64,000 nt of DNA, taken from NCBI GenBank assembly GCA_016839945.1, contig JAEOTE010000025.1, positions 12,517-76,516 of the forward strand, in the 5' to 3' direction. The stretch is from Candidatus Heimdallarchaeota archaeon. GTDB lineage: Archaea; Asgardarchaeota; Heimdallarchaeia; Heimdallarchaeales; Heimdallarchaeaceae. Each line of letters begins with the position of its first letter. Positions within the stretch are counted from its first letter, which is position 1. Positions 1 through 64,000 of this stretch are shown in pieces. The notes under the pieces are model-generated. The model was given only the letters and a program-made list of their open reading frames with translations, ran no database searches and was not told the origin of the DNA. The translations under genes and the position numbers were made by a program.

Positions 1-1
1 C

Positions 2-178
2 AAAACTCTGGAAAACATTTCTGACAAAGTAGAGCTTCTACAATGGTACGTTAAAAAATTCCCTCGAGACGCTAAATTTCTTTTTGGGTGGAACCCAAAA
101 TTGGATGATCCAGAAAAAACTGACCTTACTCATTTTGCAAGTCTTATAGAGATAATCCAATTTCACCCAAAAACGTGA
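2..178 (+). CDS. 3' end of a CDS truncated by the window edge; possibly a deazaflavin (F420)-dependent nitroreductase-family protein
   Basis: Frame 2 is open from the edge to TGA at 176-178: KTLENISDKVELLQWYVKKFPRDAKFLFGWNPKLDDPEKTDLTHFASLIEIIQFHPKT. Family guess rests on the FGW-x-P-xx-DDP tail only. Confidence 0.5.
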   Translation, partial: KTLENISDKVELLQWYVKKFPRDAKFLFGWNPKLDDPEKTDLTHFASLIEIIQFHPKT

Positions 179-240
179 TTTTTTCTTAAATTGATAATAA
201 AGAAAACTTATATCTCTTAAGTATATGATATAAAATTAAC

Positions 241-2160
241 TTGAACACATCATCTACATCATATAAAGGTTATAGAGGACAATCACTAGTAATAAATCTT
301 AGTGAGAATACAGTAAAGAAGATTTCTTCTGACAAAGATATGATTGAGAAGTATTTGGGAGGAAGAGGTTGGGCAATCAAATACCTTTTTGACAATTTGA
401 AACAAGGTATAGATCCATTAGAACAAGAAAATATTCTAGTAATAAGCTTAGGACCTTTAACTGGAACATTGGCACCATCAACTGCTAGATATACAATAGC
501 GTCTAAATCTCCTCTAACTGGAGGAATAGGGTATGCAAATGCTGGAGGGCATTTTGCTCCAGAATTAGCATATGCAGGATATGATGCTATTTTTATCCAT
601 GGAAAATCAAAGAATCCTGTATATCTATTCATAGAGGATGATCGTGTTGTATTGAAAGATGCAAAGCATCTATGGGGAAAAGATACATGGGAAACTGATG
701 AATTAATTAAAAAAGAATTAGAGAATGAAAATTTTCAGATCTTAAGTATTGGACAGGGAGGTGAGAATCTAGTACGATATTCTGCTATAATGAACAATCT
801 TTCACGAGCTGCAGCGAGAACTGGAGTAGGAGCAGTAATGGGCTCAAAGAATCTAAAAGCAATTGCTGTTAGGGGAACAGGAAGTGTTGAAGTAGCAGAA
901 CCTGAAAAATTCAACAAACTAATTGATGTAACACTTGAAAAGATATATGATGATCCTGCATATCCAAGTTTATCATTTTATGGGACACCCTTCCTAGTTG
1001 ACTTATCATTCATTAGTGGAGGTCTTGCTACTAACAATAATCAAAGAGGGAATTTTGATAAGTATGAAGAAATCTCTGCAGAAACATTCGAAGAAAATTA
1101 TAAGGTGAAATCAGAAAGCTGCTTCGCTTGCCCAATTCATTGTGGAAAATATTCAAAGATTGAAACAGGAAAATATGCTGGAACTAAAGGAGGGAGTCCA
1201 GAATATGAAACAATTGTATGTTTAGGTTCCAAATGTGGAATAGGTAATTTAGAAGCTATATTACATGCAAACGAGCTATGTAATAGATTCGGACTTGATA
1301 CTATCTCATTGGGAGACACAGTAGCCTTTGCAATGGAAGCATATGAGAAAGGTGCGTTATCATCAGCTGACACTGATGGCATTGAATTAAGCTGGGGAAA
1401 TGAAGATGCTCTAATCAAACTAATTAAGAAAATAGCATTCAGAGATGGCTTTGGCGATTTATTAGCTGAGGGTGTTAAAAGGGTTTCAGAAAAGATTGGA
1501 AAGGGTTCAGAGAAATATGCTCTCCACATTAAAGGGATGGAACCTCCTGCATATGATGTTAGAACTGCAAAAGCATTTGGTTTAGGTTGGGCCACCGCAA
1601 CAAGAGGTGCTGACCACCTCGCAGCTTTACCCAATTTCGAATTACTCGGGTATGAGCCAGAAAAAGGTCAGAGCTGGTTTGGCTCTGAAAAAACTGTGGA
1701 TCCATTTGCTTGGGAAGGAAAATCCCGCATGGTAGTTTGGCATGAAAATTTAGGAGCTATTGTAGATTCTGCTGAAATGTGCAAGTATACTTGCTTTTCT
1801 GCATATGCCGTCAAAGAAGATGATATGGCCCAATTCATACAATATGCGACTGGAAAGAAAATAACTGGTGAGGATATACTTGAAATTGGAGAACGAATTT
1901 TTAATTTGGAGAGGCTTTTTAATCTAAGAGAAGGAATTGGTGCGGAAGAAGATAGGTTGCCTGATCGTTTTACAAAGGAACCATTTACTGAAGGACCAGC
2001 AAAAGGACAAATAGTTGAACTAGATAAAATGCTACCTGAGTACTATGCAATCCGCAATTGGGATTATAAAACTGGTTTCCCAAAAGAAGAAAACTTAACG
2101 ATACTTGGGCTCTTAGATTCAGCTCTGAAATACGATTTAGTTTCTAAAAAGGAGGGATAA
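241..2160 (+). CDS. aor: Tungsten-dependent aldehyde:ferredoxin oxidoreductase family protein
   Basis: LGGRG, KSPLTG, GGHFAPEL, GAVMGSKNLKAIAV, CFACPIHC, EYET, GLDTIS and RGADHL motifs; 639 aa; TTG start. Confidence 0.95.
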   Translation: MNTSSTSYKGYRGQSLVINLSENTVKKISSDKDMIEKYLGGRGWAIKYLFDNLKQGIDPLEQENILVISLGPLTGTLAPSTARYTIASKSPLTGGIGYANAGGHFAPELAYAGYDAIFIHGKSKNPVYLFIEDDRVVLKDAKHLWGKDTWETDELIKKELENENFQILSIGQGGENLVRYSAIMNNLSRAAARTGVGAVMGSKNLKAIAVRGTGSVEVAEPEKFNKLIDVTLEKIYDDPAYPSLSFYGTPFLVDLSFISGGLATNNNQRGNFDKYEEISAETFEENYKVKSESCFACPIHCGKYSKIETGKYAGTKGGSPEYETIVCLGSKCGIGNLEAILHANELCNRFGLDTISLGDTVAFAMEAYEKGALSSADTDGIELSWGNEDALIKLIKKIAFRDGFGDLLAEGVKRVSEKIGKGSEKYALHIKGMEPPAYDVRTAKAFGLGWATATRGADHLAALPNFELLGYEPEKGQSWFGSEKTVDPFAWEGKSRMVVWHENLGAIVDSAEMCKYTCFSAYAVKEDDMAQFIQYATGKKITGEDILEIGERIFNLERLFNLREGIGAEEDRLPDRFTKEPFTEGPAKGQIVELDKMLPEYYAIRNWDYKTGFPKEENLTILGLLDSALKYDLVSKKEG

Positions 2161-2161
2161 C

Positions 2162-2656
2162 ATGTCGAGACAACCAGTTAAGCGGATTCAAATTCAGAAA
2201 GAAAAATGTAATGGATGTAGGATATGTGAATTACGTTGTTCGTTCCATCATGATTTAGTTTATTCTCCCACAATCTCTAGAATAAATGTTTACAAAGAAG
2301 AAATAGAAGGAATAACAATTCCTAAAACTTGTGTGATTTGTGGGAAATGTATAGAATCTTGCCCAGAAGCAGCTATAAGCAAAAATGAAATGACTGGAGC
2401 TATAGAAATTAATGAAGAAAAATGTACTGGTTGTCAGGAATGTGTTTTAGCTTGCCCTTATGGAGTGATGAAAATTCATCCAATAAGGAATGTGGCAATG
2501 ACGTGTGATCTTTGTTCTGGAAATCCTCAATGTGTTAAATACTGTCCAGAGGAAGCTTTGCACTACATGACATCAAAAGATTTCTTAGCTTATAAACAAA
2601 AAGAAAAAGAAGACAAAGAATCAGGTAAAATAAAGAAACCTCCAGCTGTTCAATAA
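2162..2656 (+). CDS. 4Fe-4S dicluster ferredoxin-like electron-transfer subunit
   Basis: CxxCxxCxxxC clusters (CNGCRICELRC, CVICGKCIESCP, CTGCQECVLACP, CDLC..PQCVKYCP); starts 1 bp after the aor stop. Confidence 0.92.
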   Translation: MSRQPVKRIQIQKEKCNGCRICELRCSFHHDLVYSPTISRINVYKEEIEGITIPKTCVICGKCIESCPEAAISKNEMTGAIEINEEKCTGCQECVLACPYGVMKIHPIRNVAMTCDLCSGNPQCVKYCPEEALHYMTSKDFLAYKQKEKEDKESGKIKKPPAVQ

Positions 2657-2693
2657 GAAATACCTATTAAAACAAAATTAATTTATAAAATTA

Positions 2694-2972
2694 CTATCCT
2701 CCTGCTATTGCAGGCATTATGACTACCATATCTCCTTCTTTTAGTTCTGTTTGAAAACCATTTAGAATATGTATGTTTCTTCCATTTACTAAAATTCTGT
2801 ATATTTTTCTAAACTTACCTTCTTCGTCATACAATTCTTGTTTTAATGCAGTGCCATATTTGTCTATTAGTTGTTCTAATAGATTTTCAATACTATTTGT
2901 TTCCATTGAGAATAACTTTTCCCCTATAATATGCTTAATGTTCGAGAATGTAAGCACTCTGACACTTGCCAT
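2694..2972 (-). CDS. moaD: MoaD/ThiS-family ubiquitin-like sulfur carrier (SAMP-like)
   Basis: 92 aa, ILVNGRNI..L.G..T.LKEGD, C-terminal PAIAGG di-glycine; adjacent to aor. Confidence 0.9.
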   Translation of the reverse strand: MASVRVLTFSNIKHIIGEKLFSMETNSIENLLEQLIDKYGTALKQELYDEEGKFRKIYRILVNGRNIHILNGFQTELKEGDMVVIMPAIAGG

Positions 2973-3048
2973 TATCTTCTCATTGACTTAGATATTCATA
3001 TATATTCTGTTAATTTTAAAAATCAAAAATAAATTTATTGGAAAAATT

Positions 3049-4992
3049 CTAGAATTTACTCGGAAAAATCATTTTAGATAATTCATCTAACATTGTTCTA
3101 GATGCTGGAGTTATGGTTTTTGATGTTTTAAGAACACTATTCAGATCATTCCATACTGATGTTGAAGTACTTATTATTTTAGTAAAAGCTTCTAATTTCT
3201 GTAGAGCAGAATAACTTTGACCTTTTATGACATAACTGAAAAGAAACTTCTGTTTTGGTTTGAGGAGCAAGGTGTACTCCTGATGTTTTATTCTTTCTAT
3301 AGATCCTTCAGAAGAGAATGTTTCTCTACTGAATGAAATAATAGCTGCTAAGAAACCTCCTATTAGTATTCCATCAAGTTCACTCCCTTCCAAATAATTC
3401 TTAGTGAATAGAGGGGTTCCACTTTCTGCTAATATTAAAAGCATAATTGGTTCTTCATTAGTAATTTCAGGAATGTCCACTTCTCTTCTTTTCATCTGTT
3501 TTATAACAAGTTCTCCTAATTGAGCAAACTCTAAACGGTCTTTAAGACTTGCATTTTTTGAAATTAACTCCTCCCATTCACTCAATTGGTTTAGAAGTTC
3601 ATCATGATCACTAGATATATTCATCGCAAGTCTTCGTAATCCTTTCTTTTCTGCAATAGATTGTGCATTAGAAAGCAATTCTCTAGCCTTGTTCAAGTCT
3701 AAATCTATTAGAGCTAATTGACTCTTAAACCAGTTTATTTTAGCAAGCAAATCATAGGATTGTTGTTGTTTTGCTATTTCATCCAAACTACTTACTATTG
3801 GTTTAACTATCTCTAGTACCTCTTTTTCTCCTGTAATTTTTAATTCTTCCAGAAGTAATTCACACAAATTTAGTAATGATAGAACTGTAAGAGAATGATC
3901 AACGATTTCTTCTTCAATTATTTCACGAAGTAATTCCTGGGCTTGAACTTTATCTCTCATTCTATTACTAGTCTTTAGTATCATTGCTTCTGCTAATCTA
4001 TATACCTGAAAAGTTATTTTATCTGTATCTAAACTGTTTATTTGTTTTAGCCGATTAAAATATCTCTCTGCTCTTCTATTCTCTTTTGCGTCAAGTGATA
4101 CAGAAATTAAATAATAAAGATTTAGTGCAATTTCTTGTTTATTTCCAATTTCCTCTCTAAGATTAAGAGCCTTTTTGAAATAATAAACTGCTGTATCAAA
4201 ATCTCCTTTTTGTTGATAAATCTCTCCAATATTGCATAGTGATAATGAAATGAATTGGTTATTCTCAAATTCTTCCCAGTAGCTTAAACTCTTTTTATAA
4301 TTTTCTAATGCTTTTTCCAACTCCCCTTGTAATCGATAGACATTACCTATGTTATTTAGTGAAGTTGCTATATCATCTTTGTTTCCAATTTCATAACAAA
4401 GTTTGGAACTATTTTCATAATATTCTAGCGCTTTGTGTAATTCTCCCTTTGTTTTGAACAAGACCCCCAAGTTATTCATAATTGTACTTATTTCTTTCTT
4501 ATCTCCAATTCTTTTCCATAAATCCAAACTTCTTTTGTACAGCTTCTGTGCCTTACCTAATTCTCCTTTTGAATGATAAACAACTCCTTGTAATCGCAAA
4601 ACAATGGCTTCTTTATATTTCAAGTTAGATTTTTTTTGTTGTTTTAATTTTGCAAAAAACTTATCATTGTCTGATATGACACTTAAAGATTTGTCAAACT
4701 CTCCTAGTCGCCAGAAAGAATGTGCAATTTCAATAACTGCATCAGTTCCTAAAAGATGATTTTTTCTGCTACGACACTCTTTTAATGCTACTTCAGCAAG
4801 TCCAAGAGCTTTCTCATATTTACCTAGTTTGTTAAGTATGCTGCTTTTCAGAATTTTGCAGTTCAATTGCTCTTTAGTACTTAACTTCTTTCCTTTTTCG
4901 ATAGTTCCCACTACTTGAAGTGCTTTGTTGTATTTGCCTTCAAGAACCAATTGTTCAGCTCTTTCAAGCTCTTGGGAACTTAAGGAAGACAA
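3049..4992 (-). CDS. Tetratricopeptide-repeat protein with C-terminal longin-like domain
   Basis: Repeated NNLG/NNIG..Y..GE...AL TPR units; C-terminal ILAESGTPLF...LIGGFLAAIISFSRE longin-like pattern. Confidence 0.8.
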   Translation of the reverse strand: MSSLSSQELERAEQLVLEGKYNKALQVVGTIEKGKKLSTKEQLNCKILKSSILNKLGKYEKALGLAEVALKECRSRKNHLLGTDAVIEIAHSFWRLGEFDKSLSVISDNDKFFAKLKQQKKSNLKYKEAIVLRLQGVVYHSKGELGKAQKLYKRSLDLWKRIGDKKEISTIMNNLGVLFKTKGELHKALEYYENSSKLCYEIGNKDDIATSLNNIGNVYRLQGELEKALENYKKSLSYWEEFENNQFISLSLCNIGEIYQQKGDFDTAVYYFKKALNLREEIGNKQEIALNLYYLISVSLDAKENRRAERYFNRLKQINSLDTDKITFQVYRLAEAMILKTSNRMRDKVQAQELLREIIEEEIVDHSLTVLSLLNLCELLLEELKITGEKEVLEIVKPIVSSLDEIAKQQQSYDLLAKINWFKSQLALIDLDLNKARELLSNAQSIAEKKGLRRLAMNISSDHDELLNQLSEWEELISKNASLKDRLEFAQLGELVIKQMKRREVDIPEITNEEPIMLLILAESGTPLFTKNYLEGSELDGILIGGFLAAIISFSRETFSSEGSIERIKHQEYTLLLKPKQKFLFSYVIKGQSYSALQKLEAFTKIISTSTSVWNDLNSVLKTSKTITPASRTMLDELSKMIFPSKF

Positions 4993-5084
4993 CAGTTTGA
5001 CCCCAATATAAAAAATATCAAAATAATATTAATAACATTCCGTCAGAGGTAAGTTTCAAAAAATTAAGAATTCATGATTTACAG

Positions 5085-5939
5085 TCATTCCAGATTACAG
5101 AGTCTTTTGCTTAGTTCCCATAATTCTTGTTGAAATTCTTTATTCTGAGATATTCCATTAGTTTCTGTTTGTTTTTTATTGACAAAATGTCTCCCACTTA
5201 TTCCCTCAACTTCTGGTGAAGAAGCAAGATATATGGGTGTTTCTGATCCTTTTTCAGGTGTTTTAGCAAAAATTCCAAACAGAGGATAAAATATCTTGTA
5301 CATTTTATTATTCAATCCTATGTTGGTTTTGGTAAAACCTGGATGAGTAGAATTTATAGTTACATCAGTTCCCTTTAATCTCTCAGATAGAAAATTTGAG
5401 ATCATTATTCCATATAATTTTGATTCTGCGTAAGCAATAAAACCTCTGAATTTCCTTTTCTCGAAGTTATAATCTTGTAAATTCTTTCTTGCTTGCTTAT
5501 ATATATCCGAAGAAATAATAACAATTCTTGAAGGAGAGCTATCTTTGATCACTTCAAGAAGTAAGTTTAGTAGTAGAAAAGAACCAAGATAATTTACTGC
5601 AAACATGGATTCTATTCCATCTTCTGTTCTCTGAAGATTGAGGTTAAAAATGCCGTGGTTAATAATGAGAACATCCAATCTTTTGTACATCGATTTGTAG
5701 TTTTCTGCAAATTTATTTATGGATTTTCTGGAAACAAAGTCGCAAATCATTAGATCAATTGAGTTATTGCCTGTAACTTTTTTGATCTCTTCAAGTGCTT
5801 TCTTTCCTTTTTCTTTATTCCGGCAAACCATTACAACATGAGCATTCATTTCTGCTAGTTTATGTGAAGTAGCTTTTCCTATACCTGAATTTGCACCAGT
5901 AATAACACAAATTTTCCCTTGCATGGTAATAGACCTCAT
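5085..5939 (-). CDS. Short-chain dehydrogenase/reductase (retinol-dehydrogenase-like)
   Basis: ITGANSGIG, FAVNYLG, catalytic YAESK, HPG. Confidence 0.92.
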   Translation of the reverse strand: MRSITMQGKICVITGANSGIGKATSHKLAEMNAHVVMVCRNKEKGKKALEEIKKVTGNNSIDLMICDFVSRKSINKFAENYKSMYKRLDVLIINHGIFNLNLQRTEDGIESMFAVNYLGSFLLLNLLLEVIKDSSPSRIVIISSDIYKQARKNLQDYNFEKRKFRGFIAYAESKLYGIMISNFLSERLKGTDVTINSTHPGFTKTNIGLNNKMYKIFYPLFGIFAKTPEKGSETPIYLASSPEVEGISGRHFVNKKQTETNGISQNKEFQQELWELSKRLCNLE

Positions 5940-6006
5940 ATGATATAATTTTCTTATACTTTAACTAATTTTCGTAGGATTTGTAGATTATATATTATTT
6001 TATAAT

Positions 6007-6255
6007 TTAGTATGTAGGAAATTTCTCGCGTAGTTTAGACATTGCTTCATTAATGGGAAAATCCTTCAATTCCTTAGCAGCATCGTAATGGTCAACACAA
6101 AACCATTCAGCATATGGAGGATGTCCTACTAATCCTTCCTTTCGCATAGCACTCTCCCATTTTTCATCACTTTTTCTTTTCTTAAAATAAATTAGTCCAC
6201 CTTCATCTGAGTCCAAGAATTCTTTATAACAGATAGCACATATTGGTGGTTTCAT
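6007..6255 (-). CDS. Small hypothetical protein with a putative Zn site
   Basis: 82 aa, CAIC ... WFCVDH ligand pattern. Confidence 0.7.
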   Translation of the reverse strand: MKPPICAICYKEFLDSDEGGLIYFKKRKSDEKWESAMRKEGLVGHPPYAEWFCVDHYDAAKELKDFPINEAMSKLREKFPTY

Positions 6256-6304
6256 GCTTTTTCATTAGTTCTTATTTATTATAAAAGTCTATGGAACAAT
6301 GCAT

Positions 6305-7189
6305 CTATTCTAATCGCGAAATTCTTCTTATTAATGTCATTGTTTCAGTTGCCATCAATCTATTGTTTGAATCTTCATCACTTCTGGCAATTTCACCAAG
6401 TGGTTCTATTGCTCTTGCATCCTTGAGTTCAGCGAGATTACTTATAGCTTGATATCTAACTTTTGCATTTCTATCTTCTAACGCTTTTAGATTTATATCA
6501 AAAAGCTTGACATCCTCTATTTCTGCCTTTTTAATGATTTTATTTAATTCATTAAGAGCTTGATATCTTATCTCCCAATCCTTGTCATTGGAAGCCTTTT
6601 CTAGATGTGGAACAGGATTACCTTCAACACGTGATGTAAGGAATTCTACAACTACTTCTCTTACTAATTTATTATAATCCAGAACATATCCAGCGACAAG
6701 AGATGTGGGTACCTTAACTTGGAAATTTAATAGGGTACTCTTAGCTTCTTCTCTTACTGACTCAGTATCATCTCTTAATGATTCAAATAATGGTTCGATA
6801 ATGCTAGGACTTGTAAAATCCTTCAACGCTTTTGCTGAAGAATATCGTACTTGTGGATGACTGTCTCTTAAAGATGCTATAATAAAATTCACTGTTTCTG
6901 GATTATTTTGTTTTCCAAAAGATTCTATAGCTGAATTCCTAACTTCCCAAGAACTGTCTTCTAGAGCATGTGTTAGTGCTATAAGTGCTTGTCTGTCGTT
7001 TATGTCACCCAATATATCAGCGGCATAGCTACGAACATCTTTGTCATTATCTTGCAATGATTTGATGATTATATCTAAAGCTTCTTGATTATCCTTAAAT
7101 GGAATAAGTTTTTCCAAAGCTAGCTGACGAAGAGCGGGGTCCTCATTACTTAACATTTTAACAATTTCAGATATCTCTTCATTTACCAT
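6305..7189 (-). CDS. HEAT-repeat (PBS lyase-like) protein
   Basis: Repeated L.D....VR..AA..LG units. Confidence 0.9.
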   Translation of the reverse strand: MVNEEISEIVKMLSNEDPALRQLALEKLIPFKDNQEALDIIIKSLQDNDKDVRSYAADILGDINDRQALIALTHALEDSSWEVRNSAIESFGKQNNPETVNFIIASLRDSHPQVRYSSAKALKDFTSPSIIEPLFESLRDDTESVREEAKSTLLNFQVKVPTSLVAGYVLDYNKLVREVVVEFLTSRVEGNPVPHLEKASNDKDWEIRYQALNELNKIIKKAEIEDVKLFDINLKALEDRNAKVRYQAISNLAELKDARAIEPLGEIARSDEDSNNRLMATETMTLIRRISRLE

Positions 7190-7391
7190 TTGATAATCTT
7201 CCGTAAATTTTCTGATTTCTATTAAAGTTTATCGTCTGTTAATTTAAAAATAGTGAAATCAGTTAAAATATCCATTTCTTTGAAATAGTAGTAAAATCAA
7301 ACAAAGCAATTACAAAATCTTAAATAACTTGCGTCTCTCTCTAATTACATTTAGCATTAGCAATGCTACAACAATCACAATACTGGTAACT

Positions 7392-8741
7392 ATGTTAACA
7401 ACACGGCAGAAAATATCTTATGGGATTTGTAGATTAGGGACTTCACTTCTTCTAAATGTAGTTACAGTGTTTACTTTTTGGGCATACAAAGATATGTTTG
7501 AAATACCCGCAGAATTGAGCGGAATTGGAAATGCTATAGGTAAAATAGCTATTGCAATCTCAGGTTTCGTTTTTGGATATTTATCAGATGTTATTGATCC
7601 ATCTAAAAGAAAACTGGGCAGAAGAAAATTTTTCATCTGGACCGGAGCTCCACTTTTAGCAATCTCATTTATTATGTTATTTACTCCCCATCTTTTTATC
7701 CCAGTAGAACAACAAACAATGAGATTTGTTTGGTTAATAATCTGGAATTCGATGTTTCATTTGTTTTACGGTTATTTATTAATGCCTTACCAAGCTTGGT
7801 ATGTTGAAATAACAAATGATGATGAAAGGATAGGTGTTTCAGCTATTCAGAATGTATCAAATTTATCTGCAAGTTTGATTGGCGCTGGTTATATCCTTTT
7901 TATATCAGATTATTATGGTGAGACAACGAAAATTGAGGGGACTTCGGGAATTTGGTTGCTAGTTTTTGCTATCGTGTTCGCAATAGTTGAAGTCGCGTTG
8001 TTTTTACCTGCACTTCTAACTATAAAGGAAAAGCCGATTAAGTTTGTAAAAAGGAATATCTGGAAAGAAGTCAAAGTTACGTTAAAAAATCGTAATTATG
8101 TAATTTATATGATTAGTTTTAGTATTATGTGGGTAGGTGTGATATACGTTACGGCTCTGCTACTGGATTTTATCCACATAATCTTAGAATTTGATACGAA
8201 TGCAGAAACGCTTCCTTTTGCTGCTGCTCTTTTTGTCTCAACAATACTAGCATATGCGTTCTGGACGCCAGTTGGTAATAAAATAGGAAAGAAAAAAGCT
8301 CTTGCTATATCATATGTCGTTTTAATCATCTGGATCCCACTTACTCCATTGATCGGAAAAATTACCTTTCTTCCTTTAGCTGTTCAAGGTTACATCTTCG
8401 GTATTGTAGCAGTATTTTTTATTGCTCCATCATTTCTATTACCATACGCCATAATAGGTGATATAGCAGATAAAGACGAAAGAGATACTTCTCTAAATAG
8501 AGCTGGACTTTATACTGGATTTAAGAACATCCCGATAAACATAGGACAAGCGATTGGATATATCATGGCTGGATTTTTGAGTGCATTACCTGATAATTTT
8601 GGTTTAACTTGGTTAGGTCCTATTTCTGTAGTTTTTCTTGTAGCAGGTTTACCAATTTTCCTTTTAGGAAATTATGATCCGTTTATGAAGAAGGTTGAAG
8701 TATCGAAAAATGAAGAAATTTTGGAAAATAAAAATAATTAG
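7392..8741 (+). CDS. MFS transporter, glycoside-pentoside-hexuronide (MelB-like) family
   Basis: About 12 hydrophobic segments, GYLSD..LGRRK, DIADKDE...RAGLYTG. Start moved from the ORF-track 7329 to ATG 7392 by alignment to the paralog at 19049-20425. Confidence 0.88.
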   Translation: MLTTRQKISYGICRLGTSLLLNVVTVFTFWAYKDMFEIPAELSGIGNAIGKIAIAISGFVFGYLSDVIDPSKRKLGRRKFFIWTGAPLLAISFIMLFTPHLFIPVEQQTMRFVWLIIWNSMFHLFYGYLLMPYQAWYVEITNDDERIGVSAIQNVSNLSASLIGAGYILFISDYYGETTKIEGTSGIWLLVFAIVFAIVEVALFLPALLTIKEKPIKFVKRNIWKEVKVTLKNRNYVIYMISFSIMWVGVIYVTALLLDFIHIILEFDTNAETLPFAAALFVSTILAYAFWTPVGNKIGKKKALAISYVVLIIWIPLTPLIGKITFLPLAVQGYIFGIVAVFFIAPSFLLPYAIIGDIADKDERDTSLNRAGLYTGFKNIPINIGQAIGYIMAGFLSALPDNFGLTWLGPISVVFLVAGLPIFLLGNYDPFMKKVEVSKNEEILENKNN

Positions 8742-8863
8742 TAGTTAAAGATACCATTCATGGCTGCTTGAGTTAGCTGCTCAATTCTTGAAGTTTCTTT
8801 AGCTACTCTTAAGGCTGTTTCTAGTTCTTTTGCTTGTTTTTGTGTTTTTACTTTGTATGACAT
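8738..8863 (-). CDS. Small hypothetical protein (41 aa), absent from the ORF track
   Basis: MSYKVKTQKQAKELETALRVAKETSRIEQLTQAAMNGIFNY*; SD-like GTGAG just upstream; stop overlaps the convergent MFS stop. Confidence 0.6.
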   Translation of the reverse strand: MSYKVKTQKQAKELETALRVAKETSRIEQLTQAAMNGIFNY

Positions 8864-9063
8864 TTTTTCTCACTATCTATAACATAAAAATCGTATTTAT
8901 TAAGCGTTTTTTTAATTAATTATATAAAACGTTAAACTTTTGTTGAGGATGAAGCAGTGTAATGATTAAAGCTAGAAAACTCTTAGTGAATAGCTTTAAC
9001 CAATGGGTTAAAGCTTGCATACTTGAGAGAAAAATATATAGGTTTCGGATATTTTTCTATCTC

Positions 9064-9870
9064 ATGGTTGGATATACTCTACTCTCTTGGAATGTAAATG
9101 GTATTAGAGCAATGTCAAAAAAGGTGATTTATCAGAGAGTTAAGTTCAACACATGGTTAAATAGAACCTCTCCTGATATGCTTTGCATTCAAGAAACTAA
9201 AGCTCATCCTGATCAACTAACATCTAAATTACTAAATCCTCAAGGATACAAGAGCTATTGGAATTCAGCTGAAAAAAAAGGTTATAGCGGTGTGGCAACA
9301 TATTCTAAAATCACACCATTAAGAGTTAATTATAAAATTGGTGAAGAGAAATTTGATAGAGAAGGAAGAATAATTGAAACGGAATATCCAGAATTTGTTC
9401 TTTTCAATGTATATTTTCCTAATGGTAAACTAAATGAAGAAAGGTTAAAATACAAACTAGAATTTTACGATTATTTCCTAGGATATATAGAAAAAGTAAG
9501 AGAGGAAGGAAAATCAATTGTTGTTTGTGGAGATGTTAACACAGCTCATACAGAAATTGATCTTACTCATCCAAAGAGTAACGAAAATGTTTCAGGGTTT
9601 CTACCGATAGAAAGAAAATGGATTGATAAGTTACTTTCCTTAGGTTATGTAGACACTTTTCGTCATTTCAATAAAGAACCTAAACACTATACTTGGTGGT
9701 CGGTAAGGAACATTGTTAAAGGTGTTACTGCTAGGGAAAGGAATGTTGGATGGAGAATAGATTATTTCTTTGTTACAGAAGATATTATCGAAAACGTTAG
9801 AGAGTCATATATGCTTCCTGAAGTGATTGGATCAGATCATTGTCCTTTAGTCCTTAAATTAGATTTTTAG
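9064..9870 (+). CDS. xth: Exodeoxyribonuclease III / AP endonuclease
   Basis: SWNVNGIRA, IQETK, GYSGVA, NVYFPNG, GDVNTAH, YTWWS, GWRIDYF, SDHCP. Start likely ATG 9064 rather than 8962. Confidence 0.96.
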   Translation: MVGYTLLSWNVNGIRAMSKKVIYQRVKFNTWLNRTSPDMLCIQETKAHPDQLTSKLLNPQGYKSYWNSAEKKGYSGVATYSKITPLRVNYKIGEEKFDREGRIIETEYPEFVLFNVYFPNGKLNEERLKYKLEFYDYFLGYIEKVREEGKSIVVCGDVNTAHTEIDLTHPKSNENVSGFLPIERKWIDKLLSLGYVDTFRHFNKEPKHYTWWSVRNIVKGVTARERNVGWRIDYFFVTEDIIENVRESYMLPEVIGSDHCPLVLKLDF

Positions 9871-9926
9871 CAATAAATTATTGAAACAAGAAAGGTTTAT
9901 TATTCTAAAAATAAATTTCTAGTATT

Positions 9927-10277
9927 ATGTATATGGTAAAATCTGGTAAATTTAAAGATTTAATGGCTACACCTTTTAGAGATTGGTTTATTAAGGAAGA
10001 AAATATTCAAAGATTAAAAAATGCTCTTCCAGAAGGAATGAAATACGTTGATACCTATGTTACTATCATGAATACTGGTGAATATGATTATGAAATCTGG
10101 TTCGAGTTAGATAACTGGGAGGTTATAGATGTGCTTCGAAACCACGATCCATGGTGGGAATTTTATGAGCAAAAAATGAAGGAAATAGGTTTATTTGATA
10201 AACAAAGACCAGACAATAAATTCCTTCGTAAATTATCAGATGTTTTAATATCTGAGCCAGATCCATCAGAAGACTAG
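9927..10277 (+). CDS. Hypothetical protein
   Basis: 116-aa ORF filling the intergenic space; no family recognised. Confidence 0.65.
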   Translation: MYMVKSGKFKDLMATPFRDWFIKEENIQRLKNALPEGMKYVDTYVTIMNTGEYDYEIWFELDNWEVIDVLRNHDPWWEFYEQKMKEIGLFDKQRPDNKFLRKLSDVLISEPDPSED

Positions 10278-10400
10278 AGTAATTAATAAAACGCTCCCAA
10301 TGATTTTCAAAATCAACAAGAAGTAATCTCAAATAAATCTGGAATTTGATTACATGTATTAGATATAAATATAAATAGAGTTCAATATACCTGCAAATAT

Positions 10401-11207
10401 ATGTTTGAAATTTTAGAATTAGAAGATATAGACGAGAAGATTTTTTGGGATTATGTTCTCAGTGATGTTCCAAGATATTTCTTTTTCATTCTAGATTTAA
10501 AACAATATCCTGAAAGCTGTCGGTTCTTTCTTGCAATTGAGAATGACATCATAGTAGGTTTATGCCTCATTTGGAAAAATCATGTTGCTCAAATTCGAGG
10601 TCAAAATGAAAAAATAATAAAAGCTCTAATAGAAGTAATCCCTAAAGATATTCCAATTGACGAGATTAGTGTTGAGTATAAGTACAAAGAACTACTGCAT
10701 TCCCTGTTTCCTAAACCAAAGAATAAGTTTTCATTACACAGGATGGTACTGCAAAAAGAAAAAATGATTCCTCGATTCCCATTAAACAAACCTTTTACTG
10801 AGAGGATATTAACTAAAGAAGATGCACCAAAGATTGTCAAGCTAATGAAAAAGGCTGATTCTTTTTATTGGAGTAAAATAACTGTTGATGATTTAACTTT
10901 TGATGAAAATCAGAATTATTACAGTCTCTTTGATGATAACAAATTAATCTGTTTCACTTTAGCATGGATTGATGAGACAGCTGCAATTATCTCAACTGCA
11001 GCAACACTTCCAAAATATCAAAACAAGGGACTTGCTACATATTTAGTTAATGAAACAATACACAAAATGATGGAGCATACAGAAATTGCAATTATACATG
11101 TGATTACTGAAAACAAGCCTGCGATAAGAGTATATTCCAAAATAGGATATGAAATATATTCGACTTATGAAATTATAGAATTAAATAAAAGTCCAATGAA
11201 ATCCTGA
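10401..11207 (+). CDS. GNAT-family N-acetyltransferase
   Basis: ATLPKYQNKGLAT (motif A) and ENKPAIRVYSKIGY (motif B). Confidence 0.9.
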   Translation: MFEILELEDIDEKIFWDYVLSDVPRYFFFILDLKQYPESCRFFLAIENDIIVGLCLIWKNHVAQIRGQNEKIIKALIEVIPKDIPIDEISVEYKYKELLHSLFPKPKNKFSLHRMVLQKEKMIPRFPLNKPFTERILTKEDAPKIVKLMKKADSFYWSKITVDDLTFDENQNYYSLFDDNKLICFTLAWIDETAAIISTAATLPKYQNKGLATYLVNETIHKMMEHTEIAIIHVITENKPAIRVYSKIGYEIYSTYEIIELNKSPMKS

Positions 11208-11228
11208 TTCTCTTTATAATTTTATTCT

Positions 11229-12500
11229 TTAACTATCAGATTTTTTTCTAGTTTTGATAATTAGAAATTCCGCGAAAATATCGTTATCTAAATACGCTTT
11301 ACTAGGAAATCTCTCTACTAGTTCTTCTGAAGCTCTTGGCTCACTCATCTCTATTATTTCTAGGTTATTTTTTACAAGTTCGTTAACATATGAACTAATT
11401 GGTCTTTGAAAACAAACACTTGGGAATCCCTCCCAGTAGGTGATAAGTACTGGTCTCTCATCAAAATAATTCTGTAATATTCTTATTCTATCCTCATTTC
11501 TTTTACTACCTTTTGGGATTCGTAATGTTGTTGCTGCAGGAAATGAAAATGCTGGATGGGTTATACTGAAAACAAAAATCCCATTATCTTTTAGAACATG
11601 TGCAATATTTTTGAGTGTAACCTTAAAATCAGCAATATCCATCAATGCCATATTACATACAACTTTGTCAAAATAACCTCTTTCAAATTCATAATGAAGT
11701 TCTTCAGCATTTAGTTTCAATAATCTAATTCCCAATTTATCCTTCTTTTCTCTTTCAATTGCTCTGTCAATCATGTTTGAAATATCTATACCAGTTACTT
11801 TTGCTCCAAGTTTAGCTAAGTATCTAACAACAGTGCCTTCACCACAAGCAACATCTAGAATTTCTTCATCCTTTTTTGCATTAAGTAAACGATATACATC
11901 TGGTAAGATTAAATGTGTGTGGTGATATTCTTTTTCATCTTCTTCTGGTGATATCCATTTAGATGCTAATGCATCCCAAGTGCTTTTTGGGGTGTATTCA
12001 TCAAGGGTTTCGAGTCTCTTATGTCTAACTGAATCTCCTGTTGAAAGGATTCTCTCTGAACCCCAAGCTTTATGAGGAAATTTTTGAGCTTCTAGCTCCT
12101 CTTTGTAGATAGGCATCCAGACAACCACATTTTCTTTTGGTTTAAGGTCACCTATTTGGAAAGGATGAGTGCCATCATATTCTGCAAAATCTAAAGCGGG
12201 ATTGAGTTTACCACATTTATGACAAGGAATGGAATAGTAATAATCATAACATAGGAATTCTTCTCGTACCATTTTTTCTTCTGCACAACTTTTGCAAGTA
12301 AAGTCTTTGCACGAAGAACACCAAGCTATTCCATTAAAGTGAACACTTGACTCACATTTACTACAATTATATTCCCAATGTAAGTGACATCTAGGAGTAA
12401 AATCATCTCTATCATGTATGGCGTTATTGATAGGATAGTCTGTTGCAATTTTATTGTATTCAAAACAGTAAAAACAAGGTTGAAATCCTTGAAGGTCCAT
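11229..12500 (-). CDS. Class I SAM-dependent methyltransferase with Cys-rich N-terminal domain
   Basis: ILDVACGEG, GIDIS, FDKVVCNMALMD, SITHPAF; N-terminus has CFYC, CHLH, CSKC, CSSC, CKSC, CHKC. Confidence 0.88.
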   Translation of the reverse strand: MDLQGFQPCFYCFEYNKIATDYPINNAIHDRDDFTPRCHLHWEYNCSKCESSVHFNGIAWCSSCKDFTCKSCAEEKMVREEFLCYDYYYSIPCHKCGKLNPALDFAEYDGTHPFQIGDLKPKENVVVWMPIYKEELEAQKFPHKAWGSERILSTGDSVRHKRLETLDEYTPKSTWDALASKWISPEEDEKEYHHTHLILPDVYRLLNAKKDEEILDVACGEGTVVRYLAKLGAKVTGIDISNMIDRAIEREKKDKLGIRLLKLNAEELHYEFERGYFDKVVCNMALMDIADFKVTLKNIAHVLKDNGIFVFSITHPAFSFPAATTLRIPKGSKRNEDRIRILQNYFDERPVLITYWEGFPSVCFQRPISSYVNELVKNNLEIIEMSEPRASEELVERFPSKAYLDNDIFAEFLIIKTRKKSDS

Positions 12501-12551
12501 AGATTACTTTATTACAATACATTAAAAAAATGACGGAAGATGTTTTTATGT

Positions 12552-13433
12552 TTAATCTTTAATTCGAGATTTAATATAAATTGTTGAGATAACCATAACA
12601 ATAATTGATGTTACTAAAAGAAATCCTGAAGTTGGATGAAGTGTCCATAAAGATTCATAAGCATACTCAACAAATACCCAATAATCTTCGATAACTGTTT
12701 CTTCCCAAGACCAAACATAACTTTTACCATTAGTAAAATTAAAGATAGAGAATTTTAAATTATCATAAAGATCGGTGTTATTGTAGAAATACTTTGGTTG
12801 TTCTCCGTAAATTCTAAATTCAACAGTTTCTGTTGTTACTCCATTCCATGCTCTGGCTGTTCCTACATCATATGTTATCATAATGGTGTCAAAGATATTT
12901 GTATCTTTATTAGCAATGGTGTCTGAAAATTTGTTTATTTCTGAACTGAAAGTATAACGAATAGAAGTGTTCGAATAACTTGAAATATTTGCAACACATA
13001 TGGCATATTTTCTGCCATACAAGGATGGAGGTTCATATTTACTAAGGAAAAGTTGAGTAATATTAAATTCCTTTTCCATTCCTTCAATTTCTATTTTCAG
13101 TGTTTTTTCTATATCGTAATATGAATAAAATGGAGCTGCAATTGTAACTACTTGAGTTTCCCCTGGATTATAGATTGTATAATTACCATCAAAAGATATC
13201 ATGAAATCTCCTTCTTCTTTAAAAGTCTCATTGATATTCATCAATACATTAGCTTCTATCATTTGCAGATTAGTTTCAGTATCAGTAAAAATACCTCCAA
13301 TAGCTTCTTCCATTACAATCAAAGGATTAGACTGGATGTTTAGATTATCTAATTTCATAGGAACAAAGAAAAGCAAAAGAATCATTATTAGAGGAATGAT
13401 ACTCTTAGTTTTCCGATTAAAGAAGTAAATCAT
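12552..13433 (-). CDS. Secreted, C-terminally membrane-anchored protein (DUF4424-like), paralog A
   Basis: N-terminal hydrophobic signal, C-terminal TM, N-x-S/T sequons; shares NYTIYNP..T....APF and YDVGTARAW.G..TETV with its neighbour. Confidence 0.7.
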   Translation of the reverse strand: MIYFFNRKTKSIIPLIMILLLFFVPMKLDNLNIQSNPLIVMEEAIGGIFTDTETNLQMIEANVLMNINETFKEEGDFMISFDGNYTIYNPGETQVVTIAAPFYSYYDIEKTLKIEIEGMEKEFNITQLFLSKYEPPSLYGRKYAICVANISSYSNTSIRYTFSSEINKFSDTIANKDTNIFDTIMITYDVGTARAWNGVTTETVEFRIYGEQPKYFYNNTDLYDNLKFSIFNFTNGKSYVWSWEETVIEDYWVFVEYAYESLWTLHPTSGFLLVTSIIVMVISTIYIKSRIKD

Positions 13434-13511
13434 CTAAAAAAATGTTAAAACATAAACAAAGATAAATTTTTTGAATTAACAGAATATTCACATAAATTCG
13501 AATTGTGATTA

Positions 13512-14411
13512 TTACATTTTTTTCCCTTTTCTGATTTTTATGACTTTAATAATTATAAAAACTATACATGCTAAAAATGCAGCAGATCCAAGAGTTACAC
13601 CTATAATGAATTGATTTAAAGGTGAAATTCTTCTTTGATAAAAAGGGAAATGACACGTAATTCTGTCCTCCTCTATTCTTTCATTTTTCCATGACCAAGA
13701 ATATTTAAAACCATTTTCTACTTCCTTAATGGTGGGTTCTATTTCATACCAGTCAGTTTCATTTCTTCCTGTACATCTAAGAGTAGTAGGTTGTTGTCCA
13801 TAAGCTGCAATTGTTACGGTTTCAGTAATGTTTCCCGACCATGCTCTTGCTGTACCTATGTCGTAGTGTAAAAAAGCTAATCCATAAACTATGTTTCCCA
13901 CTTTCCAGAACAATTTGTAATCAAATGAATAATGAAGAGTCGTACTTGTGTTTGAAACAAATGTCAGATTTGATACATAAACGTCTCTCTCTATTGGGTC
14001 ACTTAAATATTCATACCATGGACTATCTTCATAATATTCAATAGTCATAATTTCATATTCAATTTCTGTACCATTAGCAAGAACTCTAAAATTATTGAAA
14101 TCAAACGAAGCCCAATGTACAAAAGGTGCACCAACTAGAGTAGTAGTTGTTTCATTTGGATTAAATATAGTGTAATTAGCATTAAACCTTATTTGGTATT
14201 CTTTAAGATTATCAGTACTTGATACTTCAAAAAGAACTTGAGCTTCTGGCATCATAAGATTTGTATTGTTTTTTGGAATAATCATACCAAACTCATCTTC
14301 ATCAACATTAATCTCATTTGCATTTACTTCATGAATTCCTATCGGAAGATAAACAGTTCCAACAAGTATCAGTATTGCACTTATAATACTAGTTGCTTTA
14401 GTTTTTAGCAA
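13512..14411 (-). CDS. Secreted, C-terminally membrane-anchored protein (DUF4424-like), paralog B
   Basis: Signal peptide, C-terminal TM with basic tail; NYTIFNP..T....GAPF and YDIGTARAWSGNITETV. Confidence 0.7.
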   Translation of the reverse strand: MLKTKATSIISAILILVGTVYLPIGIHEVNANEINVDEDEFGMIIPKNNTNLMMPEAQVLFEVSSTDNLKEYQIRFNANYTIFNPNETTTTLVGAPFVHWASFDFNNFRVLANGTEIEYEIMTIEYYEDSPWYEYLSDPIERDVYVSNLTFVSNTSTTLHYSFDYKLFWKVGNIVYGLAFLHYDIGTARAWSGNITETVTIAAYGQQPTTLRCTGRNETDWYEIEPTIKEVENGFKYSWSWKNERIEEDRITCHFPFYQRRISPLNQFIIGVTLGSAAFLACIVFIIIKVIKIRKGKKM

Positions 14412-14547
14412 AGAACATTACCCAAATGTAATATTCAATTATCCATTTATTTCTTTCTTAATAGAACTAATTGTTGTTTTTCATTATATTGCAAAGGAGG
14501 AGACCTTTTTGGATGGGACACCTTGTTAAAATGACATACCTAACCGG

Positions 14548-14574
14548 CAGTGGAAATTAGTAACGCTTCCACTG
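14548..14574. repeat. 8-bp perfect inverted repeat (CAGTGGAA-N11-TTCCACTG)
   Basis: Read directly; lies just downstream of the stop of the minus-strand GTPase gene. Confidence 0.75.
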
Positions 14575-14582
14575 GAGAAAAT

Positions 14583-15284
14583 TTATGAATTTTCGATCTC
14601 TTCTCCAGTAATTTCTTCAATTTCTTTAATCCCTACTCCAACAATACCATATTCTGCAACCCATCGAGTAATAGTTTCTCTTAACTCATGTATTCCATCC
14701 ATACTTAAACAAGAGGTTTCAATTGACATAATCCTTTCTTCTTTAACTGGAAGTTCATGATCCTTGACGAAAGCTTTGATGTAATCCATTGCACTAATTA
14801 TTACCTTTTCATCTGGTTGAAGCAAATCAGTCTTATTAGGAACTAGAATAATCAGTGTTTTTTCATATATCCAATCTTTGACATAAGCAAATTTTAACCA
14901 CATCTCCAAAGATTCTAGTGTTCTATGATTTGTTACATCAAAGATAAGTAAAAGAACAGACACTTTTATCATAGCTGGAAAACAATCGAAGATATCCAAT
15001 ATTTCTTCAAAAGTTGTAACATGAGGGTTGTCTTTTTGTCTTTGTCCTGGAAAGATATAGATTTGTGGTGTAGAAGTTACTACCTTATCTCCTACTAGAA
15101 TTTTATCTGTCAGAAATTCCATTTCTATGTTGTAGGATTTTTTAGTTTTAAGTAAAACATCATTATGTTCAACTGAAGTAATGTGCGGATTGATTAATAA
15201 TCTAGACAAAACAGATTTCCCAGTTAATCCATCACCTAAAGGTATTATGCTACCAGTTGCATAATTCTTCATTTCACTAGTCAT
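14583..15284 (-). CDS. Divergent Ras-superfamily small GTPase
   Basis: G1 GDGLTGKS, degenerate G3 (IFPGQ), LIFDVT..TLESL..W, G4 NKTD, G5 ETSC. Confidence 0.82.
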   Translation of the reverse strand: MTSEMKNYATGSIIPLGDGLTGKSVLSRLLINPHITSVEHNDVLLKTKKSYNIEMEFLTDKILVGDKVVTSTPQIYIFPGQRQKDNPHVTTFEEILDIFDCFPAMIKVSVLLLIFDVTNHRTLESLEMWLKFAYVKDWIYEKTLIILVPNKTDLLQPDEKVIISAMDYIKAFVKDHELPVKEERIMSIETSCLSMDGIHELRETITRWVAEYGIVGVGIKEIEEITGEEIENS

Positions 15285-15533
15285 TTATATCTGTCCGTCT
15301 ATTATACACTACAATAACACTCTTTTCCAAACTGAACACTTAAAGAATGTTCTTATGTTACAATATGAAAAAGGGAATAAAATTCTTTTTAAAGTATCAA
15401 TCCACATAAAAGATTGTAATCTTTTTTGATTTATTGTATTTCTACTTTATAGTCCAAGAAGTTTCATAGTTGTGGAGAAATCTTTAAAGCAACTTCTAAA
15501 CAAAGAGAGTTAACTATATTTGGTGAATTATTA

Positions 15534-16778
15534 ATGTATGACCAGTTTAGAGAAATAGGCCCTCATTTTGAACTATCAGATACACATAAAATGGTAAAAC
15601 AAAGTGTAAGGGAATTTGCAGAAGCAGAAATAGCACCATATGTAAAAGAATGGGATCAAGCTCATCAATTCCATAAACCTATACTTAAGAAAATGGCAGA
15701 ACAAGGTTTACTTGGAATTAGTATTCCTGTTAAGTATGGTGGTGGAGGATTAGATTATATCTCACTTGCAATAGCATGTGAAGAATTAGAAAGAATTGAT
15801 ACAGCTTTTAGAGTTATACTATCAGTACACAATGGTTTGACAACGTTGACAATTTTTCAATGGGGAACTCCTGAACAGAAGAAACAATATCTCCCCTCAC
15901 TCGCATCGGGAGAAGTAATGAGTACTTATGGACTAACAGAACCAGCAGCTGGAAGTGACCCAGCAGGATTAAAAGCTACATGCAAACTTGAAGGAGATGA
16001 ATGGATCATTAATGGAGAAAAAATGTGGATTAGTTACACAGAATCCTCTGATTTATTCCTTATTTTTGCATATGAAGTAGATGTTCGACATAAAGGAATG
16101 AGAGCATTTATTGTTGAGAGAGATTTTGGTGGAATTACTACAGGTAATCTTGAACATAAAATGGGAATAAAAGCTGGAGAAACTGGATGGATTCATCTAG
16201 ATAATACTCCTGTACCTAAAGAGAACCTACTTGGTTTGCCTGATGAAGGATTTAAAGTTGCTATGGGTGCTCTTGATTGGGGTAGGTACACTGTAGCAGG
16301 TGGAGCTGTTGGGGGAGCTAAAGCATCTCTAGAAGCTGCAGTTGAATATGCAAATGAAAGGGAAACTTTTGGAAAAAAAATAAGCCATCATCAATTCATT
16401 CAAGGTATGATAGCTGAATGTGTTTCTGACATAGAAGCAGCAGAGCTCATAACTTGGAAAGCTGGTTGGGCAAAAAATCAAGGAAAAATTAATACACGTG
16501 AAACAGCTTTAGCAAAATGGTATGCAACTAATGCAGCTGTCAGATGCGCAGACAGAGCTATTCAAATTCATGGAGCTTATGGTTTTAGCGATGACTATCC
16601 TGTAGCTAGATATTATCGAAATGTTAGAGGAGCTACTATCTATGAAGGAAGTAATGAAATACAAAAGATAATCCAAGCTCGTTATGAACTTGGTTTTTAT
16701 GAAGATAAGCCTTTAAGATGCATGCCTCCTGCTTATGATCCTGAAGAATGGGCAAAAGAAGATACAGATAAGTTCTGA
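15534..16778 (+). CDS. Acyl-CoA dehydrogenase
   Basis: GLTEPAAGSD, NGEKMWIS, RETFGKKI, QIHGAYG, IYEGSNEIQ. Confidence 0.95.
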   Translation: MYDQFREIGPHFELSDTHKMVKQSVREFAEAEIAPYVKEWDQAHQFHKPILKKMAEQGLLGISIPVKYGGGGLDYISLAIACEELERIDTAFRVILSVHNGLTTLTIFQWGTPEQKKQYLPSLASGEVMSTYGLTEPAAGSDPAGLKATCKLEGDEWIINGEKMWISYTESSDLFLIFAYEVDVRHKGMRAFIVERDFGGITTGNLEHKMGIKAGETGWIHLDNTPVPKENLLGLPDEGFKVAMGALDWGRYTVAGGAVGGAKASLEAAVEYANERETFGKKISHHQFIQGMIAECVSDIEAAELITWKAGWAKNQGKINTRETALAKWYATNAAVRCADRAIQIHGAYGFSDDYPVARYYRNVRGATIYEGSNEIQKIIQARYELGFYEDKPLRCMPPAYDPEEWAKEDTDKF

Positions 16779-16844
16779 TATCTTTTCTTCTCTTCTCAAT
16801 TTTTTCTGCTAAATCTTTTTAATAATAAACTTAAACTGTTTCTT

Positions 16845-18512
16845 ATGAAATTTGATTATTCATATGATTTAGTTATAGTAGGCTCAGGTGGAGGAGGGAT
16901 GACTGCCTCTCTTGTTGCTAAACAAGCTGGATTGGATGTATTATTAATAGAAAAGACAGAATACTATGGTGGATCAACAGCTCTTTCTGGTGGAGGGATG
17001 TGGGTTCCAAATAATTTCTTACTAGAGAAAGCAGGTGTAGAAGATTCCTATGAAAAAGCTAAGGAATATTTGAGCAACACAGTGGGAGATAGAGTCCCCA
17101 CAGAAAACCAAGAAGCCTTTCTAAAAGAAGCACCAGAAATGATTGGATGGTTAAGAAATAACGCAAATATGAAATTCTTATATGTTCATGGATATTCTGA
17201 TTATCACCCTGATAGACCAGGGGGATTAGCTGCTGGTAGAGGACTAGAATCAAAACCATTTAATGGTCGTAAATTAAAAAACGACTTTCAATATTTGCGT
17301 CCTCCATCAATTGAAGCACCTTTCGGTATTGCTTTCACAATTTCTGAATATCATGATTTGGGGATGATAACATCAACCTGGAGGGGAAAATACGTTGCAC
17401 TCAAAACTGGAATTAAAACAATATTTAACTTAATATTTGGTATTAAATACTTAACTTTAGGTCGAGCTCTAATTGCTAGACTCCGTTATGCAATGAAGAA
17501 ACATAATATCCCTTTATGGTTGGAAGTTCCTTTCAAGGAATTAATTGTAGAGAATAAAAAAATAGTAGGTGTAATAGCTGAAAAAGAAAATAAGGAAATT
17601 CGAATTGAAGCTAAAAAAGGAGTTCTACTAGCAGCAGGAGGATTTCCTTTCAACTTGGAAATGAGAAAAGAGTATCAACCACAACCAACCTCTATTGAAT
17701 GGTCTTCAGCATGTCCTGGAAATACTGGTGATGCAATTTTAGCAGGTATTAAGATTGGTGCTGATATTGATTTGATGGATGATGCTTGGTGGGGTCCTTC
17801 TTCATTACCTCCAGAAGAACCTGTCTTCTTTCACGTTGGAGAAAGAGGTTATCCAGGAGGAATTATGGTTAATAAAGATGGAAAACGTTTTACAAATGAA
17901 GCTGCTAGCTATGTTGTTGTAGTTCACGAAATATATGAAAAACATTCTGAAGAAAATCCCCACATCCCTTGCTATTTCATATTTGATCAGAGATTTAAGA
18001 ACAAATATATGTTCGGTATAGCCTTTCCTAGAATGAAATTTCCACAGAAATATTATGATACTAGCTATATGAATAAAGCTGAAACTATAGCTCAACTTGC
18101 AAAAAAAATTGGTGTAAATGCAAAGAAACTGGAAGAAACCATTAATCAATATAATGAGTTTGCATTAAATGGAAAGGATCTAGATTTTGGTAAAGGAGAT
18201 AATGCTTATGATAATTTCTACGGTGATCCTAAGGTTAAACCAAATCCGAATTTAGCTCCACTAAAAAAACCTCCTTATTATGCTGTTGAATTTTATCCTG
18301 GTGACTTAGGAACTAAGGGTGGACTTGTAACTAATGAATATGCACAAGTTTTAAGGAAAAACGGTAGTATTATAGATGGCTTATACGCTACTGGAAATAC
18401 TATGGCTTCTGTTATGGGTAACACGTATCCTGGACCAGGTTCACCAGTATGTTCAACAATGACATTTGGATATGTTGCTGCAAAGCATATAATTGAAAAG
18501 AAACAAAAATAA
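16845..18512 (+). CDS. kstD: 3-ketosteroid Delta1-dehydrogenase-like flavoprotein
   Basis: VVGSGGGG, GGSTALSGGGMWVPNN, YSDYHP, MDDAWWGP, RFTNEAASY, GDLGTKGGL, TYPGPG. Confidence 0.85.
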   Translation: MKFDYSYDLVIVGSGGGGMTASLVAKQAGLDVLLIEKTEYYGGSTALSGGGMWVPNNFLLEKAGVEDSYEKAKEYLSNTVGDRVPTENQEAFLKEAPEMIGWLRNNANMKFLYVHGYSDYHPDRPGGLAAGRGLESKPFNGRKLKNDFQYLRPPSIEAPFGIAFTISEYHDLGMITSTWRGKYVALKTGIKTIFNLIFGIKYLTLGRALIARLRYAMKKHNIPLWLEVPFKELIVENKKIVGVIAEKENKEIRIEAKKGVLLAAGGFPFNLEMRKEYQPQPTSIEWSSACPGNTGDAILAGIKIGADIDLMDDAWWGPSSLPPEEPVFFHVGERGYPGGIMVNKDGKRFTNEAASYVVVVHEIYEKHSEENPHIPCYFIFDQRFKNKYMFGIAFPRMKFPQKYYDTSYMNKAETIAQLAKKIGVNAKKLEETINQYNEFALNGKDLDFGKGDNAYDNFYGDPKVKPNPNLAPLKKPPYYAVEFYPGDLGTKGGLVTNEYAQVLRKNGSIIDGLYATGNTMASVMGNTYPGPGSPVCSTMTFGYVAAKHIIEKKQK

Positions 18513-18526
18513 ATTAGAAAGAGAAA

Positions 18527-18937
18527 TCAAGAAAATCTCTTATCTATTTCTTTTATAACATCCTTCATTATTTCATTTACTTCATCTGCTAATATGCTTA
18601 CTTCTTTACTTTTTACAATACTCATAGCTTCTTTTGGTTTCATTGCAGAAACCACAATATTGTTTTTTTCATTTTCATAGATAATAACATTACAAGGCAA
18701 GAGCGCACCCATTTCGGGAACTAGTACGATAGCTTTATGAGCAAAGGGTGGGTTGCATGCACCAAGAATTTTGTATGGACGAATTTCAGCATCGATTTTC
18801 TTTTTCAACGTTTCTTTTGCATCTATTTCAGTTAAAATCCCAAAACCATGATCTGCTAAAATTTCTCTAGTAGCTTCTTCAACTTCTTTGAATCTATCAG
18901 CATCAATTTCCAATTCAGTAGAAATCACAATAGACAT
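18527..18937 (-). CDS. DUF302 domain protein
   Basis: GFGILTEID..TLKKK...YKILGACNP..A......GALLPCNV. Confidence 0.92.
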   Translation of the reverse strand: MSIVISTELEIDADRFKEVEEATREILADHGFGILTEIDAKETLKKKIDAEIRPYKILGACNPPFAHKAIVLVPEMGALLPCNVIIYENEKNNIVVSAMKPKEAMSIVKSKEVSILADEVNEIMKDVIKEIDKRFS

Positions 18938-19048
18938 AATTATCCACTAGATTAATAACAAATAAATCTTTACCTCTACAAGATTTTTATTCTAAAGCTT
19001 CTGGAACTTTTTTCTTAACATATTCCATGGGTTATATAGCTTCTTCTC

Positions 19049-20425
19049 TCATCCTTTTTCTATAGTACTTTCATTCTTCATTTTAGCTGAGGTTTTTATT
19101 AAGTCGAAGAAGGGATCATAATTTCCTATAATAATTGTAGGTATTGAAAGTAAGAAGAAAACTGCAACAATTGGTCCCAACCATTGCAATCCCCAATAAG
19201 AAGCACCTGGTTCAGGATTATAAATGAGTGGAACTAGTAGATAAGCAGTGGCTTGAAAAATGTTAAGTGGAATTGAATTAAATCCTGTATACATTCCAGC
19301 ACGAGATTCTTTAGTGATTCTTTCATCTTCATCTGCTAGATCTCCTATAATTGCATTAGGGAATAGATATGTTGTTGATAAGCCAAAACCAAGTAGTAAA
19401 CCAAATACCCATGTTTCAACATAGTCAGGGATCACAGGTATTTTACCTAAGACTAGAGTCAGCGGTAGAATTAGTATTAGACACCCATAGCTAATTAACA
19501 GTCCAATTCTTTTTCCTATTCTTTTAGACATTTTCTCCCAGAATATGAAACTTAACATAGTTGTACCAAACATAGCTACAGCAAATATAGCAAAATCCCT
19601 CATACCCGTAAGACCTAGGAAACTTATAAGATCAAATGTAAGAGCCGTTAGTATTGTCAAACCCATAGAGTAAATTCCTTGAGTTATAAACCAAAGAACA
19701 TAATTTTTGTTTGTTAAAACTACTTTGAATTCTCTTAGAATATCTCTTTCCTTTCTTTCAACAGGTTCTTCTTTTACGCTTAATAATACTGGAAGGAATG
19801 CCAGAACTTCGATAAGCGCAAAAATAATTACTGCTACTAAAAGAATAATACCTAAACGTCCTAAAATAGCCGTGGGACCAACATTTTTTATTTCTTCATC
19901 AAGCATTCCTGTAAAAATAAAAGCAAAGGCTAATCCCCCAATTGTAGCAAATAGATTAGTAGTGTTTTGAATAGCTGACATACCTACCCTATCGTCCTCT
20001 GTAGTTACTTCAGGCATCCAAGCTTGATAAGGAGTAGTTAAATATCCATAAAAAAGGTTAAACAATGCATACCAAACTAGAAGCCAAATAAAAACTAGAA
20101 TTTCCTTATCTAGAGGAATGAAATAATGAGGGATGAATAACATTACAAAGGATACTGCTAGAATTGGAGCACCTGTCCAAACAAAAAACTTCCTTCTCCC
20201 CCATTTAGGATTTTTAATTATATCAGAGAGATAACCAAAGATGAATCCTGAGAACGCTATTACAATTTTACCTACTGCGTTTCCAATTGCATTAAGTGTA
20301 TAATCTAGTTGAAAAGCTGAACCATAAACGTAGACTGTAGCAATTGTAACTACTTGCATGAATATAGCTGTTCCAAATTTCCCAACACCAAAAAATATCC
20401 TTTGACGACGAGTGAGTTTATGCAT
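19049..20425 (-). CDS. MFS transporter, GPH family (paralog of 7392-8741)
   Basis: GYLSD..WGRRKFFVWTGAP, PYQAW, DLADEDE..RAGMYTG; both paralogs end in GNYDPF. Confidence 0.88.
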   Translation of the reverse strand: MHKLTRRQRIFFGVGKFGTAIFMQVVTIATVYVYGSAFQLDYTLNAIGNAVGKIVIAFSGFIFGYLSDIIKNPKWGRRKFFVWTGAPILAVSFVMLFIPHYFIPLDKEILVFIWLLVWYALFNLFYGYLTTPYQAWMPEVTTEDDRVGMSAIQNTTNLFATIGGLAFAFIFTGMLDEEIKNVGPTAILGRLGIILLVAVIIFALIEVLAFLPVLLSVKEEPVERKERDILREFKVVLTNKNYVLWFITQGIYSMGLTILTALTFDLISFLGLTGMRDFAIFAVAMFGTTMLSFIFWEKMSKRIGKRIGLLISYGCLILILPLTLVLGKIPVIPDYVETWVFGLLLGFGLSTTYLFPNAIIGDLADEDERITKESRAGMYTGFNSIPLNIFQATAYLLVPLIYNPEPGASYWGLQWLGPIVAVFFLLSIPTIIIGNYDPFFDLIKTSAKMKNESTIEKG

Positions 20426-20511
20426 ACTATCACATAACTGTAATCGTTTTATAACTGGATAAAAGAAAAATGCAATTATAAAAAAATTACGGGAAAAATG
20501 AGGAAATGGTT

Positions 20512-21510
20512 TTATCTCATTTTGTCCTCATAATAATAATTCGGTTTGTATGTTAATGGCCATTCTGGTTCGTTATCTAAGACTTTCTCAATTTCGCTTA
20601 GGACATCTTCTGATAATTCTACATCAGATGCTTTAACATTTTCTTCTACATGCTCTGGTTTTGTTGCCCCTATTATTGCAGCAGATATTTCAGGTCTGCG
20701 AAGTATCCAAGCAAGCGCTAATTGACTCACAGTGATATCAAGTGATTTAGCTATTTCACCAAGTTTCTTAACTTTAGTAATGTTTTCTTCCGTAATGTTC
20801 TTCTTTAGGAACGCTGATTGATCAGCTCTACTACCTTCAGGAATACCTTCGTTATATTTGCCTGTTAGCAATCCTTGAGCAAGAGGCGACCAAACTGTAA
20901 AACCCATTCCATGAGTTTTTGCTACTGGCATAATTTCTAATTCAATATGCCTAACAAACATGTTGTACAATGGTTGTTCAACTATTGGTTTATGAGCACG
21001 AATATCTTTTGCAATAGCATTTGCCCTTTCTAATTGTGCAGCAGTCCAAACAGAAGTCCCCCAATACCTTATTTTACCATCTCTTATAGTCTCGTCTAAT
21101 ACTTCTACAGTTTCTCTTAGAGGAGTCATATAATCATATCTATGCATATAATAGATGTCAATGTAATCCATATTTAATCTCTCAAGTGTTCCCTCAATTG
21201 CATTCAGAATGTTCTTTCGACCAAGACCCCAAGCATTTATGTTCTCAGACATTGGCCAGAAGACTTTGCTTGATATAACAAGATCTTTTCTATTATATGT
21301 TTCATCAGAAAGGAAATCAGCTATGACTTTTTCAGCTCCTCCTTTCGCATATATTTCTGCCGAATCAATAAAATTAATCCCGTTTTCTATAGCAGCTTCC
21401 ATACATTTCTTTGCCATCTCATCTTCAACTGATCCTCCATACGTTAACCAAGATCCGAGAGATATTTCACTGATTTTTAATCCAGATTTTCCTACTTTTC
21501 TATATTTCAA
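20512..21510 (-). CDS. Aldo/keto reductase (Kv-beta-like)
   Basis: GLKISEISLGSW, DSAEIY, SSKVFW, DIYYMHR, WSPLAQGLLTGKY; TTG start with GGAGG SD. Confidence 0.95.
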   Translation of the reverse strand: MKYRKVGKSGLKISEISLGSWLTYGGSVEDEMAKKCMEAAIENGINFIDSAEIYAKGGAEKVIADFLSDETYNRKDLVISSKVFWPMSENINAWGLGRKNILNAIEGTLERLNMDYIDIYYMHRYDYMTPLRETVEVLDETIRDGKIRYWGTSVWTAAQLERANAIAKDIRAHKPIVEQPLYNMFVRHIELEIMPVAKTHGMGFTVWSPLAQGLLTGKYNEGIPEGSRADQSAFLKKNITEENITKVKKLGEIAKSLDITVSQLALAWILRRPEISAAIIGATKPEHVEENVKASDVELSEDVLSEIEKVLDNEPEWPLTYKPNYYYEDKMR

Positions 21511-21631
21511 TTCGATTCCTCCAAATCAAAATTAAGATTATTCTCAAGAAATAAAAAAAAACCTCTGTAATAAATTATGTGGATTAACAAGAAGTATCTG
21601 GAATTGATTCCAAACGTTAATTATAATTGAA

Positions 21632-23422
21632 TTATACAAAAACGATTTCTCTGAAATGATTTAATTCATCTTTGGTCATTCTATTTGGGTATTTAAATTT
21701 CTTAATGTAGTTTCTGAATTTCTGGTTCATTACATCAATTCGAACTAAATGCTTTGTACTTTCTTCTGGAAATATAACAGTAATCAGATAATATTGTTTT
21801 CCCTTTAATCTAGGATCACTTGGTTCATCATCCTTTCCCCAGAATGAAAAAATAATGACATTATGGTTTTCTAATGAGGGTGCAGGAAGAGGACCATATA
21901 CACCTACTTCATATCTTTGTCCTTGTCCTATTGACACATAACTAAATCCAATAAAAACCTCCAGATTTACATCCAAACCTCTGAAATCCGCTTTAACTAA
22001 CTCTCCACCTTCTACACCAAAACGGAAAAATCCAACACCCACATTATCTGAGTAAGCTATCTTTCTTTTTTCTGTAACGTAATCCAAAATCTTCTTAGTT
22101 CCGATTAATTTCACGCCTTTTCTATATTTAGGAATTATAATGTAAGTTAGTAAATAAAAGATTAAAATTAAAAAAAGCGCAAGAGTAACTGTAATTATTG
22201 GAATGAGATAACTCCTCTCAGCTTCTGGAGGTTTAGCTGGTTCTGACAGAGGATACTTGTCATATAAACCAACAGTGCCCTCTATTACATAAACTTCAGC
22301 CCCATGCAAATTGTCCCAAAAGTTCCCTTCTTCACTTTCTTCATCAAACCATGTGTTTTTTACTCCAGATTTTTGATATGCTTGACTTACTCCCCCTTCA
22401 TTGTTTCCAATGAAATTGTTATGATGTACTTGATTTTCTGAAGAATAATTAAAATAAATACCATATGCCGTGTTGTTGATTAAATTATTGTAAGTAAATA
22501 GATTATGATCAGATAGGTATATCAAAATCCCACTACCAATTTGCTTTGTAATAGTGTTGTTAAAAATAAAACAATCCTCACTATAGTTCATGAGTATACC
22601 ATATTTATTCTCTGAAATGGTGTTAGTTTTCAAACTAATAGACGTTGATTCTTCAATTATTACTCCATTCCCTATATTCTTAGAGATAATATTTCCTGAA
22701 ACTGTTGCAGATAGAATATTAAAAATATAAATTCCCTTAACATTGTGAATCACATGATTGGAAGTTACATTAAAATTTCTAGAAAAAGAGGCTTCTATTC
22801 CTATTTCATTATCAGAACAATAATTATTCTCTAAGATTGTGTTATCACAAAATCTTACTAATATACCTCTTAACTGATTGTTTGTACAATTATTACTCTC
22901 TAGATAAATATTATCTGATGTCACACAATAAATTCCATATTTGTTATAATGTAGCTCATTATTTGATATGAATGCTCCTGGGACATCCCATAAGTCAATT
23001 CCAGTTGAGTAATGGTTAACACATGTATTGTTTATCACTTGAGCAGTTCCTTCTGAAATCCAAGAGATCCATATGCCAAAATCTAATGCATCTATGAAGC
23101 AGTTTCTTATGATAAAGAATTTAGTTGTTGCACTGATATTTATCCCACACGCATCTACATCTGAAGTGATATTATAATCCTCTATTATGTATGGATCATT
23201 AAAAGATCCTGAACCTGGGAATGCTGTGAAATTACTATCATCATCAATATGAATTGGGGCATGTGGAATCAAATTATTAACTAAGTATATTTCACTTAGT
23301 ATATCTTCTTTTAAGGATAAACCAATATCAAAGTTGAGCAGAAAGGAAGTAACAAGAAGTAAGAAGAGAAATATAACAACCATTGCTTTTCTATTCTTAC
23401 TAGTCTTGAGCGTCATTTTCAT
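21632..23422 (-). CDS. Single-pass membrane protein: extracellular NosD/CASH parallel beta-helix plus cytoplasmic domain
   Basis: Signal peptide, HAPIHID..F...GSGSFNDPYII, repeated N....N..GI.L beta-helix units, GNFW, one TM (IPIITVTLALFLILIFYLLTYIII), about 165-aa C-terminal domain. Confidence 0.82.
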   Translation of the reverse strand: MKMTLKTSKNRKAMVVIFLFLLLVTSFLLNFDIGLSLKEDILSEIYLVNNLIPHAPIHIDDDSNFTAFPGSGSFNDPYIIEDYNITSDVDACGINISATTKFFIIRNCFIDALDFGIWISWISEGTAQVINNTCVNHYSTGIDLWDVPGAFISNNELHYNKYGIYCVTSDNIYLESNNCTNNQLRGILVRFCDNTILENNYCSDNEIGIEASFSRNFNVTSNHVIHNVKGIYIFNILSATVSGNIISKNIGNGVIIEESTSISLKTNTISENKYGILMNYSEDCFIFNNTITKQIGSGILIYLSDHNLFTYNNLINNTAYGIYFNYSSENQVHHNNFIGNNEGGVSQAYQKSGVKNTWFDEESEEGNFWDNLHGAEVYVIEGTVGLYDKYPLSEPAKPPEAERSYLIPIITVTLALFLILIFYLLTYIIIPKYRKGVKLIGTKKILDYVTEKRKIAYSDNVGVGFFRFGVEGGELVKADFRGLDVNLEVFIGFSYVSIGQGQRYEVGVYGPLPAPSLENHNVIIFSFWGKDDEPSDPRLKGKQYYLITVIFPEESTKHLVRIDVMNQKFRNYIKKFKYPNRMTKDELNHFREIVFV

Positions 23423-23566
23423 TTTATAATTGATATTACTAGATATATTTCTTAAATACTCTGTGATGGTTCTGTCATAATAAACTTCAAACTTTATAGG
23501 ACAAAAAAATCCATAGGCAAAAACTCTTATTCCTGTTTTAGTTTTTTTGAACGAGGTTTATAAAAA

Positions 23567-24739
23567 ATGATACATGATGATAATGTTCTCAAATATTTTG
23601 AATCTCAAAAGGCTCCTTTACCAATGAATTTCATAGCTCAAGGTGTACTGCAAATGGATACTATAATAGCAGCAATCAACCCTAGAGCCACTGAAGAAGT
23701 CATACGAGGAGTTCTTCGAGCCGCAAAAAAATCTCTTTCAGTAGTTATTTTTGAGTTAGCACTAAGTGAGATGTCAATTTCTGGAGGTTATACAGGTTAT
23801 ACTCCAGCTAAATTTGCAGAAACTTGCATATCAGCTGCTGAAAAAGAGAAATGGTTTGCTTATGCACTTCATGCAGATCATCTTACTGTTAAAAAAGGAA
23901 CAGATGAAGAAATGGATGTTGTCAAGAAGGAAATTGCAGCTCGTGTTGATGCAGGATTTTCTGGTTATGCTATTGATACTTCATTCTTATTTAATCGTGA
24001 AGAAGATACAGTTCAAGGTCAATTGAAAGAAATAATCTCAAAAGGATTGATTCTTTTTGACTTTCTCAAAAACAAACTTGGTGATACCCCCTATGGTTTA
24101 GAAGGTGAAGTTGGCGAAATAGGTATAACAGAATTTACAACTGTAGAAGAAGCAATATATTATGTTAAAACACTTGCAGAAAATGGTGTTGACATTGATT
24201 ATCTAGCAATAGCTAATGGTTCTAAACATGGAGTAAATGTTGATGCTGATGGAAATGTTGTACCACAACTTGGTATTAATGTAAAAAGAACAGTTGAAAT
24301 AGTGAATTCTTTACAAGGGATAGGGATTAACACACGTATAGCTCAACACGGTATTACTGGAACACCAGTTAATGTAATAGCTTCAACCTTCCCACATGGA
24401 AGTATAGCTAAAGGTAATATTGGAACACATTGGCAAAGATTAGTCTACTCCATTTTAAAAGAATGTGAACCTGATCTTTATGCAAAAATGAGAAACTGGG
24501 TGTTAGGTAAATATGAAGAACCTGGTGTAGATGAACATAAAATATTCGCTAAGAGTTCTAAATTTGCTTGGAAAGAATTCTTTGATGAAGTTAAACAAAT
24601 TAGCTCAGAAGCGAAGAAAAAAATCTTATTAAAAGCTGAACAAGACATGACTGATTTCATTCAAGCTTTGAAGATGGAAAATACTGCAGTATCTTGTTAC
24701 AAATATATGAAGGAAAATAATCTTATAAATACATATTAG
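23567..24739 (+). CDS. fba: Class II fructose-bisphosphate aldolase
   Basis: LHADH, AIDTS, EGEVGEIG, AIANGSKHG, AQHGITG, KGNIGT. Confidence 0.88.
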   Translation: MIHDDNVLKYFESQKAPLPMNFIAQGVLQMDTIIAAINPRATEEVIRGVLRAAKKSLSVVIFELALSEMSISGGYTGYTPAKFAETCISAAEKEKWFAYALHADHLTVKKGTDEEMDVVKKEIAARVDAGFSGYAIDTSFLFNREEDTVQGQLKEIISKGLILFDFLKNKLGDTPYGLEGEVGEIGITEFTTVEEAIYYVKTLAENGVDIDYLAIANGSKHGVNVDADGNVVPQLGINVKRTVEIVNSLQGIGINTRIAQHGITGTPVNVIASTFPHGSIAKGNIGTHWQRLVYSILKECEPDLYAKMRNWVLGKYEEPGVDEHKIFAKSSKFAWKEFFDEVKQISSEAKKKILLKAEQDMTDFIQALKMENTAVSCYKYMKENNLINTY

Positions 24740-24741
24740 GA

Positions 24742-25662
24742 TTGATGTCTATGAGTAATTCAACCTATCCTACACTTGATGCATATTTGGATGCAGTTAA
24801 GCCAAAAGAGTTAAGTGACCTTCTACGTGAATTGATCAATATCAGTTTGATAGTCCCAGAACAGATTTTAACATTCATGATAGGTGAAAATGATTATTCG
24901 GGAATAATTAATGTTTCAGGTGATGAACAGTTAAGTCTAGATATAGCAACTCATGAACTATTCCTACAAAAAATGCCAAATCACCTATATGCAATGTTGC
25001 TAGGAGAAGAAACTGATGAAAATAATATACTTGAAGGTACTGGGAATTTTATCATTATTGGAGATTTTATTGATGGTTCATCCATTGTAAGAAGTAGAGG
25101 TCCTGGAGCAATTGTACATATAATAGATAAGGAAGGCAAAACTGAAGCTGCTTTTACGGTTAGTTTTACATTATTTTTGCGTTTCGATTTGGCAACAGAA
25201 GCTGGGTATATACAGTTTGTACATGATGGGAAAGATTTCCGTGTCTTAAAGGATTCTTTATCGATCAGTCCAAACAAAAGTCCTGTATATGGTTTTGGTG
25301 GAAAGCGTACACACTATTCCGAAAAGCAAAAAGAATTTGTTGATGTTATTGATACAAAAGGAAAAATCAGATATGGAGGATGTATGGTTCAAGATATGAA
25401 TAATGTTCTAGACAAAACAGGTATTTTTGGGTACTTTGCTCCTAAACTTCGTTTTGTTTATGAAATAATTCCATATCTATACCTTCTATCAAAAGTAGAT
25501 GGTGATGGATTCTTTATTACTCCTGCTGGACAAGAAATCAAATATGAAGATATCAAACCATTGGATGTTACAAAGCTAACAGATATGAATTATCTTCACC
25601 AAAGAGCAGGATTTGTTGGGGGATCCAAGGATCTTGTAAATATCTGGTTTGACATAGAATAG
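24742..25662 (+). CDS. fbp: Divergent class I fructose-1,6-bisphosphatase
   Basis: NVSGDEQLSLD, GEE, DFIDGSS (canonical DPLDGSS), RYGGCMVQD, KLRFVYE, HQR; directly follows fba. Confidence 0.78.
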   Translation: MMSMSNSTYPTLDAYLDAVKPKELSDLLRELINISLIVPEQILTFMIGENDYSGIINVSGDEQLSLDIATHELFLQKMPNHLYAMLLGEETDENNILEGTGNFIIIGDFIDGSSIVRSRGPGAIVHIIDKEGKTEAAFTVSFTLFLRFDLATEAGYIQFVHDGKDFRVLKDSLSISPNKSPVYGFGGKRTHYSEKQKEFVDVIDTKGKIRYGGCMVQDMNNVLDKTGIFGYFAPKLRFVYEIIPYLYLLSKVDGDGFFITPAGQEIKYEDIKPLDVTKLTDMNYLHQRAGFVGGSKDLVNIWFDIE

Positions 25663-25665
25663 AAT

Positions 25666-26412
25666 TTAATTATCCTCGGAGTCATCTTCTCTCTTTTTTT
25701 CTTTTTCTTGTTTAAAAAACAGATTATCTATTTCATCATATTTTTTATCTATTTCTTTCATTTCATCTTCTATGGTTTCTTCAAGAATTGATATTTGATC
25801 ATCTATGTTTTCCATTTCTTCTTTCATGTCTTCCTCTAATTTCTTTATTTCCTTAGAAATTTCTTCAGCTTCTTCTTCCATTGATTCTTCAAGAACTTCA
25901 ATTTCTTCACTTGATACTTCTTCTATTGTTTCTTCCATAACTCTCTCAATTTTTTCCATATCTGATTCAATTTTACTCTCTTTTTCCTTATCATTTATTT
26001 TGTCTCTCTCTTCTAACCTGTGATCTTTCTCGTCTACTAGTTTGAGAACAAAATTCAATACTTTATCAAAAAGAGGTTGAAAAACCGCTACATTAAAATC
26101 TTGATGATGAACGCATAATTTATCGATCATTACTCTTTCTTGTTCAAAGTCATAAATTAAAGGATAAAAACGGCAGCCTTGTGGTCTATTTTCATAGATA
26201 GAACACATTTTTTCTTTTAAGAAAAAACACTTATTATCAACATTTTGTAGAGCTAGAAATCCATCTTTCTCCTCTAAGAAGTTTTCTGCACTAAAACCTA
26301 GTTTTTCAATTCTTGATACATCCATGTTTGAAAGAAACATCTCTGTTTCTAGGCAACAATGAAAACAATCTTCTATAAAGGGGCAATAAAATTCTGGAAG
26401 CGGGGTAAACAT
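25666..26412 (-). CDS. YkgJ/CxxCxxCC family Cys-cluster protein with acidic coiled-coil tail
   Basis: CFHCC, CFFL...CSIYENRPQGCRFYP; Glu/Asp-rich C-terminal half. Confidence 0.85.
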   Translation of the reverse strand: MFTPLPEFYCPFIEDCFHCCLETEMFLSNMDVSRIEKLGFSAENFLEEKDGFLALQNVDNKCFFLKEKMCSIYENRPQGCRFYPLIYDFEQERVMIDKLCVHHQDFNVAVFQPLFDKVLNFVLKLVDEKDHRLEERDKINDKEKESKIESDMEKIERVMEETIEEVSSEEIEVLEESMEEEAEEISKEIKKLEEDMKEEMENIDDQISILEETIEDEMKEIDKKYDEIDNLFFKQEKEKKREDDSEDN

Positions 26413-26425
26413 TTTGATTCTCCTT

Positions 26426-27811
26426 CTATTCTGTGTTCTGTATTTTTTTGATTATTTCTTTAATTTTCTTTCCAAATACATCAACCAAGCTTTGAATTTC
26501 TTCCTGATCATCAGCTTCTATTGTCATACGAATTAAGGGAGATGTATTGGATGGACGAATAAGCACCCAACCTTTTTCTAAGTCCACTCTTACTCCATCA
26601 AGTGTATTAAGTCTTTCATGTTCTTTTGTTAATTCTATCTTTAATTCTTCAACTACATCAAATTTTATCTTATCACTACACTCTATTTCTTCTTTATATA
26701 TTGGGTAGGTTGGAATTCTTTTAACCAAACCTGAAAGTATCTCTTCACTGTTATTAAGTATTTCTGCAATTTTTAAGGGAGTAACAATTGCGTCATCAAA
26801 AAGAAAATAGCTGGGAATGATAATGTGACCACTAGATTCAATTCCAAGTGGAGAGTTCTCTAATTTTGCTTCAATAGTCAGAAAGGTGTGACCAACTGGT
26901 ATTTGTTTGACTTTGTATCCTAATGGTTCTAGTTGTTCTTCGACAGCTTTAGAACATTCAACATTAGCTATTATTGTTCCTTCTTTTCTTGTCAAACCAT
27001 GTTTGCCAATTAAGATACCTGTTACATCTGCAGAGAGAACCTTCCCTTTGTTATCGACGATAACTGCTCTATCACCATCACCATCAAAAGCTACACCAAA
27101 ATCACATATATGACTAAGAACAGCTTCAATTAATTTCGTCAGGTTCTTAGGTTTAGGATCAGAAGGTCTCCCTGAAAACAATGGGTCTGTATCACAATAA
27201 ACAGGAATTATCTCTAGATCTAAAGATGAAAAAACATCAGGAGCTGAAAGTGTTGTACTTCCCCCTCCACAATCTAGAGCAACTTTGATTTTTTTAGAAA
27301 AAGAAAATTTTTCCTGAAAGAATTTTATGTATTTTTCATTTATTTTAACCGATTTTACCTTTCCTACTTCTTTCCAGTTAACTACATTATGCCCCTTTTC
27401 TAGAGCAACATCTCTTATTCTCATCAGTTCCTCTTCTGAATAACCAACTCCATCAGAATGATAAAACTTAATTCCATTCCATTCAGGAGGAAGATGACTA
27501 GCTGTAATAAACACAGTTGCATCTGTTTTCAATATCCAACCTGCAAAAAGTGTTTGACCAAACGCTGTTACTCCAACATCAATTACATTTATACCTGAAG
27601 CTAAAACAGCTGAAATGAAAGAGTAAGCTAAAGGATTACTTGAATATCTAATATCTCTACCAATTGCAACTTCTTTTCCTCCAAGATCTTGACGAACATA
27701 GTTTCCAAATGCTAAACCTATTTTGTACATGATTTCAGGGGTCAGATCTTCATTATACAATCCTCTTATGTCATAAGCTCGAAAAATGTGAGGAGATATA
27801 TTTTCTGTCAT
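26426..27811 (-). CDS. Phosphomannomutase/phosphoglucomutase
   Basis: IFRAYDIRG, TASHLP, FDGDGDR, GIESSGH, RPSNT. Confidence 0.95.
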   Translation of the reverse strand: MTENISPHIFRAYDIRGLYNEDLTPEIMYKIGLAFGNYVRQDLGGKEVAIGRDIRYSSNPLAYSFISAVLASGINVIDVGVTAFGQTLFAGWILKTDATVFITASHLPPEWNGIKFYHSDGVGYSEEELMRIRDVALEKGHNVVNWKEVGKVKSVKINEKYIKFFQEKFSFSKKIKVALDCGGGSTTLSAPDVFSSLDLEIIPVYCDTDPLFSGRPSDPKPKNLTKLIEAVLSHICDFGVAFDGDGDRAVIVDNKGKVLSADVTGILIGKHGLTRKEGTIIANVECSKAVEEQLEPLGYKVKQIPVGHTFLTIEAKLENSPLGIESSGHIIIPSYFLFDDAIVTPLKIAEILNNSEEILSGLVKRIPTYPIYKEEIECSDKIKFDVVEELKIELTKEHERLNTLDGVRVDLEKGWVLIRPSNTSPLIRMTIEADDQEEIQSLVDVFGKKIKEIIKKIQNTE

Positions 27812-27921
27812 TATTTAAGAAGTGTTTTCAATGTATAAAAATTTGATTGCTTTTACTGAATTTAGATTTTTGTTCAAGTAACCACATAAATTTTTTAATT
27901 AAGTATTATTTAGCAAGAGTT

Positions 27922-28662
27922 ATGCATGTTGCAATTGTCTACCTACTTATTTTTCTTGGGTCTTATTTGGTTGGATCTATTCCTTTCAGCTGGATTGTTG
28001 TTAAATTAAAATTAGGTGAAGATCTAAGACAAATTGGCTCGGGAAATGTGGGGGGAAGAAATGTTTACAGAGCAACTAAATCAAAATCTTGGGCTCTATT
28101 TGCTGGGTTTCTAGATGTAACTAGATCAGTAGCAGCTTTTGCAATACCCTATATATTGACAAAGATTTTCTATTTCTCAACAAATGATGTTCTTGTGGAG
28201 TTTTTTATTTGGCCTGAATTTGGAATTCTAACTTGTTTTTCATTAGTCATTGCAGGTTTTGGTGCAATACTAGGACATAATTGGCCAATATATCTTCTAT
28301 CTCATGGTGGTCGAGGAATAACAGTAGTAATAGCTACTACTCTAGTTTCTAATCCTATTTTACTGGCTTTTTGGGCTATTTTGTGGCCAATATGTATCTC
28401 TTTTGTTGGTTATTCGTCAATAAATTATATAGTTGTAACCTTGTTAGTTGGTGTTATTGCATTGTTTCTACCTCAATCCATGTTGATGCCTTGGGCTAGT
28501 TATAATTTAGGATTAGCAGTACTATTCTTTTTGGTTGCAATTGTTATGATTAGTAGACAACGTGATAATATCAGAAAGATGAAAGCTGGTGAAGCAAAAA
28601 GAATGAGAATCTTCAAAGCTTTAAAAGGAAAAGGAAAATTAGGAGATGAAATATTAAAATAA
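27922..28662 (+). CDS. plsY: Acyl-phosphate:glycerol-3-phosphate acyltransferase PlsY family
   Basis: YLVGSIP, DLRQIGSGNVGGRNVYR, GHNWPIY..GGRG, RQRDNIRKM.AGE. Start likely ATG 27922. Confidence 0.85.
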   Translation: MHVAIVYLLIFLGSYLVGSIPFSWIVVKLKLGEDLRQIGSGNVGGRNVYRATKSKSWALFAGFLDVTRSVAAFAIPYILTKIFYFSTNDVLVEFFIWPEFGILTCFSLVIAGFGAILGHNWPIYLLSHGGRGITVVIATTLVSNPILLAFWAILWPICISFVGYSSINYIVVTLLVGVIALFLPQSMLMPWASYNLGLAVLFFLVAIVMISRQRDNIRKMKAGEAKRMRIFKALKGKGKLGDEILK

Positions 28663-28691
28663 GAAATGAAGTAAGTACAATCTTACTCATT

Positions 28692-29546
28692 TTATTTTTC
28701 TGGTTTGTATGCTGTTACAGTTATGCTTTGAATAGATTTCTGGATATCCTCCAAATCTTCTTTGACATCCTCGAAATTTTCTAAGTTTACAGGTTCTCCT
28801 TCAATAACTAAGACAGGTTCTCCGACATTTTCTAAAGTATCTTCTAAATCTTTGAGTTTTTGATCTTTATCCATAACTTCTATATCCTCAAAACCTGCAT
28901 TTCTAATGATACCAAGGTATTTGTTTTTCAGTTCAGCACCAGCTACACACCCAGCGAGTAGTGTTTCGTTATTTCTAAGTGATTCAGGAAGTTCTCGAAG
29001 TAGAACTATATCAGATATAGCTATTCTTCCACCAGGTTTTAGTACTCTAAATACCTCATCAAATACTCTTTGTTTTTCAGGAGATAAGTTAATTACACAA
29101 TTAGATATTATGATGTCAACAGAATCATTTGCAACAGGTATATTTTCAATTTCACCAAGTCTAAATTCAACATTTTCAAAATTGTTCTTTTCTGCGTTGT
29201 CTCTAGCCAAATCAATCATATTTGCGGTCATATCTACTCCTATAACTTTTCCAGATAATCCGACTTTTTGAGCAGCAAGAAAGCAGTCAAGGCCCCCACC
29301 AGAACCTAAGTCAAGAACAATTTCTCCTTCCTTAAGCGAAGCAATAGCGGTAGGATTTCCACAACCAAGTCCCATATTAGCCGCATCAGGAATGCTTTCT
29401 AATTCTTCGGAAGTATAACCAATTGCTTTACTGACATCTTCAGCACATACTTTTTTACTCCCGCAACAAGAAGAGCTTTTTTTAGCAACTTCTCCATATC
29501 TGTCTCTTACTATTTTTTTTACTTTTTTCGATTCCATGTTTCTCAC
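28692..29546 (-). CDS. arsM: Arsenite S-adenosylmethionine methyltransferase
   Basis: SSCCG, GLGCGNP, LDLGSGGGLD, SNCVINL, GCVAGA. Confidence 0.93.
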   Translation of the reverse strand: MRNMESKKVKKIVRDRYGEVAKKSSSCCGSKKVCAEDVSKAIGYTSEELESIPDAANMGLGCGNPTAIASLKEGEIVLDLGSGGGLDCFLAAQKVGLSGKVIGVDMTANMIDLARDNAEKNNFENVEFRLGEIENIPVANDSVDIIISNCVINLSPEKQRVFDEVFRVLKPGGRIAISDIVLLRELPESLRNNETLLAGCVAGAELKNKYLGIIRNAGFEDIEVMDKDQKLKDLEDTLENVGEPVLVIEGEPVNLENFEDVKEDLEDIQKSIQSITVTAYKPEK

Positions 29547-29550
29547 CTAT

Positions 29551-29823
29551 TTATTCTAAAATTTCCTTCATAATCGGTTTGAGCATGACTTTAACCATAT
29601 TCTCCATTTTTTCAGCTTTAAACAATGATATACTGGTTACTTTACCTTTATCTCTCATTCCTATAACAATAAGCTTGTCCTTCTCTTTTATATCCATGTT
29701 CTCTCTTAGACTCTTTGGAAGAACTATTTGCCCTTTAGAATCTACAGTAACAACTCCTTCAACATGACAACAACTTTCTCCTTCTCCACTAGAAGGACAA
29801 CATTCTTTTTCTTCTTTGTTCAT
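29551..29823 (-). CDS. hgcC: AbrB-fold HgcC-like protein
   Basis: CC..CCHVEGVVTVDSKGQIVLPK.LRE...IKEKDKL; ends 4 bp upstream of arsM; start likely ATG 29823. Confidence 0.72.
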   Translation of the reverse strand: MNKEEKECCPSSGEGESCCHVEGVVTVDSKGQIVLPKSLRENMDIKEKDKLIVIGMRDKGKVTSISLFKAEKMENMVKVMLKPIMKEILE

Positions 29824-29869
29824 CTTTCTCAAGTTGGTTAAATTATACAAATATATAAAGATTCTGAAA

Positions 29870-29896
29870 AGTAAGAAAATTCTTACTATTCTTACT
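29870..29896. promoter_or_regulatory. Putative operator: palindrome AGTAAGAA-AA-TTCTTACT plus a second TTCTTACT half-site
   Basis: Read directly in the divergent intergenic region about 50 bp upstream of hgcC-arsM; regulatory role is inferred. Confidence 0.55.
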
Positions 29897-29942
29897 TTCT
29901 CTTATACAAATACTTTTAATCATTTTTCTAAACACGACATTA

Positions 29943-30455
29943 ATGAAAAAAGCCATAATTATTACAGGAACACCAGGAACTGGAAAAACTGTTATAACAA
30001 ATTTGCTTGAGAAAGAAGGTTATTCAACAATAGAAGTTGGAAAACTCGTCAAAGAAAAAAATCTATATGATTACTATGATGAAGAGCGTGAAAGCTATGT
30101 TGTTAATGATGTCCTTCTGAACGAAAAACTAGTTGAATTGTTACAAAAACACTCTTCATCTGAACCTTTGATAATTGATGGCCATGTAGTGGAACTCCCT
30201 CCCAAACACGTTTTGCATTGTATAGTTCTCAGGTGTTCAATACTACATCTTCGCCAAAGGCTAATGGAGCGAAATTATGGTTCTTTGAAGATTGACGAGA
30301 ATGTCGAAGCTGAGATTATGGAAGTGCTTCTTACCGACATGTTGGAACTCTATGGACCTGAGAACGTAAGCATAGTTTATTCAGATGGCACAGTGGAAGA
30401 AACTTTTGAGCAAGTTCTTTCAAAGGTGAAAAAGGTCTCGAATAATACATTCTAG
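29943..30455 (+). CDS. Adenylate kinase, AK6/Fap7 family
   Basis: ITGTPGTGKT, IIDGH, LRC....L.QRL.ERNY...KIDENVEAEI. Confidence 0.9.
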   Translation: MKKAIIITGTPGTGKTVITNLLEKEGYSTIEVGKLVKEKNLYDYYDEERESYVVNDVLLNEKLVELLQKHSSSEPLIIDGHVVELPPKHVLHCIVLRCSILHLRQRLMERNYGSLKIDENVEAEIMEVLLTDMLELYGPENVSIVYSDGTVEETFEQVLSKVKKVSNNTF

Positions 30456-30811
30456 CTATTAATTCTAATAGACAATATTCCTCTTTTATCCTTTATTACG
30501 GAAACTGCTTCATTTGGGGCTACGATTGTGAATACTTTGTTTTTAGATCCTTTTCCAAACAGCTTTGACCATTTGAAGTCATCCCCAGCATCGAAGGAAA
30601 ATAACTTTACTCCAATGAAATCTTCGTAATCAATTTTTCCCATCGTTTTTTGGATTAAATCAAGCTCTTCAGAATGTGTTAAACCACTTTCTAATATTAG
30701 TATTGTATTTCTCATCACTTTAGATAAGATATAGCGTATTTTTTCATCAGAAGAGAGATCATGTGTTTCTGTGAAAGGTATAAAATCTACTCTGTATCTC
30801 ATACTCATCAC
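30452..30811 (-). CDS. oapB: OapB/ArvB (DUF2073) family protein
   Basis: EKIRYIL..V...ILILESGLT..EE..LI..TM..ID...F.G; overlaps the oapA stop. Confidence 0.82.
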   Translation of the reverse strand: MMSMRYRVDFIPFTETHDLSSDEKIRYILSKVMRNTILILESGLTHSEELDLIQKTMGKIDYEDFIGVKLFSFDAGDDFKWSKLFGKGSKNKVFTIVAPNEAVSVIKDKRGILSIRINS

Positions 30812-31422
30812 CTCATCTTCCTAGCCAATTCGGCTATTTTATCATAAAGAGTTTCAATTCCATCGCCTTGAATTGCAGAAACAGGTACAACAGGATATTC
30901 GCAGAAAGCATCTCTAACTAGTCTAACATCAGCTTCAGGTAAGTCAATTTTGTTTGGAACTATGATAAATGGTTTGCTTTGATGCTCTAAATTTCCTAAA
31001 ATTGTGAAATTTACTTGATCAAATGGAGTTCTAGTTGCATCAACAATAACAAGAGCTACATCAACATTTTCAAGATATTTTATTGCTTCTACAATACCTC
31101 TTGTAGCTTCTTTCGCTCTTTCCATTGCTTCGCTAGCAGAAAGTCCATGTCTCATAAAATCCTTTGGATTGACAGAACTAGCAATACCTGGCATATCTAT
31201 TAGAGTTAAATCTAATTTTGTGCCATTAGCTGCGAAATTCACTTTTTCTAATTTCTGTATTGAACGCGTTTCATGAGGAATTTCACTAACTACACCAACT
31301 TCTTGGTCTGCCCAATCTTTTCCCATTTTGTTTGCTAATGTTGTTTTTCCAGCATTAACTTCGCCATAGAATCCTAAGTTTACTGATTTTGGCTTTGATT
31401 TTAGCCATAATCTCCATGACAA
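30808..31422 (-). CDS. oapA: OapA/ArvA Era-like small GTPase
   Basis: GFYGEVNAGKTTLAN, SEIPHETR, DMPG, ERAKEATRG..EA, NKIDLP, VSA. Confidence 0.88.
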   Translation of the reverse strand: MSWRLWLKSKPKSVNLGFYGEVNAGKTTLANKMGKDWADQEVGVVSEIPHETRSIQKLEKVNFAANGTKLDLTLIDMPGIASSVNPKDFMRHGLSASEAMERAKEATRGIVEAIKYLENVDVALVIVDATRTPFDQVNFTILGNLEHQSKPFIIVPNKIDLPEADVRLVRDAFCEYPVVPVSAIQGDGIETLYDKIAELARKMR

Positions 31423-31592
31423 TTAATTCACCTAAGCATTCATAATCTGAAGTTAACATAAAACGAAATAATATTGACATCACACTCGGGTATTACTAAC
31501 TTAAGGAGTAGTTTAGATATTAACAATTTTGTTTTCCAACAAAATTTATTAACATCCTAAAAAACAGCATACAGTATTCCAGTAATAAGGAA

Positions 31593-32687
31593 GTGTTAGA
31601 AATCTTCTTGATGGGTTCAAGCTTAGTTGTATGGCTAAAACTATTGTGGAAAAGTAAATTTAATGTAGATTTTATTTACATCCCTAGAGTTATTGCAATT
31701 ACATTAGTGGTTTCTATCTTTTATCCTTTAGTTTTATATGAAAAGATTAGGTTCAATAAAAGAATAAAGATGACAGAAATTAATGAAAATCCAATTTTCA
31801 TTGTTGGTCATTGGAGAACCGGAACTACTCATCTACAGAACTTAATGTTAGAAGATAATCGTTTTGGTTATTTGAATTTGGTTGAAGCTACATTCCCTAA
31901 TTTAATTCTTGGGAGTTACAAACTAATATACACTTTAATGAAACCACTCATACCTGAAAAAAGACCAATGGATAACATGATGATGTCTCCTGAAACTCCT
32001 CAGGAGCATGAATTCGTATTAACAAATTTCTGCTTACTATCTCCATTGACAGCATTGTTCTTTCCTTCAAATAGAATCAAATATATGCAATATGGTTCTT
32101 TTGAGGAAGCAACTGAGAAAGAAAGAGAAATTTGGAAAAAGAATTTTTTGTATTTCTGCAAAAAATTAACTTTATTGAAAGAAGGAAAAAGATTGTTACT
32201 AAAAAACCCACTAGATACCTTTAGGATAAAGCTGATTTTAGAACTATTTCCGAATGCTAAATTCATAAATATCTATCGAGATCCTTACAAAGTTTTTTTC
32301 TCCACAGTAAAGCTTCATAAAACAAACACTTCTCTTTTTTGGTTGCAGAAACCTGATTATGAACTAGATGAATTCGTTTTTGATATGTATAAAAAAATGT
32401 ATAGACAGTTTTACAAAGATATTGAAACTATATCCAAAGAAAATATTATCGAAATTAAATATGAAATTCTTATTGATAATCCTCTGAATGAACTAGAAAA
32501 AATATATGAGTTTCTCGAATTAGGAAACTTTGAATCAATTAAACCTCTAATTGTTGAATATCTTGATTCTCTATCTGATTATGAAGTTGGAAAGTATAAT
32601 ATCTCAAAAAGAGATTTCCAACGAATTTATTCAAATTGGTATGAAACTATTGATCGATGGGGTTACAAAAAAATCACTTCAGAGTAA
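31593..32687 (+). CDS. Sulfotransferase family protein
   Basis: PIFIVGHWRTGTTHL (5'-PSB), RPMDN, PQEHE, LLKNP, IYRDP...S (3'-PB). Confidence 0.9.
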   Translation: MLEIFLMGSSLVVWLKLLWKSKFNVDFIYIPRVIAITLVVSIFYPLVLYEKIRFNKRIKMTEINENPIFIVGHWRTGTTHLQNLMLEDNRFGYLNLVEATFPNLILGSYKLIYTLMKPLIPEKRPMDNMMMSPETPQEHEFVLTNFCLLSPLTALFFPSNRIKYMQYGSFEEATEKEREIWKKNFLYFCKKLTLLKEGKRLLLKNPLDTFRIKLILELFPNAKFINIYRDPYKVFFSTVKLHKTNTSLFWLQKPDYELDEFVFDMYKKMYRQFYKDIETISKENIIEIKYEILIDNPLNELEKIYEFLELGNFESIKPLIVEYLDSLSDYEVGKYNISKRDFQRIYSNWYETIDRWGYKKITSE

Positions 32688-32717
32688 ATTTCATGTAATC
32701 CTTATGTTGTTCAAAAG

Positions 32718-33866
32718 TTATAAACAAACGATTTCTTTTGGAGTATTTGACAATCTTATCGAACCTTCTTTAGTAACTATACAATCATCTTCTAATCTAA
32801 CTCCAAATTTGCTCTCAAAGTATAATCCTGGTTCTACAGTTATTATGGAATTTTCGAGTAAAGGTTTTGAAGGCCTTGTTGGAGTTCCTCTGTAAATCCC
32901 ATATCCAATATCATGGGTTTCAATTCCTAAAGCATGTCCTGTTGAATGTAAATAATATATCTCTGGATCATATCCATATTCTTCGAATTTCTTTCTAACA
33001 GCAATTTCCACTTCTTCTCCTAATACTCCAGCTTTAATTTTTGAATAAGCTGCTTCTTTTGCTTGGTCTACAGCTTCATATGCTCTCAACACTTCTTCGG
33101 AGGGATTTTTACCTATCCAATATGTATGTGTAATATCTGATTGGGATAAATTATATGAAACACCATAATCAATCAATAGTACTTGATTGTTTTCAATTTT
33201 CTTTTCACTTGCTTTATGATGAGGAATTGCTGCATTGGCACCAGAAGCTACAATTGCTTCAAAAGCAACACCTCCCCTTTTATTACACTCAAATTCTACT
33301 AAAGCAGCTAGCTCTTTTTCTGTCATACCAGGTTTGATGATGGGTTCAATAATTTCTTCCATCAGCTCTTCAGCTAGTCTAGCAGCTATCTTATGATTTT
33401 CTATTTCTTTCTTAGTTTTATTTGCCCTTATTTCAAAAATGATGTCTTTTGCTGGAATATATTGTATCTCTTTATTGAGATTAGTTAATGCTTTGAATGT
33501 ACCAGCTGATATGATGTCGAAGTTAAGATGTTTAAATGATTCTTCCACGAAGTTTAAAGCTATTTTAGATCCTTTTGGAACGGCCATCATCTCATCTTCC
33601 ATTAGTTTCACTAATTCTTCACTTTTTTTGTACTTCTTTACTTCAAATGTTTCATTGTCAACCATCATAGCTTCCATTTGTGAAGTAATCACAATTGGTT
33701 TGCCTTCTTTATGAATCAGAATGAAGGTGGAACTTGCAAACCACTTTTCTAATAGATATTTTAGGTGGATATCATAAGAGTGATGACAAAAAACTATCCA
33801 CCCATCTACATTATGTTTTTTTAATATGTTTTGAATTCTTTTGATTTTTTCACTCATATAAACCAC
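32718..33866 (-). CDS. Xaa-Pro aminopeptidase/prolidase (M24B)
   Basis: IPHH, LIDYG..SDIT, HSTGHALGIETHD, TVEPGLY, GVRLEDD. Confidence 0.92.
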   Translation of the reverse strand: MVYMSEKIKRIQNILKKHNVDGWIVFCHHSYDIHLKYLLEKWFASSTFILIHKEGKPIVITSQMEAMMVDNETFEVKKYKKSEELVKLMEDEMMAVPKGSKIALNFVEESFKHLNFDIISAGTFKALTNLNKEIQYIPAKDIIFEIRANKTKKEIENHKIAARLAEELMEEIIEPIIKPGMTEKELAALVEFECNKRGGVAFEAIVASGANAAIPHHKASEKKIENNQVLLIDYGVSYNLSQSDITHTYWIGKNPSEEVLRAYEAVDQAKEAAYSKIKAGVLGEEVEIAVRKKFEEYGYDPEIYYLHSTGHALGIETHDIGYGIYRGTPTRPSKPLLENSIITVEPGLYFESKFGVRLEDDCIVTKEGSIRLSNTPKEIVCL

Positions 33867-34479
33867 AAGTTCTTAATATCTTTTTTAACCAATCAGGTAT
33901 AAAGTTTAATTCCGATAATTCTATTAAATCTTTAAATGTGTCTATATCATTATAGACGTTTTCATGCATTAGAAGTTTAAAATCTCTTCCCTCTTTTTTG
34001 AAAACATCTTTGAATTTTAGTGATGAATTTATTCCAAACAAAAATGGAAATTTGTCATTTCTATTAAAACACAAAATACTTGTTCCATTATCCAGTGTTG
34101 GTGCTAAAATAATCTTCCTTTCCAATTCATGTAGTTTAATTATTTTTGCTAAAGTTTCAGTATTTATTAAAGGAAGATCTGCCATTATTATTACGACTAT
34201 TTCCTCATCTATTTCATGCAAAGCTTCTTCTATAGCTATATTCAGATCATTGCTCTGATCTTGTATAATTATGGACTTTTCTGCAAAATCAATATCTCCT
34301 TTAGTTAAGAGATAAATGCTCTTTTCTATCTCTAAATCTGATACTTCTTTTAGAACATGTTTTATTGATTCATTAAGTAAGGAGTCCACCAATTTATCAT
34401 CTAAATCGAGTCGAAGTCTACTCTTGTCGTTTTTAGTTCCTCTAAATGGAATTAGGATTCCTATTTTCATGTGCATCAA
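33850..34479 (-). CDS. cofC: 2-phospho-L-lactate/PEP guanylyltransferase (F420 biosynthesis)
   Basis: IPFR...KSRL, MADLPL, LAP..DNGT, FG..S, DIDT..DL; next to cofD. Confidence 0.85.
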   Translation of the reverse strand: MMHMKIGILIPFRGTKNDKSRLRLDLDDKLVDSLLNESIKHVLKEVSDLEIEKSIYLLTKGDIDFAEKSIIIQDQSNDLNIAIEEALHEIDEEIVVIIMADLPLINTETLAKIIKLHELERKIILAPTLDNGTSILCFNRNDKFPFLFGINSSLKFKDVFKKEGRDFKLLMHENVYNDIDTFKDLIELSELNFIPDWLKKILRTCGLYE

Positions 34480-34501
34480 TTCTTTTATTTTAGATATAAA
34501 C

Positions 34502-35455
34502 TTAGGATTTAGAGTTCATTGCATCATTTAATCCCTTATCTAGAACTGTTCTGGCTAAATTTTCTGCAATTTTAACATCTTTAAAAAGAATGTCCTCTAC
34601 TATAACGTTCATATTGGTTTCTTCTTTTATTGTTTCTTGTAAGTTCTTATCTGATACATCAATAACAATGGTTTTGCATAATTTTTCGTAAATTCTAGCT
34701 ATCTCTATTGAGGAAGTTTCTAAATTTTCTATTGTCATAAGTTTACTTGTAGGACCGCTAATGGGTTTGCTTCCTATAATAGGACTAATAACCCAACACT
34801 TTTCTCTGTTCTTCTCCATCCATCTCCTTATTTCCCTTAGTTCAAGTATTGGCTTTATACTAGTTATAGGATTGCTAGGTCCTACAATAACTAATTTAGA
34901 TTTTTCCAGAGTTTGAATTATCTCTGCTGGAATTTTAGCTGATTCAATCCCTTTAAAATACACTTTTTTGATTGCTATCTCTCCCCTATGTTTTACCCAA
35001 AATTCTTGGAAATGAATATCCTCATCATTAGTGGTTATTATCCTTGTTTCAATATGACTATTAGTACTTGGTAAAATAGTGGCTCTGATTCCTAGCTTCT
35101 TTGAAATCTCTCGAATTATCTCACATTGATTATATCCTTCCCCCATTTTTTTTGTTCTAAAAAGATGTAATCCTAAATCCTTATCACCTAAATTAAACCA
35201 AGTATTTTTCTCAAATTTTCTTAAGAACTCTATTGTATGAAAACTATCTTCTTTAATTCCCCAATGTTTATCCTCATCCAAGAATCCACTAAAAAGGTAA
35301 ATTAAAGTATCAATATCTGGAGAAATATAAAGACCATACATCCAAATATCATCTGCAGAATTTGCAATTACAGCAATATCACTATCATCTATTATCTTTC
35401 GAAAACCTTGAATTAGTTTTGGGGTTCCAGTTCCTCCTGAAAGGAAAGTAATCAT
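34502..35455 (-). CDS. cofD: 2-phospho-L-lactate transferase (F420 biosynthesis)
   Basis: LSGGTGTPKL, GLYISPDIDT, WFNLGDKD, HFQEFWV, GPSNPITSI.PIL, SGP. Confidence 0.95.
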   Translation of the reverse strand: MITFLSGGTGTPKLIQGFRKIIDDSDIAVIANSADDIWMYGLYISPDIDTLIYLFSGFLDEDKHWGIKEDSFHTIEFLRKFEKNTWFNLGDKDLGLHLFRTKKMGEGYNQCEIIREISKKLGIRATILPSTNSHIETRIITTNDEDIHFQEFWVKHRGEIAIKKVYFKGIESAKIPAEIIQTLEKSKLVIVGPSNPITSIKPILELREIRRWMEKNREKCWVISPIIGSKPISGPTSKLMTIENLETSSIEIARIYEKLCKTIVIDVSDKNLQETIKEETNMNVIVEDILFKDVKIAENLARTVLDKGLNDAMNSKS

Positions 35456-35496
35456 TAAGAAGCCAATAAATATTTGATTTAAAATTGTATTGAAAC

Positions 35497-36543
35497 TTAC
35501 TTCTTTGAAGAGGATTTCTTTGTTTTAGTAGATGATTTAGTCTTAGTTGTCGTTTTTGATTTTGGTTTTGTTTCAGTTTTCTTCTTTGCAGTTGTCTTAG
35601 GTTTGGTTGTAGTCTTGGGTTTTGGTTTGGTTGTAGTCTTAGGTTTTGGTTTTGCTACAGCTTTAGGTTTAGGTTTGGTTGTAGTCTTGGGTTTAGGTTT
35701 GGTTGTAGTCTTGGGTTTTGGTTTAGTTGTAGTCTTGGGTTTTGGTTTAGTTGTAGTCTTGGGTTTTGGTTTAGTTGTAGTCTTAGGTTTTGGTTTTGCT
35801 TCAGCTTTAGGTTTAGGTTTAGCTTCTACCTTGGTTTTTGGCTTAGCTTCTACTTTGGTTTTTGGCTTAACTTCTACCTTAGGTTTAGGTTTAGCTTCTA
35901 CTTTGGTTTTTGGCTTTTTCACAACCTTCTTTTCTCTTTTAGGAACAATATCTGAAAGTCTAAGTCTGGAAGTTGATTTTATTACTACACGATAATAAGA
36001 TCCTGATTCTCCCATAAGTGGATTTCTTATAATTTTTATAACATCTCCAGGTTTTGCTTGTATCGCTTTAACAGCAGGATCTGTTTCCAATACTTTTGGA
36101 ATTTGATGTTTTTCAATCTGATATTGTTTTAAGAAAGTATTAATCTCTCTGGAATTTAATCTCAAGTGCTGCGGTACATGTTCATGATCAAAAATATTAA
36201 ACAGAGGATTTGTACTGCTAATAATTTCAATTCCTAGCTTAACTGATTCTTTCTTTGCATAATGAGTCAAGGGAGCTTCTGCAATTAATAATGCATTATC
36301 AATTTCATCTTCTTCTTGAAGTTTTCCTAAAATTCTGATTGTTTTTACTCCAATTTGGGGATTTTTAGGAAATCTTGCAATAACATTTGCTTTTCCACCA
36401 TCTTCAACAGTCATTAGACCGTAGACATCAAGATAATCATCATCTTCTTTAGTCTTATCAATTTTAAAGCCTCGAAACTCAAGAATTTCTTTGACTCCCT
36501 TAACAATTCTTTTTTCTTTAGCTTGTTGTTCTTTGGATACCAA
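35497..36543 (-). CDS. rpoH: RNA polymerase subunit Rpo5/Rpb5 with eukaryote-like N-terminal jaw domain and Lys/Pro/Thr repeat tail
   Basis: Core [13 protein letters not shown]...[26 protein letters not shown]...YYRVV; about 110-aa N-terminal domain with RGF and [13 protein letters not shown]; TTG start with GAGGT SD. Confidence 0.92.
35605..35916 (-). repeat. 13 tandem 24-bp coding repeats (KPKPKTTT / KPKTKVEA octapeptides)
   Basis: Counted in the translation: 5 KPK(T/P)K(V/A)E(A/V), 5 KPKPKTTT, 1 KPKPKAVA, 2 KPKPKTTT. Confidence 0.95.
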
Positions 36544-36605
36544 GAGAGTTACCTCGCCATCCCTTTTTTTCTATGAATTTAAAATTTTTTGACAAGTGAG
36601 AGCTT

Positions 36606-36971
36606 TCACTTTTCTTTTTCTTCTTCTTTTTTCGATTTTATTCGGATGTAGTAAGAACCGTCCTTATTTCTTGCAATGATTGGGTCATCATCATTAGATT
36701 CAACAATTAATTTATCAACGTCTACTTCAAAAACACCTTCTTTTGTCAAACGAATAGCTTCTAATCCCTCTTGAATGTCAGTATCTTTTATTTCCCTATC
36801 TATAATAAGATCTAATTCGTGTTCTACCCTCTCATCACCTGAAGGTTCTCTGAATGTTTTAAATTTAAAAGATCCACAATATGGACAACCATTAACAATT
36901 ATTTCTGTGGATAATGCTAATTCTTTCTCGCAAATCGCACATATTGTTTTCTTTTTGGTTTGTTCTGACAT
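36606..36971 (-). CDS. oapC: OapC/ArvC (DUF2072) Zn-ribbon protein
   Basis: CAIC..IIVNGCPYCGSFKF, EAIRL...GVFEVDVDKL, DGSYYI. Confidence 0.8.
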   Translation of the reverse strand: MSEQTKKKTICAICEKELALSTEIIVNGCPYCGSFKFKTFREPSGDERVEHELDLIIDREIKDTDIQEGLEAIRLTKEGVFEVDVDKLIVESNDDDPIIARNKDGSYYIRIKSKKEEEKEK

Positions 36972-37011
36972 TAAATATCACATTCTTCTCCATAATCTAA
37001 TACACAAAGTT

Positions 37012-37866
37012 TTACTCCATTTTAATGCTTGAATTATATAGAAATTTTTCATTATATCCACAATTATTACATCCTTTTTCCTGAAGATCTTCAATCATTT
37101 TGTAATCCCCACCTTCACCAATATAATATATTTCGCCACATTCACACAAGTAAGGATAAGGAAGCACATTGCTTTCTCTATAATACAATGGACCAAAATA
37201 ATGATCTGAAATTGTTTCCTTCGAATCTGGTTTAGCTTGTAGTATATATAAATCCGAACTTTTTCTGTCTAAAGGTGTCTTAACATCGTACTTATTAAAA
37301 TTAGGGAGAACTTCTATTAACTCAAGTTTCATCTTATCTATCATTTTCTGAATTAACTCTTTTTTTTCTTCCTCAATATCAAAAGAGAAAAATATTTGAG
37401 CTTTATCATCTTTTTTTGCACATTGAACAGCTCTTGACAGACCTAGTTCTAATCCTTCTTTTGTCATGGATGGTTCAATGAAAATATAATCAAACTGATT
37501 CTTCAATACGTTTATCATACGTATTCTGATGTCATGATTGATATATCGAATTGTACGTATTTTATGTTTAAATTTCATTTTAAATACGATCTCAGGCACT
37601 CTCTTATCAATGTCTAGAACAGCTAAATCCTTTGGCTTTGACATTATTCCTATACTTAGTGCAGTAAGATCCATATCACCAAGTAAGATAACTCGTTTTC
37701 CATCATAATCTTCTGGATTAACAAGTAGAGATCTCTGTAAGCTTGTTTTTTCTGTTATATAATACTGATCGAGTTCCTGATTAGGCCCCCCCCTATAATT
37801 CTTTAGTATGCTATAAGCATCAGATATTTTTTGTTTAAGTTCTCCTTCTAAAGAATGGATTGTCAT
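37012..37866 (-). CDS. Branched-chain polyamine synthase (DUF43/BpsA)-like protein
   Basis: LDQYYIT, GKRVILLGDMDLTAL, VLDIDKR, HDIR, FDYIFIEP, LSRA, FNKY; C-terminal Cys pairs. Confidence 0.68.
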   Translation of the reverse strand: MTIHSLEGELKQKISDAYSILKNYRGGPNQELDQYYITEKTSLQRSLLVNPEDYDGKRVILLGDMDLTALSIGIMSKPKDLAVLDIDKRVPEIVFKMKFKHKIRTIRYINHDIRIRMINVLKNQFDYIFIEPSMTKEGLELGLSRAVQCAKKDDKAQIFFSFDIEEEKKELIQKMIDKMKLELIEVLPNFNKYDVKTPLDRKSSDLYILQAKPDSKETISDHYFGPLYYRESNVLPYPYLCECGEIYYIGEGGDYKMIEDLQEKGCNNCGYNEKFLYNSSIKME

Positions 37867-37910
37867 TGCATGTTTCTGTACGTACCAATTTAAAAAAATT
37901 TGCCACTTTT

Positions 37911-37940
37911 TGTTATTTTTTGTTATTTTTTGTTATTTTT
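37911..37940 (+). repeat. Three perfect tandem copies of TGTTATTTTT (followed by a partial copy)
   Basis: Read directly in the 37867-37950 intergenic region. Confidence 0.9.
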
Positions 37941-37950
37941 TGCTATTAGC

Positions 37951-40215
37951 TTAGGAAAGAAATGTTAATTGTTTTAGAACACTGAACAATTGATCAAGGG
38001 GAAGTTGCTGAAGTTTCTTTGAATCTCTAGCTTGTCTTTCTAGTTCTTTCAACAGAATACTATACTCATATGCAGATTTAGCAATTTGAGAAAATGCTTG
38101 ATCAAAATGAGAAATAGTCTGAAGTATATCACTTGCACTTCTTGCGAATTTTGATCCATCAAGAAAATATGAAGCAGATTTGTAATTATCTTTGCTGTTA
38201 CTAGCTCCAAATCCAAGTATTGCAGTTTTAGTGGCTTCAAGAAATTCAATTAATGCATCTGCTAGATTTTTTTTCACTTCTATTGCAGTCCAATTAATAT
38301 CTGATGCTTCAGTACCAAATAATTCCTTATGATCTAACAGTTCTTTACAATCTTCTGATATGCGTGAGTTTATTGCATCAAACAAATCAAAATTGCTAAA
38401 TGCGTGATTAATAACTGATTCACAATTAGCTTTAATGGTTGGTTCAGCAGAATTAGCAAGATTATAACCTTGAGCGAGTTTATCAATAACTGTGTTCAAG
38501 AAGAGAAATTGTCTGGTTAATTCAAACAGACGTAGCTCAACATCTTGTCCTTGTATGAATGTTTGACTATATCTTTGCTCCACCCAAACGCTATCAATAT
38601 TTGATTCACCACTTAATTGAGATATTTCTAATGCTTTTGTTGAGAAGTAATGAGCTTTTGCATGATATATCAAATCTAGCACTTCATTCACTTCCTTATC
38701 CTTAAGATATAATTCAAGATTAATTGAATTTGCAATGAACTCCAAGCATTCAATATCTTTAACAATATAGACTTTCCTTTCTGTTTTCGGGAGGAAGTAT
38801 GCTGACAATTTTATATTGTTAATATCTTCTAATAGCGTCTCTACATTTTCAACTGTAACTTTCTTCCCTTTTTTCTCCATACTTCTAAGTTGTTCTGCAA
38901 TGTCTTTTGTTGCATATTCTAATCTTTCAATAAATCTAGAGAAATTTTGTTCTGCTCTCTTTATTGCCTCTGCATGTGGAACTTTTTCTAAGATTGATAT
39001 CTTGATTTCTTGAACATAATTGAGATAAACAAAAGGTAAACTACTTACATAATTTATATTGACTTTTAATCCTGGTCTATTTACTATACTCTCGATTTGC
39101 ATAATTGTATCTTGGATTTTTCCATCCTCTTTTGTTGGAATTATATCAATTAGCTGAGAAGTTTTCGCTGCTAATTCTGATATACTGTGCCAAAAAGTGT
39201 GAAGAGTTTCTTTCTTGATAATTTCTTCTTTAAATTTCAAACTCCAATCATCAATTTTAGTATTTTTTGTTAATATTTCTAGTGCTTCTTTTTCTAATCC
39301 TAAAACTAGATTGAGGTACTCCACGCTAGCTCTAAAACTATCATCCTTTGCTGCTTCAAAGCTTAAGCGTAAATAATGATCAATCAATTCATTGTTTCTC
39401 AAAGCTTGATTTATAGGTATTTGGTTATTTTTTATTTGCTTAGCTTGTAGTTCTGGATCATCAGTTAACCCTTCATAATTCTCCAAAGCTTTCCGCAAAT
39501 GAAACAAACTTCTTTCGAAAACAAAATGCGAAGCTATGGGATCTCTCCACCACCAATCTTCTCCCAATCTGTTTAAGAATTGAGAAGTGAAAGATACATC
39601 AAATCTTGCTTGAGACAGTTCATAGGAACCTCTCTCTTCTAATAATTTCATATTTTCACCACTTTCTGGAGATTCTTCAAGAAGCTGCAGTAAGTATTGC
39701 TTTTGATTTAGTAATAGAAATGCTAGCATAACTTCTTCAATGCTTGATGATTTGGGGTGATTTGAATCAAAATAAGTTTGCGATATACTATTTAGAATTC
39801 TATACCCTTCAACATATGATGAGCAATAAACTGGGGAAGGACTCGTTTCAAAAATTCCAGTATTGACGATGTCAGCATAGATTATCATTAAAATTGCTAA
39901 CTCCATTTGAAATTCCTGTAAATTCTCAATCCTGAATGTAAGATTCTCTTTTCTTTGCTTATCTTCTTCAATTTGTGATTTATCTCTTGTCCATTCATCC
40001 AAGTATCTTCTGTATAACAAATGAGATAGAGATGAAACATCAGAAAGTGAATCTGCGCAAAAACGAGAAAAGCTTAACCAGATTTGATTAATTTCCTCTA
40101 ATTCATCAATTTGGACAAAAGATTGATAGATTCTTTCTCTTTCAAGTTCCATTAGTACAAATTGTTTGAAGGGTGAGTCTCTAAGTAGTTCGATTGTTTC
40201 TTTTAAAAATAACAT
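37951..40215 (-). CDS. Large hypothetical alpha-helical protein
   Basis: 754-aa ORF, Leu/Glu-rich helical pattern, no catalytic motif recognised. Confidence 0.75.
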   Translation of the reverse strand: MLFLKETIELLRDSPFKQFVLMELERERIYQSFVQIDELEEINQIWLSFSRFCADSLSDVSSLSHLLYRRYLDEWTRDKSQIEEDKQRKENLTFRIENLQEFQMELAILMIIYADIVNTGIFETSPSPVYCSSYVEGYRILNSISQTYFDSNHPKSSSIEEVMLAFLLLNQKQYLLQLLEESPESGENMKLLEERGSYELSQARFDVSFTSQFLNRLGEDWWWRDPIASHFVFERSLFHLRKALENYEGLTDDPELQAKQIKNNQIPINQALRNNELIDHYLRLSFEAAKDDSFRASVEYLNLVLGLEKEALEILTKNTKIDDWSLKFKEEIIKKETLHTFWHSISELAAKTSQLIDIIPTKEDGKIQDTIMQIESIVNRPGLKVNINYVSSLPFVYLNYVQEIKISILEKVPHAEAIKRAEQNFSRFIERLEYATKDIAEQLRSMEKKGKKVTVENVETLLEDINNIKLSAYFLPKTERKVYIVKDIECLEFIANSINLELYLKDKEVNEVLDLIYHAKAHYFSTKALEISQLSGESNIDSVWVEQRYSQTFIQGQDVELRLFELTRQFLFLNTVIDKLAQGYNLANSAEPTIKANCESVINHAFSNFDLFDAINSRISEDCKELLDHKELFGTEASDINWTAIEVKKNLADALIEFLEATKTAILGFGASNSKDNYKSASYFLDGSKFARSASDILQTISHFDQAFSQIAKSAYEYSILLKELERQARDSKKLQQLPLDQLFSVLKQLTFLS

Positions 40216-40315
40216 TAATTATCTGTAAGAGTGTTAGTAAAAAAATATTTTGACGTTAAATACATTTATTCTTTTAGGAAAAAAACTAAGTATAATCCTA
40301 TAATCTTGTAGATTT

Positions 40316-40546
40316 TTATTCAGGTTTATACCACTTGGGTTCTTTCATTTCTCCAAGTCTTTTATTAAACTCTTGAACTAGTTTTCTTGCTATAATTGTA
40401 GTTTCTGCAGGATAATGTTTGGATTTGCTCAATTGTATTCTCCTGCCACAATAAGGGCACATTTTTGTCTTTTGTTTAGCTTTACAATAACTGAATCTAC
40501 TACATTTTAAATTACTACACCTTACAACAATAAACTCGGTAGACAT
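40316..40546 (-). CDS. DUF1922-like Zn-ribbon protein
   Basis: IVVRC...C......QKTKMCPYCGR......AR.LVQ..N. Confidence 0.78.
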   Translation of the reverse strand: MSTEFIVVRCSNLKCSRFSYCKAKQKTKMCPYCGRRIQLSKSKHYPAETTIIARKLVQEFNKRLGEMKEPKWYKPE

Positions 40547-40551
40547 TTCTC

Positions 40552-40965
40552 CTATTCTCCTATAATAGTTACAGCTACTGTTCTAGATCTTGATCGAACA
40601 TCCAAGCAAACAAATACTGGTTGTTGCCATGTTCCTAGTTTTAAATTTCCATTTTGGATTGAGATAGATAGACTTGGACCTATCAAAGATGCACGTAGAT
40701 GGGAATGTGCATTAGAATCAATCATATCATGCTTATATCCTGCACCTTTTGGAACTAATTTTTCCAGTATCTCTCGAAAATCTTCAAGTACTCTCGATTC
40801 AAACTCAATAGCTGTTAAAGCTCCAGTAGAACCGATTACATTTGCTAGAAGTACCCCTTCCTTAATATTTGATTCTGCTACATATTTACTAAATTGTGAT
40901 GTTAAATCTATAATATCTATTTCACCCTTAGTCTGAAATTGTAAAAGTTTACTAATAACTTGCAT
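40552..40965 (-). CDS. yjbQ: YjbQ (UPF0047) family protein
   Basis: IDLT, GSTGALT.IE.E, YKHD...NAHSHLRASLIGPS, LGTWQ. Start likely ATG 40965. Confidence 0.92.
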   Translation of the reverse strand: MQVISKLLQFQTKGEIDIIDLTSQFSKYVAESNIKEGVLLANVIGSTGALTAIEFESRVLEDFREILEKLVPKGAGYKHDMIDSNAHSHLRASLIGPSLSISIQNGNLKLGTWQQPVFVCLDVRSRSRTVAVTIIGE

Positions 40966-41065
40966 ATAAAGCACCAATAATTTGTTGTTCTCTATAATAT
41001 CAATAAATATTCTCTTAAAAATTAATTGATTCAATTATAAAAATCGAGATTCCTATTTTTTATGA

Positions 41066-41677
41066 TTATGAATTTGGTATTTGACGAATTACATTGTTAT
41101 ATAGTAATCCCTTAGCTGCTTTTTCAGCGTCATTTTCAGATAGTTTCATTAGTTTCACTATATCATTTAATGTGGCTGATCCTTTGTATTTTAGCAATGA
41201 GAGTACCTTTTCTTGTTGAGGACTGAATATCTGTGCCGCATCTCTCCTTATAGTCAGTGGATTAAGTTCTAATTTAGATTCTGATAAATTACTTAGAGGT
41301 TTGCTATACTTTTTTAGTTGTTTGTCAACGAAATGTTTCATTATCGAATACTGTTCAACCCTCCCATTCCAATCAGTTAATGATTCTGAAAAGCGATTAT
41401 GGAATTCATTCTGGATATCTTCCAGATTTTGTCTAATAGTTTTTTCATCATCACTACTATCTACACAAGCTACTGTAACAGTTTGATTACCAGTTATGTA
41501 AATGAACTTATAACTAGCGGTTTGAAGATAATCACAACCTTTGTCGATATTTTGAGCAAAAATCTCAATAGCACTCAAGAAGCTAGTAATTAAATTCTCA
41601 TCATGATCTATGCTACCATACTTTCTATGATATAGACATTCGCCTGTATCTTTTGCAATCCATATATTATGTAGCAT
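41066..41677 (-). CDS. Longin-like domain fused to a C-terminal winged helix
   Basis: WI..DTGECLY.R.Y...DENLITSFLSAI..FA (longin-like); QEKVLSLL...ATLNDIVK....E.DA......L (HTH). Confidence 0.72.
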   Translation of the reverse strand: MLHNIWIAKDTGECLYHRKYGSIDHDENLITSFLSAIEIFAQNIDKGCDYLQTASYKFIYITGNQTVTVACVDSSDDEKTIRQNLEDIQNEFHNRFSESLTDWNGRVEQYSIMKHFVDKQLKKYSKPLSNLSESKLELNPLTIRRDAAQIFSPQQEKVLSLLKYKGSATLNDIVKLMKLSENDAEKAAKGLLYNNVIRQIPNS

Positions 41678-41779
41678 AGAATTCAAGTAGATAAATCATA
41701 ATCAACACAAAAATGCACATAATACTCAGATATTTTCTCCCAACTATTCACAACCTATTTTTTTCAATAATGAGAATTA

Positions 41780-42247
41780 TTATGAATCTATACCAAAATC
41801 TGTTTTCTTAACTAAAGTAAAACCACAACGAGCACATTTTAACATATAGGAATCTTCCTTTGATCCTCTTCCAGCATGTTCTAGATTATATCTACAGTTG
41901 GGACATAAAATATCATTTGGTTCTAATGATAATATACGTTCCATTTCTATATTGAAATGTTGCTGTTGATCTATGAGTTCTGAAGATGTTGAGAGATAAA
42001 ATCCTTCAGAATATTTGGAGATGATTATAACATCATTACTTTTAATTGGATTGGTCTTAAACCAGTCATCTAAGCCTGTAATCTTACCCTTTCTTGTTAA
42101 ATGAGATCCGTAATACTCATCAAAAGATTCAATAAAAAACAGAACTCCCTCTTTGGGAAACATATCTCTATCTTCATCTGATATTGTTATAGTTTTTGAG
42201 TTGATCTCATCATAAGTCAAATTTTTAACAAGGAAACCCACATGCAC
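41780..42247 (-). CDS. Hypothetical protein: B3/EcoRII-N-like N-terminal domain plus C-terminal Zn ribbon
   Basis: KNLTYDEI...TITI...DMFP ... GLDDWFKTNPIKSNDVIII; CPNC...CARC; GTG start with GGAG SD. Confidence 0.6.
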   Translation of the reverse strand: MHVGFLVKNLTYDEINSKTITISDEDRDMFPKEGVLFFIESFDEYYGSHLTRKGKITGLDDWFKTNPIKSNDVIIISKYSEGFYLSTSSELIDQQQHFNIEMERILSLEPNDILCPNCRYNLEHAGRGSKEDSYMLKCARCGFTLVKKTDFGIDS

Positions 42248-42350
42248 AAATATCTCTCCAGATTAGGCTGATTAGTTCAAATTTCTTTATAAAAAACTTA
42301 GTAGAGGCAATAAAATATTTTTTTCTCGAAAAAAACCGAATATAACTATT

Positions 42351-43280
42351 CTACTTCATTTTTTCTTTTTTTATAGCGATAAGCTCTTCAGGTACAACTG
42401 TTCTAATTCGTCTTGGGGCAACTTCGAACTTAATATTGGTTGCTCCATAATTCACAATCTCTCCTTCTACTTCAACTGGTAAAGGTTTACTCAATTCTAA
42501 GCTAACTTTCTTCCCTCTTATATATTCAACACCTTTCTTTCCTAAATGTTTTCCAGGTTTTAAAACATTTAGTAAATAATATTGTCTTAATTTTCTGATA
42601 TCTCCAGCGTAACATATGGCAAAATCTTCATAGAAATGATAATTATCGGGTAACATATGAAATCCTCCCCCAAAGCGACTTCCAAAACCTACAGAAATTA
42701 TTAATAATTTAAAACTAATTTCATCATTATCATCAATTTGAAATTTTGTTGGCACCAGTCTATATTTACCAATACCTTTGAAAGCAAGATAATAGTACTT
42801 CGCAAATCCTCTCAACCATTTTGCGTCTGTAAAAGATGAAACAGAGATTGTTGCTCCAGCACCTGTATCAACAATATTGACAAAGTATCTCTTATCATCA
42901 TCAGCTTGCGCTATACCAACCCCTAAATCGAGTGTATTTCCCTTTTCTAAAATATCCAAACTTCGATGATAATTATCATCATACTTAAGGCCAAGAGCAT
43001 GATCATTTCCATTTCCTAAAGGTAGTATCCCGAACTTGTTGTCTAATTCATAAAGACCATTAGCTACTTCGTTTACTGTACCATCTCCACCTGTTGCTAC
43101 CACACAATCAAAATCTTTTCCTTTATCTCTTGCTAATTCAATTGCGTGCTTTGGAGATTTTGTAAAAATACTTTCGTAGTCGAAATTTCTTTTCTTAATC
43201 TCATCTTCTACCTTTGGCCATAGTTTCCCTATTAGACCATTATGAGCTTGAGGATTAACTATGAATAAATGCGAAACCAT
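42351..43280 (-). CDS. Diacylglycerol/sphingosine kinase family (YegS/DgkB-like) lipid kinase
   Basis: IVNP, GGDGTVNEV.NG, LPLGNGND, FGGG, EVEGE. Confidence 0.92.
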   Translation of the reverse strand: MVSHLFIVNPQAHNGLIGKLWPKVEDEIKKRNFDYESIFTKSPKHAIELARDKGKDFDCVVATGGDGTVNEVANGLYELDNKFGILPLGNGNDHALGLKYDDNYHRSLDILEKGNTLDLGVGIAQADDDKRYFVNIVDTGAGATISVSSFTDAKWLRGFAKYYYLAFKGIGKYRLVPTKFQIDDNDEISFKLLIISVGFGSRFGGGFHMLPDNYHFYEDFAICYAGDIRKLRQYYLLNVLKPGKHLGKKGVEYIRGKKVSLELSKPLPVEVEGEIVNYGATNIKFEVAPRRIRTVVPEELIAIKKEKMK

Positions 43281-43328
43281 AGTAGAGAAAAGTATAGGCT
43301 GTATTTAAAGTTTAACTAGAAACAGGTG

Positions 43329-43418
43329 TGGAGCCTTAGAGGGGAGTTGAACCCCTGTCCTGTGATTTTCTCGATAGATTTACGAGATCACTGCTCTGGA
43401 CCGCTGAGCTACCAAGGC
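43329..43418 (-). tRNA. tRNA-Thr(CGU) with 13-nt intron (43368-43380) at 37/38 and encoded CCA
   Basis: GCCTTGG/CTAAGGC acceptor stem, GCTC/GAGC D stem, GTGAT/ATCAC anticodon stem, AGGGG-TTCAACT-CCCCT T arm, U73-CCA; intron CGAG pairs with exon CTCG. Confidence 0.93.
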
Positions 43419-43548
43419 TGCTTTTTTATTTTAGATTAAACTTATAGATTTTATGAGTATCGATAAAGTAGAAGGCTAATAATGTAAATGATTAATAGCC
43501 AACAAAACAAGGAAATTGATGGTAATTTCCATCTTTAGAATTTATGAA

Positions 43549-44772
43549 CTAATCAAGTGGAAATCTTGCGTACCCTCGAAATTCTATCCAGTCCTTTAAA
43601 TGATCCTCAATAATTTCTTGAATTGCGTCTTGATCAAGATTTCTAGCCATCTCTTCGTCAGGAGTTAGAATTGCCATAATATAACGATCTTCTTTGAATT
43701 TCAAATCACGTAGAATAAATATTTCATTTGTTCCATCATCTAGTGAATACCTTCTTATTCTTAAGAATGGTTCACGTAATCTATCGATATTCTCAATAGC
43801 TTCATAATATGCGTTATGAGCTAAATCCTCTAGTTCTTGCTTTATGGAATGTTGAGCAAAACATACATTTATGCTATAATCATATAATCCAAAGAAATCT
43901 GCTTTTAATTGTTCAACAACATTTTGTGATGCTTCTTTTACGCCTTCTTGAATAAGAGATATTTCTCTAAATATGTGTGAAAATGCCCCTAAAATAGATG
44001 ATCTTATTTTTACACTTGTTCTGAACATATCTTTAGCCGGTTCAAAAAATGGACAATTATTTGTCATATAGTCTGTAATAGATTCGAAAACATCTAGAGA
44101 TTTAGTGTCTATTTCGTATTCAGGATCAGATTTGTGAAAGAATATCTTCCATGGAACTTTAAGTTTCAGATTATTTGTAACGTTTATTATCTGCTTTAGA
44201 TACTCAAAACTTTCCTCAAACCTATCCTTTGCTTGAACATCGATCACAAAAAGGATTATGTCTGTACCTACAAAGTACTGATCTGGATTTTCTAGATAAT
44301 CTTCTCGATAAATACTTTGTCCTCCTAATTCATGAATAAAAATATCCATCTTAAAAACATCAATTTTTTCACGAAGTAGTCCCCTAGTTGGTGCTAAAGC
44401 ATATAATTTCTGGAACAAAGATGATAGTGTGCTTCTATGTTTCAAAGCTATAGATAATGATGTTTTTCCTGCATTATCGATTCCAACCATAACTATCTTT
44501 GCACCTGCACTGACCTTTTCTTTTTCTTCTACTAAAACAAGTCTACTTGCAGCAATCCAACTGTTTATCCTTTCTTTAGGAATCTTCTTTGCAATCTTAT
44601 CGTAATGGTCACTCCATTTGTCTGAAAGATCTTCAATTGTTTCTAGTTGAAATCCTTTCAATAGTTCGACTTCATCTTCATTAATATCTAAGAGAGCTAT
44701 TATTGGAAGTTTTTTCAGATCTTCCTTGCTTCTATATTCTTCTTTTAGGAGTTTGTCACGTATTTCAGACAT
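43549..44772 (-). CDS. Arf/Rag-like small GTPase with N-terminal helical extension and C-terminal alpha/beta domain
   Basis: GIDNAGKTS, APTRG, HELGGQ, LFVIDVQ, FHKSD. Confidence 0.85.
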   Translation of the reverse strand: MSEIRDKLLKEEYRSKEDLKKLPIIALLDINEDEVELLKGFQLETIEDLSDKWSDHYDKIAKKIPKERINSWIAASRLVLVEEKEKVSAGAKIVMVGIDNAGKTSLSIALKHRSTLSSLFQKLYALAPTRGLLREKIDVFKMDIFIHELGGQSIYREDYLENPDQYFVGTDIILFVIDVQAKDRFEESFEYLKQIINVTNNLKLKVPWKIFFHKSDPEYEIDTKSLDVFESITDYMTNNCPFFEPAKDMFRTSVKIRSSILGAFSHIFREISLIQEGVKEASQNVVEQLKADFFGLYDYSINVCFAQHSIKQELEDLAHNAYYEAIENIDRLREPFLRIRRYSLDDGTNEIFILRDLKFKEDRYIMAILTPDEEMARNLDQDAIQEIIEDHLKDWIEFRGYARFPLD

Positions 44773-44951
44773 CTTTCTTCTTTCTCCAGAGTAGGTTGTG
44801 TGTTTAAAGTCTTATTATTACAATAATCACTCTGTCAAATAAGAATTTTGTTAACAATGTAATCATGAAAATTTGTTTACATCTTCTTTGAAGAAATAAA
44901 GTTTAAAAAGGCAAAAGCTAGCGCTTTAATAAATCGAAAGGTGTATACGAA

Positions 44952-46955
44952 TTGCGAACACACAAAGTTAAAAGTTTGATATTTGTTTCAACGATGATTC
45001 TAGGATTAGTCCTAGCAAGTATATTAGGTTCTTCAATGAACTTCTCACCCTTAGAAAACACAACCTCTTTATCCCCCAATAATGAAATAATTTTATTTAA
45101 TAACACAGATCCAATTATTGATGGATATTTAGATAGCTATTCAGACGAATGGGAAAATGCAACAATTTTAACTACTACCTATGGATTCCCAACTACAACA
45201 ATAACAATACGTGTGCAAGCAAATGAGACATATTTATTCATGGGATTCAGTTTTACAATTCCTGAATATTCTCCAATAAATACAACTATACCTACAGGTG
45301 ATAGTTATAATAACCAATCTCATACTTGGTTTACAATAGTATTTGACAATAATTTTGACCAAAAAATTGGAAATGAATTGTCTCCTGGAGATGCTATTGC
45401 TGTAAATTATAGAGCTGAAGGAGCTTATGATTGTTTCATTAATGGAACATCTCCTGAATCTTTTGTACTGGATGTAAACGCAACCGGTTTTAACGATGCA
45501 ATTGGATTTCTAACCCAAAAAGAAGATGATTTTCATAATTATGAAATATCAATAGAAGTTGCAAAGAAGTTGAATTCAGGCGATGAAAATGGGTATGATA
45601 TGAGAGTTCATGAAAGTGACAAATTGAAGTTTCTACTTCTAGCTTTTGAGAATGAGACAGCAGTATATAATTATACTACTTTAAATAGTCACATCACTGC
45701 CTGGAAAACTATAAGCTTAGAAACACAACACACTTACTTCTCCTATGTTGAAACTTATGATGAAATAGATGCTCTTCTATATGTCTCAGATTCATCATAT
45801 ACAAGTTTTTATAATCTGACAAGTATTGCTCATTTCTTATATCAATATGGAATGAACGCAACTATTGTTTTAGAGGATGCTTACGAATTTACAACTCCAA
45901 GTCTTGATTTAGTAGACTTAGTAATATTGCTTGGTTCTTTGACTGATTTAACTGAAGAAGAAATAGAAGCTCTTAGATTCTATGCAGCTGCTGGTGGAAG
46001 TCTAATGATATTAGCTGATGGAACAGATTCTGAAAGCAAGATTAATGATTTATTAACTCATTTTGATATGGAAATTTATAACTCAACTATTATCTCTAAG
46101 AATATTGCAGTTAATTCTTCTATTATAGTAACTGGAAATGATATCATAGATTTACCTTTTCTGGACTCTTCTACACTGTTAACTAATCAACCAATAAACG
46201 AAGTTGTTTATTATGGATCTGCTATTAACTTTACTGATGAGATTGGAGAAAAAATAATCCAATTCCAAGAAGGAGATTTGTATTCCACAATAAATGTGAC
46301 AGGTGATTACTACATAGATTTGGATAAAAATGGTGAGTTCAATTCTTCAATCGATCTTTCTCTTAATGATTCAGCAACATTGCAGGCAGCCGTGGAATTA
46401 CAAAGAGGAGGAAAAATAATAGTTACAGCTTCTGCTGAATTATTTAATCAAACTGCCTTCGCTCAAAAAGACAATAAGTACTTCTTACTCCGAGAAATAC
46501 AATGGTTGTTGAACTCTCAAAATAGAATAAACATTCAAAGTTATGAAGTGCTTGAATCAGAAGTAGTAGAAGGTGAGGATATTCATGTCACCATCACAAT
46601 TAAGGGAGACAATGATACTGTCCTTGATGATGTTCATGTATGGGTTACTCTTCAAACATTCAAGACAGATATAAATTCATCCGATTTATCAATAAAGGAA
46701 GATGGCATTAGCTACAATGGTTCTATAAATACTGACGTAGCTCCAGTAGCATTTGTTGATGTGTCAATTAGAATGCATAAAAGAGGATATGGCTACAATG
46801 AAACTGCACTTTATCAAGTTTTTATTGACCCACTACCAAGAGGCTTTATTAAAATAGATATTGTAGCTCTAATTATATTCGTTTGTTCTATTGGACTAGC
46901 AGGTATTGGAGCTTTTGCAATAAAGAAATACAAGTTCGAAAGCAATGGCGAATAA
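44952..46955 (+). CDS. Membrane-anchored glycoprotein, OST48/Wbp1-like (GIFT plus Ig domain) with N-terminal DOMON/CBM9-like domain
   Basis: Signal peptide, PIIDG....EW, DLVILLG..LTEEEIEALR.Y...GGSLMILAD, C-terminal HKRGYGY..QVFIDPL then TM; many sequons. Confidence 0.68.
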   Translation: MRTHKVKSLIFVSTMILGLVLASILGSSMNFSPLENTTSLSPNNEIILFNNTDPIIDGYLDSYSDEWENATILTTTYGFPTTTITIRVQANETYLFMGFSFTIPEYSPINTTIPTGDSYNNQSHTWFTIVFDNNFDQKIGNELSPGDAIAVNYRAEGAYDCFINGTSPESFVLDVNATGFNDAIGFLTQKEDDFHNYEISIEVAKKLNSGDENGYDMRVHESDKLKFLLLAFENETAVYNYTTLNSHITAWKTISLETQHTYFSYVETYDEIDALLYVSDSSYTSFYNLTSIAHFLYQYGMNATIVLEDAYEFTTPSLDLVDLVILLGSLTDLTEEEIEALRFYAAAGGSLMILADGTDSESKINDLLTHFDMEIYNSTIISKNIAVNSSIIVTGNDIIDLPFLDSSTLLTNQPINEVVYYGSAINFTDEIGEKIIQFQEGDLYSTINVTGDYYIDLDKNGEFNSSIDLSLNDSATLQAAVELQRGGKIIVTASAELFNQTAFAQKDNKYFLLREIQWLLNSQNRINIQSYEVLESEVVEGEDIHVTITIKGDNDTVLDDVHVWVTLQTFKTDINSSDLSIKEDGISYNGSINTDVAPVAFVDVSIRMHKRGYGYNETALYQVFIDPLPRGFIKIDIVALIIFVCSIGLAGIGAFAIKKYKFESNGE

Positions 46956-47042
46956 GCTTTGCTTTCAATTTTAATATTTTTATACTTTTGAATAAATCTT
47001 ATTATAGTGATGTCTCATAATAATTTTAAGTGTGAAAATTAA

Positions 47043-47765
47043 ATGATCAATTTAGCTATCTTCTCTGATGTTCATTCCAATCTAGAAGCGCTAAATGTTG
47101 TAGTTGATTATATTAAAGATATTTCACCTGATATCATAATATTCCTTGGTGATATAGTAGGATATGGTCCTAACCCTAAAGAATGTATTAAGATTGTTGA
47201 AGATATAGCTCAAATACATGTTGTGGGAAATCATGATTATGCCATTTTTACAGATAACTTCATGTATTTCAATCCTTTACCAAAGATTTCACTGTCATGG
47301 ACAAAACAGCAACTTACTGATAAGGAAATCCAAATTCTAGGATCTCATCCATTTTTCTCAATTTTTCCATTGTTTGTCACTGAAGGTAATGCAATGTTTG
47401 TTCATGGTTCACCAAGAAAACCTCTAAGAGATTATGTATCTCCTAACCTACCCTCTTGGTCATATAACATGTTCTTCGAAATAACAAGAGAATTTACTGA
47501 AATAGATTTCCTCTTTCTAGGACACACTCACAAACCACTCCATATAATTAATGAGGAAAAGCACCTTCTCAACCCTGGTTCAGTAGGACAACCTAGAGAT
47601 AAAAATCCCAAAGCATCTTTTATGACTTTTCAAATCAAGGAAAAAACAAAAGAATTTGAATTCGAACATGTTCGATTAGATTATGATGTTGAAACAACTT
47701 GCAAAAAGATGGAAGAACTTCAGTTTCATCCCTTTCTTATTAATAGATTAAGAAGAGGAATCTAA
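47043..47765 (+). CDS. Calcineurin-like metallophosphoesterase
   Basis: SDVHSN, LGDIVGYG, GNHD, VHGSP, GHTH, NPGSVGQPRD. Confidence 0.93.
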   Translation: MINLAIFSDVHSNLEALNVVVDYIKDISPDIIIFLGDIVGYGPNPKECIKIVEDIAQIHVVGNHDYAIFTDNFMYFNPLPKISLSWTKQQLTDKEIQILGSHPFFSIFPLFVTEGNAMFVHGSPRKPLRDYVSPNLPSWSYNMFFEITREFTEIDFLFLGHTHKPLHIINEEKHLLNPGSVGQPRDKNPKASFMTFQIKEKTKEFEFEHVRLDYDVETTCKKMEELQFHPFLINRLRRGI

Positions 47766-47782
47766 TCATTAAATGATAAATA

Positions 47783-48892
47783 CTATGTTTTGATTTCATC
47801 TTCATTCTGTGTTTCTTCGATTTCTTCTTCTTTCTTCTTATCTTCTTTTTGTTTATAATCCTTCAAAAATATTGAAGTAATTGCTGCTGTAATTAGAGTA
47901 AGACCTGTCCCTATAAGTGTTTGATAAATAATCGAAGCACCAGTTATTGCGGGATCTATAAGAAGACCCTCCATTAAAGATTGTGTTGTAATTGTTCCTA
48001 CTCCTAATCCTGCTGGAGTAACAATTCCTGCTAGCAATGTTATTGAAGTTATAGAGGCAGAATCAATCAAAGAAAGGGTTTCTCCAAATGCCAATAGAGT
48101 AAATTTGAGAGAATAAAATTCCAGAATCCACCTTACAATTGTTGTAATAACTACATAAGTTGCAATAATTCTCTGTTTATACAGATTTTTTAGTGATGAG
48201 TAATAATTTAGCATAGCGGGATGAAAGGTATTCTCAAGCCAAAGATCTCCTTTCGATGAGAATCTCCCAACTATTTTTCTCAATATTTTGTAGAATATCT
48301 CTCCAACAGGGGGTAGGAATAAAATAAAAGATAATACGATTGTTCCAACAAGAGCGGAATAAAAAATAACCTTAGTCACAGTTTCAATTGTTGCAGCTTT
48401 ATTCGGATCAATTAATTCAAAGTTTTGAATAATCGTCGGAATTGTTTTACCTAAAGCTACAATAAAGAAAATTAAAACTACAAAGAGATCTAGTATTCGA
48501 AAGAGGACGATAGCTGCAAGAGAAGAAGTTCTTGGAATTGAAACTGATCTCTTGTTGATCTCAACACTAACTATCTCTCCAGATTTTAAAGGACCCAATG
48601 TGCTAAATCCATATCCCACAAAGAAAGGAATAAGGAAATTTTTGAAAGAAAGACCTTTCGAAGATGGTTTAACAAGGACATAGAACCGAAATGCTTTGAT
48701 GAAGAGACTAATAACCATGAAGGCTAATGCTAATAACAAGAATCCAAATGCTGATTGTAAGAATAAACCAAAAACATTACCTAAAGGTTCTTGCTTGTTT
48801 AAGTGATAAAAGAAATAAACAAGTGTTCCAAGCATAACCAAAATCACAAGTATTCTGAAGAAGTACTTTCGAAAAAAATGTTTTATGTTCAT
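47783..48892 (-). CDS. Lysylphosphatidylglycerol-synthase TM-like / flippase-like (UPF0104) membrane protein
   Basis: KAFRF..L, P.KSGE, FRILD, TPAGLG; about 8 hydrophobic segments. Confidence 0.82.
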   Translation of the reverse strand: MNIKHFFRKYFFRILVILVMLGTLVYFFYHLNKQEPLGNVFGLFLQSAFGFLLLALAFMVISLFIKAFRFYVLVKPSSKGLSFKNFLIPFFVGYGFSTLGPLKSGEIVSVEINKRSVSIPRTSSLAAIVLFRILDLFVVLIFFIVALGKTIPTIIQNFELIDPNKAATIETVTKVIFYSALVGTIVLSFILFLPPVGEIFYKILRKIVGRFSSKGDLWLENTFHPAMLNYYSSLKNLYKQRIIATYVVITTIVRWILEFYSLKFTLLAFGETLSLIDSASITSITLLAGIVTPAGLGVGTITTQSLMEGLLIDPAITGASIIYQTLIGTGLTLITAAITSIFLKDYKQKEDKKKEEEIEETQNEDEIKT

Positions 48893-48985
48893 CCGTTTGT
48901 ACCTTCAAATTCTATAAAAATAGATTTTCATATCAACAATCTAGAAGGATGAAGAAAGGAAAGGAATTAAGTTGCTTTGTTTTGA

Positions 48986-49150
48986 TTACCCAGTTTCGAC
49001 TCCGCCTTCTAGGAACCATTCGTAGGTACATTCACGACATACTTGTTTCTTTCTATAGACAGGATTATGACCAAAATAAGCAATTGGTTTAGACTTATCC
49101 TCAACTTCTTTTAAATTGCGACTATGACATTTAGGACATTCTTTAGCCAT
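48986..49150 (-). CDS. Small Zn-ribbon protein (54 aa), absent from the ORF track
   Basis: MAKECPKCHSRNLKEVEDKSKPIAYFGHNPVYRKKQVCRECTYEWFLEGGVETG*; AGGTGA SD upstream. Confidence 0.85.
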   Translation of the reverse strand: MAKECPKCHSRNLKEVEDKSKPIAYFGHNPVYRKKQVCRECTYEWFLEGGVETG

Positions 49151-49439
49151 TTCTAATTTTCACCTTTAGAATTGTTTCTTGCTTCTTTCTTTAGTCACAA
49201 CCTATAAAAAATTTGTGTAAGTTTCAATTGATGTTTAAAGTTTTCTTTTAAATGTTAAGGAAATTTTTAGAATAAATCATTAATTATGTGATTTATGTCG
49301 GAATGTTTTATACAAATAGAGTGTTAAAACACCCTAAATAGTTCTAGACATATTAAAAATGATATTAAAATATGCTAACCTGCTTTAGATTTTTTTCTTT
49401 TTTATGTGAATTTTACTCTATATAAGAATTCTTTAAAAT

Positions 49440-51083
49440 ATGAAAAATATAATCACATTAATGCAAACCATTGGAGATTTTTATGATGCATATATCAAGA
49501 ACAAGGAAGATTTTCCTGACATTGATTATTTTTACAATGATGTCCCTCAAACATACGGTGATGCTGTAGATTTAGCACTTTCAATGCCTGAGTTTAAAAT
49601 AGACTTAAATAAATTACAAGAAGCTAAAGAAGTTCTTCTTAATTATCATAAAAAACTAGGTTTGCTAACACCTAAAGTAAAAGATCATATTTTAAACCTG
49701 GAAAAAGGAGTAGTCATCGCAGGACAACAAGCAACAATCTTCGGTGGTTCAGGAATTATAGGTAACAAAATTGCTGCTCTAGCCAATATTAATGAAATAA
49801 GTAAAGAAAAGGGAAAAGAGTTAATTCCTGTTTTTCTAGTTAATACTCATGATGGAATTCAACCAGAAATAACAACAATACATTTACCTAATAACCAATC
49901 ATCGACAAGTAAACCTATTATTTTACAAGATGTAAAAGATGGAGTAACATTGAACACCATTCAATCAAATAATCCAAGTTGGTTATACGAAAATCTAAAT
50001 ATAATAAGAAACAACTTCAATGAATTCAAAACAACTATTGATAAAGATAATCAGAAATTATTTAACGAAAAAGTTGACCATGTGCTTACTTTTCTAAGAG
50101 AAACATATAGAGCATCTTTAAATCTAGGGGAATGGGTTACATTAATTTGGGGTATTCAAGCAAATATAATCAATAATTGGGGTATAGTCTTTTTACCATC
50201 ATCCGATGAAAGAATTAGAGATTTAACTACAAGCGGTTACGAATACATCTTAAAAAATAGAAAAGAATACATAGATGAATTTAATTCCGCAACCTCCAAG
50301 ATTAAAGAAATGAATCTTAAGTCTACTACAGCTCCCAAGAAAAATGATTACTCTCCCTTCTTTTATGAGTGCCTTAACGATGGATACCGCATAAAATTAA
50401 CTTGTACTGAAAATGAAAATGAATTACAGTTTCATGGAGTGTGTCCAATAGACGAGGTTGAGTACTCATTTGCAGTAGATAAAAATAATCCTGACTTATC
50501 TTCTTATAGCAAATATCTATCACCAAGGTTAGACACAAATCAAGCAATATTACAGACTTTCTTACCAACTTATATTAGGATTTCAGGTCCAGGTGAAATT
50601 AATTATAATGCTCAAGTTATTCCTCCAATAAGGAAAATTGGAATTCAATTTCCAATTTATGTGAAGTATACGCGAATGCTTTATAATACTCCATGGATAG
50701 AGAAAATAGCAAACGATTCAACAGTTGAAAAGCACTCTCTCTTTACAAAAGATTTCTTTAGCTTTCTTGGAAAAATTGCAAAATCACGAAGAAGAAAAGA
50801 AAAGGATCAACTTAGAGAAGCAACAATCACACTTACAGATTTTATTAAATCCAGAAAATCTGAATTAGAAAAATTGAAGGAAACACCAATACATCTACTA
50901 GAGAAATACAAATCTTATCAATTTGGAATGTATGATGAAAGACATCATTGGCAAGAAGTTAGTTGGCCTTGGTTTGTTATGGCTATAATAACGGGTTTAA
51001 ACGATTGTTTAGCTTCCTATAAACGATACTATTCTGGAGATTTACCTATTGGTGGAATAGGGTTTATTAATTCAAGATTGTAA
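49440..51083 (+). CDS. bshC: Bacillithiol biosynthesis cysteine-adding enzyme BshC-like
   Basis: 547 aa; VIAGQQ..FGG....NK, PVFLV.THD, LSP, Q.FLPT..RISGPGEINY.AQ, WQE; convergent with bshA. Confidence 0.8.
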   Translation: MKNIITLMQTIGDFYDAYIKNKEDFPDIDYFYNDVPQTYGDAVDLALSMPEFKIDLNKLQEAKEVLLNYHKKLGLLTPKVKDHILNLEKGVVIAGQQATIFGGSGIIGNKIAALANINEISKEKGKELIPVFLVNTHDGIQPEITTIHLPNNQSSTSKPIILQDVKDGVTLNTIQSNNPSWLYENLNIIRNNFNEFKTTIDKDNQKLFNEKVDHVLTFLRETYRASLNLGEWVTLIWGIQANIINNWGIVFLPSSDERIRDLTTSGYEYILKNRKEYIDEFNSATSKIKEMNLKSTTAPKKNDYSPFFYECLNDGYRIKLTCTENENELQFHGVCPIDEVEYSFAVDKNNPDLSSYSKYLSPRLDTNQAILQTFLPTYIRISGPGEINYNAQVIPPIRKIGIQFPIYVKYTRMLYNTPWIEKIANDSTVEKHSLFTKDFFSFLGKIAKSRRRKEKDQLREATITLTDFIKSRKSELEKLKETPIHLLEKYKSYQFGMYDERHHWQEVSWPWFVMAIITGLNDCLASYKRYYSGDLPIGGIGFINSRL

Positions 51084-51085
51084 GT

Positions 51086-52198
51086 TTACAATATCTTTTG
51101 ATACCAATCAAGATACATGTTTGTTATTTTTACAGATTCAAACTGATTGACTACTTTTTCTCTACCTTTTTTTCCTAATGATTTAGTTTTTGATTCATCT
51201 TCAAGTAATTGTATCATATAGTTTACAAAAGTATCTATATCTTCCAATTCATATACAAAACCGTTCTCATTGTGATCTAATACTTCAGTAACTCCACCAA
51301 CATCCGGTGCTATTACAGGAACTTCACATGCCATTGCTTCTGCCAGTGTTAAACCAAAGCTCTCTTTAGAGCTCGCAGATAGTAAAGCAGATGCACAGTT
51401 GTATATGGGAGTCAAGGTGTTTCGAACTCCTTGAAAAATAACATGCTCACGAATATCTAGTTGGTTTGCCAATTCTTCACTTTTCTTTCTCTCAGGACCT
51501 TCACCAACCATAATAAGACCAACATCTGGAAATTGTTTGACAACTTCTGAAAAAGCTTCTACAATGAAAGGTGTGTTTTTAATAGGTCTAAAGTTTGACA
51601 CATGAACAAAATTCTTCTCATGTTTAATTCTGAAATCACATATCTGAGTGTCAATTTTTCTATATTTATGGATGTCAATAGGATTGTAAAGAACCTCAAT
51701 TTCTCTGTCATTAGCAAATTTAGTAGCTAATTCGTTTTTCATATAATTTGATACAGTCGAAAGACCATCAACAGAATTTAAGACGTGAGAAATTATTGGA
51801 TTGTAAGCAGGATCAATCCCTAAAGTGTGAATATCGGAACCATGAGCTGTTATGGCTACAGGTACATTTGTTATTTGTTTCGCCAAATATGCAGATACTC
51901 CAACTGGAATGGCATAATGAATATGTAAAAGATCTAAATCCCATTTTTTGGTTATTTGAGCCAATTTTGATGCAGCTAGAATTGTGTAAGGTGCACCTAT
52001 ATCCCTGAAAAGTGGGTAGGAAAGGATATCTACCAAATGAAGTGTAATATTTGGATGTCTATATGTTCTTAGTAAAAAAGGTGTATCATAACTAATGAGA
52101 TGTACATCATGACCCATTTTAGCTAACTCTATAGCGATTTGAGTTCCAACAATACCTGACCCTCCAACAGTTGGAAAACAATTAATTCCTATTTTCAT
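51086..52198 (-). CDS. bshA: N-acetyl-alpha-D-glucosaminyl L-malate synthase
   Basis: MKIGINCFPTVGGSG, YPLF...PY, HIHYAIP, HGSDI, HVSNFRPIK, ESFGLTLAEAMAC.VPV. Confidence 0.9.
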   Translation of the reverse strand: MKIGINCFPTVGGSGIVGTQIAIELAKMGHDVHLISYDTPFLLRTYRHPNITLHLVDILSYPLFRDIGAPYTILAASKLAQITKKWDLDLLHIHYAIPVGVSAYLAKQITNVPVAITAHGSDIHTLGIDPAYNPIISHVLNSVDGLSTVSNYMKNELATKFANDREIEVLYNPIDIHKYRKIDTQICDFRIKHEKNFVHVSNFRPIKNTPFIVEAFSEVVKQFPDVGLIMVGEGPERKKSEELANQLDIREHVIFQGVRNTLTPIYNCASALLSASSKESFGLTLAEAMACEVPVIAPDVGGVTEVLDHNENGFVYELEDIDTFVNYMIQLLEDESKTKSLGKKGREKVVNQFESVKITNMYLDWYQKIL

Positions 52199-52279
52199 GA
52201 CAAAAATCTCTATGATTACACTCTTAAAAAAATTCTGTATGATAACTTTTTTGATTTTGTCTAGTAGGATTAAGAATCT

Positions 52280-52816
52280 CTAGTCATAAAGTCTACTCAT
52301 AAACTCTTTTTGTTTTTTTACTACTTCTTTACTATTCTTTGCTTGTGAATAGCTTTTAAGATATTCACCATTGATTTTCATAAATTCTTCACCCCAGCTA
52401 ACAAGATTCAGAATTTCTTTGCTTTGTTTTTTTGCTCCTAGAATATATAATGCAGAAGCTATTGCTTCCAAAGTGCTTAGTTTTGAAGGATCACCATAAT
52501 TTGTGGGATTAGTCGCAACAAGAAAGGGTAAAGCTCTTCCTTTACCTCTCTCTAAAGCTTTTCTCCCACCTTCAATGTCATTCCAAGAACAGTCAACTCC
52601 AATAATTCCGAATTTCTTTGCGTTCTCTCTATCTTTTGGAGATAATGCAATTTTTGAGAAAGGAGAAAGCACAATACTGTTAGATTTGATGTGTTTAATG
52701 TTAATTTCTTTTGCTTTTTTAAACTTTATAACTCGGACTGCAGTACATAATTTTGGATTGCATGTGTGAAAATTACAGATGAAAACAGGAATAAATTTAA
52801 TTTGTGTGTTATTCAT
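52280..52816 (-). CDS. tsr3: SSU rRNA aminocarboxypropyltransferase Tsr3
   Basis: CNPKLCT, LSP.D, VDCSW, RALPFLVATNPTNYG...KLSTLEA, WG.EF...N...L..Y. Confidence 0.95.
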   Translation of the reverse strand: MNNTQIKFIPVFICNFHTCNPKLCTAVRVIKFKKAKEINIKHIKSNSIVLSPFSKIALSPKDRENAKKFGIIGVDCSWNDIEGGRKALERGKGRALPFLVATNPTNYGDPSKLSTLEAIASALYILGAKKQSKEILNLVSWGEEFMKINGEYLKSYSQAKNSKEVVKKQKEFMSRLYD

Positions 52817-52861
52817 TCAAAATCACTTTGAAGGTACATTCCTTGATTATTAAGATTGTAA

Positions 52862-52958
52862 TGGCGATCCCGGTGCGACTCGAACGCACGACCATCTGCT
52901 TTCTTCATCGCTCAAGATATAGGAGGCAGACGCTCTATCCAAACTGAGCTACGGGACC
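52862..52958 (-). tRNA. tRNA-Arg(CCU) with 19-nt intron (52901-52919) at 37/38 and encoded CCA
   Basis: GGTCCCG/CGGGATC acceptor stem, GCTC/GAGC D stem, TCTGC/GCAGA anticodon stem, GTGCG-TTCGAGT-CGCAC T arm, G73-CCA. Confidence 0.93.
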
Positions 52959-53043
52959 TTGGTGAATTGTTATTTTCTTTTTCTTTTGAGTTTTACCTTT
53001 GCTAAGATTTTTGATTAATAAAAATAGAGGATATAAACAATGT

Positions 53044-53748
53044 CTATGTCGCAAAGGGGTCATATTCTTCTACTTTCTTCTTTAACTTCTTTATTTGTTC
53101 AGAGACAATATTAATATCTTCCTTCGATTTAAGATTTTTAAATAACTCCAGTGCATCTTCGTATGAGCGCAGTGCGATTTGTAGATTTTCTGGTGATTTT
53201 TTTGCAACATTTTCTTTGGCAAGATCAACATGGAGGTTTCCTATTCTAGTTTTTAACTCCTTCTCCTGTTTTTTATCTTTGATTTTAGTACTTGCATCTA
53301 GGGCACTTCTTAAGAAGTTTATTTTTTTATTTACATCTTTTTCTTTCTCTACTAAGGCTCTGAAATGCTTTATGCTAATATTATATTCTTTTTTAGCCCT
53401 TGCTGCATTTTGAGATAGTAAACATTCTCCTGCTAGAAGATGAGCTTTGGCTTTTTGTTCAATATCCTTTGATTTAATAGCCATAACGTTAGCAATTTGA
53501 GCACCAAAATTATGTGCTAGATTACCAATTTCGAGAAAAGTTAGAGCCCTGTTCATAAGATTTTTTTCACTTTTCCAGCAATCCGCTGCTCTATACGCAA
53601 AATAAATTGCTTCTTCAGGTTCTTCGTTTTTTATTGCTAGAGATATCAGATGTTCAAAAGTTCTTGCCGCATCTTTGAATCTCTTTGCATTATAATTAGC
53701 ATTTGCTTCTTCTATGAGAACATTCATTTTTCCATCAATGTCTGACAT
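53044..53748 (-). CDS. Helical-repeat (TPR/SNAP-like) protein
   Basis: Ala-rich helical hairpins (DAARTFE, AYRAADCWK, HLLAGECL, ALRSYEDALELF). Confidence 0.65.
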   Translation of the reverse strand: MSDIDGKMNVLIEEANANYNAKRFKDAARTFEHLISLAIKNEEPEEAIYFAYRAADCWKSEKNLMNRALTFLEIGNLAHNFGAQIANVMAIKSKDIEQKAKAHLLAGECLLSQNAARAKKEYNISIKHFRALVEKEKDVNKKINFLRSALDASTKIKDKKQEKELKTRIGNLHVDLAKENVAKKSPENLQIALRSYEDALELFKNLKSKEDINIVSEQIKKLKKKVEEYDPFAT

Positions 53749-53829
53749 TTATCTTCTTGTTATAATGCTTTATGCTAATTCTTAATTTTTTTGGATGTGG
53801 TTCATCTAACTAATTCTACTTCTCTTGAA

Positions 53830-55395
53830 TTAAATCTCTGGCCATTTGAGAGTATTTTTCCAATTAAGGATTCTGTATAATTTTGTTGGATTCACGTCTT
53901 TCAATGGTGCATAATTTACACCAAAGTTATCCAGTTTTTTATTAAATTGTTTTAAACGTTTTATGAATGATTCATAGTTCTTACTCTCTCTTAAAGTCCA
54001 ACCAATCTCAGCAACAGCAGCTAATCTAGGAAAGATTTGCCATTCCAACCTTTCTCTGTTAGGAACCCACTCACACCACAATGGGGCTTCAACACCAAGA
54101 ATTTTTTCATGGTATTTTTCATGGAGGTTTTTTGGTATAGGTTCAAAGGAATATGTTTTTTGTAGAGGAATTAGAATGTAATTGTAATCTAAATATACGT
54201 GAAATAAATGAGAAGATACAATACTCCCTCCATTATAAATGTGATTTAGAATCTCGCTTTTCTTCCTCAACCACCATTGAGCAATTACTTCTTTATCTAT
54301 ACCATCATATAGTATTTCATTCCATCCCATTGCCTTTTTATCTTGAGATTTTAAGTAATCAACAATTCGTTTTGTGAAATAATTGCGAAGATCCTTAGTT
54401 TTTTTGATTTTTTCATCTTTCATTCTAGATTTACAATCAGCACATTTTTTCCAACGTTTTATGGGAACCTCATCTCCACCAATATGTATTATATCAGAAG
54501 GAAATAATTCCATTATCTCATTTAATGTGTTTTTTAGAAAATTGAAGGTTTCCTCTTGACCAACGCAGAAAATATCTTTGAAAATACCTGGTTTTATTGC
54601 TACTTCTTTTTGTTTTTTTTGACAACTTAATTCTGGATATGCCGCAATAGCTGCTCTACAATGCCCTGGCATTTCAATTTCTGGGATTACAGTAATGAAT
54701 CTGTCCTGAGCATATAACACAATCTCCTTTATATCTTCTTGAGTGTAAAAACCTTGGTGAGGTTTTCCTCGATATTTTTTACTCCACCATGTCTTGATTT
54801 TTGTATCTTCTCTTTTTGATCCAATATCAATTAATTTTGAATATTTCTTTATTTCAATCCTCCAACCTTGATCCTCTGTAAGGTGCCAATGGAAAACGTT
54901 CATCTTCATCAAAGCAAGAAGATCTAAGATGTGCTTGATTGTATCTATATCGTGAAAATGTCTTCCTACATCAAGCATGAATCCTCTCCATTTAAATCTA
55001 GGATAATCTTCAATCTTTAAACATGGAACTGTATGAATTTTTTCTTTGGAATCAATCTTTATTATCAGTTCTTCATGTATTAATTGTCTTAATGATTGAA
55101 TTCCATAAAAAATACCTTTTGCAGTAAGTGCTTTAATGAAAATCGTTTCTTTGAGCACTTCGAGTATGTAGCCTTCATCTTCTAAATTTTTTAAGGAATC
55201 ATCAAGAATAAAATTAATACTATTTGGATTATTACCACTATTTACTTCTTTAAGCTTATAACCTATAGATTCTATCATTAGCTCTAGGAAATACTTTACT
55301 AATGTAGAAAGATTTGATGTTGAATAAATGCAAGTACTTGAATTAAGGTAAAACTCTCCTTCTTTGTATTGAATATCTACTGGTAATGGTATCAT
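53830..55395 (-). CDS. Beta-N-acetylhexosaminidase (GH20)
   Basis: DYPRFKWRGFMLDVGRHF, HWHLTEDQGWR, PEIEMPGH, catalytic HIGGDE, WNE, LWCE. Confidence 0.96.
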   Translation of the reverse strand: MIPLPVDIQYKEGEFYLNSSTCIYSTSNLSTLVKYFLELMIESIGYKLKEVNSGNNPNSINFILDDSLKNLEDEGYILEVLKETIFIKALTAKGIFYGIQSLRQLIHEELIIKIDSKEKIHTVPCLKIEDYPRFKWRGFMLDVGRHFHDIDTIKHILDLLALMKMNVFHWHLTEDQGWRIEIKKYSKLIDIGSKREDTKIKTWWSKKYRGKPHQGFYTQEDIKEIVLYAQDRFITVIPEIEMPGHCRAAIAAYPELSCQKKQKEVAIKPGIFKDIFCVGQEETFNFLKNTLNEIMELFPSDIIHIGGDEVPIKRWKKCADCKSRMKDEKIKKTKDLRNYFTKRIVDYLKSQDKKAMGWNEILYDGIDKEVIAQWWLRKKSEILNHIYNGGSIVSSHLFHVYLDYNYILIPLQKTYSFEPIPKNLHEKYHEKILGVEAPLWCEWVPNRERLEWQIFPRLAAVAEIGWTLRESKNYESFIKRLKQFNKKLDNFGVNYAPLKDVNPTKLYRILNWKNTLKWPEI

Positions 55396-55518
55396 TTCTC
55401 TTTTTGGAAATTCTACTTAATAGTTATTGAAAGTTTCGCAAAATTCTTGTTGGAGTCAATTTGAGGTTTTCCAAAGACAAAGGTTTTAAAGTTTCTTTTT
55501 TTTCATGCGAATGATAAT

Positions 55519-57981
55519 ATGACCGTTGCTGATTTTTTCCTAGAGATTTGGACAAGGTTTCAAAGTTGGGATATAACAACAATATTCGGAATAGTTCTAG
55601 CTGCGATAGGTTTATTCTTCCTTATTAGCGAAATTCGAACTAAAATAAAATATGGAACTACTTCCGAAAATTTAATGTTAGCTTTTATCGCTCTTACATT
55701 TGGACTAGTCCTAGTTCTAATTACTAAATGGTTGTTAGCAATTGCATTAAGTTTCTTTGTTTTAGCGGTTTACCAGACTATACAATTAAGAGAATCACCT
55801 GTTTGGAGAGAATTAATGATCGTATCTGTAGTTACATATCTTGTATTTCTTGTAGGTACAGTTGGTGATTATATTTTTGAAGTTGTAACTGGTGAGAAGA
55901 ATGAAATCTTCACAGGTTGGGCTTACAACCTTATGATTTTTGTATTTATAATAATGGCATTAATCTTCTTTGGAAAGAAATTTGTGCTTGTAAGTCGATT
56001 AATGTCTCCACAAATTCTCTACCTAGTACTTTTTGCATTGGTTTATGTTGTTCTTTATCTTGGTACAAATATCCTTAGTAGAACAGCAGGAATAGAAGCA
56101 GAAAATCTAAATTGGTTTTACTTATCATCAGTATTAGATCAAAAAATAGCTGAAAGGATAATCTTTCTCTCTCTGGCTCCTTATGAAGTTCTTATTGTAG
56201 TATCGTTTGTAATGTATTTCATATCTGGTCCATTATTAACAAAACTTTTAGGAATCAAACCTGTTGAAGATGAAAGAATTTTGAAGATAGTTGAAGAAAT
56301 AAGAAAAAGACTAGGAATAAAGAGGAAAATAAAAGTTGGTTTTGTTGAAGCACCAATATTGAATGCAATGGCTTACGGTCCTTGGTTTGATCAGCGTATA
56401 GCCTTTATCTCACGCGAATTAAGCGATTTTACTGATGATGATATTAAAGGTATAGTCACTCATGAACTTGCTCATAATAAAAGATTGCATGTTGTATGGT
56501 TACAAATTATTGCATCTGCTGAGATGATTATTAAGAAAGCACTTCTTCTACCTGCTACAACTCTTGATTATGCAGCTTATAAACAGAATGTGCCTTTTGC
56601 CATTTACTTTTTAATTAACTATGGAATTATAGCATTCTTATTCATTTTTGTGAGGATTTTGGAGGGAGACGCAGACCTACAAACGAAGAAAGTAGGTTAT
56701 GGAAAAGAATTAGCACAGGTTCTGTACAAGCTTGAAGGTTTTTATCAAGGTATTGCTGGTGATTTCGGATTGAATGTACAACTGCTTACAGGGAAAGAAT
56801 TTACAGAAGAGGAAAAACAACGATTTCGAGGAGAAGCAGCCATTCGCTTATATCGCCATTTATATAGACCTGGAAGATGGGATATGATTTCCAATATCTT
56901 CATGTCGCATCCTAGAACAGCTTATAGGATTGTTGCAGTTCTGGAAGATGACTTCTCTCCAGTAAAAGGAGCACTTCTTCCTTATTGGCTTGTTTTACCA
57001 AACTTCATGCGAAGAAAAGCGATAAAACAATTGACAAATAAAAGAGAACAATTTTCCGAACTAATAACAGAAAAATATGATGAATATTATGGAGAAGAAG
57101 GAGTAAAAAACTTCCTAGAATTAACAAGAATGGAAGAACTTGTTTCTACACTAAAAGGTAGACATATTATTGCATATGATCATATTGCAGAAGATGTTGT
57201 TATAGGTGATGTTGAGGGGATTCAAATTAGTAAAACAATATGTCAACCTTTGCTTCTAAGAATTAAAACCCAAAAAGAAGAAAAACAAATTTTAATCACA
57301 GACTATGCTATAGCAGATGTTCAAAAAGATGGTCTTTATATATTAAAGAATGGAAGATTAGGAAAATTAACTTCTTGGGAAATTAATCCAAACAATAACA
57401 AACCAACTTTCATATTTGAAACCTTATCTGGAGAAAAGAAATCTTTTAAGACCAAGTATACAGGAAAAACTGTTGACTACTTTAATCAGCTAGTAGAAAA
57501 AAAAGTTATTTTCTACAAGGATGGATTGGATAGAGATGCTAAGATGAAGAGTTTTGAAATAGGATCTTCTTTTCAAAATACTGCATTTGTTTTCGAAGTT
57601 GATAATTCAGAAAAATATGAAACAATTGTAATTGGCGGTAATGAACTTATAATAGATCTTCCTCCCATACTTATGAGATTAGATAAAGATAAGATGAAAT
57701 CTCAACATAATCTACTTAAATCGTTAATTGGAAGTTCTGTAATCCTTTTTACAAAAGAAGAATTAGAGATAGGAATAGCTTGTGAAATATCAGAAGTTAC
57801 AGATAAAACCTTGAAATACAAAATCAAAGATAAGATATCAAAAATTGAGAAAAAGAAAATAGATTATATTTATCTATATGCTGATACTCCAAAATTTATG
57901 ATGAAGAAACATATTTCATTATTTGATAGGTTTCTATACTGGTTATCAAACCGAAGAGAAATGAAATACATCTTTGGTTAA
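55519..57981 (+). CDS. M48 (HtpX/Ste24-like) membrane zinc protease with extra TM helices and a long soluble C-terminal region
   Basis: NAMAYG, HELAH, EGDAD, SHP...R; multiple N-terminal TM segments. Confidence 0.88.
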   Translation: MTVADFFLEIWTRFQSWDITTIFGIVLAAIGLFFLISEIRTKIKYGTTSENLMLAFIALTFGLVLVLITKWLLAIALSFFVLAVYQTIQLRESPVWRELMIVSVVTYLVFLVGTVGDYIFEVVTGEKNEIFTGWAYNLMIFVFIIMALIFFGKKFVLVSRLMSPQILYLVLFALVYVVLYLGTNILSRTAGIEAENLNWFYLSSVLDQKIAERIIFLSLAPYEVLIVVSFVMYFISGPLLTKLLGIKPVEDERILKIVEEIRKRLGIKRKIKVGFVEAPILNAMAYGPWFDQRIAFISRELSDFTDDDIKGIVTHELAHNKRLHVVWLQIIASAEMIIKKALLLPATTLDYAAYKQNVPFAIYFLINYGIIAFLFIFVRILEGDADLQTKKVGYGKELAQVLYKLEGFYQGIAGDFGLNVQLLTGKEFTEEEKQRFRGEAAIRLYRHLYRPGRWDMISNIFMSHPRTAYRIVAVLEDDFSPVKGALLPYWLVLPNFMRRKAIKQLTNKREQFSELITEKYDEYYGEEGVKNFLELTRMEELVSTLKGRHIIAYDHIAEDVVIGDVEGIQISKTICQPLLLRIKTQKEEKQILITDYAIADVQKDGLYILKNGRLGKLTSWEINPNNNKPTFIFETLSGEKKSFKTKYTGKTVDYFNQLVEKKVIFYKDGLDRDAKMKSFEIGSSFQNTAFVFEVDNSEKYETIVIGGNELIIDLPPILMRLDKDKMKSQHNLLKSLIGSSVILFTKEELEIGIACEISEVTDKTLKYKIKDKISKIEKKKIDYIYLYADTPKFMMKKHISLFDRFLYWLSNRREMKYIFG

Positions 57982-58125
57982 TCCAAAGAGTATTTTTTTC
58001 TAAATATTCAATTCCTATATATTTTCTTACTACGTGTTTTTTGTCAGAATAATGCGTTTTTTTGATGTTTTAAGCATATTATGTGGGTATTAAACCTTGT
58101 TTTTAAGTAAGAGTAAGATTCTTGA

Positions 58126-58497
58126 TTGATGAATGAAGAAGGGTCTATAATTAGCTATGTACTTAGAAAAGAATTTTCTACACGTAATATACACGTAAAT
58201 GAAAATGCAACTTTCAAATTTGGTCGTAAGAAATATATCCTTGATTTTTATCTAGAGGAAGATCACATTGCTATCATAACAATGAATTGGAAAAGGACAA
58301 TACCAACTAACAAACTTCTTCAACTTGAAGAATTAATTAAGTCACTTAACTTAAAGAAATTAGTTCTTATATGTAATTCAATTAGTGGAAACGCTAAGGA
58401 TTTCTTGGCAAGAAGAGATATCCCAATTCAAGTGATCCATCTTAATGAAATAATCTACAAAGAAAAGAGTATTGAGGACTTTATTGTTAGCTCCTAG
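58126..58497 (+). CDS. Small Mrr/restriction-endonuclease-fold protein, probably inactive
   Basis: G.K.YILDFY, WKRTI, LVLICNSISGNAK..L; no clear D-x(n)-E-x-K catalytic set. Confidence 0.6.
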   Translation: MMNEEGSIISYVLRKEFSTRNIHVNENATFKFGRKKYILDFYLEEDHIAIITMNWKRTIPTNKLLQLEELIKSLNLKKLVLICNSISGNAKDFLARRDIPIQVIHLNEIIYKEKSIEDFIVSS

Positions 58498-59524
58498 CTT
58501 TGTCTTTGTGGAAATAGCTTTCTAGAATTGTTTGCTTAGATAATGGATAAGCATTAAAACCTCTTCTTTGTAATTCTGCAGCAAATTTGATATTACTGCC
58601 ATAAATAGTGTATATACTATCAGGATCACATTTCTCGCATATCTCAATTAACTCTGAAAAATCTGCATGGTCACTAATGGGAATGCCATGATCCACATTC
58701 ATTCGAAACTTGTAGTTTGATGATATACACCAACCTGAAAAAGCAAATAATTTTGCATCGTATTTGTTTCTCATATACATATTAAATTCGTTTCTTCCTG
58801 ATCTTAAAGGGGCATAAAGTATCCAATTCTTCTTTTCTTCAAGTATCTTCTTTTCCTCAGCATTTTGGTATGAAATTGCAGGAATACTTCCTTTGATATT
58901 TCTTGAAAGTAAGAGATTATTGATTTTGAAGTTTGATTCATGCATTATGTTTAAGTCTGTTAAGTCTGAAAATGCATGATAAAGCATTTGTGCTTTCCCC
59001 AATGGATACCCCATTAGAACCACAGGAATGTCATCCTCCAGATATTTTCTGATTTCTTCTTTTGTTTCCGATATTATTTGACTGTAGTTTGGAAACTCAT
59101 AATTAGGAGAACCAAATGTACTTTCTATTATAAGAGTATCACATTTCTCGGGTTTGAAAGGTTCAAGAAATCCTTTATCTCTGATAGAAACATCACCAGT
59201 ATACACAAGTTTTCCTTCACTCGAATTAATAACCAAAGCAGTAGACCCTACAATGTGACCACTTGGTTTTTGAACAAATGATGTTCCATTCATTGAATAT
59301 TCTTGGAAAAAAGATGCTCCTTCGAAACTTGATGCAAAATGCTTGACTAACATCTCTGTTGTACTTGAAGTGATAATTTCTGTTGATGGTATTTTTCTAG
59401 GAATATGATCAGAATGAGCATGACTGTAAAAAATTAGAGGATAGAATTTTGAGTTAGTACTATCACAGACAACCTTCCAATCTTTTCCATCTACACAGAT
59501 AACATTAGACAAATAAACCTTCAT
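58487..59524 (-). CDS. Metallo-beta-lactamase / beta-CASP nuclease (no KH domain)
   Basis: SHAHSDH, SGHIVGS, YTGD, ESTFG.P.Y.FP, YPLGKAQ, FSGW, SDHADF. Confidence 0.9.
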   Translation of the reverse strand: MKVYLSNVICVDGKDWKVVCDSTNSKFYPLIFYSHAHSDHIPRKIPSTEIITSSTTEMLVKHFASSFEGASFFQEYSMNGTSFVQKPSGHIVGSTALVINSSEGKLVYTGDVSIRDKGFLEPFKPEKCDTLIIESTFGSPNYEFPNYSQIISETKEEIRKYLEDDIPVVLMGYPLGKAQMLYHAFSDLTDLNIMHESNFKINNLLLSRNIKGSIPAISYQNAEEKKILEEKKNWILYAPLRSGRNEFNMYMRNKYDAKLFAFSGWCISSNYKFRMNVDHGIPISDHADFSELIEICEKCDPDSIYTIYGSNIKFAAELQRRGFNAYPLSKQTILESYFHKDKARS

Positions 59525-59619
59525 TTAATATCTATAATTAAGAATATCAGATTGTATAAATAGATTTATCTTACTGATTGAAAAAAAAGATAAAAAATAA
59601 AAATAAATGTTTAAAAAAA

Positions 59620-60273
59620 CTATTTATTTTCCATGATTTCAATTGCTATACTTTTATCTGTAAGTTCTACATCTCGTGCAGCTTTACGGATAGCTTCTTT
59701 AGCAATTTCTACCATTTGATCAATAGTTAAATCTTCAGAGTATTTTTCCTTTAGATATGCAATCGCTTCAGAATCTCCTTCACCAATAGCTTTGGCTTTA
59801 CAGGACATAACTGCACCACCTGGGTCTACAAACTGAAGGTTTGGGCCTGTGTGATCTATACCACCAAAGAGAATTCCAACTCCAAATGGACGCAAACCTC
59901 CTTGTTGAGTAAAGATTTGAACATAATCTGCTATCTTAATAGCCAGTCCTCGTACATCTATTGCTTCTCTATATGTGAGTCTAAAAATCTCAGCTTCAAG
60001 GCGAGAACGACTTATGAGAACTCTTCCATCTGCAGCAACACCCGCAAAAATAGCTTGAATAACATCAGAGATTTTATGAATTTTAAGATCTGGTTCATTC
60101 AAATCAATTAAGCGCAATAATCCTGCTAAAACAACACCATTCTTGCTTTTTATACCGATTGCAATACTTCCTCTACGAACTGATTCACGTGCATATTCAG
60201 TCTGAATAATTCTACCTTCTGGTGAATACATAAGAGGAGATCTATCATATCCCATTGATTGTGGTCCTAACAT
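59620..60273 (-). CDS. psmA: Proteasome alpha subunit (short, divergent)
   Basis: GYDR...YSPEGRI.Q.EYA..SV.RG, ADGRVL, TQ.GG.RPFGV, DP.G, KAIG. Confidence 0.92.
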   Translation of the reverse strand: MLGPQSMGYDRSPLMYSPEGRIIQTEYARESVRRGSIAIGIKSKNGVVLAGLLRLIDLNEPDLKIHKISDVIQAIFAGVAADGRVLISRSRLEAEIFRLTYREAIDVRGLAIKIADYVQIFTQQGGLRPFGVGILFGGIDHTGPNLQFVDPGGAVMSCKAKAIGEGDSEAIAYLKEKYSEDLTIDQMVEIAKEAIRKAARDVELTDKSIAIEIMENK

Positions 60274-60277
60274 TTTT

Positions 60278-60940
60278 TTATTCCTCCATAATACTCTTTA
60301 CTTCTTCAGGAGTAAGTCGCTTTGTTCCTTTTTTGTTAACAACAGCTATATCCATTCCATCGCCAGTAGCAGTATCTCTACTAATGGCAGTTGCTAATGC
60401 TTTTATTGCTAATTTTATGCCTTCTGCTTCTGGAAGGTTTTCTTTCCAAGAGGATTCTAGAACACCATAAGCGATCATAGATCCAGATCCTGTAGATGCA
60501 AAATCTTCATCTGTTATACCACCTGCCATATCTAATGTGTAAACATGAGGTCCTTCTTCGTCTAGACCACATACTAACAAAGCAACCCAGTATGGAAAGT
60601 AAGATCGGTATTGTTCATACATGATTGATGCTAGGAGATTTCCAGCCATTTTTGTAGATGGTGGATAACCTCGTCCAAGCTCATATAGATTGATATTTGC
60701 TCTAGTTAGATTTACTAAGTATTGAGCATCAGATACTAATCCTGCAATTGTCGCTACAGTGAATTTATTTAATTCATGTACTTTCTCAGCCTTCTTTGAA
60801 GCAACAAAACTACCCATTGAAGCCCTTTTATCAGCTGCTACAGCTACACCATCTTTAAATCTGAGTGCAATTGTAGTGGTTCCATGTTTAGGATCCATGA
60901 ATGGGCTATTAGGTGTCCCGTTGAAATTCGGATTATTCAT
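60278..60940 (-). CDS. psmB: Proteasome beta subunit with 20-aa propeptide
   Basis: KHG|TTT cleavage site, AADKRAS, EKV (Lys33), AG.VSDAQ, GSGS..AYGVLE, RDTATGD. Confidence 0.95.
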   Translation of the reverse strand: MNNPNFNGTPNSPFMDPKHGTTTIALRFKDGVAVAADKRASMGSFVASKKAEKVHELNKFTVATIAGLVSDAQYLVNLTRANINLYELGRGYPPSTKMAGNLLASIMYEQYRSYFPYWVALLVCGLDEEGPHVYTLDMAGGITDEDFASTGSGSMIAYGVLESSWKENLPEAEGIKLAIKALATAISRDTATGDGMDIAVVNKKGTKRLTPEEVKSIMEE

Positions 60941-61005
60941 TTTATTTCCTCATTTTTTTTCTTATTCTCTAATTTAAATATTTAGTGATTTAACACTTGA
61001 AACGA

Positions 61006-61731
61006 TTAGTTATATGGAATTTCGTTAAATTGAATTTCCTCTTCAATATCAACCTCAAAATTGCTTTCGTTGGAGATTTCATTACTAATCCAATTAGAAA
61101 TCAGTTGCATCTCTGAATAACTAGGCTTGATTGAACGATATTCTATATCGATATATTCAGAATTTATGTACATGTGTATTTGATTTCCATTGTGATCTTC
61201 CCAGCATAATTCAAGACTTTGTTCTGCTTCTTTTCTATACAAATATCTGAAACGACTAAACCATTTCTTTTGTAGATATGATGCAAGAAACTCTTGTTCA
61301 TGTGGAGGAATAATCTTCAGTCTTTTCCAATTTGAGAAATATTGATTGTTATGAATGCTTACTGCCTTCTTACTTATTAACTCTTGAAATAACTGTCTAG
61401 TATACTCACTCCCTAAATCAGTTAATTCATAAGTACCGTTCTCGTTTTTGATCAAAAAATCTCTACTTTGTAATCTTTTTAGTGCTTTAGTCAACTGATG
61501 TTGATGCAAAGCTGTAGTCTTCTTCAATCCAGAAAATGAATATGAAATTCGAGAATCAGATAAAGTAAGCAGTAATTGAACCTCAGGAATTGTTAGATAA
61601 TTATAATCATCATTAAAGAAATAATCATAAGGCAAATTATCTAATGTAGGAACCGAATTGTATTTGTTTTCGGCTATAGGATAATCATAATGCCTTTGGT
61701 CAACATTCATTTTCTTCATTATATTTTTCAC
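61006..61731 (-). CDS. Winged-helix DNA-binding protein with C-terminal alpha/beta domain
   Basis: YSFSGLKKTTALHQHQLTKALKRLQSRDFLIK...GTYELTDLG. Confidence 0.78.
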   Translation of the reverse strand: MKNIMKKMNVDQRHYDYPIAENKYNSVPTLDNLPYDYFFNDDYNYLTIPEVQLLLTLSDSRISYSFSGLKKTTALHQHQLTKALKRLQSRDFLIKNENGTYELTDLGSEYTRQLFQELISKKAVSIHNNQYFSNWKRLKIIPPHEQEFLASYLQKKWFSRFRYLYRKEAEQSLELCWEDHNGNQIHMYINSEYIDIEYRSIKPSYSEMQLISNWISNEISNESNFEVDIEEEIQFNEIPYN

Positions 61732-61775
61732 ATACTTCTTTATAATGACTCAGTTATATCATAAAATATACAAAA

Positions 61776-63551
61776 TTATTGATTTTCAGTTTTTTTCTTA
61801 GTTTGTTTGCTATCTTTAGAAACTTTATTAGCTTCTTCTTCAGTGTCTAAAACAATTGTTTCTACAGCTGTGGGATGTAAGTATACTTCTCCATCAAGAA
61901 TTGTATAAGGTATTCTTCTTTGATCTATCCAAGGAGCCATCTCTCTAAATTCTTTAAACATATCATTACTCACAATCATACCATTTTCTTCTTCAGCTAG
62001 TCTTAAAATGAACTTATCACCATCTACTCTAGCTGGTAGCATTTTTATGGCGCCTTCTTTTACCAATTTATCCAATCTTCTTTGATCATCTATTTGATAT
62101 CTTAAAGCTGCGTCAGCAACAGTAATTATTTTTCTGAAATTTGCTTTGCTTAACCTGTTTATCATTGTTTCAATATTGCTAATTTTAGGTTTTTCAGAGA
62201 AACTTTTCTCTTCCCATGCAATATTACTCCCATCTAATACAGCTGTTTCTAGAGCATAAGATGTTACGGGATATGTTCTAGGGGCACTATCTCGAGCTCT
62301 TTGTGCAATTCCTTGGACAATGTCTCTAGAGAAATAAGCTATACCAATAAATAAGGAAGTAATAATAATTACGTAAATTATTATGGGATCAAAAGGTGGA
62401 GTAATCTCTTCTTGCGGAAAAACAGTGATAAATGTGAAAATTGTAGGTTGAAGGTTTGAATACCATCTGGTTTCTGAAATAGTAATCCATTCTAAATCTA
62501 TCCAAAATCTGAAGGAGGTTGTACCTTGAGTATGAGGTTCTCCTGATAATGAGAGATCATTGCTTCCAGACAATATTTGAATAGAATTTGGTAATCCACT
62601 TTCCTCAAATGCAATATTAGTACTTTCAACATAAGGAACTACTCTTAAGATTTCAATTTCATTGTTTGTTATTGTATAATGAACCTCACATGTTTCACCT
62701 TCAGTAGCATTAATTGGTAGATTCACATTGTTTACAACAATATCAGGCATGACAATTACATCTAAAGGGTCACTTGACCCAAGAATTTGAACTGCCGGTT
62801 CACCAATAATTCTATAGGAAAAAGTAAATGAGAATTTCTTATACAAGTAAGTTTCTGGATTGAATCTTATCTTATCATCATGTGATTGTCCCTCTGTTAG
62901 TATTAACTCAAAAGAATCAATAAAAGTATTTATTGAACCAGTAGTTCCTGAAGTCTCAATGTTTGTAATTGTAACATTCGTAACCGTTATTCCTCCAACA
63001 TTGGCAATGACATAATCTACTTCATTGATTGTATCTCGAGTCAAATAAGACGGATTTATGGGGAAGTACATTCTCACAATTCCTGTTTGGGAAATTGTTA
63101 GATTAAATGAAATATATTTAATATAAACTTCTGTGGAAGTACTATTTGCAAGAGCTGTAAGGTTATAAATTCCCTCGGGTTGGCTATTAAAGGTAGACCA
63201 AATTACTGTTTCATTAAAAATCTCCGTTGTATTAACAATTAGCTCTCTCCCATAAACAAAATCATGAGATGGATTTGTTATATTGTATTTTATCGTCGCA
63301 TCTGGAATAAACGTACCATTATCATATTGGAATTGAAAATAAATAAGGAGGTTATCTACTCCTCTAACAATTTCTGTTGAATTTAAACTTGCAGAGAAAG
63401 TAGCATTAAAAGAATTTGAATAGTAAAATTCTTCATTGTTATTTTGTTTAGCTATTGTGGAAAATGACTCAGAAGACTCTGTTATTACCAAACTTAACAA
63501 TAAGAAAAGTAAAATCCCTATTGACCTAATATTCAATAGCCTTCCAAACAT
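61776..63551 (-). CDS. Single-pass membrane protein with beta-rich ectodomain and cytoplasmic Zc3h12a/Regnase-type NYN ribonuclease domain
   Basis: Signal peptide, sequon-rich beta-sandwich-like region, TM PIIIYVIIITSLFIGIAYF, then AVLDGSNIA, VADAALRY, DGDKFIL.LAEE..G.IVSNDMFKEF...PWI..RRI. Confidence 0.85.
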   Translation of the reverse strand: MFGRLLNIRSIGILLFLLLSLVITESSESFSTIAKQNNNEEFYYSNSFNATFSASLNSTEIVRGVDNLLIYFQFQYDNGTFIPDATIKYNITNPSHDFVYGRELIVNTTEIFNETVIWSTFNSQPEGIYNLTALANSTSTEVYIKYISFNLTISQTGIVRMYFPINPSYLTRDTINEVDYVIANVGGITVTNVTITNIETSGTTGSINTFIDSFELILTEGQSHDDKIRFNPETYLYKKFSFTFSYRIIGEPAVQILGSSDPLDVIVMPDIVVNNVNLPINATEGETCEVHYTITNNEIEILRVVPYVESTNIAFEESGLPNSIQILSGSNDLSLSGEPHTQGTTSFRFWIDLEWITISETRWYSNLQPTIFTFITVFPQEEITPPFDPIIIYVIIITSLFIGIAYFSRDIVQGIAQRARDSAPRTYPVTSYALETAVLDGSNIAWEEKSFSEKPKISNIETMINRLSKANFRKIITVADAALRYQIDDQRRLDKLVKEGAIKMLPARVDGDKFILRLAEEENGMIVSNDMFKEFREMAPWIDQRRIPYTILDGEVYLHPTAVETIVLDTEEEANKVSKDSKQTKKKTENQ

Positions 63552-63669
63552 TTATACACTTCTATTCTATTCTATTCAATATAGCTTAAAAATGGGGTCT
63601 AATAAGTTTACCGAGAAAAACTTATAACAGAAAAATCGAAAAAAAATCTTCATTTTGAATGAAATTAGT

Positions 63670-63996
63670 TGGACGACGCGATAATACCCCTGATTTTGTT
63701 AGGAAGCCGTCTAGGACCTTCCTAGTAACATTCATCTATGCGCTTTACCCGGTTCATATGAACCCTATTTAAGCTTGCTCCAAGATGATTGACCGTTTCA
63801 ACGTATCCTATATCTTCCTCAGCAAATTATCTCAACAATGTCACCATTGTCTTCATCGCATCCTAGTCAACAGATATAGGTCGTTCCGTTTCTGTTCCAA
63901 GAGCCATGCTCTCACATGGTGGACTTGCGTCCACATCTTTTTACGGAGTCAGGAGGTTCCTCAGTGTAAACCGTAGTTACTCTACCGCCTCGTCCA
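63670..63996 (-). ncRNA. rnpB: Archaeal RNase P RNA
   Basis: Minus strand: P1 TGGACGAGGCG/CGCGTCGTCCA, CR-I GAGGAACCTCC, CR-II ACAGAAAC, CR-III TTGAAACGG, CR-IV AGATGAATG, CR-V ACAAAATCAGGGGTA; P4 CTCCTGA/TCAGGGG. Confidence 0.9.
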
Positions 63997-64000
63997 GTTA

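What the first reader, a model, noticed from the sequence alone, without database searches (positions are those of the whole stretch)
35917..36543. Archaeal Rpo5 with the eukaryotic Rpb5 N-terminal jaw domain
Seen: about 110 aa precede the RpoH core, including [22 protein letters not shown] and [23 protein letters not shown]. Known: canonical archaeal RpoH corresponds only to the C-terminal part of Rpb5. From memory, human RPB5 has DRGY, FFPEEPKVGIKTIK and [22 protein letters not shown] at the matching positions. Inference: a full-length eukaryote-like Rpb5 in a prokaryote, informative for the origin of the eukaryotic polymerase jaw. It may already be noted in some Asgard/TACK genomes.
Basis: partly seen in the sequence, partly recalled or inferred. 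Interest (0 to 1): 0.78.

Follow-up and report, generated by a model that had tools for sequence, protein, structure and literature searches.

The report
Archaeal Rpo5 with eukaryote-type jaw
This Heimdall-group (Asgard) archaeon makes its only RNA polymerase subunit Rpo5/RpoH with an extra front domain, a dead nuclease fold that matches the DNA-facing "jaw" of eukaryotic RPB5, which the reviews I could read call eukaryote-only, and with a long lysine-rich tail.

Summary
Window 35497..36543 (-) is one 348-aa ORF with three parts. Residues 1-112 are a compact, catalytically dead Mrr-type PD-(D/E)XK domain. Residues 115-187 are the RpoH/Rpb5_C core.

The N-domain alone, as a single sequence or as an Asgard profile, finds only eukaryotic Rpb5 among all PDB sequences (E 4e-5 and 1.7e-9). 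Profile-profile comparison puts it closer to eukaryotic Rpb5 (98.6%, E 1e-15) than to canonical Mrr nucleases (97.5%, E 8e-12). Eukaryotic Rpb5 itself barely sees Mrr (36%), so the archaeal domain bridges the two.

Three caveats apply:
- Pfam's truncated Rpb5_N model misses the domain.
- Fold comparison alone cannot separate Rpb5-N from Mrr-like AF1548.
- The gene tree cannot place eukaryotes within Asgard.

The form is not special to this genome. The N-domain profile matches 214 of 400 Asgard genomes in most families, including Thorarchaeota, and almost none in the families sampled with short RpoH. A Bathyarchaeia-labelled protein also has it.

No paper I could search reports it. This scan found the same thing before in at least 59 other genomes.

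The parts
35497..36543 (-). Whole gene: two-domain Rpo5/RpoH with a C-terminal tail (348 aa, TTG start, stop codon at 35497-35499)
   Evidence: ORF list and translation. It is the only Rpb5_C match over the cut-off in the 3.0-Mb, 88%-complete genome. Homologues start at the same MVSKEQ position.
36208..36543 (-). N-terminal jaw-like domain (aa 1-112): an inactivated Mrr-type PD-(D/E)XK fold, with elements H4-23, E27-33, E37-45, E51-59, H66-78, E83-88, H94-103, E105-109
   Evidence: AF2 model with pLDDT 90.9 and pTM 0.81. PDB sequence hits are only eukaryotic Rpb5. hhalign to eukaryotic Rpb5 gives 98.6%. Pfam Mrr_cat 21.3 bits and NA-iREase1 24.4 bits.
36466..36474 (-). R24-G25-F26, matching the RGY motif at the end of helix 1 of eukaryotic Rpb5. 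R24 is the only invariant residue across the 26 Asgard N-domains.
   Evidence: Alignment A3. Aligned to human RGY. The codons CGA GGC TTT were read from the sequence.
36334..36372 (-). F58-P-K-N-P62-Q-I-G65-V-K-T-I-R70, matching the human FFPEEPKVGIKTIK block. It holds the equivalent of one proposed DNA-contact proline.
   Evidence: HMMER alignments. G65 is at least 90% conserved in A3. The review PMC6690254 says yeast P86 is proposed to contact DNA; the equivalence of P86 to window P62 is my inference from the alignment.
36256..36267 (-). T93-H94-Y95-A96, at the position of the human RPB5 TPSA element that touches downstream DNA
   Evidence: Aligned 'plthyakke' to 'gmtpsakqs'. T93 is at least 90% conserved in A3, and Thorarchaeota have TPAA. 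The TPSA and T117-P118-S119 DNA contact is described in PMC6690254.
35983..36201 (-). Rpb5_C / RpoH assembly domain (aa 115-187)
   Evidence: PF01191 at 79 bits, E 2.3e-22, covering the full 73-position profile. Archaeal Rpo5 chains 8cro_H and 4qiw_H are matched at 44-47% identity.
35500..35958 (-). C-terminal low-complexity tail (aa 196-348): 58 Lys, 34 Thr, 26 Pro, net charge +51, with KPKPKTTT and KPKTKVEA units
   Evidence: Translation and composition. pLDDT is below 50 from aa 194 in the AF2 model.
35597..35913 (.). 24-nt tandem repeat array (about 12.5 copies, also read with 48- and 72-nt periods) that encodes the tail
   Evidence: Tandem Repeats Finder.

Best explanation
The gene encodes the single Rpo5 (RpoH) subunit of this Heimdallarchaeaceae RNA polymerase, in a two-domain form with the same layout as eukaryotic RPB5. 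The C-terminal Rpb5_C module anchors the subunit on the largest subunit, as in all archaeal and eukaryotic polymerases (established knowledge). The N-terminal module is a Mrr-type PD-(D/E)XK nuclease fold that has lost the (E/Q)xK catalytic pair. [quoted passage not shown] The lysine-rich tail is disordered and repeat-encoded, and within this family a long basic tail was seen only in this genus. I infer that it acts as a non-specific polyanion (DNA) tether. Shown here: the domain architecture, homology of the N-domain to Rpb5-N, loss of the catalytic residues, single copy, and wide distribution in Asgard genomes. Inferred: its position in the enzyme, DNA contact, the tail's function, and vertical descent of the eukaryotic jaw from such an archaeal gene.
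For: - Pfam finds Rpb5_C at 79 bits.
- It is the only Rpb5_C gene in the genome, and closed genomes of the same family (G015, G016) also have one match.
- The core aligns end to end with eukaryotic Rpb5. Human RPB5 gives E 1.1e-18 over query 22-175. With the Heimdall profile, A. thaliana NRPB5A aligns 1-188 to 1-205.
- The N-domain alone finds only Rpb5 among 177,635 PDB sequences: E 4.3e-5 as a single sequence and 1.7e-9 as a profile, with one 18-aa insertion on the eukaryotic side.
- By hhalign, A3 vs eukaryotic Rpb5 gives 98.6% (E 1.2e-15), A3 vs Mrr_cat gives 97.5% (E 7.7e-12), and eukaryotic Rpb5 vs Mrr_cat gives 36%.
- Foldseek with the two-domain model returns full-length Rpb5 for the top 35 hits, at E about 1e-12.
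- The N-domain model has the alpha-beta-beta-beta-alpha-beta-alpha-beta REase core at pLDDT 91.
- In the Mrr alignment, the catalytic Q and K columns align with V54 and A56.
- The N-domain profile matches 214 of 400 Asgard genomes.
- All 24 species of the genus have a basic tail.
Against: - Pfam's Rpb5_N model scores below its cut-off (14.4 vs 27 bits) and below Mrr_cat and NA-iREase1. Only 1 of 26 Asgard N-domains hits it at E<0.01.
- In the N-domain-only fold search, AF1548 (Z 11.0), A. thaliana NRPB5 (Z 10.2) and NucS (Z 9.7) are tied.
- The eukaryotic 18-aa insertion is absent, and the window has THYA rather than TPSA.
- In the ML tree, eukaryotes sit outside all sampled Asgard sequences (100/99), so the tree gives no positive support for descent from Heimdallarchaeia.
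- There is no experimental or complex-model evidence for where the domain sits or that it binds DNA.
- The genome is only 88% complete, and the contig with rpoB starts inside rpoB. A second, short rpoH in this particular MAG cannot be fully excluded.
Confidence: 0.88

Rival explanations
1. Convergent fusion. Archaea and eukaryotes each independently attached some Mrr-like dead nuclease domain in front of RpoH, so the archaeal domain is an analogue of the jaw and not its homologue by descent.
For: All 26 Asgard N-domains hit Pfam Mrr_cat (best E 2e-12), but only one hits Rpb5_N. Fold search does not separate Rpb5-N from AF1548. Eukaryotes form a separate clade on a long branch. Domain number is plastic: a three-copy form occurs in family f4.
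Against: The archaeal domains are closer to Rpb5-N than to Mrr in whole-domain profile comparisons. They share the RGY, FP..P.(I/V)G(V/I)K and T-x-x-AK blocks in the same order, with the same short hinge before Rpb5_C. Eukaryotic Rpb5 proteins themselves give weak Mrr_cat and NA-iREase1 hits over the same stretch, which fits one lineage that is diverging from Mrr.
Confidence: 0.06
2. Transfer from eukaryotes. The two-domain gene was acquired by Asgard or TACK archaea from a eukaryote and replaced the short RpoH.
For: Heimdallarchaeaceae N-domains are the most eukaryote-like of the families sampled, at 30-51 bits to the eukaryotic N-domain HMM.
Against: The archaeal proteins lack the eukaryotic 18-aa insertion and keep much stronger similarity to Mrr_cat than eukaryotic Rpb5 does, which is the ancestral-looking state. 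The form is present in most Asgard families and in a Bathyarchaeia-labelled protein. In the tree, no archaeal sequence nests inside eukaryotes.
Confidence: 0.03
3. Annotation or assembly artefact. The N-domain would be a separate small nuclease-like gene read through into rpoH, or the fusion would be a chimeric contig.
For: Some database records of the Bathyarchaeia cluster call only an 81-aa product.
Against: The frame is uninterrupted. The same architecture occurs in hundreds of independent assemblies, including single-contig genomes. The N-terminus is conserved from residue 1, and the alignment with eukaryotic Rpb5 is continuous across the junction.
Confidence: 0.01

Closest known systems
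Eukaryotic Rpb5 / RPABC1 / POLR2E (Pfam PF03871 + PF01191; e.g. PDB 1dzf, 5flm_E, 7eu0_E)
   Same: Both have the two-domain layout: a PD-(D/E)XK-fold N-domain, a short hinge, then the Rpb5_C assembly domain. The alignment is continuous over both domains. The RGY, FP..P.(I/V)G(V/I)K and T-x-x-AK blocks are shared. Full-length Rpb5 chains are the top 35 Foldseek hits.
   Different: The window's N-domain is about 25-30 aa shorter and has no 18-aa insertion after helix 1. It falls below Pfam's Rpb5_N cut-off. It has THYA in place of TPSA. It keeps clear similarity to Mrr_cat. It carries a 153-aa polycationic repeat tail that the aligned eukaryotic Rpb5 proteins lack. The host is an archaeon with a single polymerase.
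Canonical archaeal RpoH / Rpo5 (about 75-95 aa; PDB 8cro_H, 4qiw_H, 2waq_H)
   Same: The C-terminal 73 residues are the same domain, at 39-47% identity in the Foldseek alignments. The role is presumably the same: binding the largest subunit near downstream DNA.
   Different: Canonical RpoH has no N-domain. Reviews state this for archaea in general (PMC3906176 abstract; PMC6690254). Within Asgard, four genomes sampled from families f9, f19, f20 and f27 have short ORFs of 81-94 aa. The gene here is not next to rpoB.
Mrr_cat restriction-endonuclease domain (PF04471), the related NA-iREase1 (PF22722), and AF1548 (PDB 1y88)
   Same: The minimal REase fold is the same (Z 11.0, rmsd 2.8 over 97 residues to 1y88). 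hhalign gives 97.5% to canonical Asgard Mrr domains.
   Different: The GDxGID / QxK catalytic signature of Mrr is not kept: V54 and A56 stand at the Q and K columns. AF1548 and other REases are not found by sequence at E<=10, whereas Rpb5 is. The domain is fused to a polymerase subunit and is not part of a restriction or defence protein.
Rpo13 of Sulfolobales RNA polymerase
   Same: Rpo13 is an archaeal polymerase element that sits next to Rpo5 and binds double-stranded DNA (as described in PMC13257274). That makes it a functional analogy for the window's basic tail and for an added jaw element.
   Different: Rpo13 is a separate small subunit, with no sequence relation tested or expected here. 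The tail in this gene is covalently attached to Rpo5 and is repeat-encoded.

Membership tests
Rpo5/RpoH/Rpb5 (Rpb5_C, PF01191) | Rpb5_C domain above Pfam's gathering score | tested here: met
   79 bits against a cut-off of 23.5, covering profile positions 1-73 of 73 at aa 115-187.
Rpo5/RpoH/Rpb5 (Rpb5_C, PF01191) | It is the genome's polymerase subunit gene (single copy, no alternative RpoH) | tested here: met
   There is one match over the cut-off in G000, which is 88% complete. Closed genomes of the same family, G015 and G016, have one match each.
Rpo5/RpoH/Rpb5 (Rpb5_C, PF01191) | Physical presence in the RNA polymerase, bound to the largest subunit | not testable with these tools
   This needs purification or a structure.
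Eukaryote-type two-domain Rpb5 (PF03871 + PF01191) | A PD-(D/E)XK-fold N-domain directly in front of Rpb5_C, joined by a short hinge | tested here: met
   AF2 models. Full-length Rpb5 chains are the top 35 Foldseek hits.
Eukaryote-type two-domain Rpb5 (PF03871 + PF01191) | Pfam RNA_pol_Rpb5_N above its gathering score (27 bits) | tested here: not met
   14.4 bits, matching aa 51-71 only. Only 1 of 26 Asgard N-domains hits at E<0.01. The model has 89 positions and stops at the FFP..KVGVK block, so it covers about half of the fold.
Eukaryote-type two-domain Rpb5 (PF03871 + PF01191) | Sequence homology of the N-domain to Rpb5-N that is stronger than to other PD-(D/E)XK families | tested here: met
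   The only PDB sequence hits are Rpb5. hhalign scores 92.8 against Rpb5 and 65.9 against Mrr. HMM scores are 38.6 and 18.8 bits.
Eukaryote-type two-domain Rpb5 (PF03871 + PF01191) | The insertion after helix 1 that is present in the eukaryotic proteins aligned here | tested here: not met
   The human sequence has 18 extra residues between RGY and strand 1 in the profile alignment. The archaeal domains are about 110 aa against about 135-142.
Eukaryote-type two-domain Rpb5 (PF03871 + PF01191) | Downstream-DNA contact element (TPSA in human; T117-P118-S119 in yeast) | tested here: inconclusive
   The window has T93-H94-Y95-A96 at the aligned position, and Thorarchaeota have TPAA. T is at least 90% conserved. 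The DNA contact itself was not tested. The motif's role is taken from PMC6690254.
Mrr_cat restriction endonuclease (PF04471) | Pfam gathering score (21 bits) | tested here: inconclusive
   21.3 bits for the N-domain alone and 17.9 bits for the whole protein. Relatives reach 34 bits.
Mrr_cat restriction endonuclease (PF04471) | Catalytic D ... (E/Q)xK residues | tested here: not met
   Canonical Asgard Mrr domains keep D32, G34, D36 and K54 invariant. In the hhalign alignment, the Q and K columns fall on V54 and A56 of the window protein, and no Lys is conserved there in A3.

The most novel reading that the evidence does not exclude
The eukaryotic RPB5 jaw was not a eukaryotic invention. Under this reading, an inactivated Mrr-type nuclease domain was fused to RpoH in an archaeal ancestor (before or near the Asgard/TACK radiation), was inherited by the eukaryotic stem, and was lost in Lokiarchaeia-like lineages. 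Heimdallarchaeaceae would keep the most eukaryote-like version, and in this genus it has additionally gained a histone-H1-like polycationic tail that tethers the polymerase to DNA.
Probability: 0.55. Interest if true: 0.8.

Novelty: new variant of a known kind. Interest (0 to 1): 0.68.

Why it matters
The reviews and papers I could read describe the Rpb5 N-terminal jaw as eukaryote-specific and archaeal RpoH as C-domain only (PMC3906176; PMC6690254; PMC3424549 lists PF03871 as Eukaryota only). A 2026 survey of small-subunit evolution in archaeal polymerases, which models Asgard Rpo5, says nothing of an Rpo5 N-domain in the passages my term search returned (PMC13257274).

If the two-domain form is the normal Rpo5 of most Asgard archaea, four things follow:
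- One more supposedly eukaryotic feature of Pol I/II/III has an archaeal origin.
- The jaw's source becomes identifiable: a dead Mrr-type nuclease. The archaeal proteins are the sequence bridge that makes the link between Rpb5-N and Mrr detectable.
- The function of the jaw becomes testable in a simpler, single-polymerase system. In eukaryotes it contacts downstream DNA and interacts with TFIIB and other factors.
- The lysine-rich tail offers a natural experiment on tethering a polymerase to DNA or chromatin.

Tried and rejected
- **Pfam Rpb5_N as the test of homology.** I rejected it as decisive. The model is truncated and contains the eukaryotic insertion, and eukaryotic Rpb5 proteins also give weak Mrr_cat hits.
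- **Fold search with the N-domain alone** (Foldseek and VIA wide). This did not discriminate Rpb5-N from AF1548 or NucS, so it was not used for the homology claim.
- **ML tree and AU tests**. Eukaryotes fall outside all Asgard sequences. Neither 'eukaryotes + own class' (p 0.19) nor 'eukaryotes + own family' (p 0.17) is rejected, so no donor lineage can be named.
- **The search for related loci with the N-domain alignment.** It failed because no stretch was conserved enough, so organism names for most families were not obtained. Only f31 could be tied to Thorarchaeota through NCBI names. Reading f19 as Lokiarchaeia is my guess from closed-genome sizes.
- **An active-nuclease or defence role for the N-domain.** Rejected because the catalytic residues are missing.
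- **A small Mrr-like ORF elsewhere in the genome (G000 contig C149) as a close paralogue of the N-domain.** The match is weak (hhalign 71%, 55 columns).
- **Literature.** Ten full-text searches and the supplements of Eme et al. 2023 found no report of an archaeal Rpb5-type N-domain. Subscription papers were not searchable.

Full report
**What is there**

Window 35497..36543 on the minus strand is one uninterrupted ORF of 348 aa with a TTG start. Pfam finds a complete Rpb5_C (RpoH) domain at aa 115-187, at 79 bits against a cut-off of 23.5. For the first 110 residues it finds only weak hits to two restriction-endonuclease-fold families, Mrr_cat and NA-iREase1.

After residue 195 the protein continues for 153 residues of K/P/T-rich low complexity (58 Lys, net charge +51). 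This part is encoded by about 12 copies of a 24-nt tandem repeat at 35597..35913. Its end coordinate cuts off the tail.

**Is the N-domain the Rpb5 jaw?**

*Sequence evidence.*
- The 198-aa core, searched as a single sequence against all PDB chain sequences, finds eukaryotic RPB5 first (E 1.1e-18). The alignment runs through both domains, query 22-175 to human 39-197.
- The N-domain alone (aa 1-112) finds only eukaryotic Rpb5 at E<=10 (best 4.3e-5) and no nuclease.
- I built a profile of 26 N-domains taken from 19 Asgard families (A3). It again finds only Rpb5 below E 0.01 (human 1.7e-9, A. thaliana 1.7e-8). The alignment covers profile positions 11-99, with a single 18-residue insertion on the eukaryotic side.

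*Profile-profile comparison.* This gives the clearest picture:

| Comparison | Probability | E-value | Score |
|---|---|---|---|
| Asgard N-domains vs nine Pfam-verified eukaryotic Rpb5 | 98.6% | 1.2e-15 | 92.8 |
| Asgard N-domains vs twelve canonical Mrr_cat domains from Asgard genomes | 97.5% | 7.7e-12 | 65.9 |
| Eukaryotic Rpb5 vs the same Mrr set | 36% | 3.7e-4 | 29.7 |

The archaeal domain is therefore closer to Rpb5-N than to Mrr, and it bridges the two families. With whole-domain HMMs of my own, the window's N-domain scores 38.6 bits to eukaryotic Rpb5-N and 18.8 bits to Mrr. The window's family scores highest against the eukaryotic model among the 19 families sampled.

*What does not discriminate.*
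- Pfam's Rpb5_N model scores only 14.4 bits here and hits 1 of 26 Asgard N-domains. It has 89 positions, ends at the FFP..KVGVK block and contains the eukaryotic insertion, so it is a poor yardstick. Eukaryotic Rpb5 proteins themselves give borderline Mrr_cat and NA-iREase1 hits over the second half of the domain.
- The AF2 model of the N-domain (pLDDT 90.9) has the minimal REase core, alpha-beta-beta-beta-alpha-beta-alpha-beta. It superposes equally well on AF1548 (Z 11.0), A. thaliana NRPB5 (Z 10.2) and NucS (Z 9.7), and Foldseek mixes EndoMS and Rpb5 at the top.
- With the two-domain model, the top 35 Foldseek hits are full-length Rpb5 chains.

*Catalysis.* Canonical Mrr domains keep GDxGID and QxK. 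In the hhalign alignment, the Q and K columns fall on V54 and A56 of the window protein, and no Lys is conserved there among Asgard N-domains. The domain is a dead nuclease, as Rpb5-N is described to be (PMC3424549).

**Likely mechanism**

[quoted passage not shown] It contacts downstream DNA through P86 and T117-P118-S119 in yeast, and through the TPSA element in human.

At the aligned positions the window protein has P62, within F58[12 protein letters not shown]70, and T93-H94-Y95-A96. The best-conserved residues across all Asgard N-domains are R24 (the RGY motif), G65 and T93, and Thorarchaeota have TPAA. I infer the same placement and a downstream-DNA contact. This is not shown.

The tail is predicted to be disordered (pLDDT below 50 from aa 194). 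All 24 species of the genus have a basic tail, with different repeat units and lengths. Sister genera have short basic or mixed tails, or acidic ones. A non-specific DNA tether is the most economical reading. Rpo13 of Sulfolobales, which sits beside Rpo5 and binds duplex DNA (PMC13257274), is the nearest functional analogy.

**Genomic status**

- The genome (3.0 Mb, 186 contigs, 88% complete) has one Rpb5_C gene over the cut-off, and it is this one. Closed genomes of the same family also have one match.
- The gene is not beside rpoB, which lies on another contig that begins inside rpoB.
- Its neighbours are an OapC-like zinc-ribbon protein, a BpsA_C-like protein, and CofD and CofC.
- NCBI names the close homologues Heimdallarchaeota or Heimdallarchaeaceae.

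**Distribution**

- The 195-aa core matches 370 of 400 Asgard species genomes.
- The N-domain profile matches 214 of 400 at E<=1e-4.
  - It matches all or most sampled genomes of families f1-f8, f12-f17, f22, f24-f26 and f28-f33.
  - It matches none in f9-f11, f18, f21, f23 and f27, 1 of 14 in f19, and 1 of 135 in f20.
- One genome each from f9, f19, f20 and f27 has a short ORF of 81-94 aa with the C-domain only.
- Family f31 is Thorarchaeota by NCBI names and often has two tandem two-domain genes.
- Family f4 has a 475-aa form with three N-domain copies.
- A 182-aa member of a cluster that NCBI labels Bathyarchaeia has Mrr_cat + Rpb5_C, so the form is probably not confined to Asgard.

**Phylogeny**

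I built an ML tree of 28 Asgard and 9 eukaryotic two-domain proteins (189 columns). Eukaryotes form one clade (100/99) outside all Asgard sequences. AU tests reject neither eukaryotes + the window's class (p 0.19) nor eukaryotes + its family (p 0.17). The gene is too short to name a donor lineage.

**Novelty**

- The papers I could search describe the jaw as eukaryotic and RpoH as lacking it (PMC3906176; PMC6690254; PMC3424549 lists PF03871 as Eukaryota only).
- Neither the 2026 survey of archaeal small subunits (PMC13257274) nor Eme et al. 2023, including its supplements, mentions an archaeal Rpo5 N-domain in the passages returned or terms searched.
- Public databases already carry the architecture silently. 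Precomputed Pfam shows PF01191 + PF04471, and one JGI record is even named RPABC1.
- This scan has found the same thing before on other DNA, in at least 59 genomes, including the tripled, tandem, tailed and Bathyarchaeia forms. I treated those notes as leads. I saw the tripled and tandem forms independently and checked the Bathyarchaeia claim only through one named cluster.
- I file the gene as a new variant of a known kind: the Rpo5/Rpb5 family, in an archaeal jawed form, here with a polycationic tail.

Noticed in passing
L034 (G052:C64), 475-aa ORF: In a sister family (f4) of the same order, Rpo5 carries three tandem copies of the N-domain in front of Rpb5_C. The HMM matches fall at aa 48-121, 179-259 and 271-459. 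Database clusters of 327-481 aa show the same form.
   Followed up: partly
L045 and L046 (family f31, Thorarchaeota by NCBI names): There are two adjacent, intact two-domain Rpo5 genes per genome. In the tree, the two paralogue lineages are each conserved between the two genomes, so the duplication predates their split.
   Followed up: partly
P0336, P0337, P0338 (cluster of P0087/P0327): In a Bathyarchaeia-labelled 90%-identity cluster, most members are 182 aa (Mrr_cat + Rpb5_C), but several NCBI records are called as only 72-81 aa. The start codon was probably chosen after the N-domain, or the records are partial, which would hide the domain from surveys.
   Followed up: no
window 36606..36971 (-): The gene directly upstream of rpo5 encodes a 121-aa CxxC...CxxC protein that matches Pfam OapC, an origin-associated protein (E 5e-11).
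   Followed up: no
window 37951..40215 (-): A 754-aa ORF has no Pfam match at E<=0.001.
   Followed up: no
window 32718..35455 (-): CofD (34502..35455) and CofC-like (33850..34479) genes, which are F420-type cofactor biosynthesis families, and an M24 peptidase lie immediately downstream of rpo5 on the same strand. The CofC and peptidase ORFs overlap by 17 nt.
   Followed up: no
window 35603..35995 (+): A 130-aa G/L/V-rich ORF lies on the opposite strand. It is the mirror image of the lysine-repeat region and is almost certainly not a gene.
   Followed up: no
L062 (G000 contig C149:47455-47751, -): The same genome has a small stand-alone Mrr_cat-like ORF (129 aa, 27.6 bits). It is only weakly similar to the Rpo5 N-domain (hhalign 71%, 55 columns). 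Family f5 genomes have similar 134-157-aa stand-alone forms.
   Followed up: partly

Follow-up and report, generated by a model that had tools for sequence, protein, structure and literature searches.

A lysine-rich repeat tail on the RNA polymerase subunit Rpo5 in a clade of Heimdallarchaeaceae

The RNA polymerase subunit Rpo5 of Candidatus Heimdallarchaeota archaeon (assembly GCA_016839945.1) ends in a disordered, strongly basic tail built largely from lysine-rich octapeptide repeats, and sequence comparison indicates that such a tail is conserved on Rpo5 across a clade of 26 species. By analogy with known lysine tails, we lean towards the view that it serves as a sequence-non-specific polycationic tether for nucleic acid, likeliest double-stranded DNA (dsDNA), on the cell's single Rpo5. 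The window analyzed here is a 64,000-nucleotide stretch of contig JAEOTE010000025.1, and positions in the rpo5 locus are given in its coordinates. The complete rpo5 (rpoH/Rpb5) coding sequence occupies 35497..36543 on the (−) strand and specifies 348 aa, from a TTG start to a TAA stop. Translation from this TTG gives the N-terminus MVSKEQ, the same as the start of its homologues. Inspection of the sequence revealed GAGGT 8–12 nt upstream of the start and a candidate TATA-like box, TTTTAAAT, at 36577..36584 (−), 34–41 nt upstream of the TTG and within the 62-nt gap that follows an oapC-like gene. The rpo5 gene lies between this oapC-like gene and cofD, with rpoB elsewhere, on contig C3. The OapC-like gene (E 5e-11; 36606–36971, −) is immediately upstream of rpo5, and upstream of it is a gene for a BpsA-like branched-chain polyamine synthase (E 7e-28; 37012–37866, −).

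The first-pass annotation, made from the sequence alone, had called the product an RNA polymerase subunit, and profile searches bear this out. Pfam Rpb5_C (PF01191) matched aa 115–187 over its full profile (1–73) with an E-value of 2.3e-22, and the genome, 3.0 Mb in size and 88% complete, gave no other Rpb5_C match. The NCBIfam RpoH model matched with E 1.8e-23 and 82.1 bits, against a cut-off of 83, and Pfam also returned weak Mrr_cat and NA-iREase1 matches. Among PDB sequences, the best phmmer matches were human, yeast and plant Rpb5, headed by human RPB5 (aa 22–175 against residues 39–197, E 1e-18). An AlphaFold2 (AF2) model built from 55 homologues was confident over residues 1–190 (pLDDT about 95), and its Foldseek alignments with eukaryotic Rpb5 chains spanned about 200 columns at TM-scores of 0.63–0.74, while archaeal subunit H matched just the last 75 residues. 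On the strength of this model, we are confident that residues 1–187 adopt a two-domain, eukaryote-type Rpb5 fold. It comprises an N-terminal “jaw” domain (aa 1–110; 36214..36543, −), a eukaryote-type Rpb5 N-domain of restriction-endonuclease-like fold, and a C-terminal assembly domain (aa 115–187; 35983..36201, −) common to ordinary archaeal subunit H. By its sequence matches, then, the protein belongs to the Rpb5 family in the long, jaw-plus-assembly form, and is probably the cell's single Rpo5 subunit.

Eukaryotic Rpb5 (RPABC1/POLR2E), a subunit common to Pol I, II and III, has the same jaw-plus-assembly two-domain architecture as this Rpo5. The eukaryotic Rpb5 chains in the PDB, however, are 205–230 aa long and align with the core up to the last few residues of the chain, which leaves no room for a tail, whereas here a linker and 160 disordered residues follow the core. 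The long form of Rpo5 was present in 80 of the 83 genomes of the class, which contradicts a 2012 statement that the Rpb5 N-domain occurs in no archaeon (PMC3479171).

Past the Rpb5 core, residues 188–348 form a tail of 161 aa. It is anchored by a family-conserved linker, IKS(T/S/A)SRLRL(S/T)(D/E) (aa 188–199; 35947..35982, −; AF2 pLDDT 58–69), and continues with a basic, non-repeat lead-in recognized from the sequence (aa 200–209; 35917..35946, −). In the assembled sequence, thirteen in-frame 24-nt, octapeptide repeats then follow, of KPKTKVEA type and afterwards of KPKPKTTT type (aa 210–313; 35605..35916, −), and the protein closes with a degenerate K/T/S-rich segment ending in KTKKSSSKK (aa 314–348; 35500..35604, −), ahead of the stop codon at 35497–35499. 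Tandem Repeats Finder reported a 24-nt period with 12.5 copies (35614–35913, score 217) and super-periods of 72 nt and 48 nt with scores up to 362. Reading the codons, we counted five octapeptides of the form KPK(T/P)K(V/A)E(A/V) and eight of the KPKPKTTT type, one of which reads KPKPKAVA; the first three units are KPKTKVEA and KPKPKAVA is the final one. Copies differ synonymously (AAA/AAG, CCA/CCT/CCC, ACT/ACC). The first-pass description of thirteen in-frame octapeptides with synonymous variation and a K/T/S-rich end was thus correct in every particular.

The tail contains 62 K+R against 8 D+E residues (59 Lys, 35 Thr, 26 Pro, 9 Ser, 3 Arg and 8 acidic); that is, it is 37% K, 22% T and 16% P, with a net charge of +54 and a lysine at every second or third residue. 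Its GC content is 35%, compared with 32% for the genome. It has no N, F or Y and hardly any I, all of them common residues in this proteome. This excess of GC over the genome, together with the missing residues of AT-rich codons, argues that the tail is not a product of mutational drift. In the AF2 model it has no secondary structure (pLDDT 46–69). Pfam and PDB searches with the tail alone found no domain and returned compositional matches only: the K/A/P tail of mammalian eL29, Trypan_PARP, and HC2 below cut-off. The tail of one relative matched Pfam HC2 below cut-off (E 5e-8), a similarity that we read as compositional. The tail is therefore coding, disordered and strongly basic, and by these searches it belongs to no family.

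We compared Rpo5 across the genus, family and class. A long Rpo5 is encoded by all 31 species genomes of the family, and the tail is in frame in 30 of 30 family loci. Among the genus's 24 other species genomes, every full-length Rpo5 (23/23) carries a K-rich repeat tail, the 24th being a short partial match. In the sister genus, KAKPKTTA repeats were found in both genomes, in each case running off the end of a contig. Maximum-likelihood analysis of the Rpo5 core recovered the tailed clade of two genera as monophyletic, with support of 92/92. Elsewhere in the family the extension differs by genus: in one, the same linker leads into a basic patch and then a 40%-acidic tail; a second has an acidic tail of 33 residues, seen in two closed genomes; and a third ends in a mixed tail of 24 residues. 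The linker itself (IKS-x-SRLRL) is found in all genera of the family, including the acidic-tailed ones, and is absent outside it. Other families of the class are without the tail; in three of them, the Rpo5 open frames are mostly 181–205 aa, with a few reaching 268. In an HMMER search, long K-rich repeat tails were confined to this group among the best 150 representatives. The database relatives of Rpo5 are labelled Heimdallarchaeaceae or Heimdallarchaeota, and one of their 90% clusters includes OLS30650.1 of MAG AB_125. Separately, Rpo5 matches from two families of this order fall in frames of mostly 430–500 aa (G042:C216:42069-42623 and G043:C64:7552-8121); in one such protein of 481 aa (P0064), the Rpo5 core lies at residues 256–433, giving it a large N-terminal extension.

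Within the clade, the repeats themselves turn over quickly. Repeat units vary by species (for example, KPKKTPSKTAA), and the closest relative, with a 94% identical core, has KPKTTT hexapeptides versus the KPKPKTTT octapeptides seen here. Between strains with cores of at least 99.5% identity, the array changes by whole repeat units, such that Rpo5 lengths among near-identical strains run 268/280/292, 295/304/321, 285/312 and 270/308 residues; this variation in copy number points to weak constraint on tail length. Across the 18 complete tails of the genus, length ranges over 81–160 residues and net charge from +20 to +54, while Thr (7–32%), Pro (3–16%) and Ala (5–24%) vary freely; among the features that we measured, lysine content alone is constant (30–41%). 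One NCBI protein of the genus (P0032) has a frame-shifted tail of QNQKQHQVRQP repeats, which is probably a sequencing or assembly frameshift within the array. We propose that the array turns over by replication slippage and unequal exchange, with selection acting on the reading frame, the length range and the density of lysines and not on the repeat sequence.

We also asked how unusual such a tail is in this proteome. Stop-to-stop open reading frames (ORFs) of at least 60 aa (8039 in all) were scanned in 40-residue windows for a Lys content and a P+T+A+S content of 30% or more each, together with no more than 15% acidic residues. Only 7 of the 8039 contained a K-rich stretch, the longest being that of Rpo5. 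Among the 1978 ORFs of at least 200 aa, the last 100 residues of Rpo5 are both the most Lys-rich (39%) and the most cationic (+38); the proteome median for Lys in the C-terminal 100 residues is 9%, and the 99.9th percentile is 28%. In this genome, K-rich tails as a lineage-wide habit can thus be set aside, and the prospect that similar tails are appended indiscriminately to unrelated proteins did not materialize. The comparison with related Rpo5 proteins that had been suggested along with it found the tail conserved within the two-genus clade.

Three of the six other K-rich ORFs encode DNA-handling proteins, namely an HhH protein, a giant Topo VI-B/HhH protein and an RFC large subunit; the remaining three are a weak gelsolin-like protein, a repeat protein and a probable non-gene. 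The HhH protein (L031; G000:C68:5108-5875, +) is 255 aa long and combines an HhH_5 domain (E 1e-16) with a linker of the KPKPKPKPKPKVKV type and, at the C-terminus, a weak L35Ae-like domain (E 7e-3). The giant protein is a 4174-aa frame (L034; G000:C89:115125-127649, −) with an N-terminal Topo VI-B region (GHKL plus transducer, E 2e-54), then about 3500 residues of HhH, RAD51D_N and RNAP alpha-CTD-like repeats, and a K-rich C-terminus; an Alba gene (C89:113369-113557) is located just upstream. The gelsolin-like protein (L032; G000:C89:97090-97815, +; E 1.5e-3) has a linker, KPKPKPKAEPKPKPKAEP, much like the Rpo5 repeat unit.

The instability of the array raises the alternative that the tail is a largely neutral, slippage-driven expansion of low complexity at a permissive C-terminus, with no specific function. 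Whole-unit copy-number changes between near-identical strains, the turnover of repeat units among species and the frame-shifted database variant are all in keeping with this explanation, as is the fact that other genera manage with 24–33 residues. However, every full-length Rpo5 gene obtained from the remaining genomes of the two genera (25 of 25) has a tail, its lysine density stays within narrow limits and it is in frame at every one of the 30 family loci; moreover, its composition opposes the AT bias of the genome, and Rpo5 is the single extreme of the proteome. We therefore judge a neutral origin to be rather improbable.

The functional reading that we favor is that of the nucleic acid tether. 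Cross-links join subunit H and Rpb5 to the downstream DNA between +5 and +20 (PMC2847245), and the Rpb5 N-domain has been called a “guard rail” for entering DNA (PMC3479171). Because Rpo5/Rpb5 lies at the downstream-DNA jaw, dsDNA entering or flanking the polymerase would be the likeliest target of the tail. A tether placed there might raise the general affinity of the polymerase for its AT-rich template, and the higher affinity could in turn favor retention, one-dimensional search and processivity. We infer both the DNA binding and the effect on transcription by analogy. Since sister genera with a near-identical core bear acidic or mixed tails, DNA binding can be neither the ancestral role of the extension nor one common to all its forms. 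A different electrostatic role, in which the tail neutralizes an acidic N-terminal extension of the neighbouring subunit Rpo6, was considered and rejected: Rpo6 is about 100 aa long, near neutral, and alike in tailed and untailed genera.

Several known systems resemble the tail. The Sulfolobales polymerase has a subunit, Rpo13, that in Sulfolobus sits where the eukaryotic Rpb5 N-terminal domain sits; its disordered, Lys-rich C-tail (11 K in the last 22 residues) is required for its dsDNA binding, which is lost when the tail is deleted (PMC3479171). Like the tailed Rpo5, Rpo13 thus places a Lys-rich disordered tail at the downstream-DNA side of the enzyme, on a subunit lodged against Rpo5, and by this analogy we regard its tail as the closest functional precedent on an archaeal polymerase. 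Unlike the tail described here, that of Rpo13 is about 20 residues long and non-repetitive; the two are non-homologous, and Rpo13 occupies the place of the jaw domain. The Rpo13 core (PF12136, a helix-turn-helix) had no match in this genome, while control searches matched in Sulfolobus. In Streptomyces TopA, C-terminal lysine repeats stabilize the enzyme-DNA complex and confer processivity (PMC5714199). Actinobacterial TopA shares with Rpo5 a lineage-specific lysine repeat array on the C-terminus of a conserved DNA enzyme, but it is a different enzyme from another domain of life, with no sequence relationship. The C-terminal domain of histone H1 and the bacterial H1-like proteins (Chlamydia Hc2 and the tails of actinobacterial HupB) are, like the Rpo5 tail, K/A/P/T-rich, disordered, repetitive and strongly basic. 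A linker-histone winged-helix domain (PF00538) was found neither in Rpo5 nor anywhere in the genome. The (S/T)PxK motif typical of H1 C-terminal domains has a count of zero in the tail of this Rpo5 and of 2–7 in 12 of the 18 complete tails of the genus. Both the H1-like composition and the DNA-tethering role first put forward for the tail fit this evidence, the latter at the level of analogy.

The same polycationic, disordered chemistry would also suit a tail that binds RNA, or one that drives clustering or condensation of the polymerase with nucleic acid, with no tethering to template DNA. At about 160 residues, the tail could probably reach any face of the enzyme. On the other hand, nothing favors RNA above DNA, and Rpo5 is on the DNA entry side; we consider this explanation fairly unlikely and retain the DNA tether as the preferred one.

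We view with greater doubt the idea that the Thr-rich array is a regulated platform, phosphorylated or otherwise modified, that recruits factors during the transcription cycle in the manner of the Pol II C-terminal domain (CTD). The tail does offer 35 Thr and 9 Ser, and like the Rpb1 CTD it is a disordered tandem-repeat appendage of a polymerase subunit. Several relatives carry 4–8 TPxK/TPSK-type motifs per tail, resembling proline-directed kinase and SPKK sites, and in the genus 12 of the 18 complete tails have 2–8 Ser/Thr-Pro sites. However, a motif count found no [ST]P motif in the tail of this Rpo5, the repeat unit is not kept even at 94% core identity, and Thr falls to 7% in some species, with Ala in its place. 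In contrast to the Rpb1 CTD, moreover, the tail has no cross-species consensus, is cationic where the CTD is almost neutral and turns acidic on phosphorylation, and sits on a different subunit, opposite the RNA exit side. A phospho-regulated CTD analogue, as had been suggested from the sequence alone, is hence difficult to reconcile with a tail in which the repeat units are unconserved and only lysine is held constant.

A role in displacing histones, also raised by the first-pass annotation, meets an obstacle of its own. Searches of this genome with the histone-fold profiles PF00808 and PF00125, and a tblastn search with the histone of the closest relative, gave no match, so that histone displacement would have no substrate here. 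Histone-fold genes were found in 3 of the 30 other genomes of the family (hence in 3 of 31 overall) and, family by family, in 1/1, 1/3 and 1/12 genomes elsewhere in the order; two closed genomes are among those with no histone match. By comparison, histones occur in 22/22, 2/2 and 12/12 genomes of three further families in the class, often in 2–11 copies. This pattern suggests that canonical histones have been lost in this order. The genome encodes Alba. Histone matches are likewise missing from the untailed genera of the family, so the loss of histones does not by itself predict where the tail occurs.

A 76.5-kb contig encloses the whole array, and no exact self-repeat within it exceeds 59 nt, which puts it within reach of ordinary short-read assembly. 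The tail frame is continuous from the conserved Rpo5 core to a K/S-rich end resembling the TKKSSTKK end of the closest relative. An antisense ORF (35603–35995, +) is likewise stop-free, as is the antisense frame of the array in 22 of 24 relatives; it was rejected as a gene, since it encodes G/L/V/F repeats only and does not run past the array, and it is probably open because the sense codons are AAR, CCN, ACN and GCN. Although repeats do break assemblies (8 of the 30 family loci are cut off by a contig end within the array, and one contains an N gap at that place), we find it scarcely credible that the repeat is non-coding, collapsed or chimeric or that the antisense ORF is the real gene, given the placement and short self-repeats of the array, the frame joining the conserved core to a conserved end, and the complete tails in independent assemblies of 18 species.

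A search of the literature on Rpb5/Rpo5 in Asgard and Heimdall archaea and on lysine-rich Asgard proteins found no description of the tail, and tailed Rpo5 sequences, public since the AB_125 genome, have been annotated merely as “subunit H”. Disordered lysine tails that tether DNA enzymes are already known; such a tail on Rpo5 is new. A broader interpretation, possible although on the unlikely side, is that the charged appendage of the jaw is a tunable module for engaging the template or chromatin, and that a functional polymerase tail thus arose independently in archaea, within an order largely without canonical histones. In one clade, made up of two genera with 26 species genomes, the module would be polycationic and H1-like; sister genera would carry an acidic and possibly DNA-mimicking version of it on the same linker. 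Ideas about the tail are testable with recombinant protein and with hybrid archaeal polymerases, in which Rpb5 is already able to replace subunit H. A conserved but fast-evolving H1-like tail would constitute a natural experiment in how a disordered, charged appendage may tune the contact between a polymerase and its template, and the charge-reversed tails of the sister genera strengthen its value as one.

Follow-up and report, generated by a model that had tools for sequence, protein, structure and literature searches.

The window, by which we mean the whole 64,000-nucleotide stretch of DNA analysed here, carries bshA and bshC, and its host is an archaeon of the family Heimdallarchaeaceae. 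Taken with a deacetylase gene on another contig of the same genome, contig C101, the two genes probably specify a three-step pathway to bacillithiol or to a very close thiol of the Cys-GlcN-malate type. It is the combination of a true BshA, an archaeal-type BshC and a matching deacetylase that makes such a product probable for this archaeon. The pathway is drawn from membership in enzyme families and folds, clustering of the genes in three archaeal lineages, and purifying selection, all of which were observed, and from these we infer its substrates, its product and the role of a reductase. The genome is 88% complete. A first reading made from the letters of the window, the sequence-only reading, had described bshC and bshA as convergent genes with stops 2 bp apart, and the open reading frame map and stop coordinates agree exactly: bshC ends in TAA at 51081-51083, and the stop of bshA, on the reverse strand, occupies 51086-51088. 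On its other side, bshC shares its upstream intergenic region with a divergently oriented flippase-like (LPG_synthase_TM) gene.

Table 1. Features of the predicted pathway in the window and elsewhere in the host genome.
Feature	Position	Strand	Remarks
bshC-like gene, archaeal type	49440..51083	+	547 aa; PF10079 match, 4WBD-like fold model
bshA	51086..52198	-	370 aa; TIGR03999 equivalog
547-bp intergenic region 5' of bshC	48893..49439	.	presumed promoter region (ORF map)
candidate bshB, PIG-L deacetylase	contig C101:2264-2953		229 aa; AHPDD at residue 21, HIDH at 111

By its score against TIGR03999, 370.6 bits where the cut-off is 273.7 and the next family reaches 118.5 bits, the bshA product classifies as a true, equivalog-level BshA. 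Its Pfam domains, Glyco_transf_4 and Glycos_transf_1, give the two-domain GT4 architecture, and the closest solved structures (2JJM/3MBO, 5D00, 6N1X and 6D9T, with E-values from 1e-80 to 1e-72) are all BshA. The ligand and catalytic residues listed for Staphylococcus aureus BshA are H118, T120, N171, VSN202-204, K209, E280-SFG and E288 (PMC10361700); their equivalents in the window protein are H119, S121, N172, VSN200-202, K207, E279-SFG and E287, and the sole mismatch, S121 for Thr120, is conservative. In the proposed pathway this enzyme would take the first step, joining L-malate and GlcNAc from UDP-GlcNAc.

The bshC product matches PF10079 over residues 12-407 with 80.4 bits, against a gathering cut-off of 27, and scores 94.1 bits against TIGR03998, whose equivalog cut-off is 265.8. 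It is best classified, on these scores, as a member of the BshC family and not as an equivalog of bacterial BshC. Because TIGR03999 and PF10079 are passed and TIGR03998 is failed, the earlier description of a BshA near the consensus beside a divergent BshC was correct, and all the motifs said to be kept are present: GQQ (95), THD (136) and GPGEINY (383). GQQ, the acidic D/E after strand 2 and GPGE-x-NY align to 4WBD, the Bacillus subtilis BshC, and residues Q97, D138, E143, G383, G385, E386 and Y389 do not vary across the 56 archaeal BshC sequences compared. For an AF2 model of the protein (pLDDT 94.9), 4WBD ranks first in both structure comparisons, Foldseek (E-value 2e-19, TM 0.68) and VIA (Z 33.4), and the VIA alignment superposes 450 residues at an rmsd of 2.7 A, spanning residues 8-545 of the model and 11-539 of the 4WBD chain; the second structural match is class I LysRS (Z 21.1). 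As modelled, then, the protein has the full-length B. subtilis BshC fold, a Rossmann-like core followed by a C-terminal helical domain, and hhalign relates it to canonical BshC with 99.35% probability, although its identity to 4WBD is only 16-18%. Residues ~307-347 form a beta insert with cysteines that is without counterpart in bacterial BshC; it is a degenerate zinc ribbon (C311, C322, H332, C335) that retains just two of the four ribbon cysteines. Its putative role, in a bacillithiol-type pathway, is the third step, where this protein with a class-I aminoacyl-tRNA-synthetase-like fold would add cysteine to the free amine. The bacterial BshC reaction itself has never been reconstituted in vitro (PMC5790435).

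Between these two steps, the acetyl group would be removed by a PIG-L zinc deacetylase. No bshB had been seen in the window, and a PF02585 search of the genome extends this to the window's whole contig, which has no PIG-L gene; the four matches in the genome lie on contigs C104, C90, C101 and C91. The protein on C101 scores 68.7 bits against PF02585 and fails the models for both BshB1 (TIGR04001, 85.2 against 182.5) and BshB2 (TIGR04000, 65.5 against 195.25), and the closest solved structures to it are those of BshB1, 2IXD and 6P2T. It is 39-49% identical to the PIG-L proteins encoded directly beside bshA in Heimdall families f3 and f4, and 32-40% identical to those from the bshA-bshC clusters of Thorarchaeota and Bathyarchaeia, while the other three paralogues in the genome show about 25% identity to these bsh-linked proteins or no match. 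Judged by these identities, it is the orthologue of the bsh-linked PIG-L of other Heimdall families, Thorarchaeota and Bathyarchaeia. Among relatives the distance from bshB to bshA and bshC is 11-24 kb, and it is 11 kb in relatives such as G006 and G007, where the genes share a single contig; in the host genome the linkage is not visible because C101 is a contig of just 4.4 kb. The sequence-only reading had asked whether a deacetylase is to be found in the genome and in related ones. The candidate on C101 and the BshB-type genes of G006 and G007 answer this, and with its gene identifications upheld and a BshB-type deacetylase present, its inference of a bacillithiol-type pathway holds.

[quoted passage not shown] We take the bacterial reference structures to be 2JJM/3MBO, 5D00 and 6D9T for BshA, 2IXD and 6P2T for BshB, and 4WBD for BshC. 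With its bacterial counterpart the window BshC shares the full-length fold, GQQ, D-x4-E and GPGE-NY, and the C101 protein shares the PIG-L zinc motif of bacterial BshB. Mycothiol synthesis in Actinobacteria by MshA, MshB and MshC follows the same logic, from a GT4 GlcNAc transferase through a PIG-L deacetylase to a class-I-synthetase-like cysteine ligase, but its acceptor is inositol phosphate and MshC is a CysRS homologue outside the BshC family; the window BshA reaches only 68.6 bits against the MshA cut-off of 462.5.

An unlikely alternative, although the strongest we considered, is that the same three enzymes lead to a different end product, a new glycoside or thiol, with BshC attaching something other than cysteine, BshA using an acceptor other than L-malate, or the thiol being modified (N-methylated, as in Chlorobi). 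Consistent with this are the distance of BshC from its equivalog cut-off and its insert, the failure of the C101 deacetylase to reach the BshB cut-offs, and the serine at the Thr120 position of BshA. Sister family f5, moreover, has a full-length archaeal BshC-like gene beside an aminotransferase gene and no BshA at all, so the archaeal BshC branch need not always act on GlcN-malate. On the other side, BshA lies well over the curated cut-off for equivalogs and, that serine apart, has all the listed ligand residues, the BshC motif residues held in common with bacterial BshC are invariant across the archaeal clade, and the association of three genes exactly parallels the bacterial pathway. Bacillithiol, or a thiol very close to it, remains the product we favour.

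Across the order, BshA is present in 46 of 47 genomes and BshC in 45, as tail-to-tail neighbours, and synteny of the flanking genes holds in 20-26 of the 27 loci of the Heimdallarchaeaceae (f1-like) type. This syntenic neighbourhood, together with purifying selection on both genes (dN/dS of 0.05 for BshA, and of 0.13 for BshC against an 89%-identical relative), argues for long residence, as had been suspected from the divergence of BshC. The branch that holds the window BshC is archaea-only and has members in Heimdall, Thor and Bathyarchaeia genomes. Its only bacterial-labelled members sit on two short contigs (2.3 and 8.0 kb), one of which carries a BshA that nests inside Bathyarchaeia; the BshA paired with archaeal BshC falls outside the bacterial clade as sampled, which comprises 58 rows (97% SH-aLRT). 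It is thus highly improbable that bshA and bshC came recently from bacteria by lateral transfer, or that they are contamination introduced in binning, even though the window BshA resembles bacterial BshA (42-44% identity) about as closely as it does the BshA of other Asgard archaea and a bacterial-like operon does occur in Heimdallarchaeia. That operon, the canonical bshC-bshB1-bshA of family f7 (for example at locus L040), is of the same class and has the same predicted pathway, but its products are of bacterial type, with 265-280 bits against PF10079, a BshB1 score of 236.6 bits that passes the cut-off, and a BshA within the bacterial clade; compared with these, the window genes are the older archaeal type. 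They also have a central place on their contig, which is 76.5 kb long and of uniform GC content (0.30-0.36); the window includes a Tsr3 gene and an RNase P RNA of archaeal type (137.9 bits), and the nearest homologues bear the names Heimdallarchaeaceae or Heimdallarchaeota.

In genomes of Heimdall, Thor and Bathyarchaeia alike, bshA, bshC and a gene of the same PIG-L clade lie adjacent or clustered, in differing gene orders. Such recurrence is difficult to account for unless the genes share a pathway, and it makes it scarcely credible that the adjacency is meaningless, with BshA a generic GT4 enzyme of surface glycan synthesis and a BshC-like protein that does something unrelated, for all that GT4 enzymes are many in the genome (12 first-look candidates) and BshC family function is known from genetics only. 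The clusters of Thorarchaeota and Bathyarchaeia, from NCBI-annotated MAGs, encode a BshC of the window's clade (27-33% identity), a PIG-L protein of the C101 clade and, in the same cluster, BshA. They differ from the present case in that all three genes stand together, whereas here bshB is on a separate contig, and in that the zinc ribbon of their BshC, C-x5-C...C-x2-C, is complete.

A thiol made by this pathway would serve as redox buffer and as conjugation cofactor, with its S-transferases possibly among the seven DinB_2 proteins of the genome. It may also act in metal(loid) defence, as the sequence-only reading proposed. The sequence-only reading had also proposed a search for Bdr (YpdA) and Brx genes, which in this 88%-complete genome came out negative: no YpdA/Bdr scored above the TIGR04018 cut-off (the best, at 75-82 bits against 339.9, being weak TrxR-like matches), and there were no matches to bacilliredoxin BrxA/B (YphP/YqiW, TIGR04191) or to YtxJ (TIGR04019). 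Gamma-glutamylcysteine ligase (GCS2) was likewise not found in the genome, and a CoA-disulfide-reductase-like protein scores 305 bits against a cut-off of 578.8, a score that speaks neither for nor against CoA as a thiol. What the bshB-type gene on C101 does adjoin is a paralogue of thioredoxin reductase (TrxR) with a CxxC motif, here CAVC, unlike the bacterial system. An orthologue of this paralogue is present in 30 of 30 family relatives (31 genomes with the host), each time beside the bshB-type gene, and in Heimdall family f4 a related TrxR-like gene adjoins bshC in divergent orientation. Gene linkage thus puts the paralogue forward as a candidate for reducing the thiol's disulfide; in operon with the deacetylase throughout the family, it would probably recycle the oxidised form in place of the bacterial YpdA/Bdr. 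The absence of the NADPH HRR motif does not set this protein apart, since the most canonical TrxR of the genome, on C106 (302 bits), lacks HRR too.

The sequence-only reading held that bacillithiol is not a recognised archaeal thiol. For the compound this stands, as bacillithiol has never been detected in any archaeon (PMC7278568). As a prediction it was already on record: Rawat and Maupin-Furlow (2020) counted 39 archaeal BshA and 39 BshC InterPro matches, mostly Asgard (PMC7278568), and NCBI annotation already labels these proteins BshA and BshC. Besides that review, a literature search combining bacillithiol with Asgard lineage names found nothing. Because the genomic observation is thus published and annotated, what the window contributes is mainly a further, well-supported example.

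More tentatively, and as a possibility we do not yet favour, the Asgard and Bathyarchaeia genes may represent an old, archaea-specific bacillithiol system whose BshC bears a zinc ribbon, whose BshB forms a separate clade, and which in Heimdallarchaeaceae has a dedicated CxxC TrxR-like disulfide reductase replacing YpdA. [quoted passage not shown] The archaeal BshC branch offers a concrete candidate for one gap in bacillithiol biology, the BshC reaction, and the linked TrxR-like gene one for another, the disulfide reductase of organisms without YpdA. Confirmation of the product would establish a low-molecular-weight sugar-thiol in archaea for the first time, in the group nearest eukaryotes.

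The window BshA scored 370.6 bits against the NCBIfam equivalog model for BshA, over the cut-off of 273.7 and with the next family at 118.5 bits, which bears out the sequence-only reading of it as close to the bacterial consensus. The closest solved structures are five BshA structures (E 1e-80 to 1e-72), followed by a next match at 2e-20. Ligand and catalytic residues described for Staphylococcus aureus BshA (H118, T120, N171, VSN202-204, K209, E280 of ESFG, and E288; PMC10361700) correspond to H119, S121, N172, VSN200-202, K207, E279 of ESFG, and E287, so that all are kept but for one conservative Thr-to-Ser change. The gene is convergent with bshC, and the spacing claimed in that reading proved exact: the TAA stops, at 51081-51083 and 51086-51088 (reverse strand), have 2 bases between them.

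The window BshC was described from the start as divergent, and the models agree. It passes Pfam model PF10079 for the BshC N-terminal domain (80.4 bits, cut-off 27) and falls short of equivalog model TIGR03998 (94.1 bits, cut-off 265.8); the motifs named in the sequence-only reading are found at 95 (GQQ), 136 (THD) and 383 (GPGEINY). Its sequence match to Bacillus subtilis BshC (4WBD) is weak (E 4.7e-9). A structure model built on 56 archaeal homologues (pLDDT 94.9, pTM 0.93) nonetheless has 4WBD as its top match by Foldseek (E 2e-19, TM 0.68) and, by VIA, aligns model residues 8-545 with chain residues 11-539 (Z 33.4, rmsd 2.7 Å over 450 residues); next come a class I lysyl-tRNA synthetase (Z 21.1) and, at about Z 10-12, further class I synthetases. 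Compared profile to profile, the archaeal type matches canonical BshC with 99.35% probability, and Q97, D138, E143, G383, G385, E386 and Y389, common to bacterial BshC, are invariant across the archaeal alignment. Judged by these structural matches, the profile comparison and the shared invariant residues, the window protein is a genuine member of the BshC fold family, yet it is no equivalog of its bacterial counterpart. In Thor and Bathyarchaeia sequences an insert at about 307-347 carries a complete C-x5-C...C-x2-C ribbon; the window protein and its Heimdallarchaeaceae relatives have only ribbon cysteines 1 and 3 (C311, C335), along with C322 and a histidine, H332, that varies. Cysteines are absent from this region in bacterial BshC.

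No bshB deacetylase had been seen in the window, and indeed no PIG-L gene occurs anywhere on its contig. The genome-wide search proposed in the sequence-only reading found four PIG-L genes, none at BshB cut-offs. One of these, on contig C101, encodes 229 residues and shares 39-49% identity with PIG-L proteins encoded directly beside bshA in two other Heimdallarchaeia families (f3 and f4), and 32-40% with those from the bshA and bshC clusters of Thorarchaeota and Bathyarchaeia. Against these bsh-linked proteins the C104 and C90 paralogues reach about 25% identity, and the one on C91 has no match. Synteny in other archaea thus identifies the C101 protein as the putative missing deacetylase. It has AHPDD and HIDH zinc motifs, and its closest solved structures are BshB1 (2IXD, 6P2T). 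Lack of a deacetylase in complete relatives had been named among the findings that would refute the pathway; it is not lacking, since family relatives, including two single-contig genomes, have a bshB-type gene on the contig that holds bshA/bshC, 11-24 kb away. That linkage is invisible in the source genome because C101 is only 4.4 kb long.

Directly upstream of the deacetylase gene, on the same strand, lies a thioredoxin reductase (TrxR) paralogue of 336 residues with a CAVC redox motif (207.6 bits on TIGR01292, under the cut-off of 343). Orthologs occur in 30 of 30 family relatives (43-83% identity), and coordinate comparison places them beside the bshB-type gene in all 30. A near-identical gene for a cysteine-free, 71-residue winged-helix protein (MarR/TrmB-like) precedes the paralogue in the five loci inspected. 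In eight f4 genomes a related TrxR-like gene stands divergent beside bshC (25-28% identity, C-x-x-C kept), and its best match in the source genome is, narrowly, the C101 paralogue (124 vs 106 bits). The genome's most canonical TrxR is a separate gene on C106 (302.4 bits). The sequence-only reading had proposed looking for Bdr (YpdA) and bacilliredoxins; a search of this 88% complete assembly found neither, and the bshB-linked TrxR paralogue was found instead. Gene linkage suggests that this paralogue likely reduces the thiol disulfide or thiolated proteins, and it would then stand in for the absent YpdA/Bdr. A missing NADPH motif was considered as a peculiarity of the paralogue and dropped, the C106 enzyme being without it too.

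The DinB_2 superfamily includes bacillithiol and mycothiol S-transferases, and the seven DinB_2-family genes in this 3-Mb genome (contigs C99, C82, C15, C106, C105, C91 and C172) are therefore candidate users of the thiol.

Model PF10079 finds a protein in 69 of the 83 genomes of the class, and BshA exceeds its cut-off in 55 of 83; within the window's own order the counts are 45 and 46 of 47. In 26 of 27 Heimdallarchaeaceae loci, taken from GTDB species representatives, bshA and bshC lie tail to tail, overlapping or no more than about 40 bp apart. Among 185,579 species genomes scanned, archaeal-type BshC turned up in Heimdall, Thor, 'Promethearchaeota' and Bathyarchaeia records; outside these it occurred only on two contigs, of 2.3 and 8.0 kb, from bins with bacterial labels. 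The larger, L114, is likely mis-binned, because a BshA tree places its BshA within Bathyarchaeia at 100% support. Family f7, in contrast, has a canonical bshC-bshB1-bshA operon (PF10079 265-280 bits; BshB1 236.6 bits, over cut-off). In family f5, BshA is missing but an archaeal BshC-like gene is present at full length (27-29% identity to Thor-type and window BshC); it always has as neighbors genes for a class I/II aminotransferase, an arginyl-tRNA synthetase and an LPG_synthase_TM protein. Such constant other neighbors in the absence of BshA suggest that some members of the archaeal BshC branch act on another substrate.

Coordinates of the features discussed
Feature	Location	Strand	Source or remark
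tRNA-Thr(CGU)	window 43329-43418	-
667-aa protein	window 44952-46955	+
LPG_synthase_TM protein	window 47783-48892	-
bshC-like gene (547 aa)	window 49440-51083	+	ORF map
bshA (370 aa)	window 51086-52198	-	ORF map
GH20 beta-N-acetylhexosaminidase	window 53830-55395	-
820-aa protein	window 55519-57981	+
Archaeal RNase P RNA	window 63674-63992	-
wHTH, TrxR paralogue, bshB-type PIG-L operon	C101:821-4398; L006: 3249-3464, 2150-3160, 1444-2133	all - (L006 coordinates)
f5 BshC-like genes	L137:7155-8846, L138:7569-9248, L139:7287-8963		genomes G057, G060, G049
Full archaeal-type bshB-bshC-bshA cluster	L114, 7975 bp contig		Krumholzibacteriaceae bin
Archaeal-type BshC only	L119, 2345 bp contig		Desulfaltia bin

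The two window genes evolve under purifying selection (dN/dS 0.13 for bshC and 0.05 for bshA, against a relative 89-92% identical). The flanking genes are common to 20-26 of the 27 family loci and to almost none of the others; across lineages, only the bshC-bshA pair travels. A BshA phylogeny, also proposed earlier, was built as a quick maximum-likelihood tree of 112 rows, unrooted, with long branches. Heimdall BshA proteins whose partner is an archaeal BshC group together, weakly supported (80), and Thor plus Bathyarchaeia form another group (97); a 58-row bacterial clade, which holds the canonical f7 BshA, is set apart from both (97). Unrooted, and limited on the bacterial side to the closest relatives of the query, the tree gives no acquisition date, and its topology argues against a recent bacterial origin.

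Several neighbors deserve mention. The flippase-like LPG_synthase_TM gene, divergent and upstream of bshC, is in 21 of 27 family loci; in f5 a gene of this family and the BshC-like gene are about 3.5 kb apart, which could be chance or a leftover of old synteny. The GH20 gene (363 bits), 1.6 kb from bshA, is probably unrelated to the pathway, as only 8 of 27 family loci have it. The tRNA-Thr, longer than a standard tRNA (90 nt by ARAGORN, 87 nt by Rfam match), may for that reason hold an intron. The 667-aa protein, kept in 24 of 27 family loci, has only sub-threshold matches to ABC_transp_aux, DUF4350 and the eukaryotic IFT52 GIFT domain (23 bits, cut-off 27.2), and the 820-aa protein has an M48/M56-type zinc peptidase domain with a weak match to an N-terminal membrane domain (Imp-YgjV). 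A full-length RNase P RNA (137.9 bits) lies at the contig's very end. The window also encodes Tsr3, its GC content is steady at 0.30-0.36, and the closest homologs of BshA and BshC come from MAGs labelled Heimdallarchaeaceae or Heimdallarchaeota. The source assembly comprises 3.0 Mb in 186 contigs.

Bacillithiol had been called an unrecognized archaeal thiol. As a prediction it was already in print: Rawat and Maupin-Furlow (2020, PMC7278568) listed 39 archaeal InterPro matches each for BshA and BshC, mostly Asgard, with only two YpdA homologs, and proposed that archaea may make bacillithiol; they reported no detection of the compound itself. Under the thresholds of a 2025 RefSeq survey (PMC12719100), no archaeon had a complete pathway, an empty result explained by the divergence measured here. 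In NCBI records the proteins already carry the names BshA and BshC. The bsh finding is real, and the window genes are one more member of a set already published and annotated; the assignment to the pathway is well supported, and now includes the deacetylase that was out of sight in the window alone.

Follow-up and report, generated by a model that had tools for sequence, protein, structure and literature searches.

Ribonucleases of the Zc3h12a type have been well studied in animals, where the domain is found in Regnase-1, KHNYN and N4BP1, and the PIN domains of Regnase-1 require head-to-tail dimerisation for activity. RNA cleavage at membranes is exemplified by IRE1, which links a sensor domain through a single transmembrane (TM) helix to a cytoplasmic kinase and KEN RNase and carries out RIDD at the membrane where secretory mRNAs are translated, and by RNase Y, which combines an N-terminal TM segment with KH and HD domains. 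The Heimdallarchaeial class is generally placed closest to eukaryotes among the archaea, and to our knowledge almost no links between membranes and RNA have been defined by experiment in Asgard cell biology. Two further groups have been listed as being of 'function unknown', namely PIN.COG4956 proteins, which comprise four TM helices, a PIN and a TRAM domain, and the prokaryotic members of Pfam family PF11977, which form a separate evolutionary group (PMC5499597).

Here, we describe a Heimdallarchaeial gene for a membrane-anchored PF11977 protein (TM-NYN), located in a 64,000-nucleotide stretch of DNA (the window), whose architecture, topology signals, family and fold, site conservation, distribution, fusion origin and selection regime were established in silico; its RNase activity, its substrates and any control by its ectodomain are what we infer from them. 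Its RNase domain is known, but the receptor-like layout that holds it is undescribed. Our literature search found no description of this arrangement, in line with the original prediction, which named no described prokaryotic example, but other membrane-tethered PF11977 proteins do exist, and such tethering recurs in unrelated architectures (P0118, P0102, P0136, P0141, P0144). With a probability of roughly 0.7, we propose that TM-NYN is a bitopic glycoprotein with a competent, membrane-tethered NYN endoribonuclease tail, which is encoded by a core gene and cleaves RNAs arriving at the membrane.

Architecture and predicted topology

TM-NYN is encoded by one unbroken open reading frame in the window (Table 1), and its 65 full-length homologue clusters comprise proteins of 555-648 aa. 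From the N- to the C-terminus, the predicted layout consists of a signal or anchor helix, a ~360-aa ectodomain, one TM segment, a ~25-residue linker and the NYN domain, so that every element named in the original prediction (signal peptide, beta-rich ectodomain, sequons, single TM segment, linker and NYN domain) is present. The protein contains only two hydrophobic segments (residues ~5-27 and ~389-408), the first of which has a basic n-region and a hydrophobic core (residues 10-24) and is found in nearly all homologues. The AlphaFold2 model (mean pLDDT 81) shows three beta-sandwich modules (about residues 50-378) and a helix, followed by a disordered linker (pLDDT <50 at residues 415-429) and a compact alpha/beta domain (residues 435-560); neither the length nor the sequence of the C-terminal tail is kept among homologues. 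The TM helix ends in a conserved juxtamembrane motif, Y406-F-S-R-D410, whose tyrosine is invariant and whose other residues (F407, S408, R409 and D410) are each at least 90% conserved among 61 homologues. PF11977 is the sole significant Pfam domain, and a search of the NCBIfam profiles gave no meaningful match.

Table 1. Features of the TM-NYN gene and its surroundings, in window positions (AF2, AlphaFold2)
Feature	Position	Strand	Basis
Whole TM-NYN CDS	61776..63551	-	Single ORF, 591 aa plus stop codon
Signal peptide or signal anchor, residues 1-27	63471..63551	-	Kyte-Doolittle peak 2.39 at residues 5-23
Ectodomain beta-sandwich module 1, residues 46-155	63087..63416	-	AF2 pLDDT ~90
Ectodomain beta-sandwich module 2, residues 156-268	62748..63086	-	AF2 model
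Ectodomain beta-sandwich module 3, residues 269-380	62412..62747	-	AF2-modelled beta-sandwich
TM helix, residues 389-411	62319..62387	-	Hydropathy peak 2.43; AF2 helix 389-420
Basic cytoplasmic helix extension and short flexible linker, residues 412-433	62253..62318	-	pLDDT, K/R count
Zc3h12a-type NYN (PIN-like) nuclease domain, residues 434-561	61869..62252	-	PF11977, PDB matches, Foldseek
Variable, charged, disordered C-terminal tail, residues 562-591	61779..61868	-	pLDDT <50
rnpB (archaeal RNase P RNA), directly upstream of the NYN gene	63674..63992	-	RF00373, 137.9 bits
rnpB-NYN intergenic region	63552..63673	-	T-run after rnpB and A/T-rich TATA-like element, read by eye
Winged-helix (MarR/TrmB-like) neighbour, 241 aa, conserved	61006..61731	-	Weak wHTH matches
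Proteasome beta gene	60278-60940	-	ORF; PF00227 in homologous loci
Proteasome alpha gene	59620-60273	-	ORF; PF00227 in homologous loci

Several signals agree on a cytoplasmic location of the NYN domain, as originally predicted. The region before the second hydrophobic segment is acidic and contains no K/R, whereas four K/R occur among the 20 residues that follow it, which, by the positive-inside rule, predicts a cytoplasmic C-terminus. All 11 N-x-S/T sequons lie between the two hydrophobic segments and none past the second, compared with 6.4 +/- 2.2 expected from shuffled ectodomains, and the sites at N78, N90, N136 and N192 are kept in 60, 59, 61 and 57 of 61 homologues, respectively. Together with the hydropathy profile and the AlphaFold2 model, these features predict a single-pass surface glycoprotein with three Ig-like domains outside and the NYN domain inside.

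Within the ectodomain, module 1 (mean pairwise identity 0.50, dN/dS 0.12-0.68) holds most of the conserved sequons, module 2 (identity 0.50) gives a weak DUF7507 match, and the membrane-proximal module 3 (identity 0.38, dN/dS 0.15-0.47) is the fastest-evolving part, with weak CARDB and A2M matches at residues 257-303. Searches with Pfam, Foldseek and ESM-Atlas revealed no recognisable ligand-binding module in this generic CARDB/MG-like Ig array. Foldseek with the whole model returned only generic multi-Ig arrays (TM ~0.15), which say nothing specific on function, and the ESM-Atlas feature search pointed to CARDB, NPCBM_assoc and S-layer-like domains, all with scores below 0.9, so that these matches serve as leads only. 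When the ectodomain alone was used as a query against proteins of 325-1035 aa, no NYN-less or differently fused relatives were found, and the only matches not fused to PF11977 were two contig-end fragments. The case held to speak against the original prediction, in which ectodomain and RNase are encoded by separate genes, was thus not seen in any relative.

The NYN domain and its predicted active site

Profile searches, sequence matches to solved structures and fold comparison all support the assignment to the Zc3h12a-type NYN family. A match to RNase_Zc3h12a (PF11977), anticipated at residues ~435-560, spans residues 434-553 and, on the profile side, positions 2-135 out of 154; its score of 66.6 bits exceeds the cut-off of 23 (E=2.7e-18), and the genome-level match reaches 69.7 bits. 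Modelled alone, the domain reaches a pLDDT of 90.5, and its top 23 Foldseek matches are all ZC3H12A/B/C and KHNYN structures (TM 0.65-0.72, 24-28% identity, E down to 3e-9), with PRORP1/2 coming next. A sequence search of the PDB recovered KHNYN and ZC3H12A/B/C chains at 20-28 bits. Prokaryotic PF11977 relatives score far higher, with 70-234 bits versus ~27 for the KHNYN/ZC3H12 chains, and to judge from these values, the domain belongs to the prokaryotic branch of the family. The cytoplasmic part (residues 412-591) contains no cysteine, and no zf-CCCH match was obtained with Pfam. Given this affinity and the lack of a CCCH finger, the protein is of the Regnase type by domain only and is not a Regnase orthologue, so that the original label applies to the family but no further. 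A special affinity to eukaryotic Regnase, as would be expected from an Asgard origin of the latter, was rejected on the basis of the bit scores. Similarity to PRORP profiles is weak, below threshold and limited to some relatives.

The active site of Regnase-1 comprises D141, D225, D226, D244, D248 and N144 (PMC5499597). Five of these positions, D141, N144, D226, D244 and D248, align with D440, N443, D512, D530 and E534 of TM-NYN, which are invariant in 61 sequences, and the motifs DGSN (440-443), DKFIL (512-516) and SND (528-530) are invariant or nearly so among 61 homologues. The claim that the acidic catalytic positions are retained holds for four of the five acidic residues of Regnase-1 plus the asparagine, but the equivalent of D225 falls within a 7-residue deletion. 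D510, close to this position, is kept in at least 90% of the close family and varies in a divergent subgroup; it might stand in for D225. D480, an additional acidic residue relative to the Regnase-1 set, is conserved to at least 90%, as are D440, N443, D512 and D530, across the TM-type and soluble prokaryotic relatives. The domain also contains D510 and E534, and the R546 position is likewise common to the TM-type and other prokaryotic PF11977 proteins. In the reading that we favour, the domain would be a catalytically competent, metal-dependent endoribonuclease of the Zc3h12a/PRORP group. The D225 deletion weighs against this reading, and so does the lack of an RNA-binding accessory domain (CCCH or KH) that could account for the selection of substrates.

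Distribution, selection and genomic context

The gene is near-universal in one Heimdallarchaeial order, as an architecture survey across genomes showed. The ~570-650-aa form is carried by 41 of 46 genomes, usually as one copy (26/30, 1/1, 3/3 and 11/12 genomes in families f1 to f4, respectively). The two sequence groups of TM-type proteins can be aligned over their full length (509 columns) and form one clade (SH-aLRT 98); the fusion of ectodomain and TM segment to the NYN domain arose once, giving rise to one orthologous family. More generally, prokaryotic PF11977 proteins are widespread in Asgard archaea (74 of the 89 genomes of three families that are not itemised in our tally, whose listed rows all belong to f31 or f32). 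The GC content of the TM-NYN gene matches that of its surroundings, synteny is kept and no integrase or transposase genes are found nearby; on these grounds, a mobile or horizontally acquired element was rejected. All these measures mark TM-NYN as a core gene of the order that is inherited vertically and mostly present as one copy.

The two halves of the protein evolve under different constraints. The NYN domain (mean identity 0.83) shows dN/dS values of 0.008-0.10 (~0.03), compared with 0.15-0.56 (~0.25) for the ectodomain, pointing to very strong purifying selection on the former and a more relaxed yet still constrained evolution of the latter, with no domain-wide diversifying selection across the ectodomain. 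This pattern bears on the idea that TM-NYN is primarily a surface or envelope protein whose NYN domain serves as a non-catalytic anchor or as an RNA- or protein-binding module. Such a role would be consistent with the similarity of the ectodomain to S-layer, CARDB and MG arrays and with the missing D225 equivalent. However, no other part of the protein comes close to the NYN domain in conservation, and the invariance of all remaining catalytic positions is hard to square with an inert anchor, making this explanation quite improbable.

The genomic context is that of a housekeeping gene and not of a defence island. In family f1, the neighbours are rnpB, the winged-helix gene, psmB/psmA and an MBL-fold gene, and in f2 and f4 they are AlaX and psmBA, with proteasome genes near the NYN gene in f1, f2 (L012) and f4 (L013). 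The winged-helix gene adjoins the NYN gene in six loci; its homologue in L012 matches MarR_2 (E=1.6e-6), and in PADLOC it gave only a weak generic WH_III-A match. These observations weigh against the anti-phage role that had been suggested for the protein, in which an anti-virus or abortive-infection effector would sense an attaching virion or a damaged envelope through its ectodomain and stop translation through its RNase. Support for such a function comes from the eukaryotic Regnase-1, KHNYN and N4BP1, which restrict viral RNA, and from prokaryotic PF11977 proteins that are fused to or encoded beside STAND/NB-ARC NTPases (P0107, P0104, P0094); restriction of viral RNA is the role given for MCPIP1 (PMC5499597). 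However, a PADLOC search with the NYN protein gave no match, no immunity partner is adjacent, and the gene occurs in nearly all genomes of the order, mostly as one copy and in syntenic positions, rather than being patchy or island-borne. In addition, purifying selection on the effector domain is extreme, and the ectodomain shows no domain-wide diversifying selection. We thus regard an antiviral function as very improbable indeed; a core gene that is so widespread and so strongly constrained probably has its role in a basic cellular process and not in niche defence.

The same neighbourhoods raise the question of whether the Asgard PF11977 branch acts in tRNA- or RNase-P-linked processing or quality control, on tRNA precursors, tRNA(Ala) or the rnpB transcript, with the Heimdallarchaeial form doing such work at the membrane. 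The position of rnpB directly upstream of the NYN gene and on its strand recurs in L002/L015, L004, L005 and L017 and is seen in three genera of f1; in L008, L012, L013 and L014, the 3' end of the NYN gene directly adjoins an AlaX-type tRNA-editing gene; in f31, another Asgard lineage, soluble zf-C2HC-NYN genes lie ~56 nt upstream of the organism's sole catalytic AlaRS gene in eight of eight loci; and PRORP proteins are the nearest fold relatives after the ZC3H12 proteins and KHNYN. However, synteny among kin is shared by descent, so that this support amounts to about three independent observations. Moreover, the AlaX genes and the NYN gene converge and are hence not co-transcribed, and in the genome of the window AlaX is located on a different contig. 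A linkage to AlaRS or AlaX as a general trait of PF11977 was rejected, because the contexts of three more distant soluble members are unrelated. The T-run and the TATA-like element, the latter ~30-45 nt ahead of the ATG, set the NYN gene apart from rnpB and also speak against this model; the NYN gene may well have its own promoter. In RNA contigs of relatives from small shares of public RNA runs, rnpB is deeply covered as separate pieces of ~290-310 nt; the NYN gene is represented by a few low-depth pieces of ~150-220 nt in one metatranscriptome, for which DNA carry-over is possible. Nothing about tRNA processing calls for a membrane location, and overall we consider this role unlikely.

Proposed tethered RNA cleavage and known systems

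In the model that we favour, the linker would keep the NYN domain at the inner face of the membrane, where the tethered enzyme would most likely act on RNAs that reach it. Candidate substrates are the mRNAs of membrane-bound ribosomes or, as hinted at by the gene contexts, tRNA-related RNAs, and the glycosylated three-module ectodomain may set the location of the enzyme in the envelope and the density of its clustering. If correct, the coupling of an RNase to a surface glycoprotein would give an archaeon a new means of positioning or controlling the cleavage of RNA at its membrane.

A constitutive tethered RNase would not obviously need a 360-aa ectodomain that is glycosylated, rich in motifs and under purifying selection. 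It is tempting to speculate that TM-NYN is instead a signal-gated receptor RNase akin to IRE1/RIDD, in which a cue such as an extracellular ligand, a partner cell, a virus or an envelope component acts on the ectodomain to cluster the protein, thereby activating the NYN domain to cut membrane-proximal RNAs. Consistent with this tentative possibility, the protein has the layout of a single-pass receptor, its ectodomain exceeds the output domain 5-10 times in evolutionary rate, as is typical of sensors, the YFSRD motif is kept and the TM helix runs on into the cytoplasm; the dependence of Regnase-1 activity on dimers would also fit. However, the ectodomain lacks a recognisable ligand-binding module, is made up of generic folds without domain-wide diversifying selection, and is never joined to another output domain, paralogue expansion is minimal, and both distribution and gene context are housekeeping-like. 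The lack of output-domain swapping in a mostly single-copy vertical orthologue is unlike typical sensor or defence families. Of the one-component sensor originally envisaged, the receptor-like layout is thus present, and the sensing part is not matched by a ligand-binding module or by output-domain swaps. It is doubtful that TM-NYN is a true one-component receptor RNase, that is, an archaeal and mechanistically independent counterpart of IRE1/RIDD; if it were, such a system would exist in an order of the class near eukaryotes. The question is directly testable, since the cytoplasmic domain is small and confidently folded and should be easy to assay.

Among the known systems, IRE1 resembles TM-NYN in its overall logic, since both link a domain outside the cytoplasm through one TM helix to a cytoplasmic endoribonuclease (predicted in our case), but its RNase fold is unrelated, and TM-NYN lacks a kinase or KEN domain. 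RNase Y and PIN.COG4956 likewise place an RNase at the cytoplasmic face of the membrane, the latter also with a PIN-like fold. However, they belong to other families, use N-terminal anchors, have no large ectodomain and carry RNA-binding accessories that are absent from TM-NYN. PRORP and the Rae1/YacP NYN nucleases are members of the same PIN-like NYN superfamily, and gene contexts related to tRNAs and aaRS recall them; TM-NYN differs from them in architecture and has no PPR or zinc-binding module. The best fold matches, and members of the same Pfam family, are the eukaryotic Zc3h12a-type RNases (Regnase-1/MCPIP1, that is ZC3H12A, as well as ZC3H12B-D, KHNYN and N4BP1), which are soluble and carry CCCH, KH or ubiquitin-binding modules; TM-NYN differs from them by its cysteine-free cytoplasmic part, its membrane anchor, its glycosylated ectodomain, the 7-residue deletion and the extra invariant D480. 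Closest are the prokaryotic PF11977 proteins, including soluble Asgard zf-C2HC-NYN proteins of ~170-190 aa, which represent the same branch and share D440, N443, D480, D512, D530 and R546. These proteins are soluble, some with a zinc finger or STAND NTPase, whereas in the Heimdallarchaeial form the NYN domain has been joined, in a fusion of single origin, to three Ig modules, a signal peptide and a TM helix.

Domain architecture and predicted active site

In the best-supported interpretation of our results, to which we assign a probability of roughly 0.7, the TM-NYN protein is a membrane-anchored and, by prediction, probably active NYN endoribonuclease that constitutes a core gene product of one Heimdallarchaeial order. 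Its gene is a single open reading frame with the same GC content (0.29-0.33) as the flanking DNA. Hydropathy analysis revealed exactly two hydrophobic segments (residues ~5-27 and ~389-408), with 11 of 11 N-x-S/T sequons located between them and 0 beyond the second; shuffled ectodomain sequences contained 6.4 +/- 2.2 sequons, with 4% of them reaching 11. The transmembrane (TM) segment is preceded by an acidic stretch and followed by four K/R within 20 residues, which predicts a cytoplasmic C-terminus. In Pfam, residues 434-553 match RNase_Zc3h12a (PF11977) with an E-value of 2.7e-18 and a score of 66.6 bits (cut-off 23). The original prediction of an external ectodomain and a cytoplasmic Regnase-type domain at residues ~435-560, including its three sequence motifs, was thus borne out, with the topology judged from hydropathy, sequon placement and flanking charges.

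An AlphaFold2 model of the whole protein (61-sequence alignment, mean pLDDT 81) yielded the modules listed in the table. Foldseek matched it only to generic multi-Ig arrays (alpha-2-macroglobulin/complement MG domains, CFA/I pilins and the SbsB S-layer protein), in agreement with the weak Pfam matches of the ectodomain to CARDB, A2M and DUF7507 and with its sub-threshold look-alikes (CARDB, NPCBM and S-layer). When modeled alone, the cytoplasmic domain reached a pLDDT of 90.5, and its best 23 PDB matches were all nuclease domains of ZC3H12A/B/C and KHNYN (TM 0.65-0.72, 24-28% identity), with PRORP1/2 coming next. The short linker would keep the active site no more than a few nanometres from the membrane, so that its substrates would have to be RNAs that reach the membrane.

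The active site of Regnase-1 comprises D141, D225, D226, D244 and D248 (PMC5499597), and its positions were mapped using HMMER alignments to ZC3H12C and KHNYN, combined with family alignments (61 sequences). D510, close to the missing D225 position, varies in the divergent subgroup but is retained in at least 90% of the close family, while an extra residue, D480, is at least 90% conserved over the TM-type and soluble prokaryotic relatives. Together with the conserved positions and the D225 deletion, this pattern suggests a site that looks functional, yet differs from that of Regnase-1. The cytoplasmic part contains no cysteine and thus lacks a CCCH finger, the defining mark of ZC3H12 proteins.

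Coordinates of the features discussed (L, loci of relatives)
Feature	Location	Strand	Remarks
rnpB, archaeal RNase P RNA	window 63674-63992	-	RF00373, 137.9 bits
TM-NYN gene	window 61776-63551	-	591 aa
Winged-helix (wHTH) gene, 241 aa	window 61006-61731	-	MarR/TrmB-like winged helix (residues ~46-117), ~120-aa C-terminal domain
psmB and psmA	window 59620-60940	-	4 nt apart
345-aa MBL-fold protein; convergent 123-aa ORF	window 58126-59524		weak RMMBL (RNA-specificity) matches; weak Mrr_cat-like match
N-terminal helix	TM-NYN		AlphaFold2, low confidence
Beta-sandwich module 1	about residues 50-152		AlphaFold2, pLDDT ~90
Beta-sandwich module 2	about residues 159-267		AlphaFold2, pLDDT ~90
Beta-sandwich module 3	about residues 271-378		AlphaFold2, pLDDT ~90
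Unbroken helix	residues 389-420		AlphaFold2
Disordered linker	residues 415-429		AlphaFold2
Compact alpha/beta domain (NYN)	residues 435-560		AlphaFold2
Charged disordered tail	C-terminal to NYN domain		AlphaFold2
DGSN motif	residues 440-443
DKFIL motif	residues 512-516
SND motif	residues 528-530
Counterparts of Regnase-1 D141, N144, D226, D244, D248	D440, N443, D512, D530, E534		each invariant, 61 sequences
Counterpart of Regnase-1 D225			inside 7-residue deletion
AlaX-type gene	L008:7727-8932	-
AlaX-type gene	L012:7362-8543	-
AlaX-type gene	L013:5452-6639	+
AlaX-type gene	L014:2980-4212	-
zf-C2HC-NYN and AlaRS genes	L019:4028-6371	+	likewise L020-L022, L028-L031
P0118 gene	L035:3020-4384

Distribution, origin and selection

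A word-indexed search returned 65 homologue clusters, nearly all of 555-648 aa with PF11977, whose named members are Heimdallarchaeota, Heimdallarchaeaceae or Ca. Heimdallarchaeum aukensis. A partial 376-aa homologue (P0008, 84% identical to the TM-NYN protein) carries the NCBI label Candidatus Thorarchaeota, probably a binning or labelling error, because every other close relative is from Heimdallarchaeota. Searching exhaustively with only the NYN domain as query yielded 1,078 relatives. All those scoring ~105 bits or more (about 35 representatives) combine a signal peptide, a sequon-rich ectodomain, a TM segment and a NYN domain; matches below this score are soluble proteins. The divergent group can be aligned to the close family over its whole length (hhalign, 509 columns, residues 50-574), and in a quick IQ-TREE analysis the NYN domains of TM-type proteins group as a single clade (SH-aLRT 98), so that the fusion has a single origin. 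In the 325-1035 aa size range searched, every ectodomain relative other than two contig-end fragments also carried PF11977.

Among 400 genomes of the phylum, scored for the ~570-650 aa form, the architecture was present in the window's family, f1 (26 of 30), and in f2 (1/1), f3 (3/3) and f4 (11/12) of the same order, with matches in 7 of 36 genomes from other families of the class (f5-f7). In three further families, which the tally does not itemise and whose listed rows are all f31/f32, 74 of 89 genomes encode soluble proteins of ~165-200 aa. Completeness is mostly ~80-90% among the f1-f4 genomes, the majority of which are single-copy, as is the window's own genome. Two paralogues occur in some sister-family genomes, including G044 (L007/L008; 645 and 568 aa) and G010 (L011/L012; 569 and 595 aa), and f4 genomes keep a soluble ~176-aa NYN protein alongside the TM form.

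Both parts of the protein are under purifying selection (14 orthologue pairs, dS 0.13-1.16). The NYN domain (mean pairwise identity 0.83, dN/dS 0.008-0.10) is constrained like a core housekeeping enzyme, whereas the ectodomain (dN/dS 0.15-0.56; identities of 0.50, 0.50 and 0.38 for Ig modules 1 to 3) is relaxed, without domain-wide diversifying selection. Between the window and its closest relative, L055, the values are 0.008 and 0.25, respectively. The single value above 1 concerns Ig2 in the closest pair and is based on a dS of only 0.03.

Other PF11977 proteins show that membrane tethering recurs independently: P0118, sister to the TM-NYN clade, combines a signal peptide with a ~220-aa ectodomain, a TM segment and a NYN domain, and P0102, P0136, P0141 and P0144 are anchored by one to three N-terminal TM helices. 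Fusions to a STAND/AAA_16 NTPase (P0107) or ChaB (P0104, L034) and neighbouring NB-ARC/TPR proteins among P0107, P0104 (L034) and P0094 (L033) suggest conflict-system roles for some branches.

Genomic context and alternative roles

The minus strand of the window carries, in this order, rnpB, the NYN gene (122 nt downstream), the winged-helix gene, psmB, psmA and the MBL-fold gene. The same order is found in L002/L015 (H. aukensis; winged-helix gene inverted), L005 and L017, and it is kept as far as psmA in L004, without the MBL-fold gene there; together, these loci represent three f1 genera with rnpB-NYN adjacency, an arrangement absent from the sister-family loci compared. The spacer contains a T-run followed by a TATA-like element, suggesting separate transcription units. 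In f1, the winged-helix gene always lies beside the NYN gene and psmB, and its product may act as a regulator of proteasome or RNase genes. Downstream of psmA, f1 loci retain the MBL-fold gene and the convergent ORF. Despite rearrangements, psmB-psmA lies 0-5 kb from the TM-NYN gene in f1, f2 and f4: the pair and the winged-helix gene (here next to psmA) adjoin the NYN gene in L012 (f2), and psmBA is 5 kb away in L013 (f4). PADLOC gave no match for the TM-NYN protein, and no mobile-element genes were found nearby at the loci inspected.

It is tempting to view the ectodomain as a sensor, with an extracellular cue triggering RNA cleavage as originally proposed, given the receptor-like layout, the asymmetry in evolutionary rates and a conserved juxtamembrane YFSRD motif. 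However, the generic Ig folds, the fixed ectodomain-NYN pairing, the low copy number and the housekeeping gene context argue against a versatile sensor or defence system, and we consider a sensory role possible but rather unlikely.

Asgard PF11977 genes occur in three tRNA-related contexts, the first being rnpB in f1. In four f2 and f4 loci, an AlaX-type tRNA-editing gene (~400 aa; tRNA-synt_2c C-terminal part and tRNA_SAD) is convergent with the TM-NYN gene, abutting or overlapping its 3' end; the genome that contains the window carries AlaX on a different contig. Upstream of the TM-NYN gene, four sister-family loci also encode a protein of ~600 aa that weakly matches PIN. In f31, another Asgard lineage, the gene for a soluble ~170-aa protein with an N-terminal C2HC zinc finger and PF11977 precedes the only catalytic AlaRS gene by ~56 nt (8 of 8 loci), with two CitMHS transporter genes upstream; this AlaRS is unusually short (592-599 aa), lacking the C-terminal C-Ala/DHHA1 part. 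No such context was found at three more distant soluble members. A tRNA-linked role of the TM-NYN protein, with which these contexts would be consistent, is a minority view that we regard as improbable, and a membrane-anchored RNase remains our preferred reading.

Relation to known systems

Within PF11977, the TM-NYN protein belongs to the prokaryotic branch, listed as being of unknown function (PMC5499597). The missing CCCH finger and an affinity of only ~27 bits to eukaryotic chains mean that it is no Regnase/ZC3H12 orthologue, nor is it IRE1-like by descent. In line with the initial remark that no described prokaryotic example was known, a full-text literature search found no account of an archaeal transmembrane PF11977 or NYN protein. 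The TM-NYN protein is real, combining a known component, the PF11977 RNase domain, with a new, membrane-receptor-like layout.
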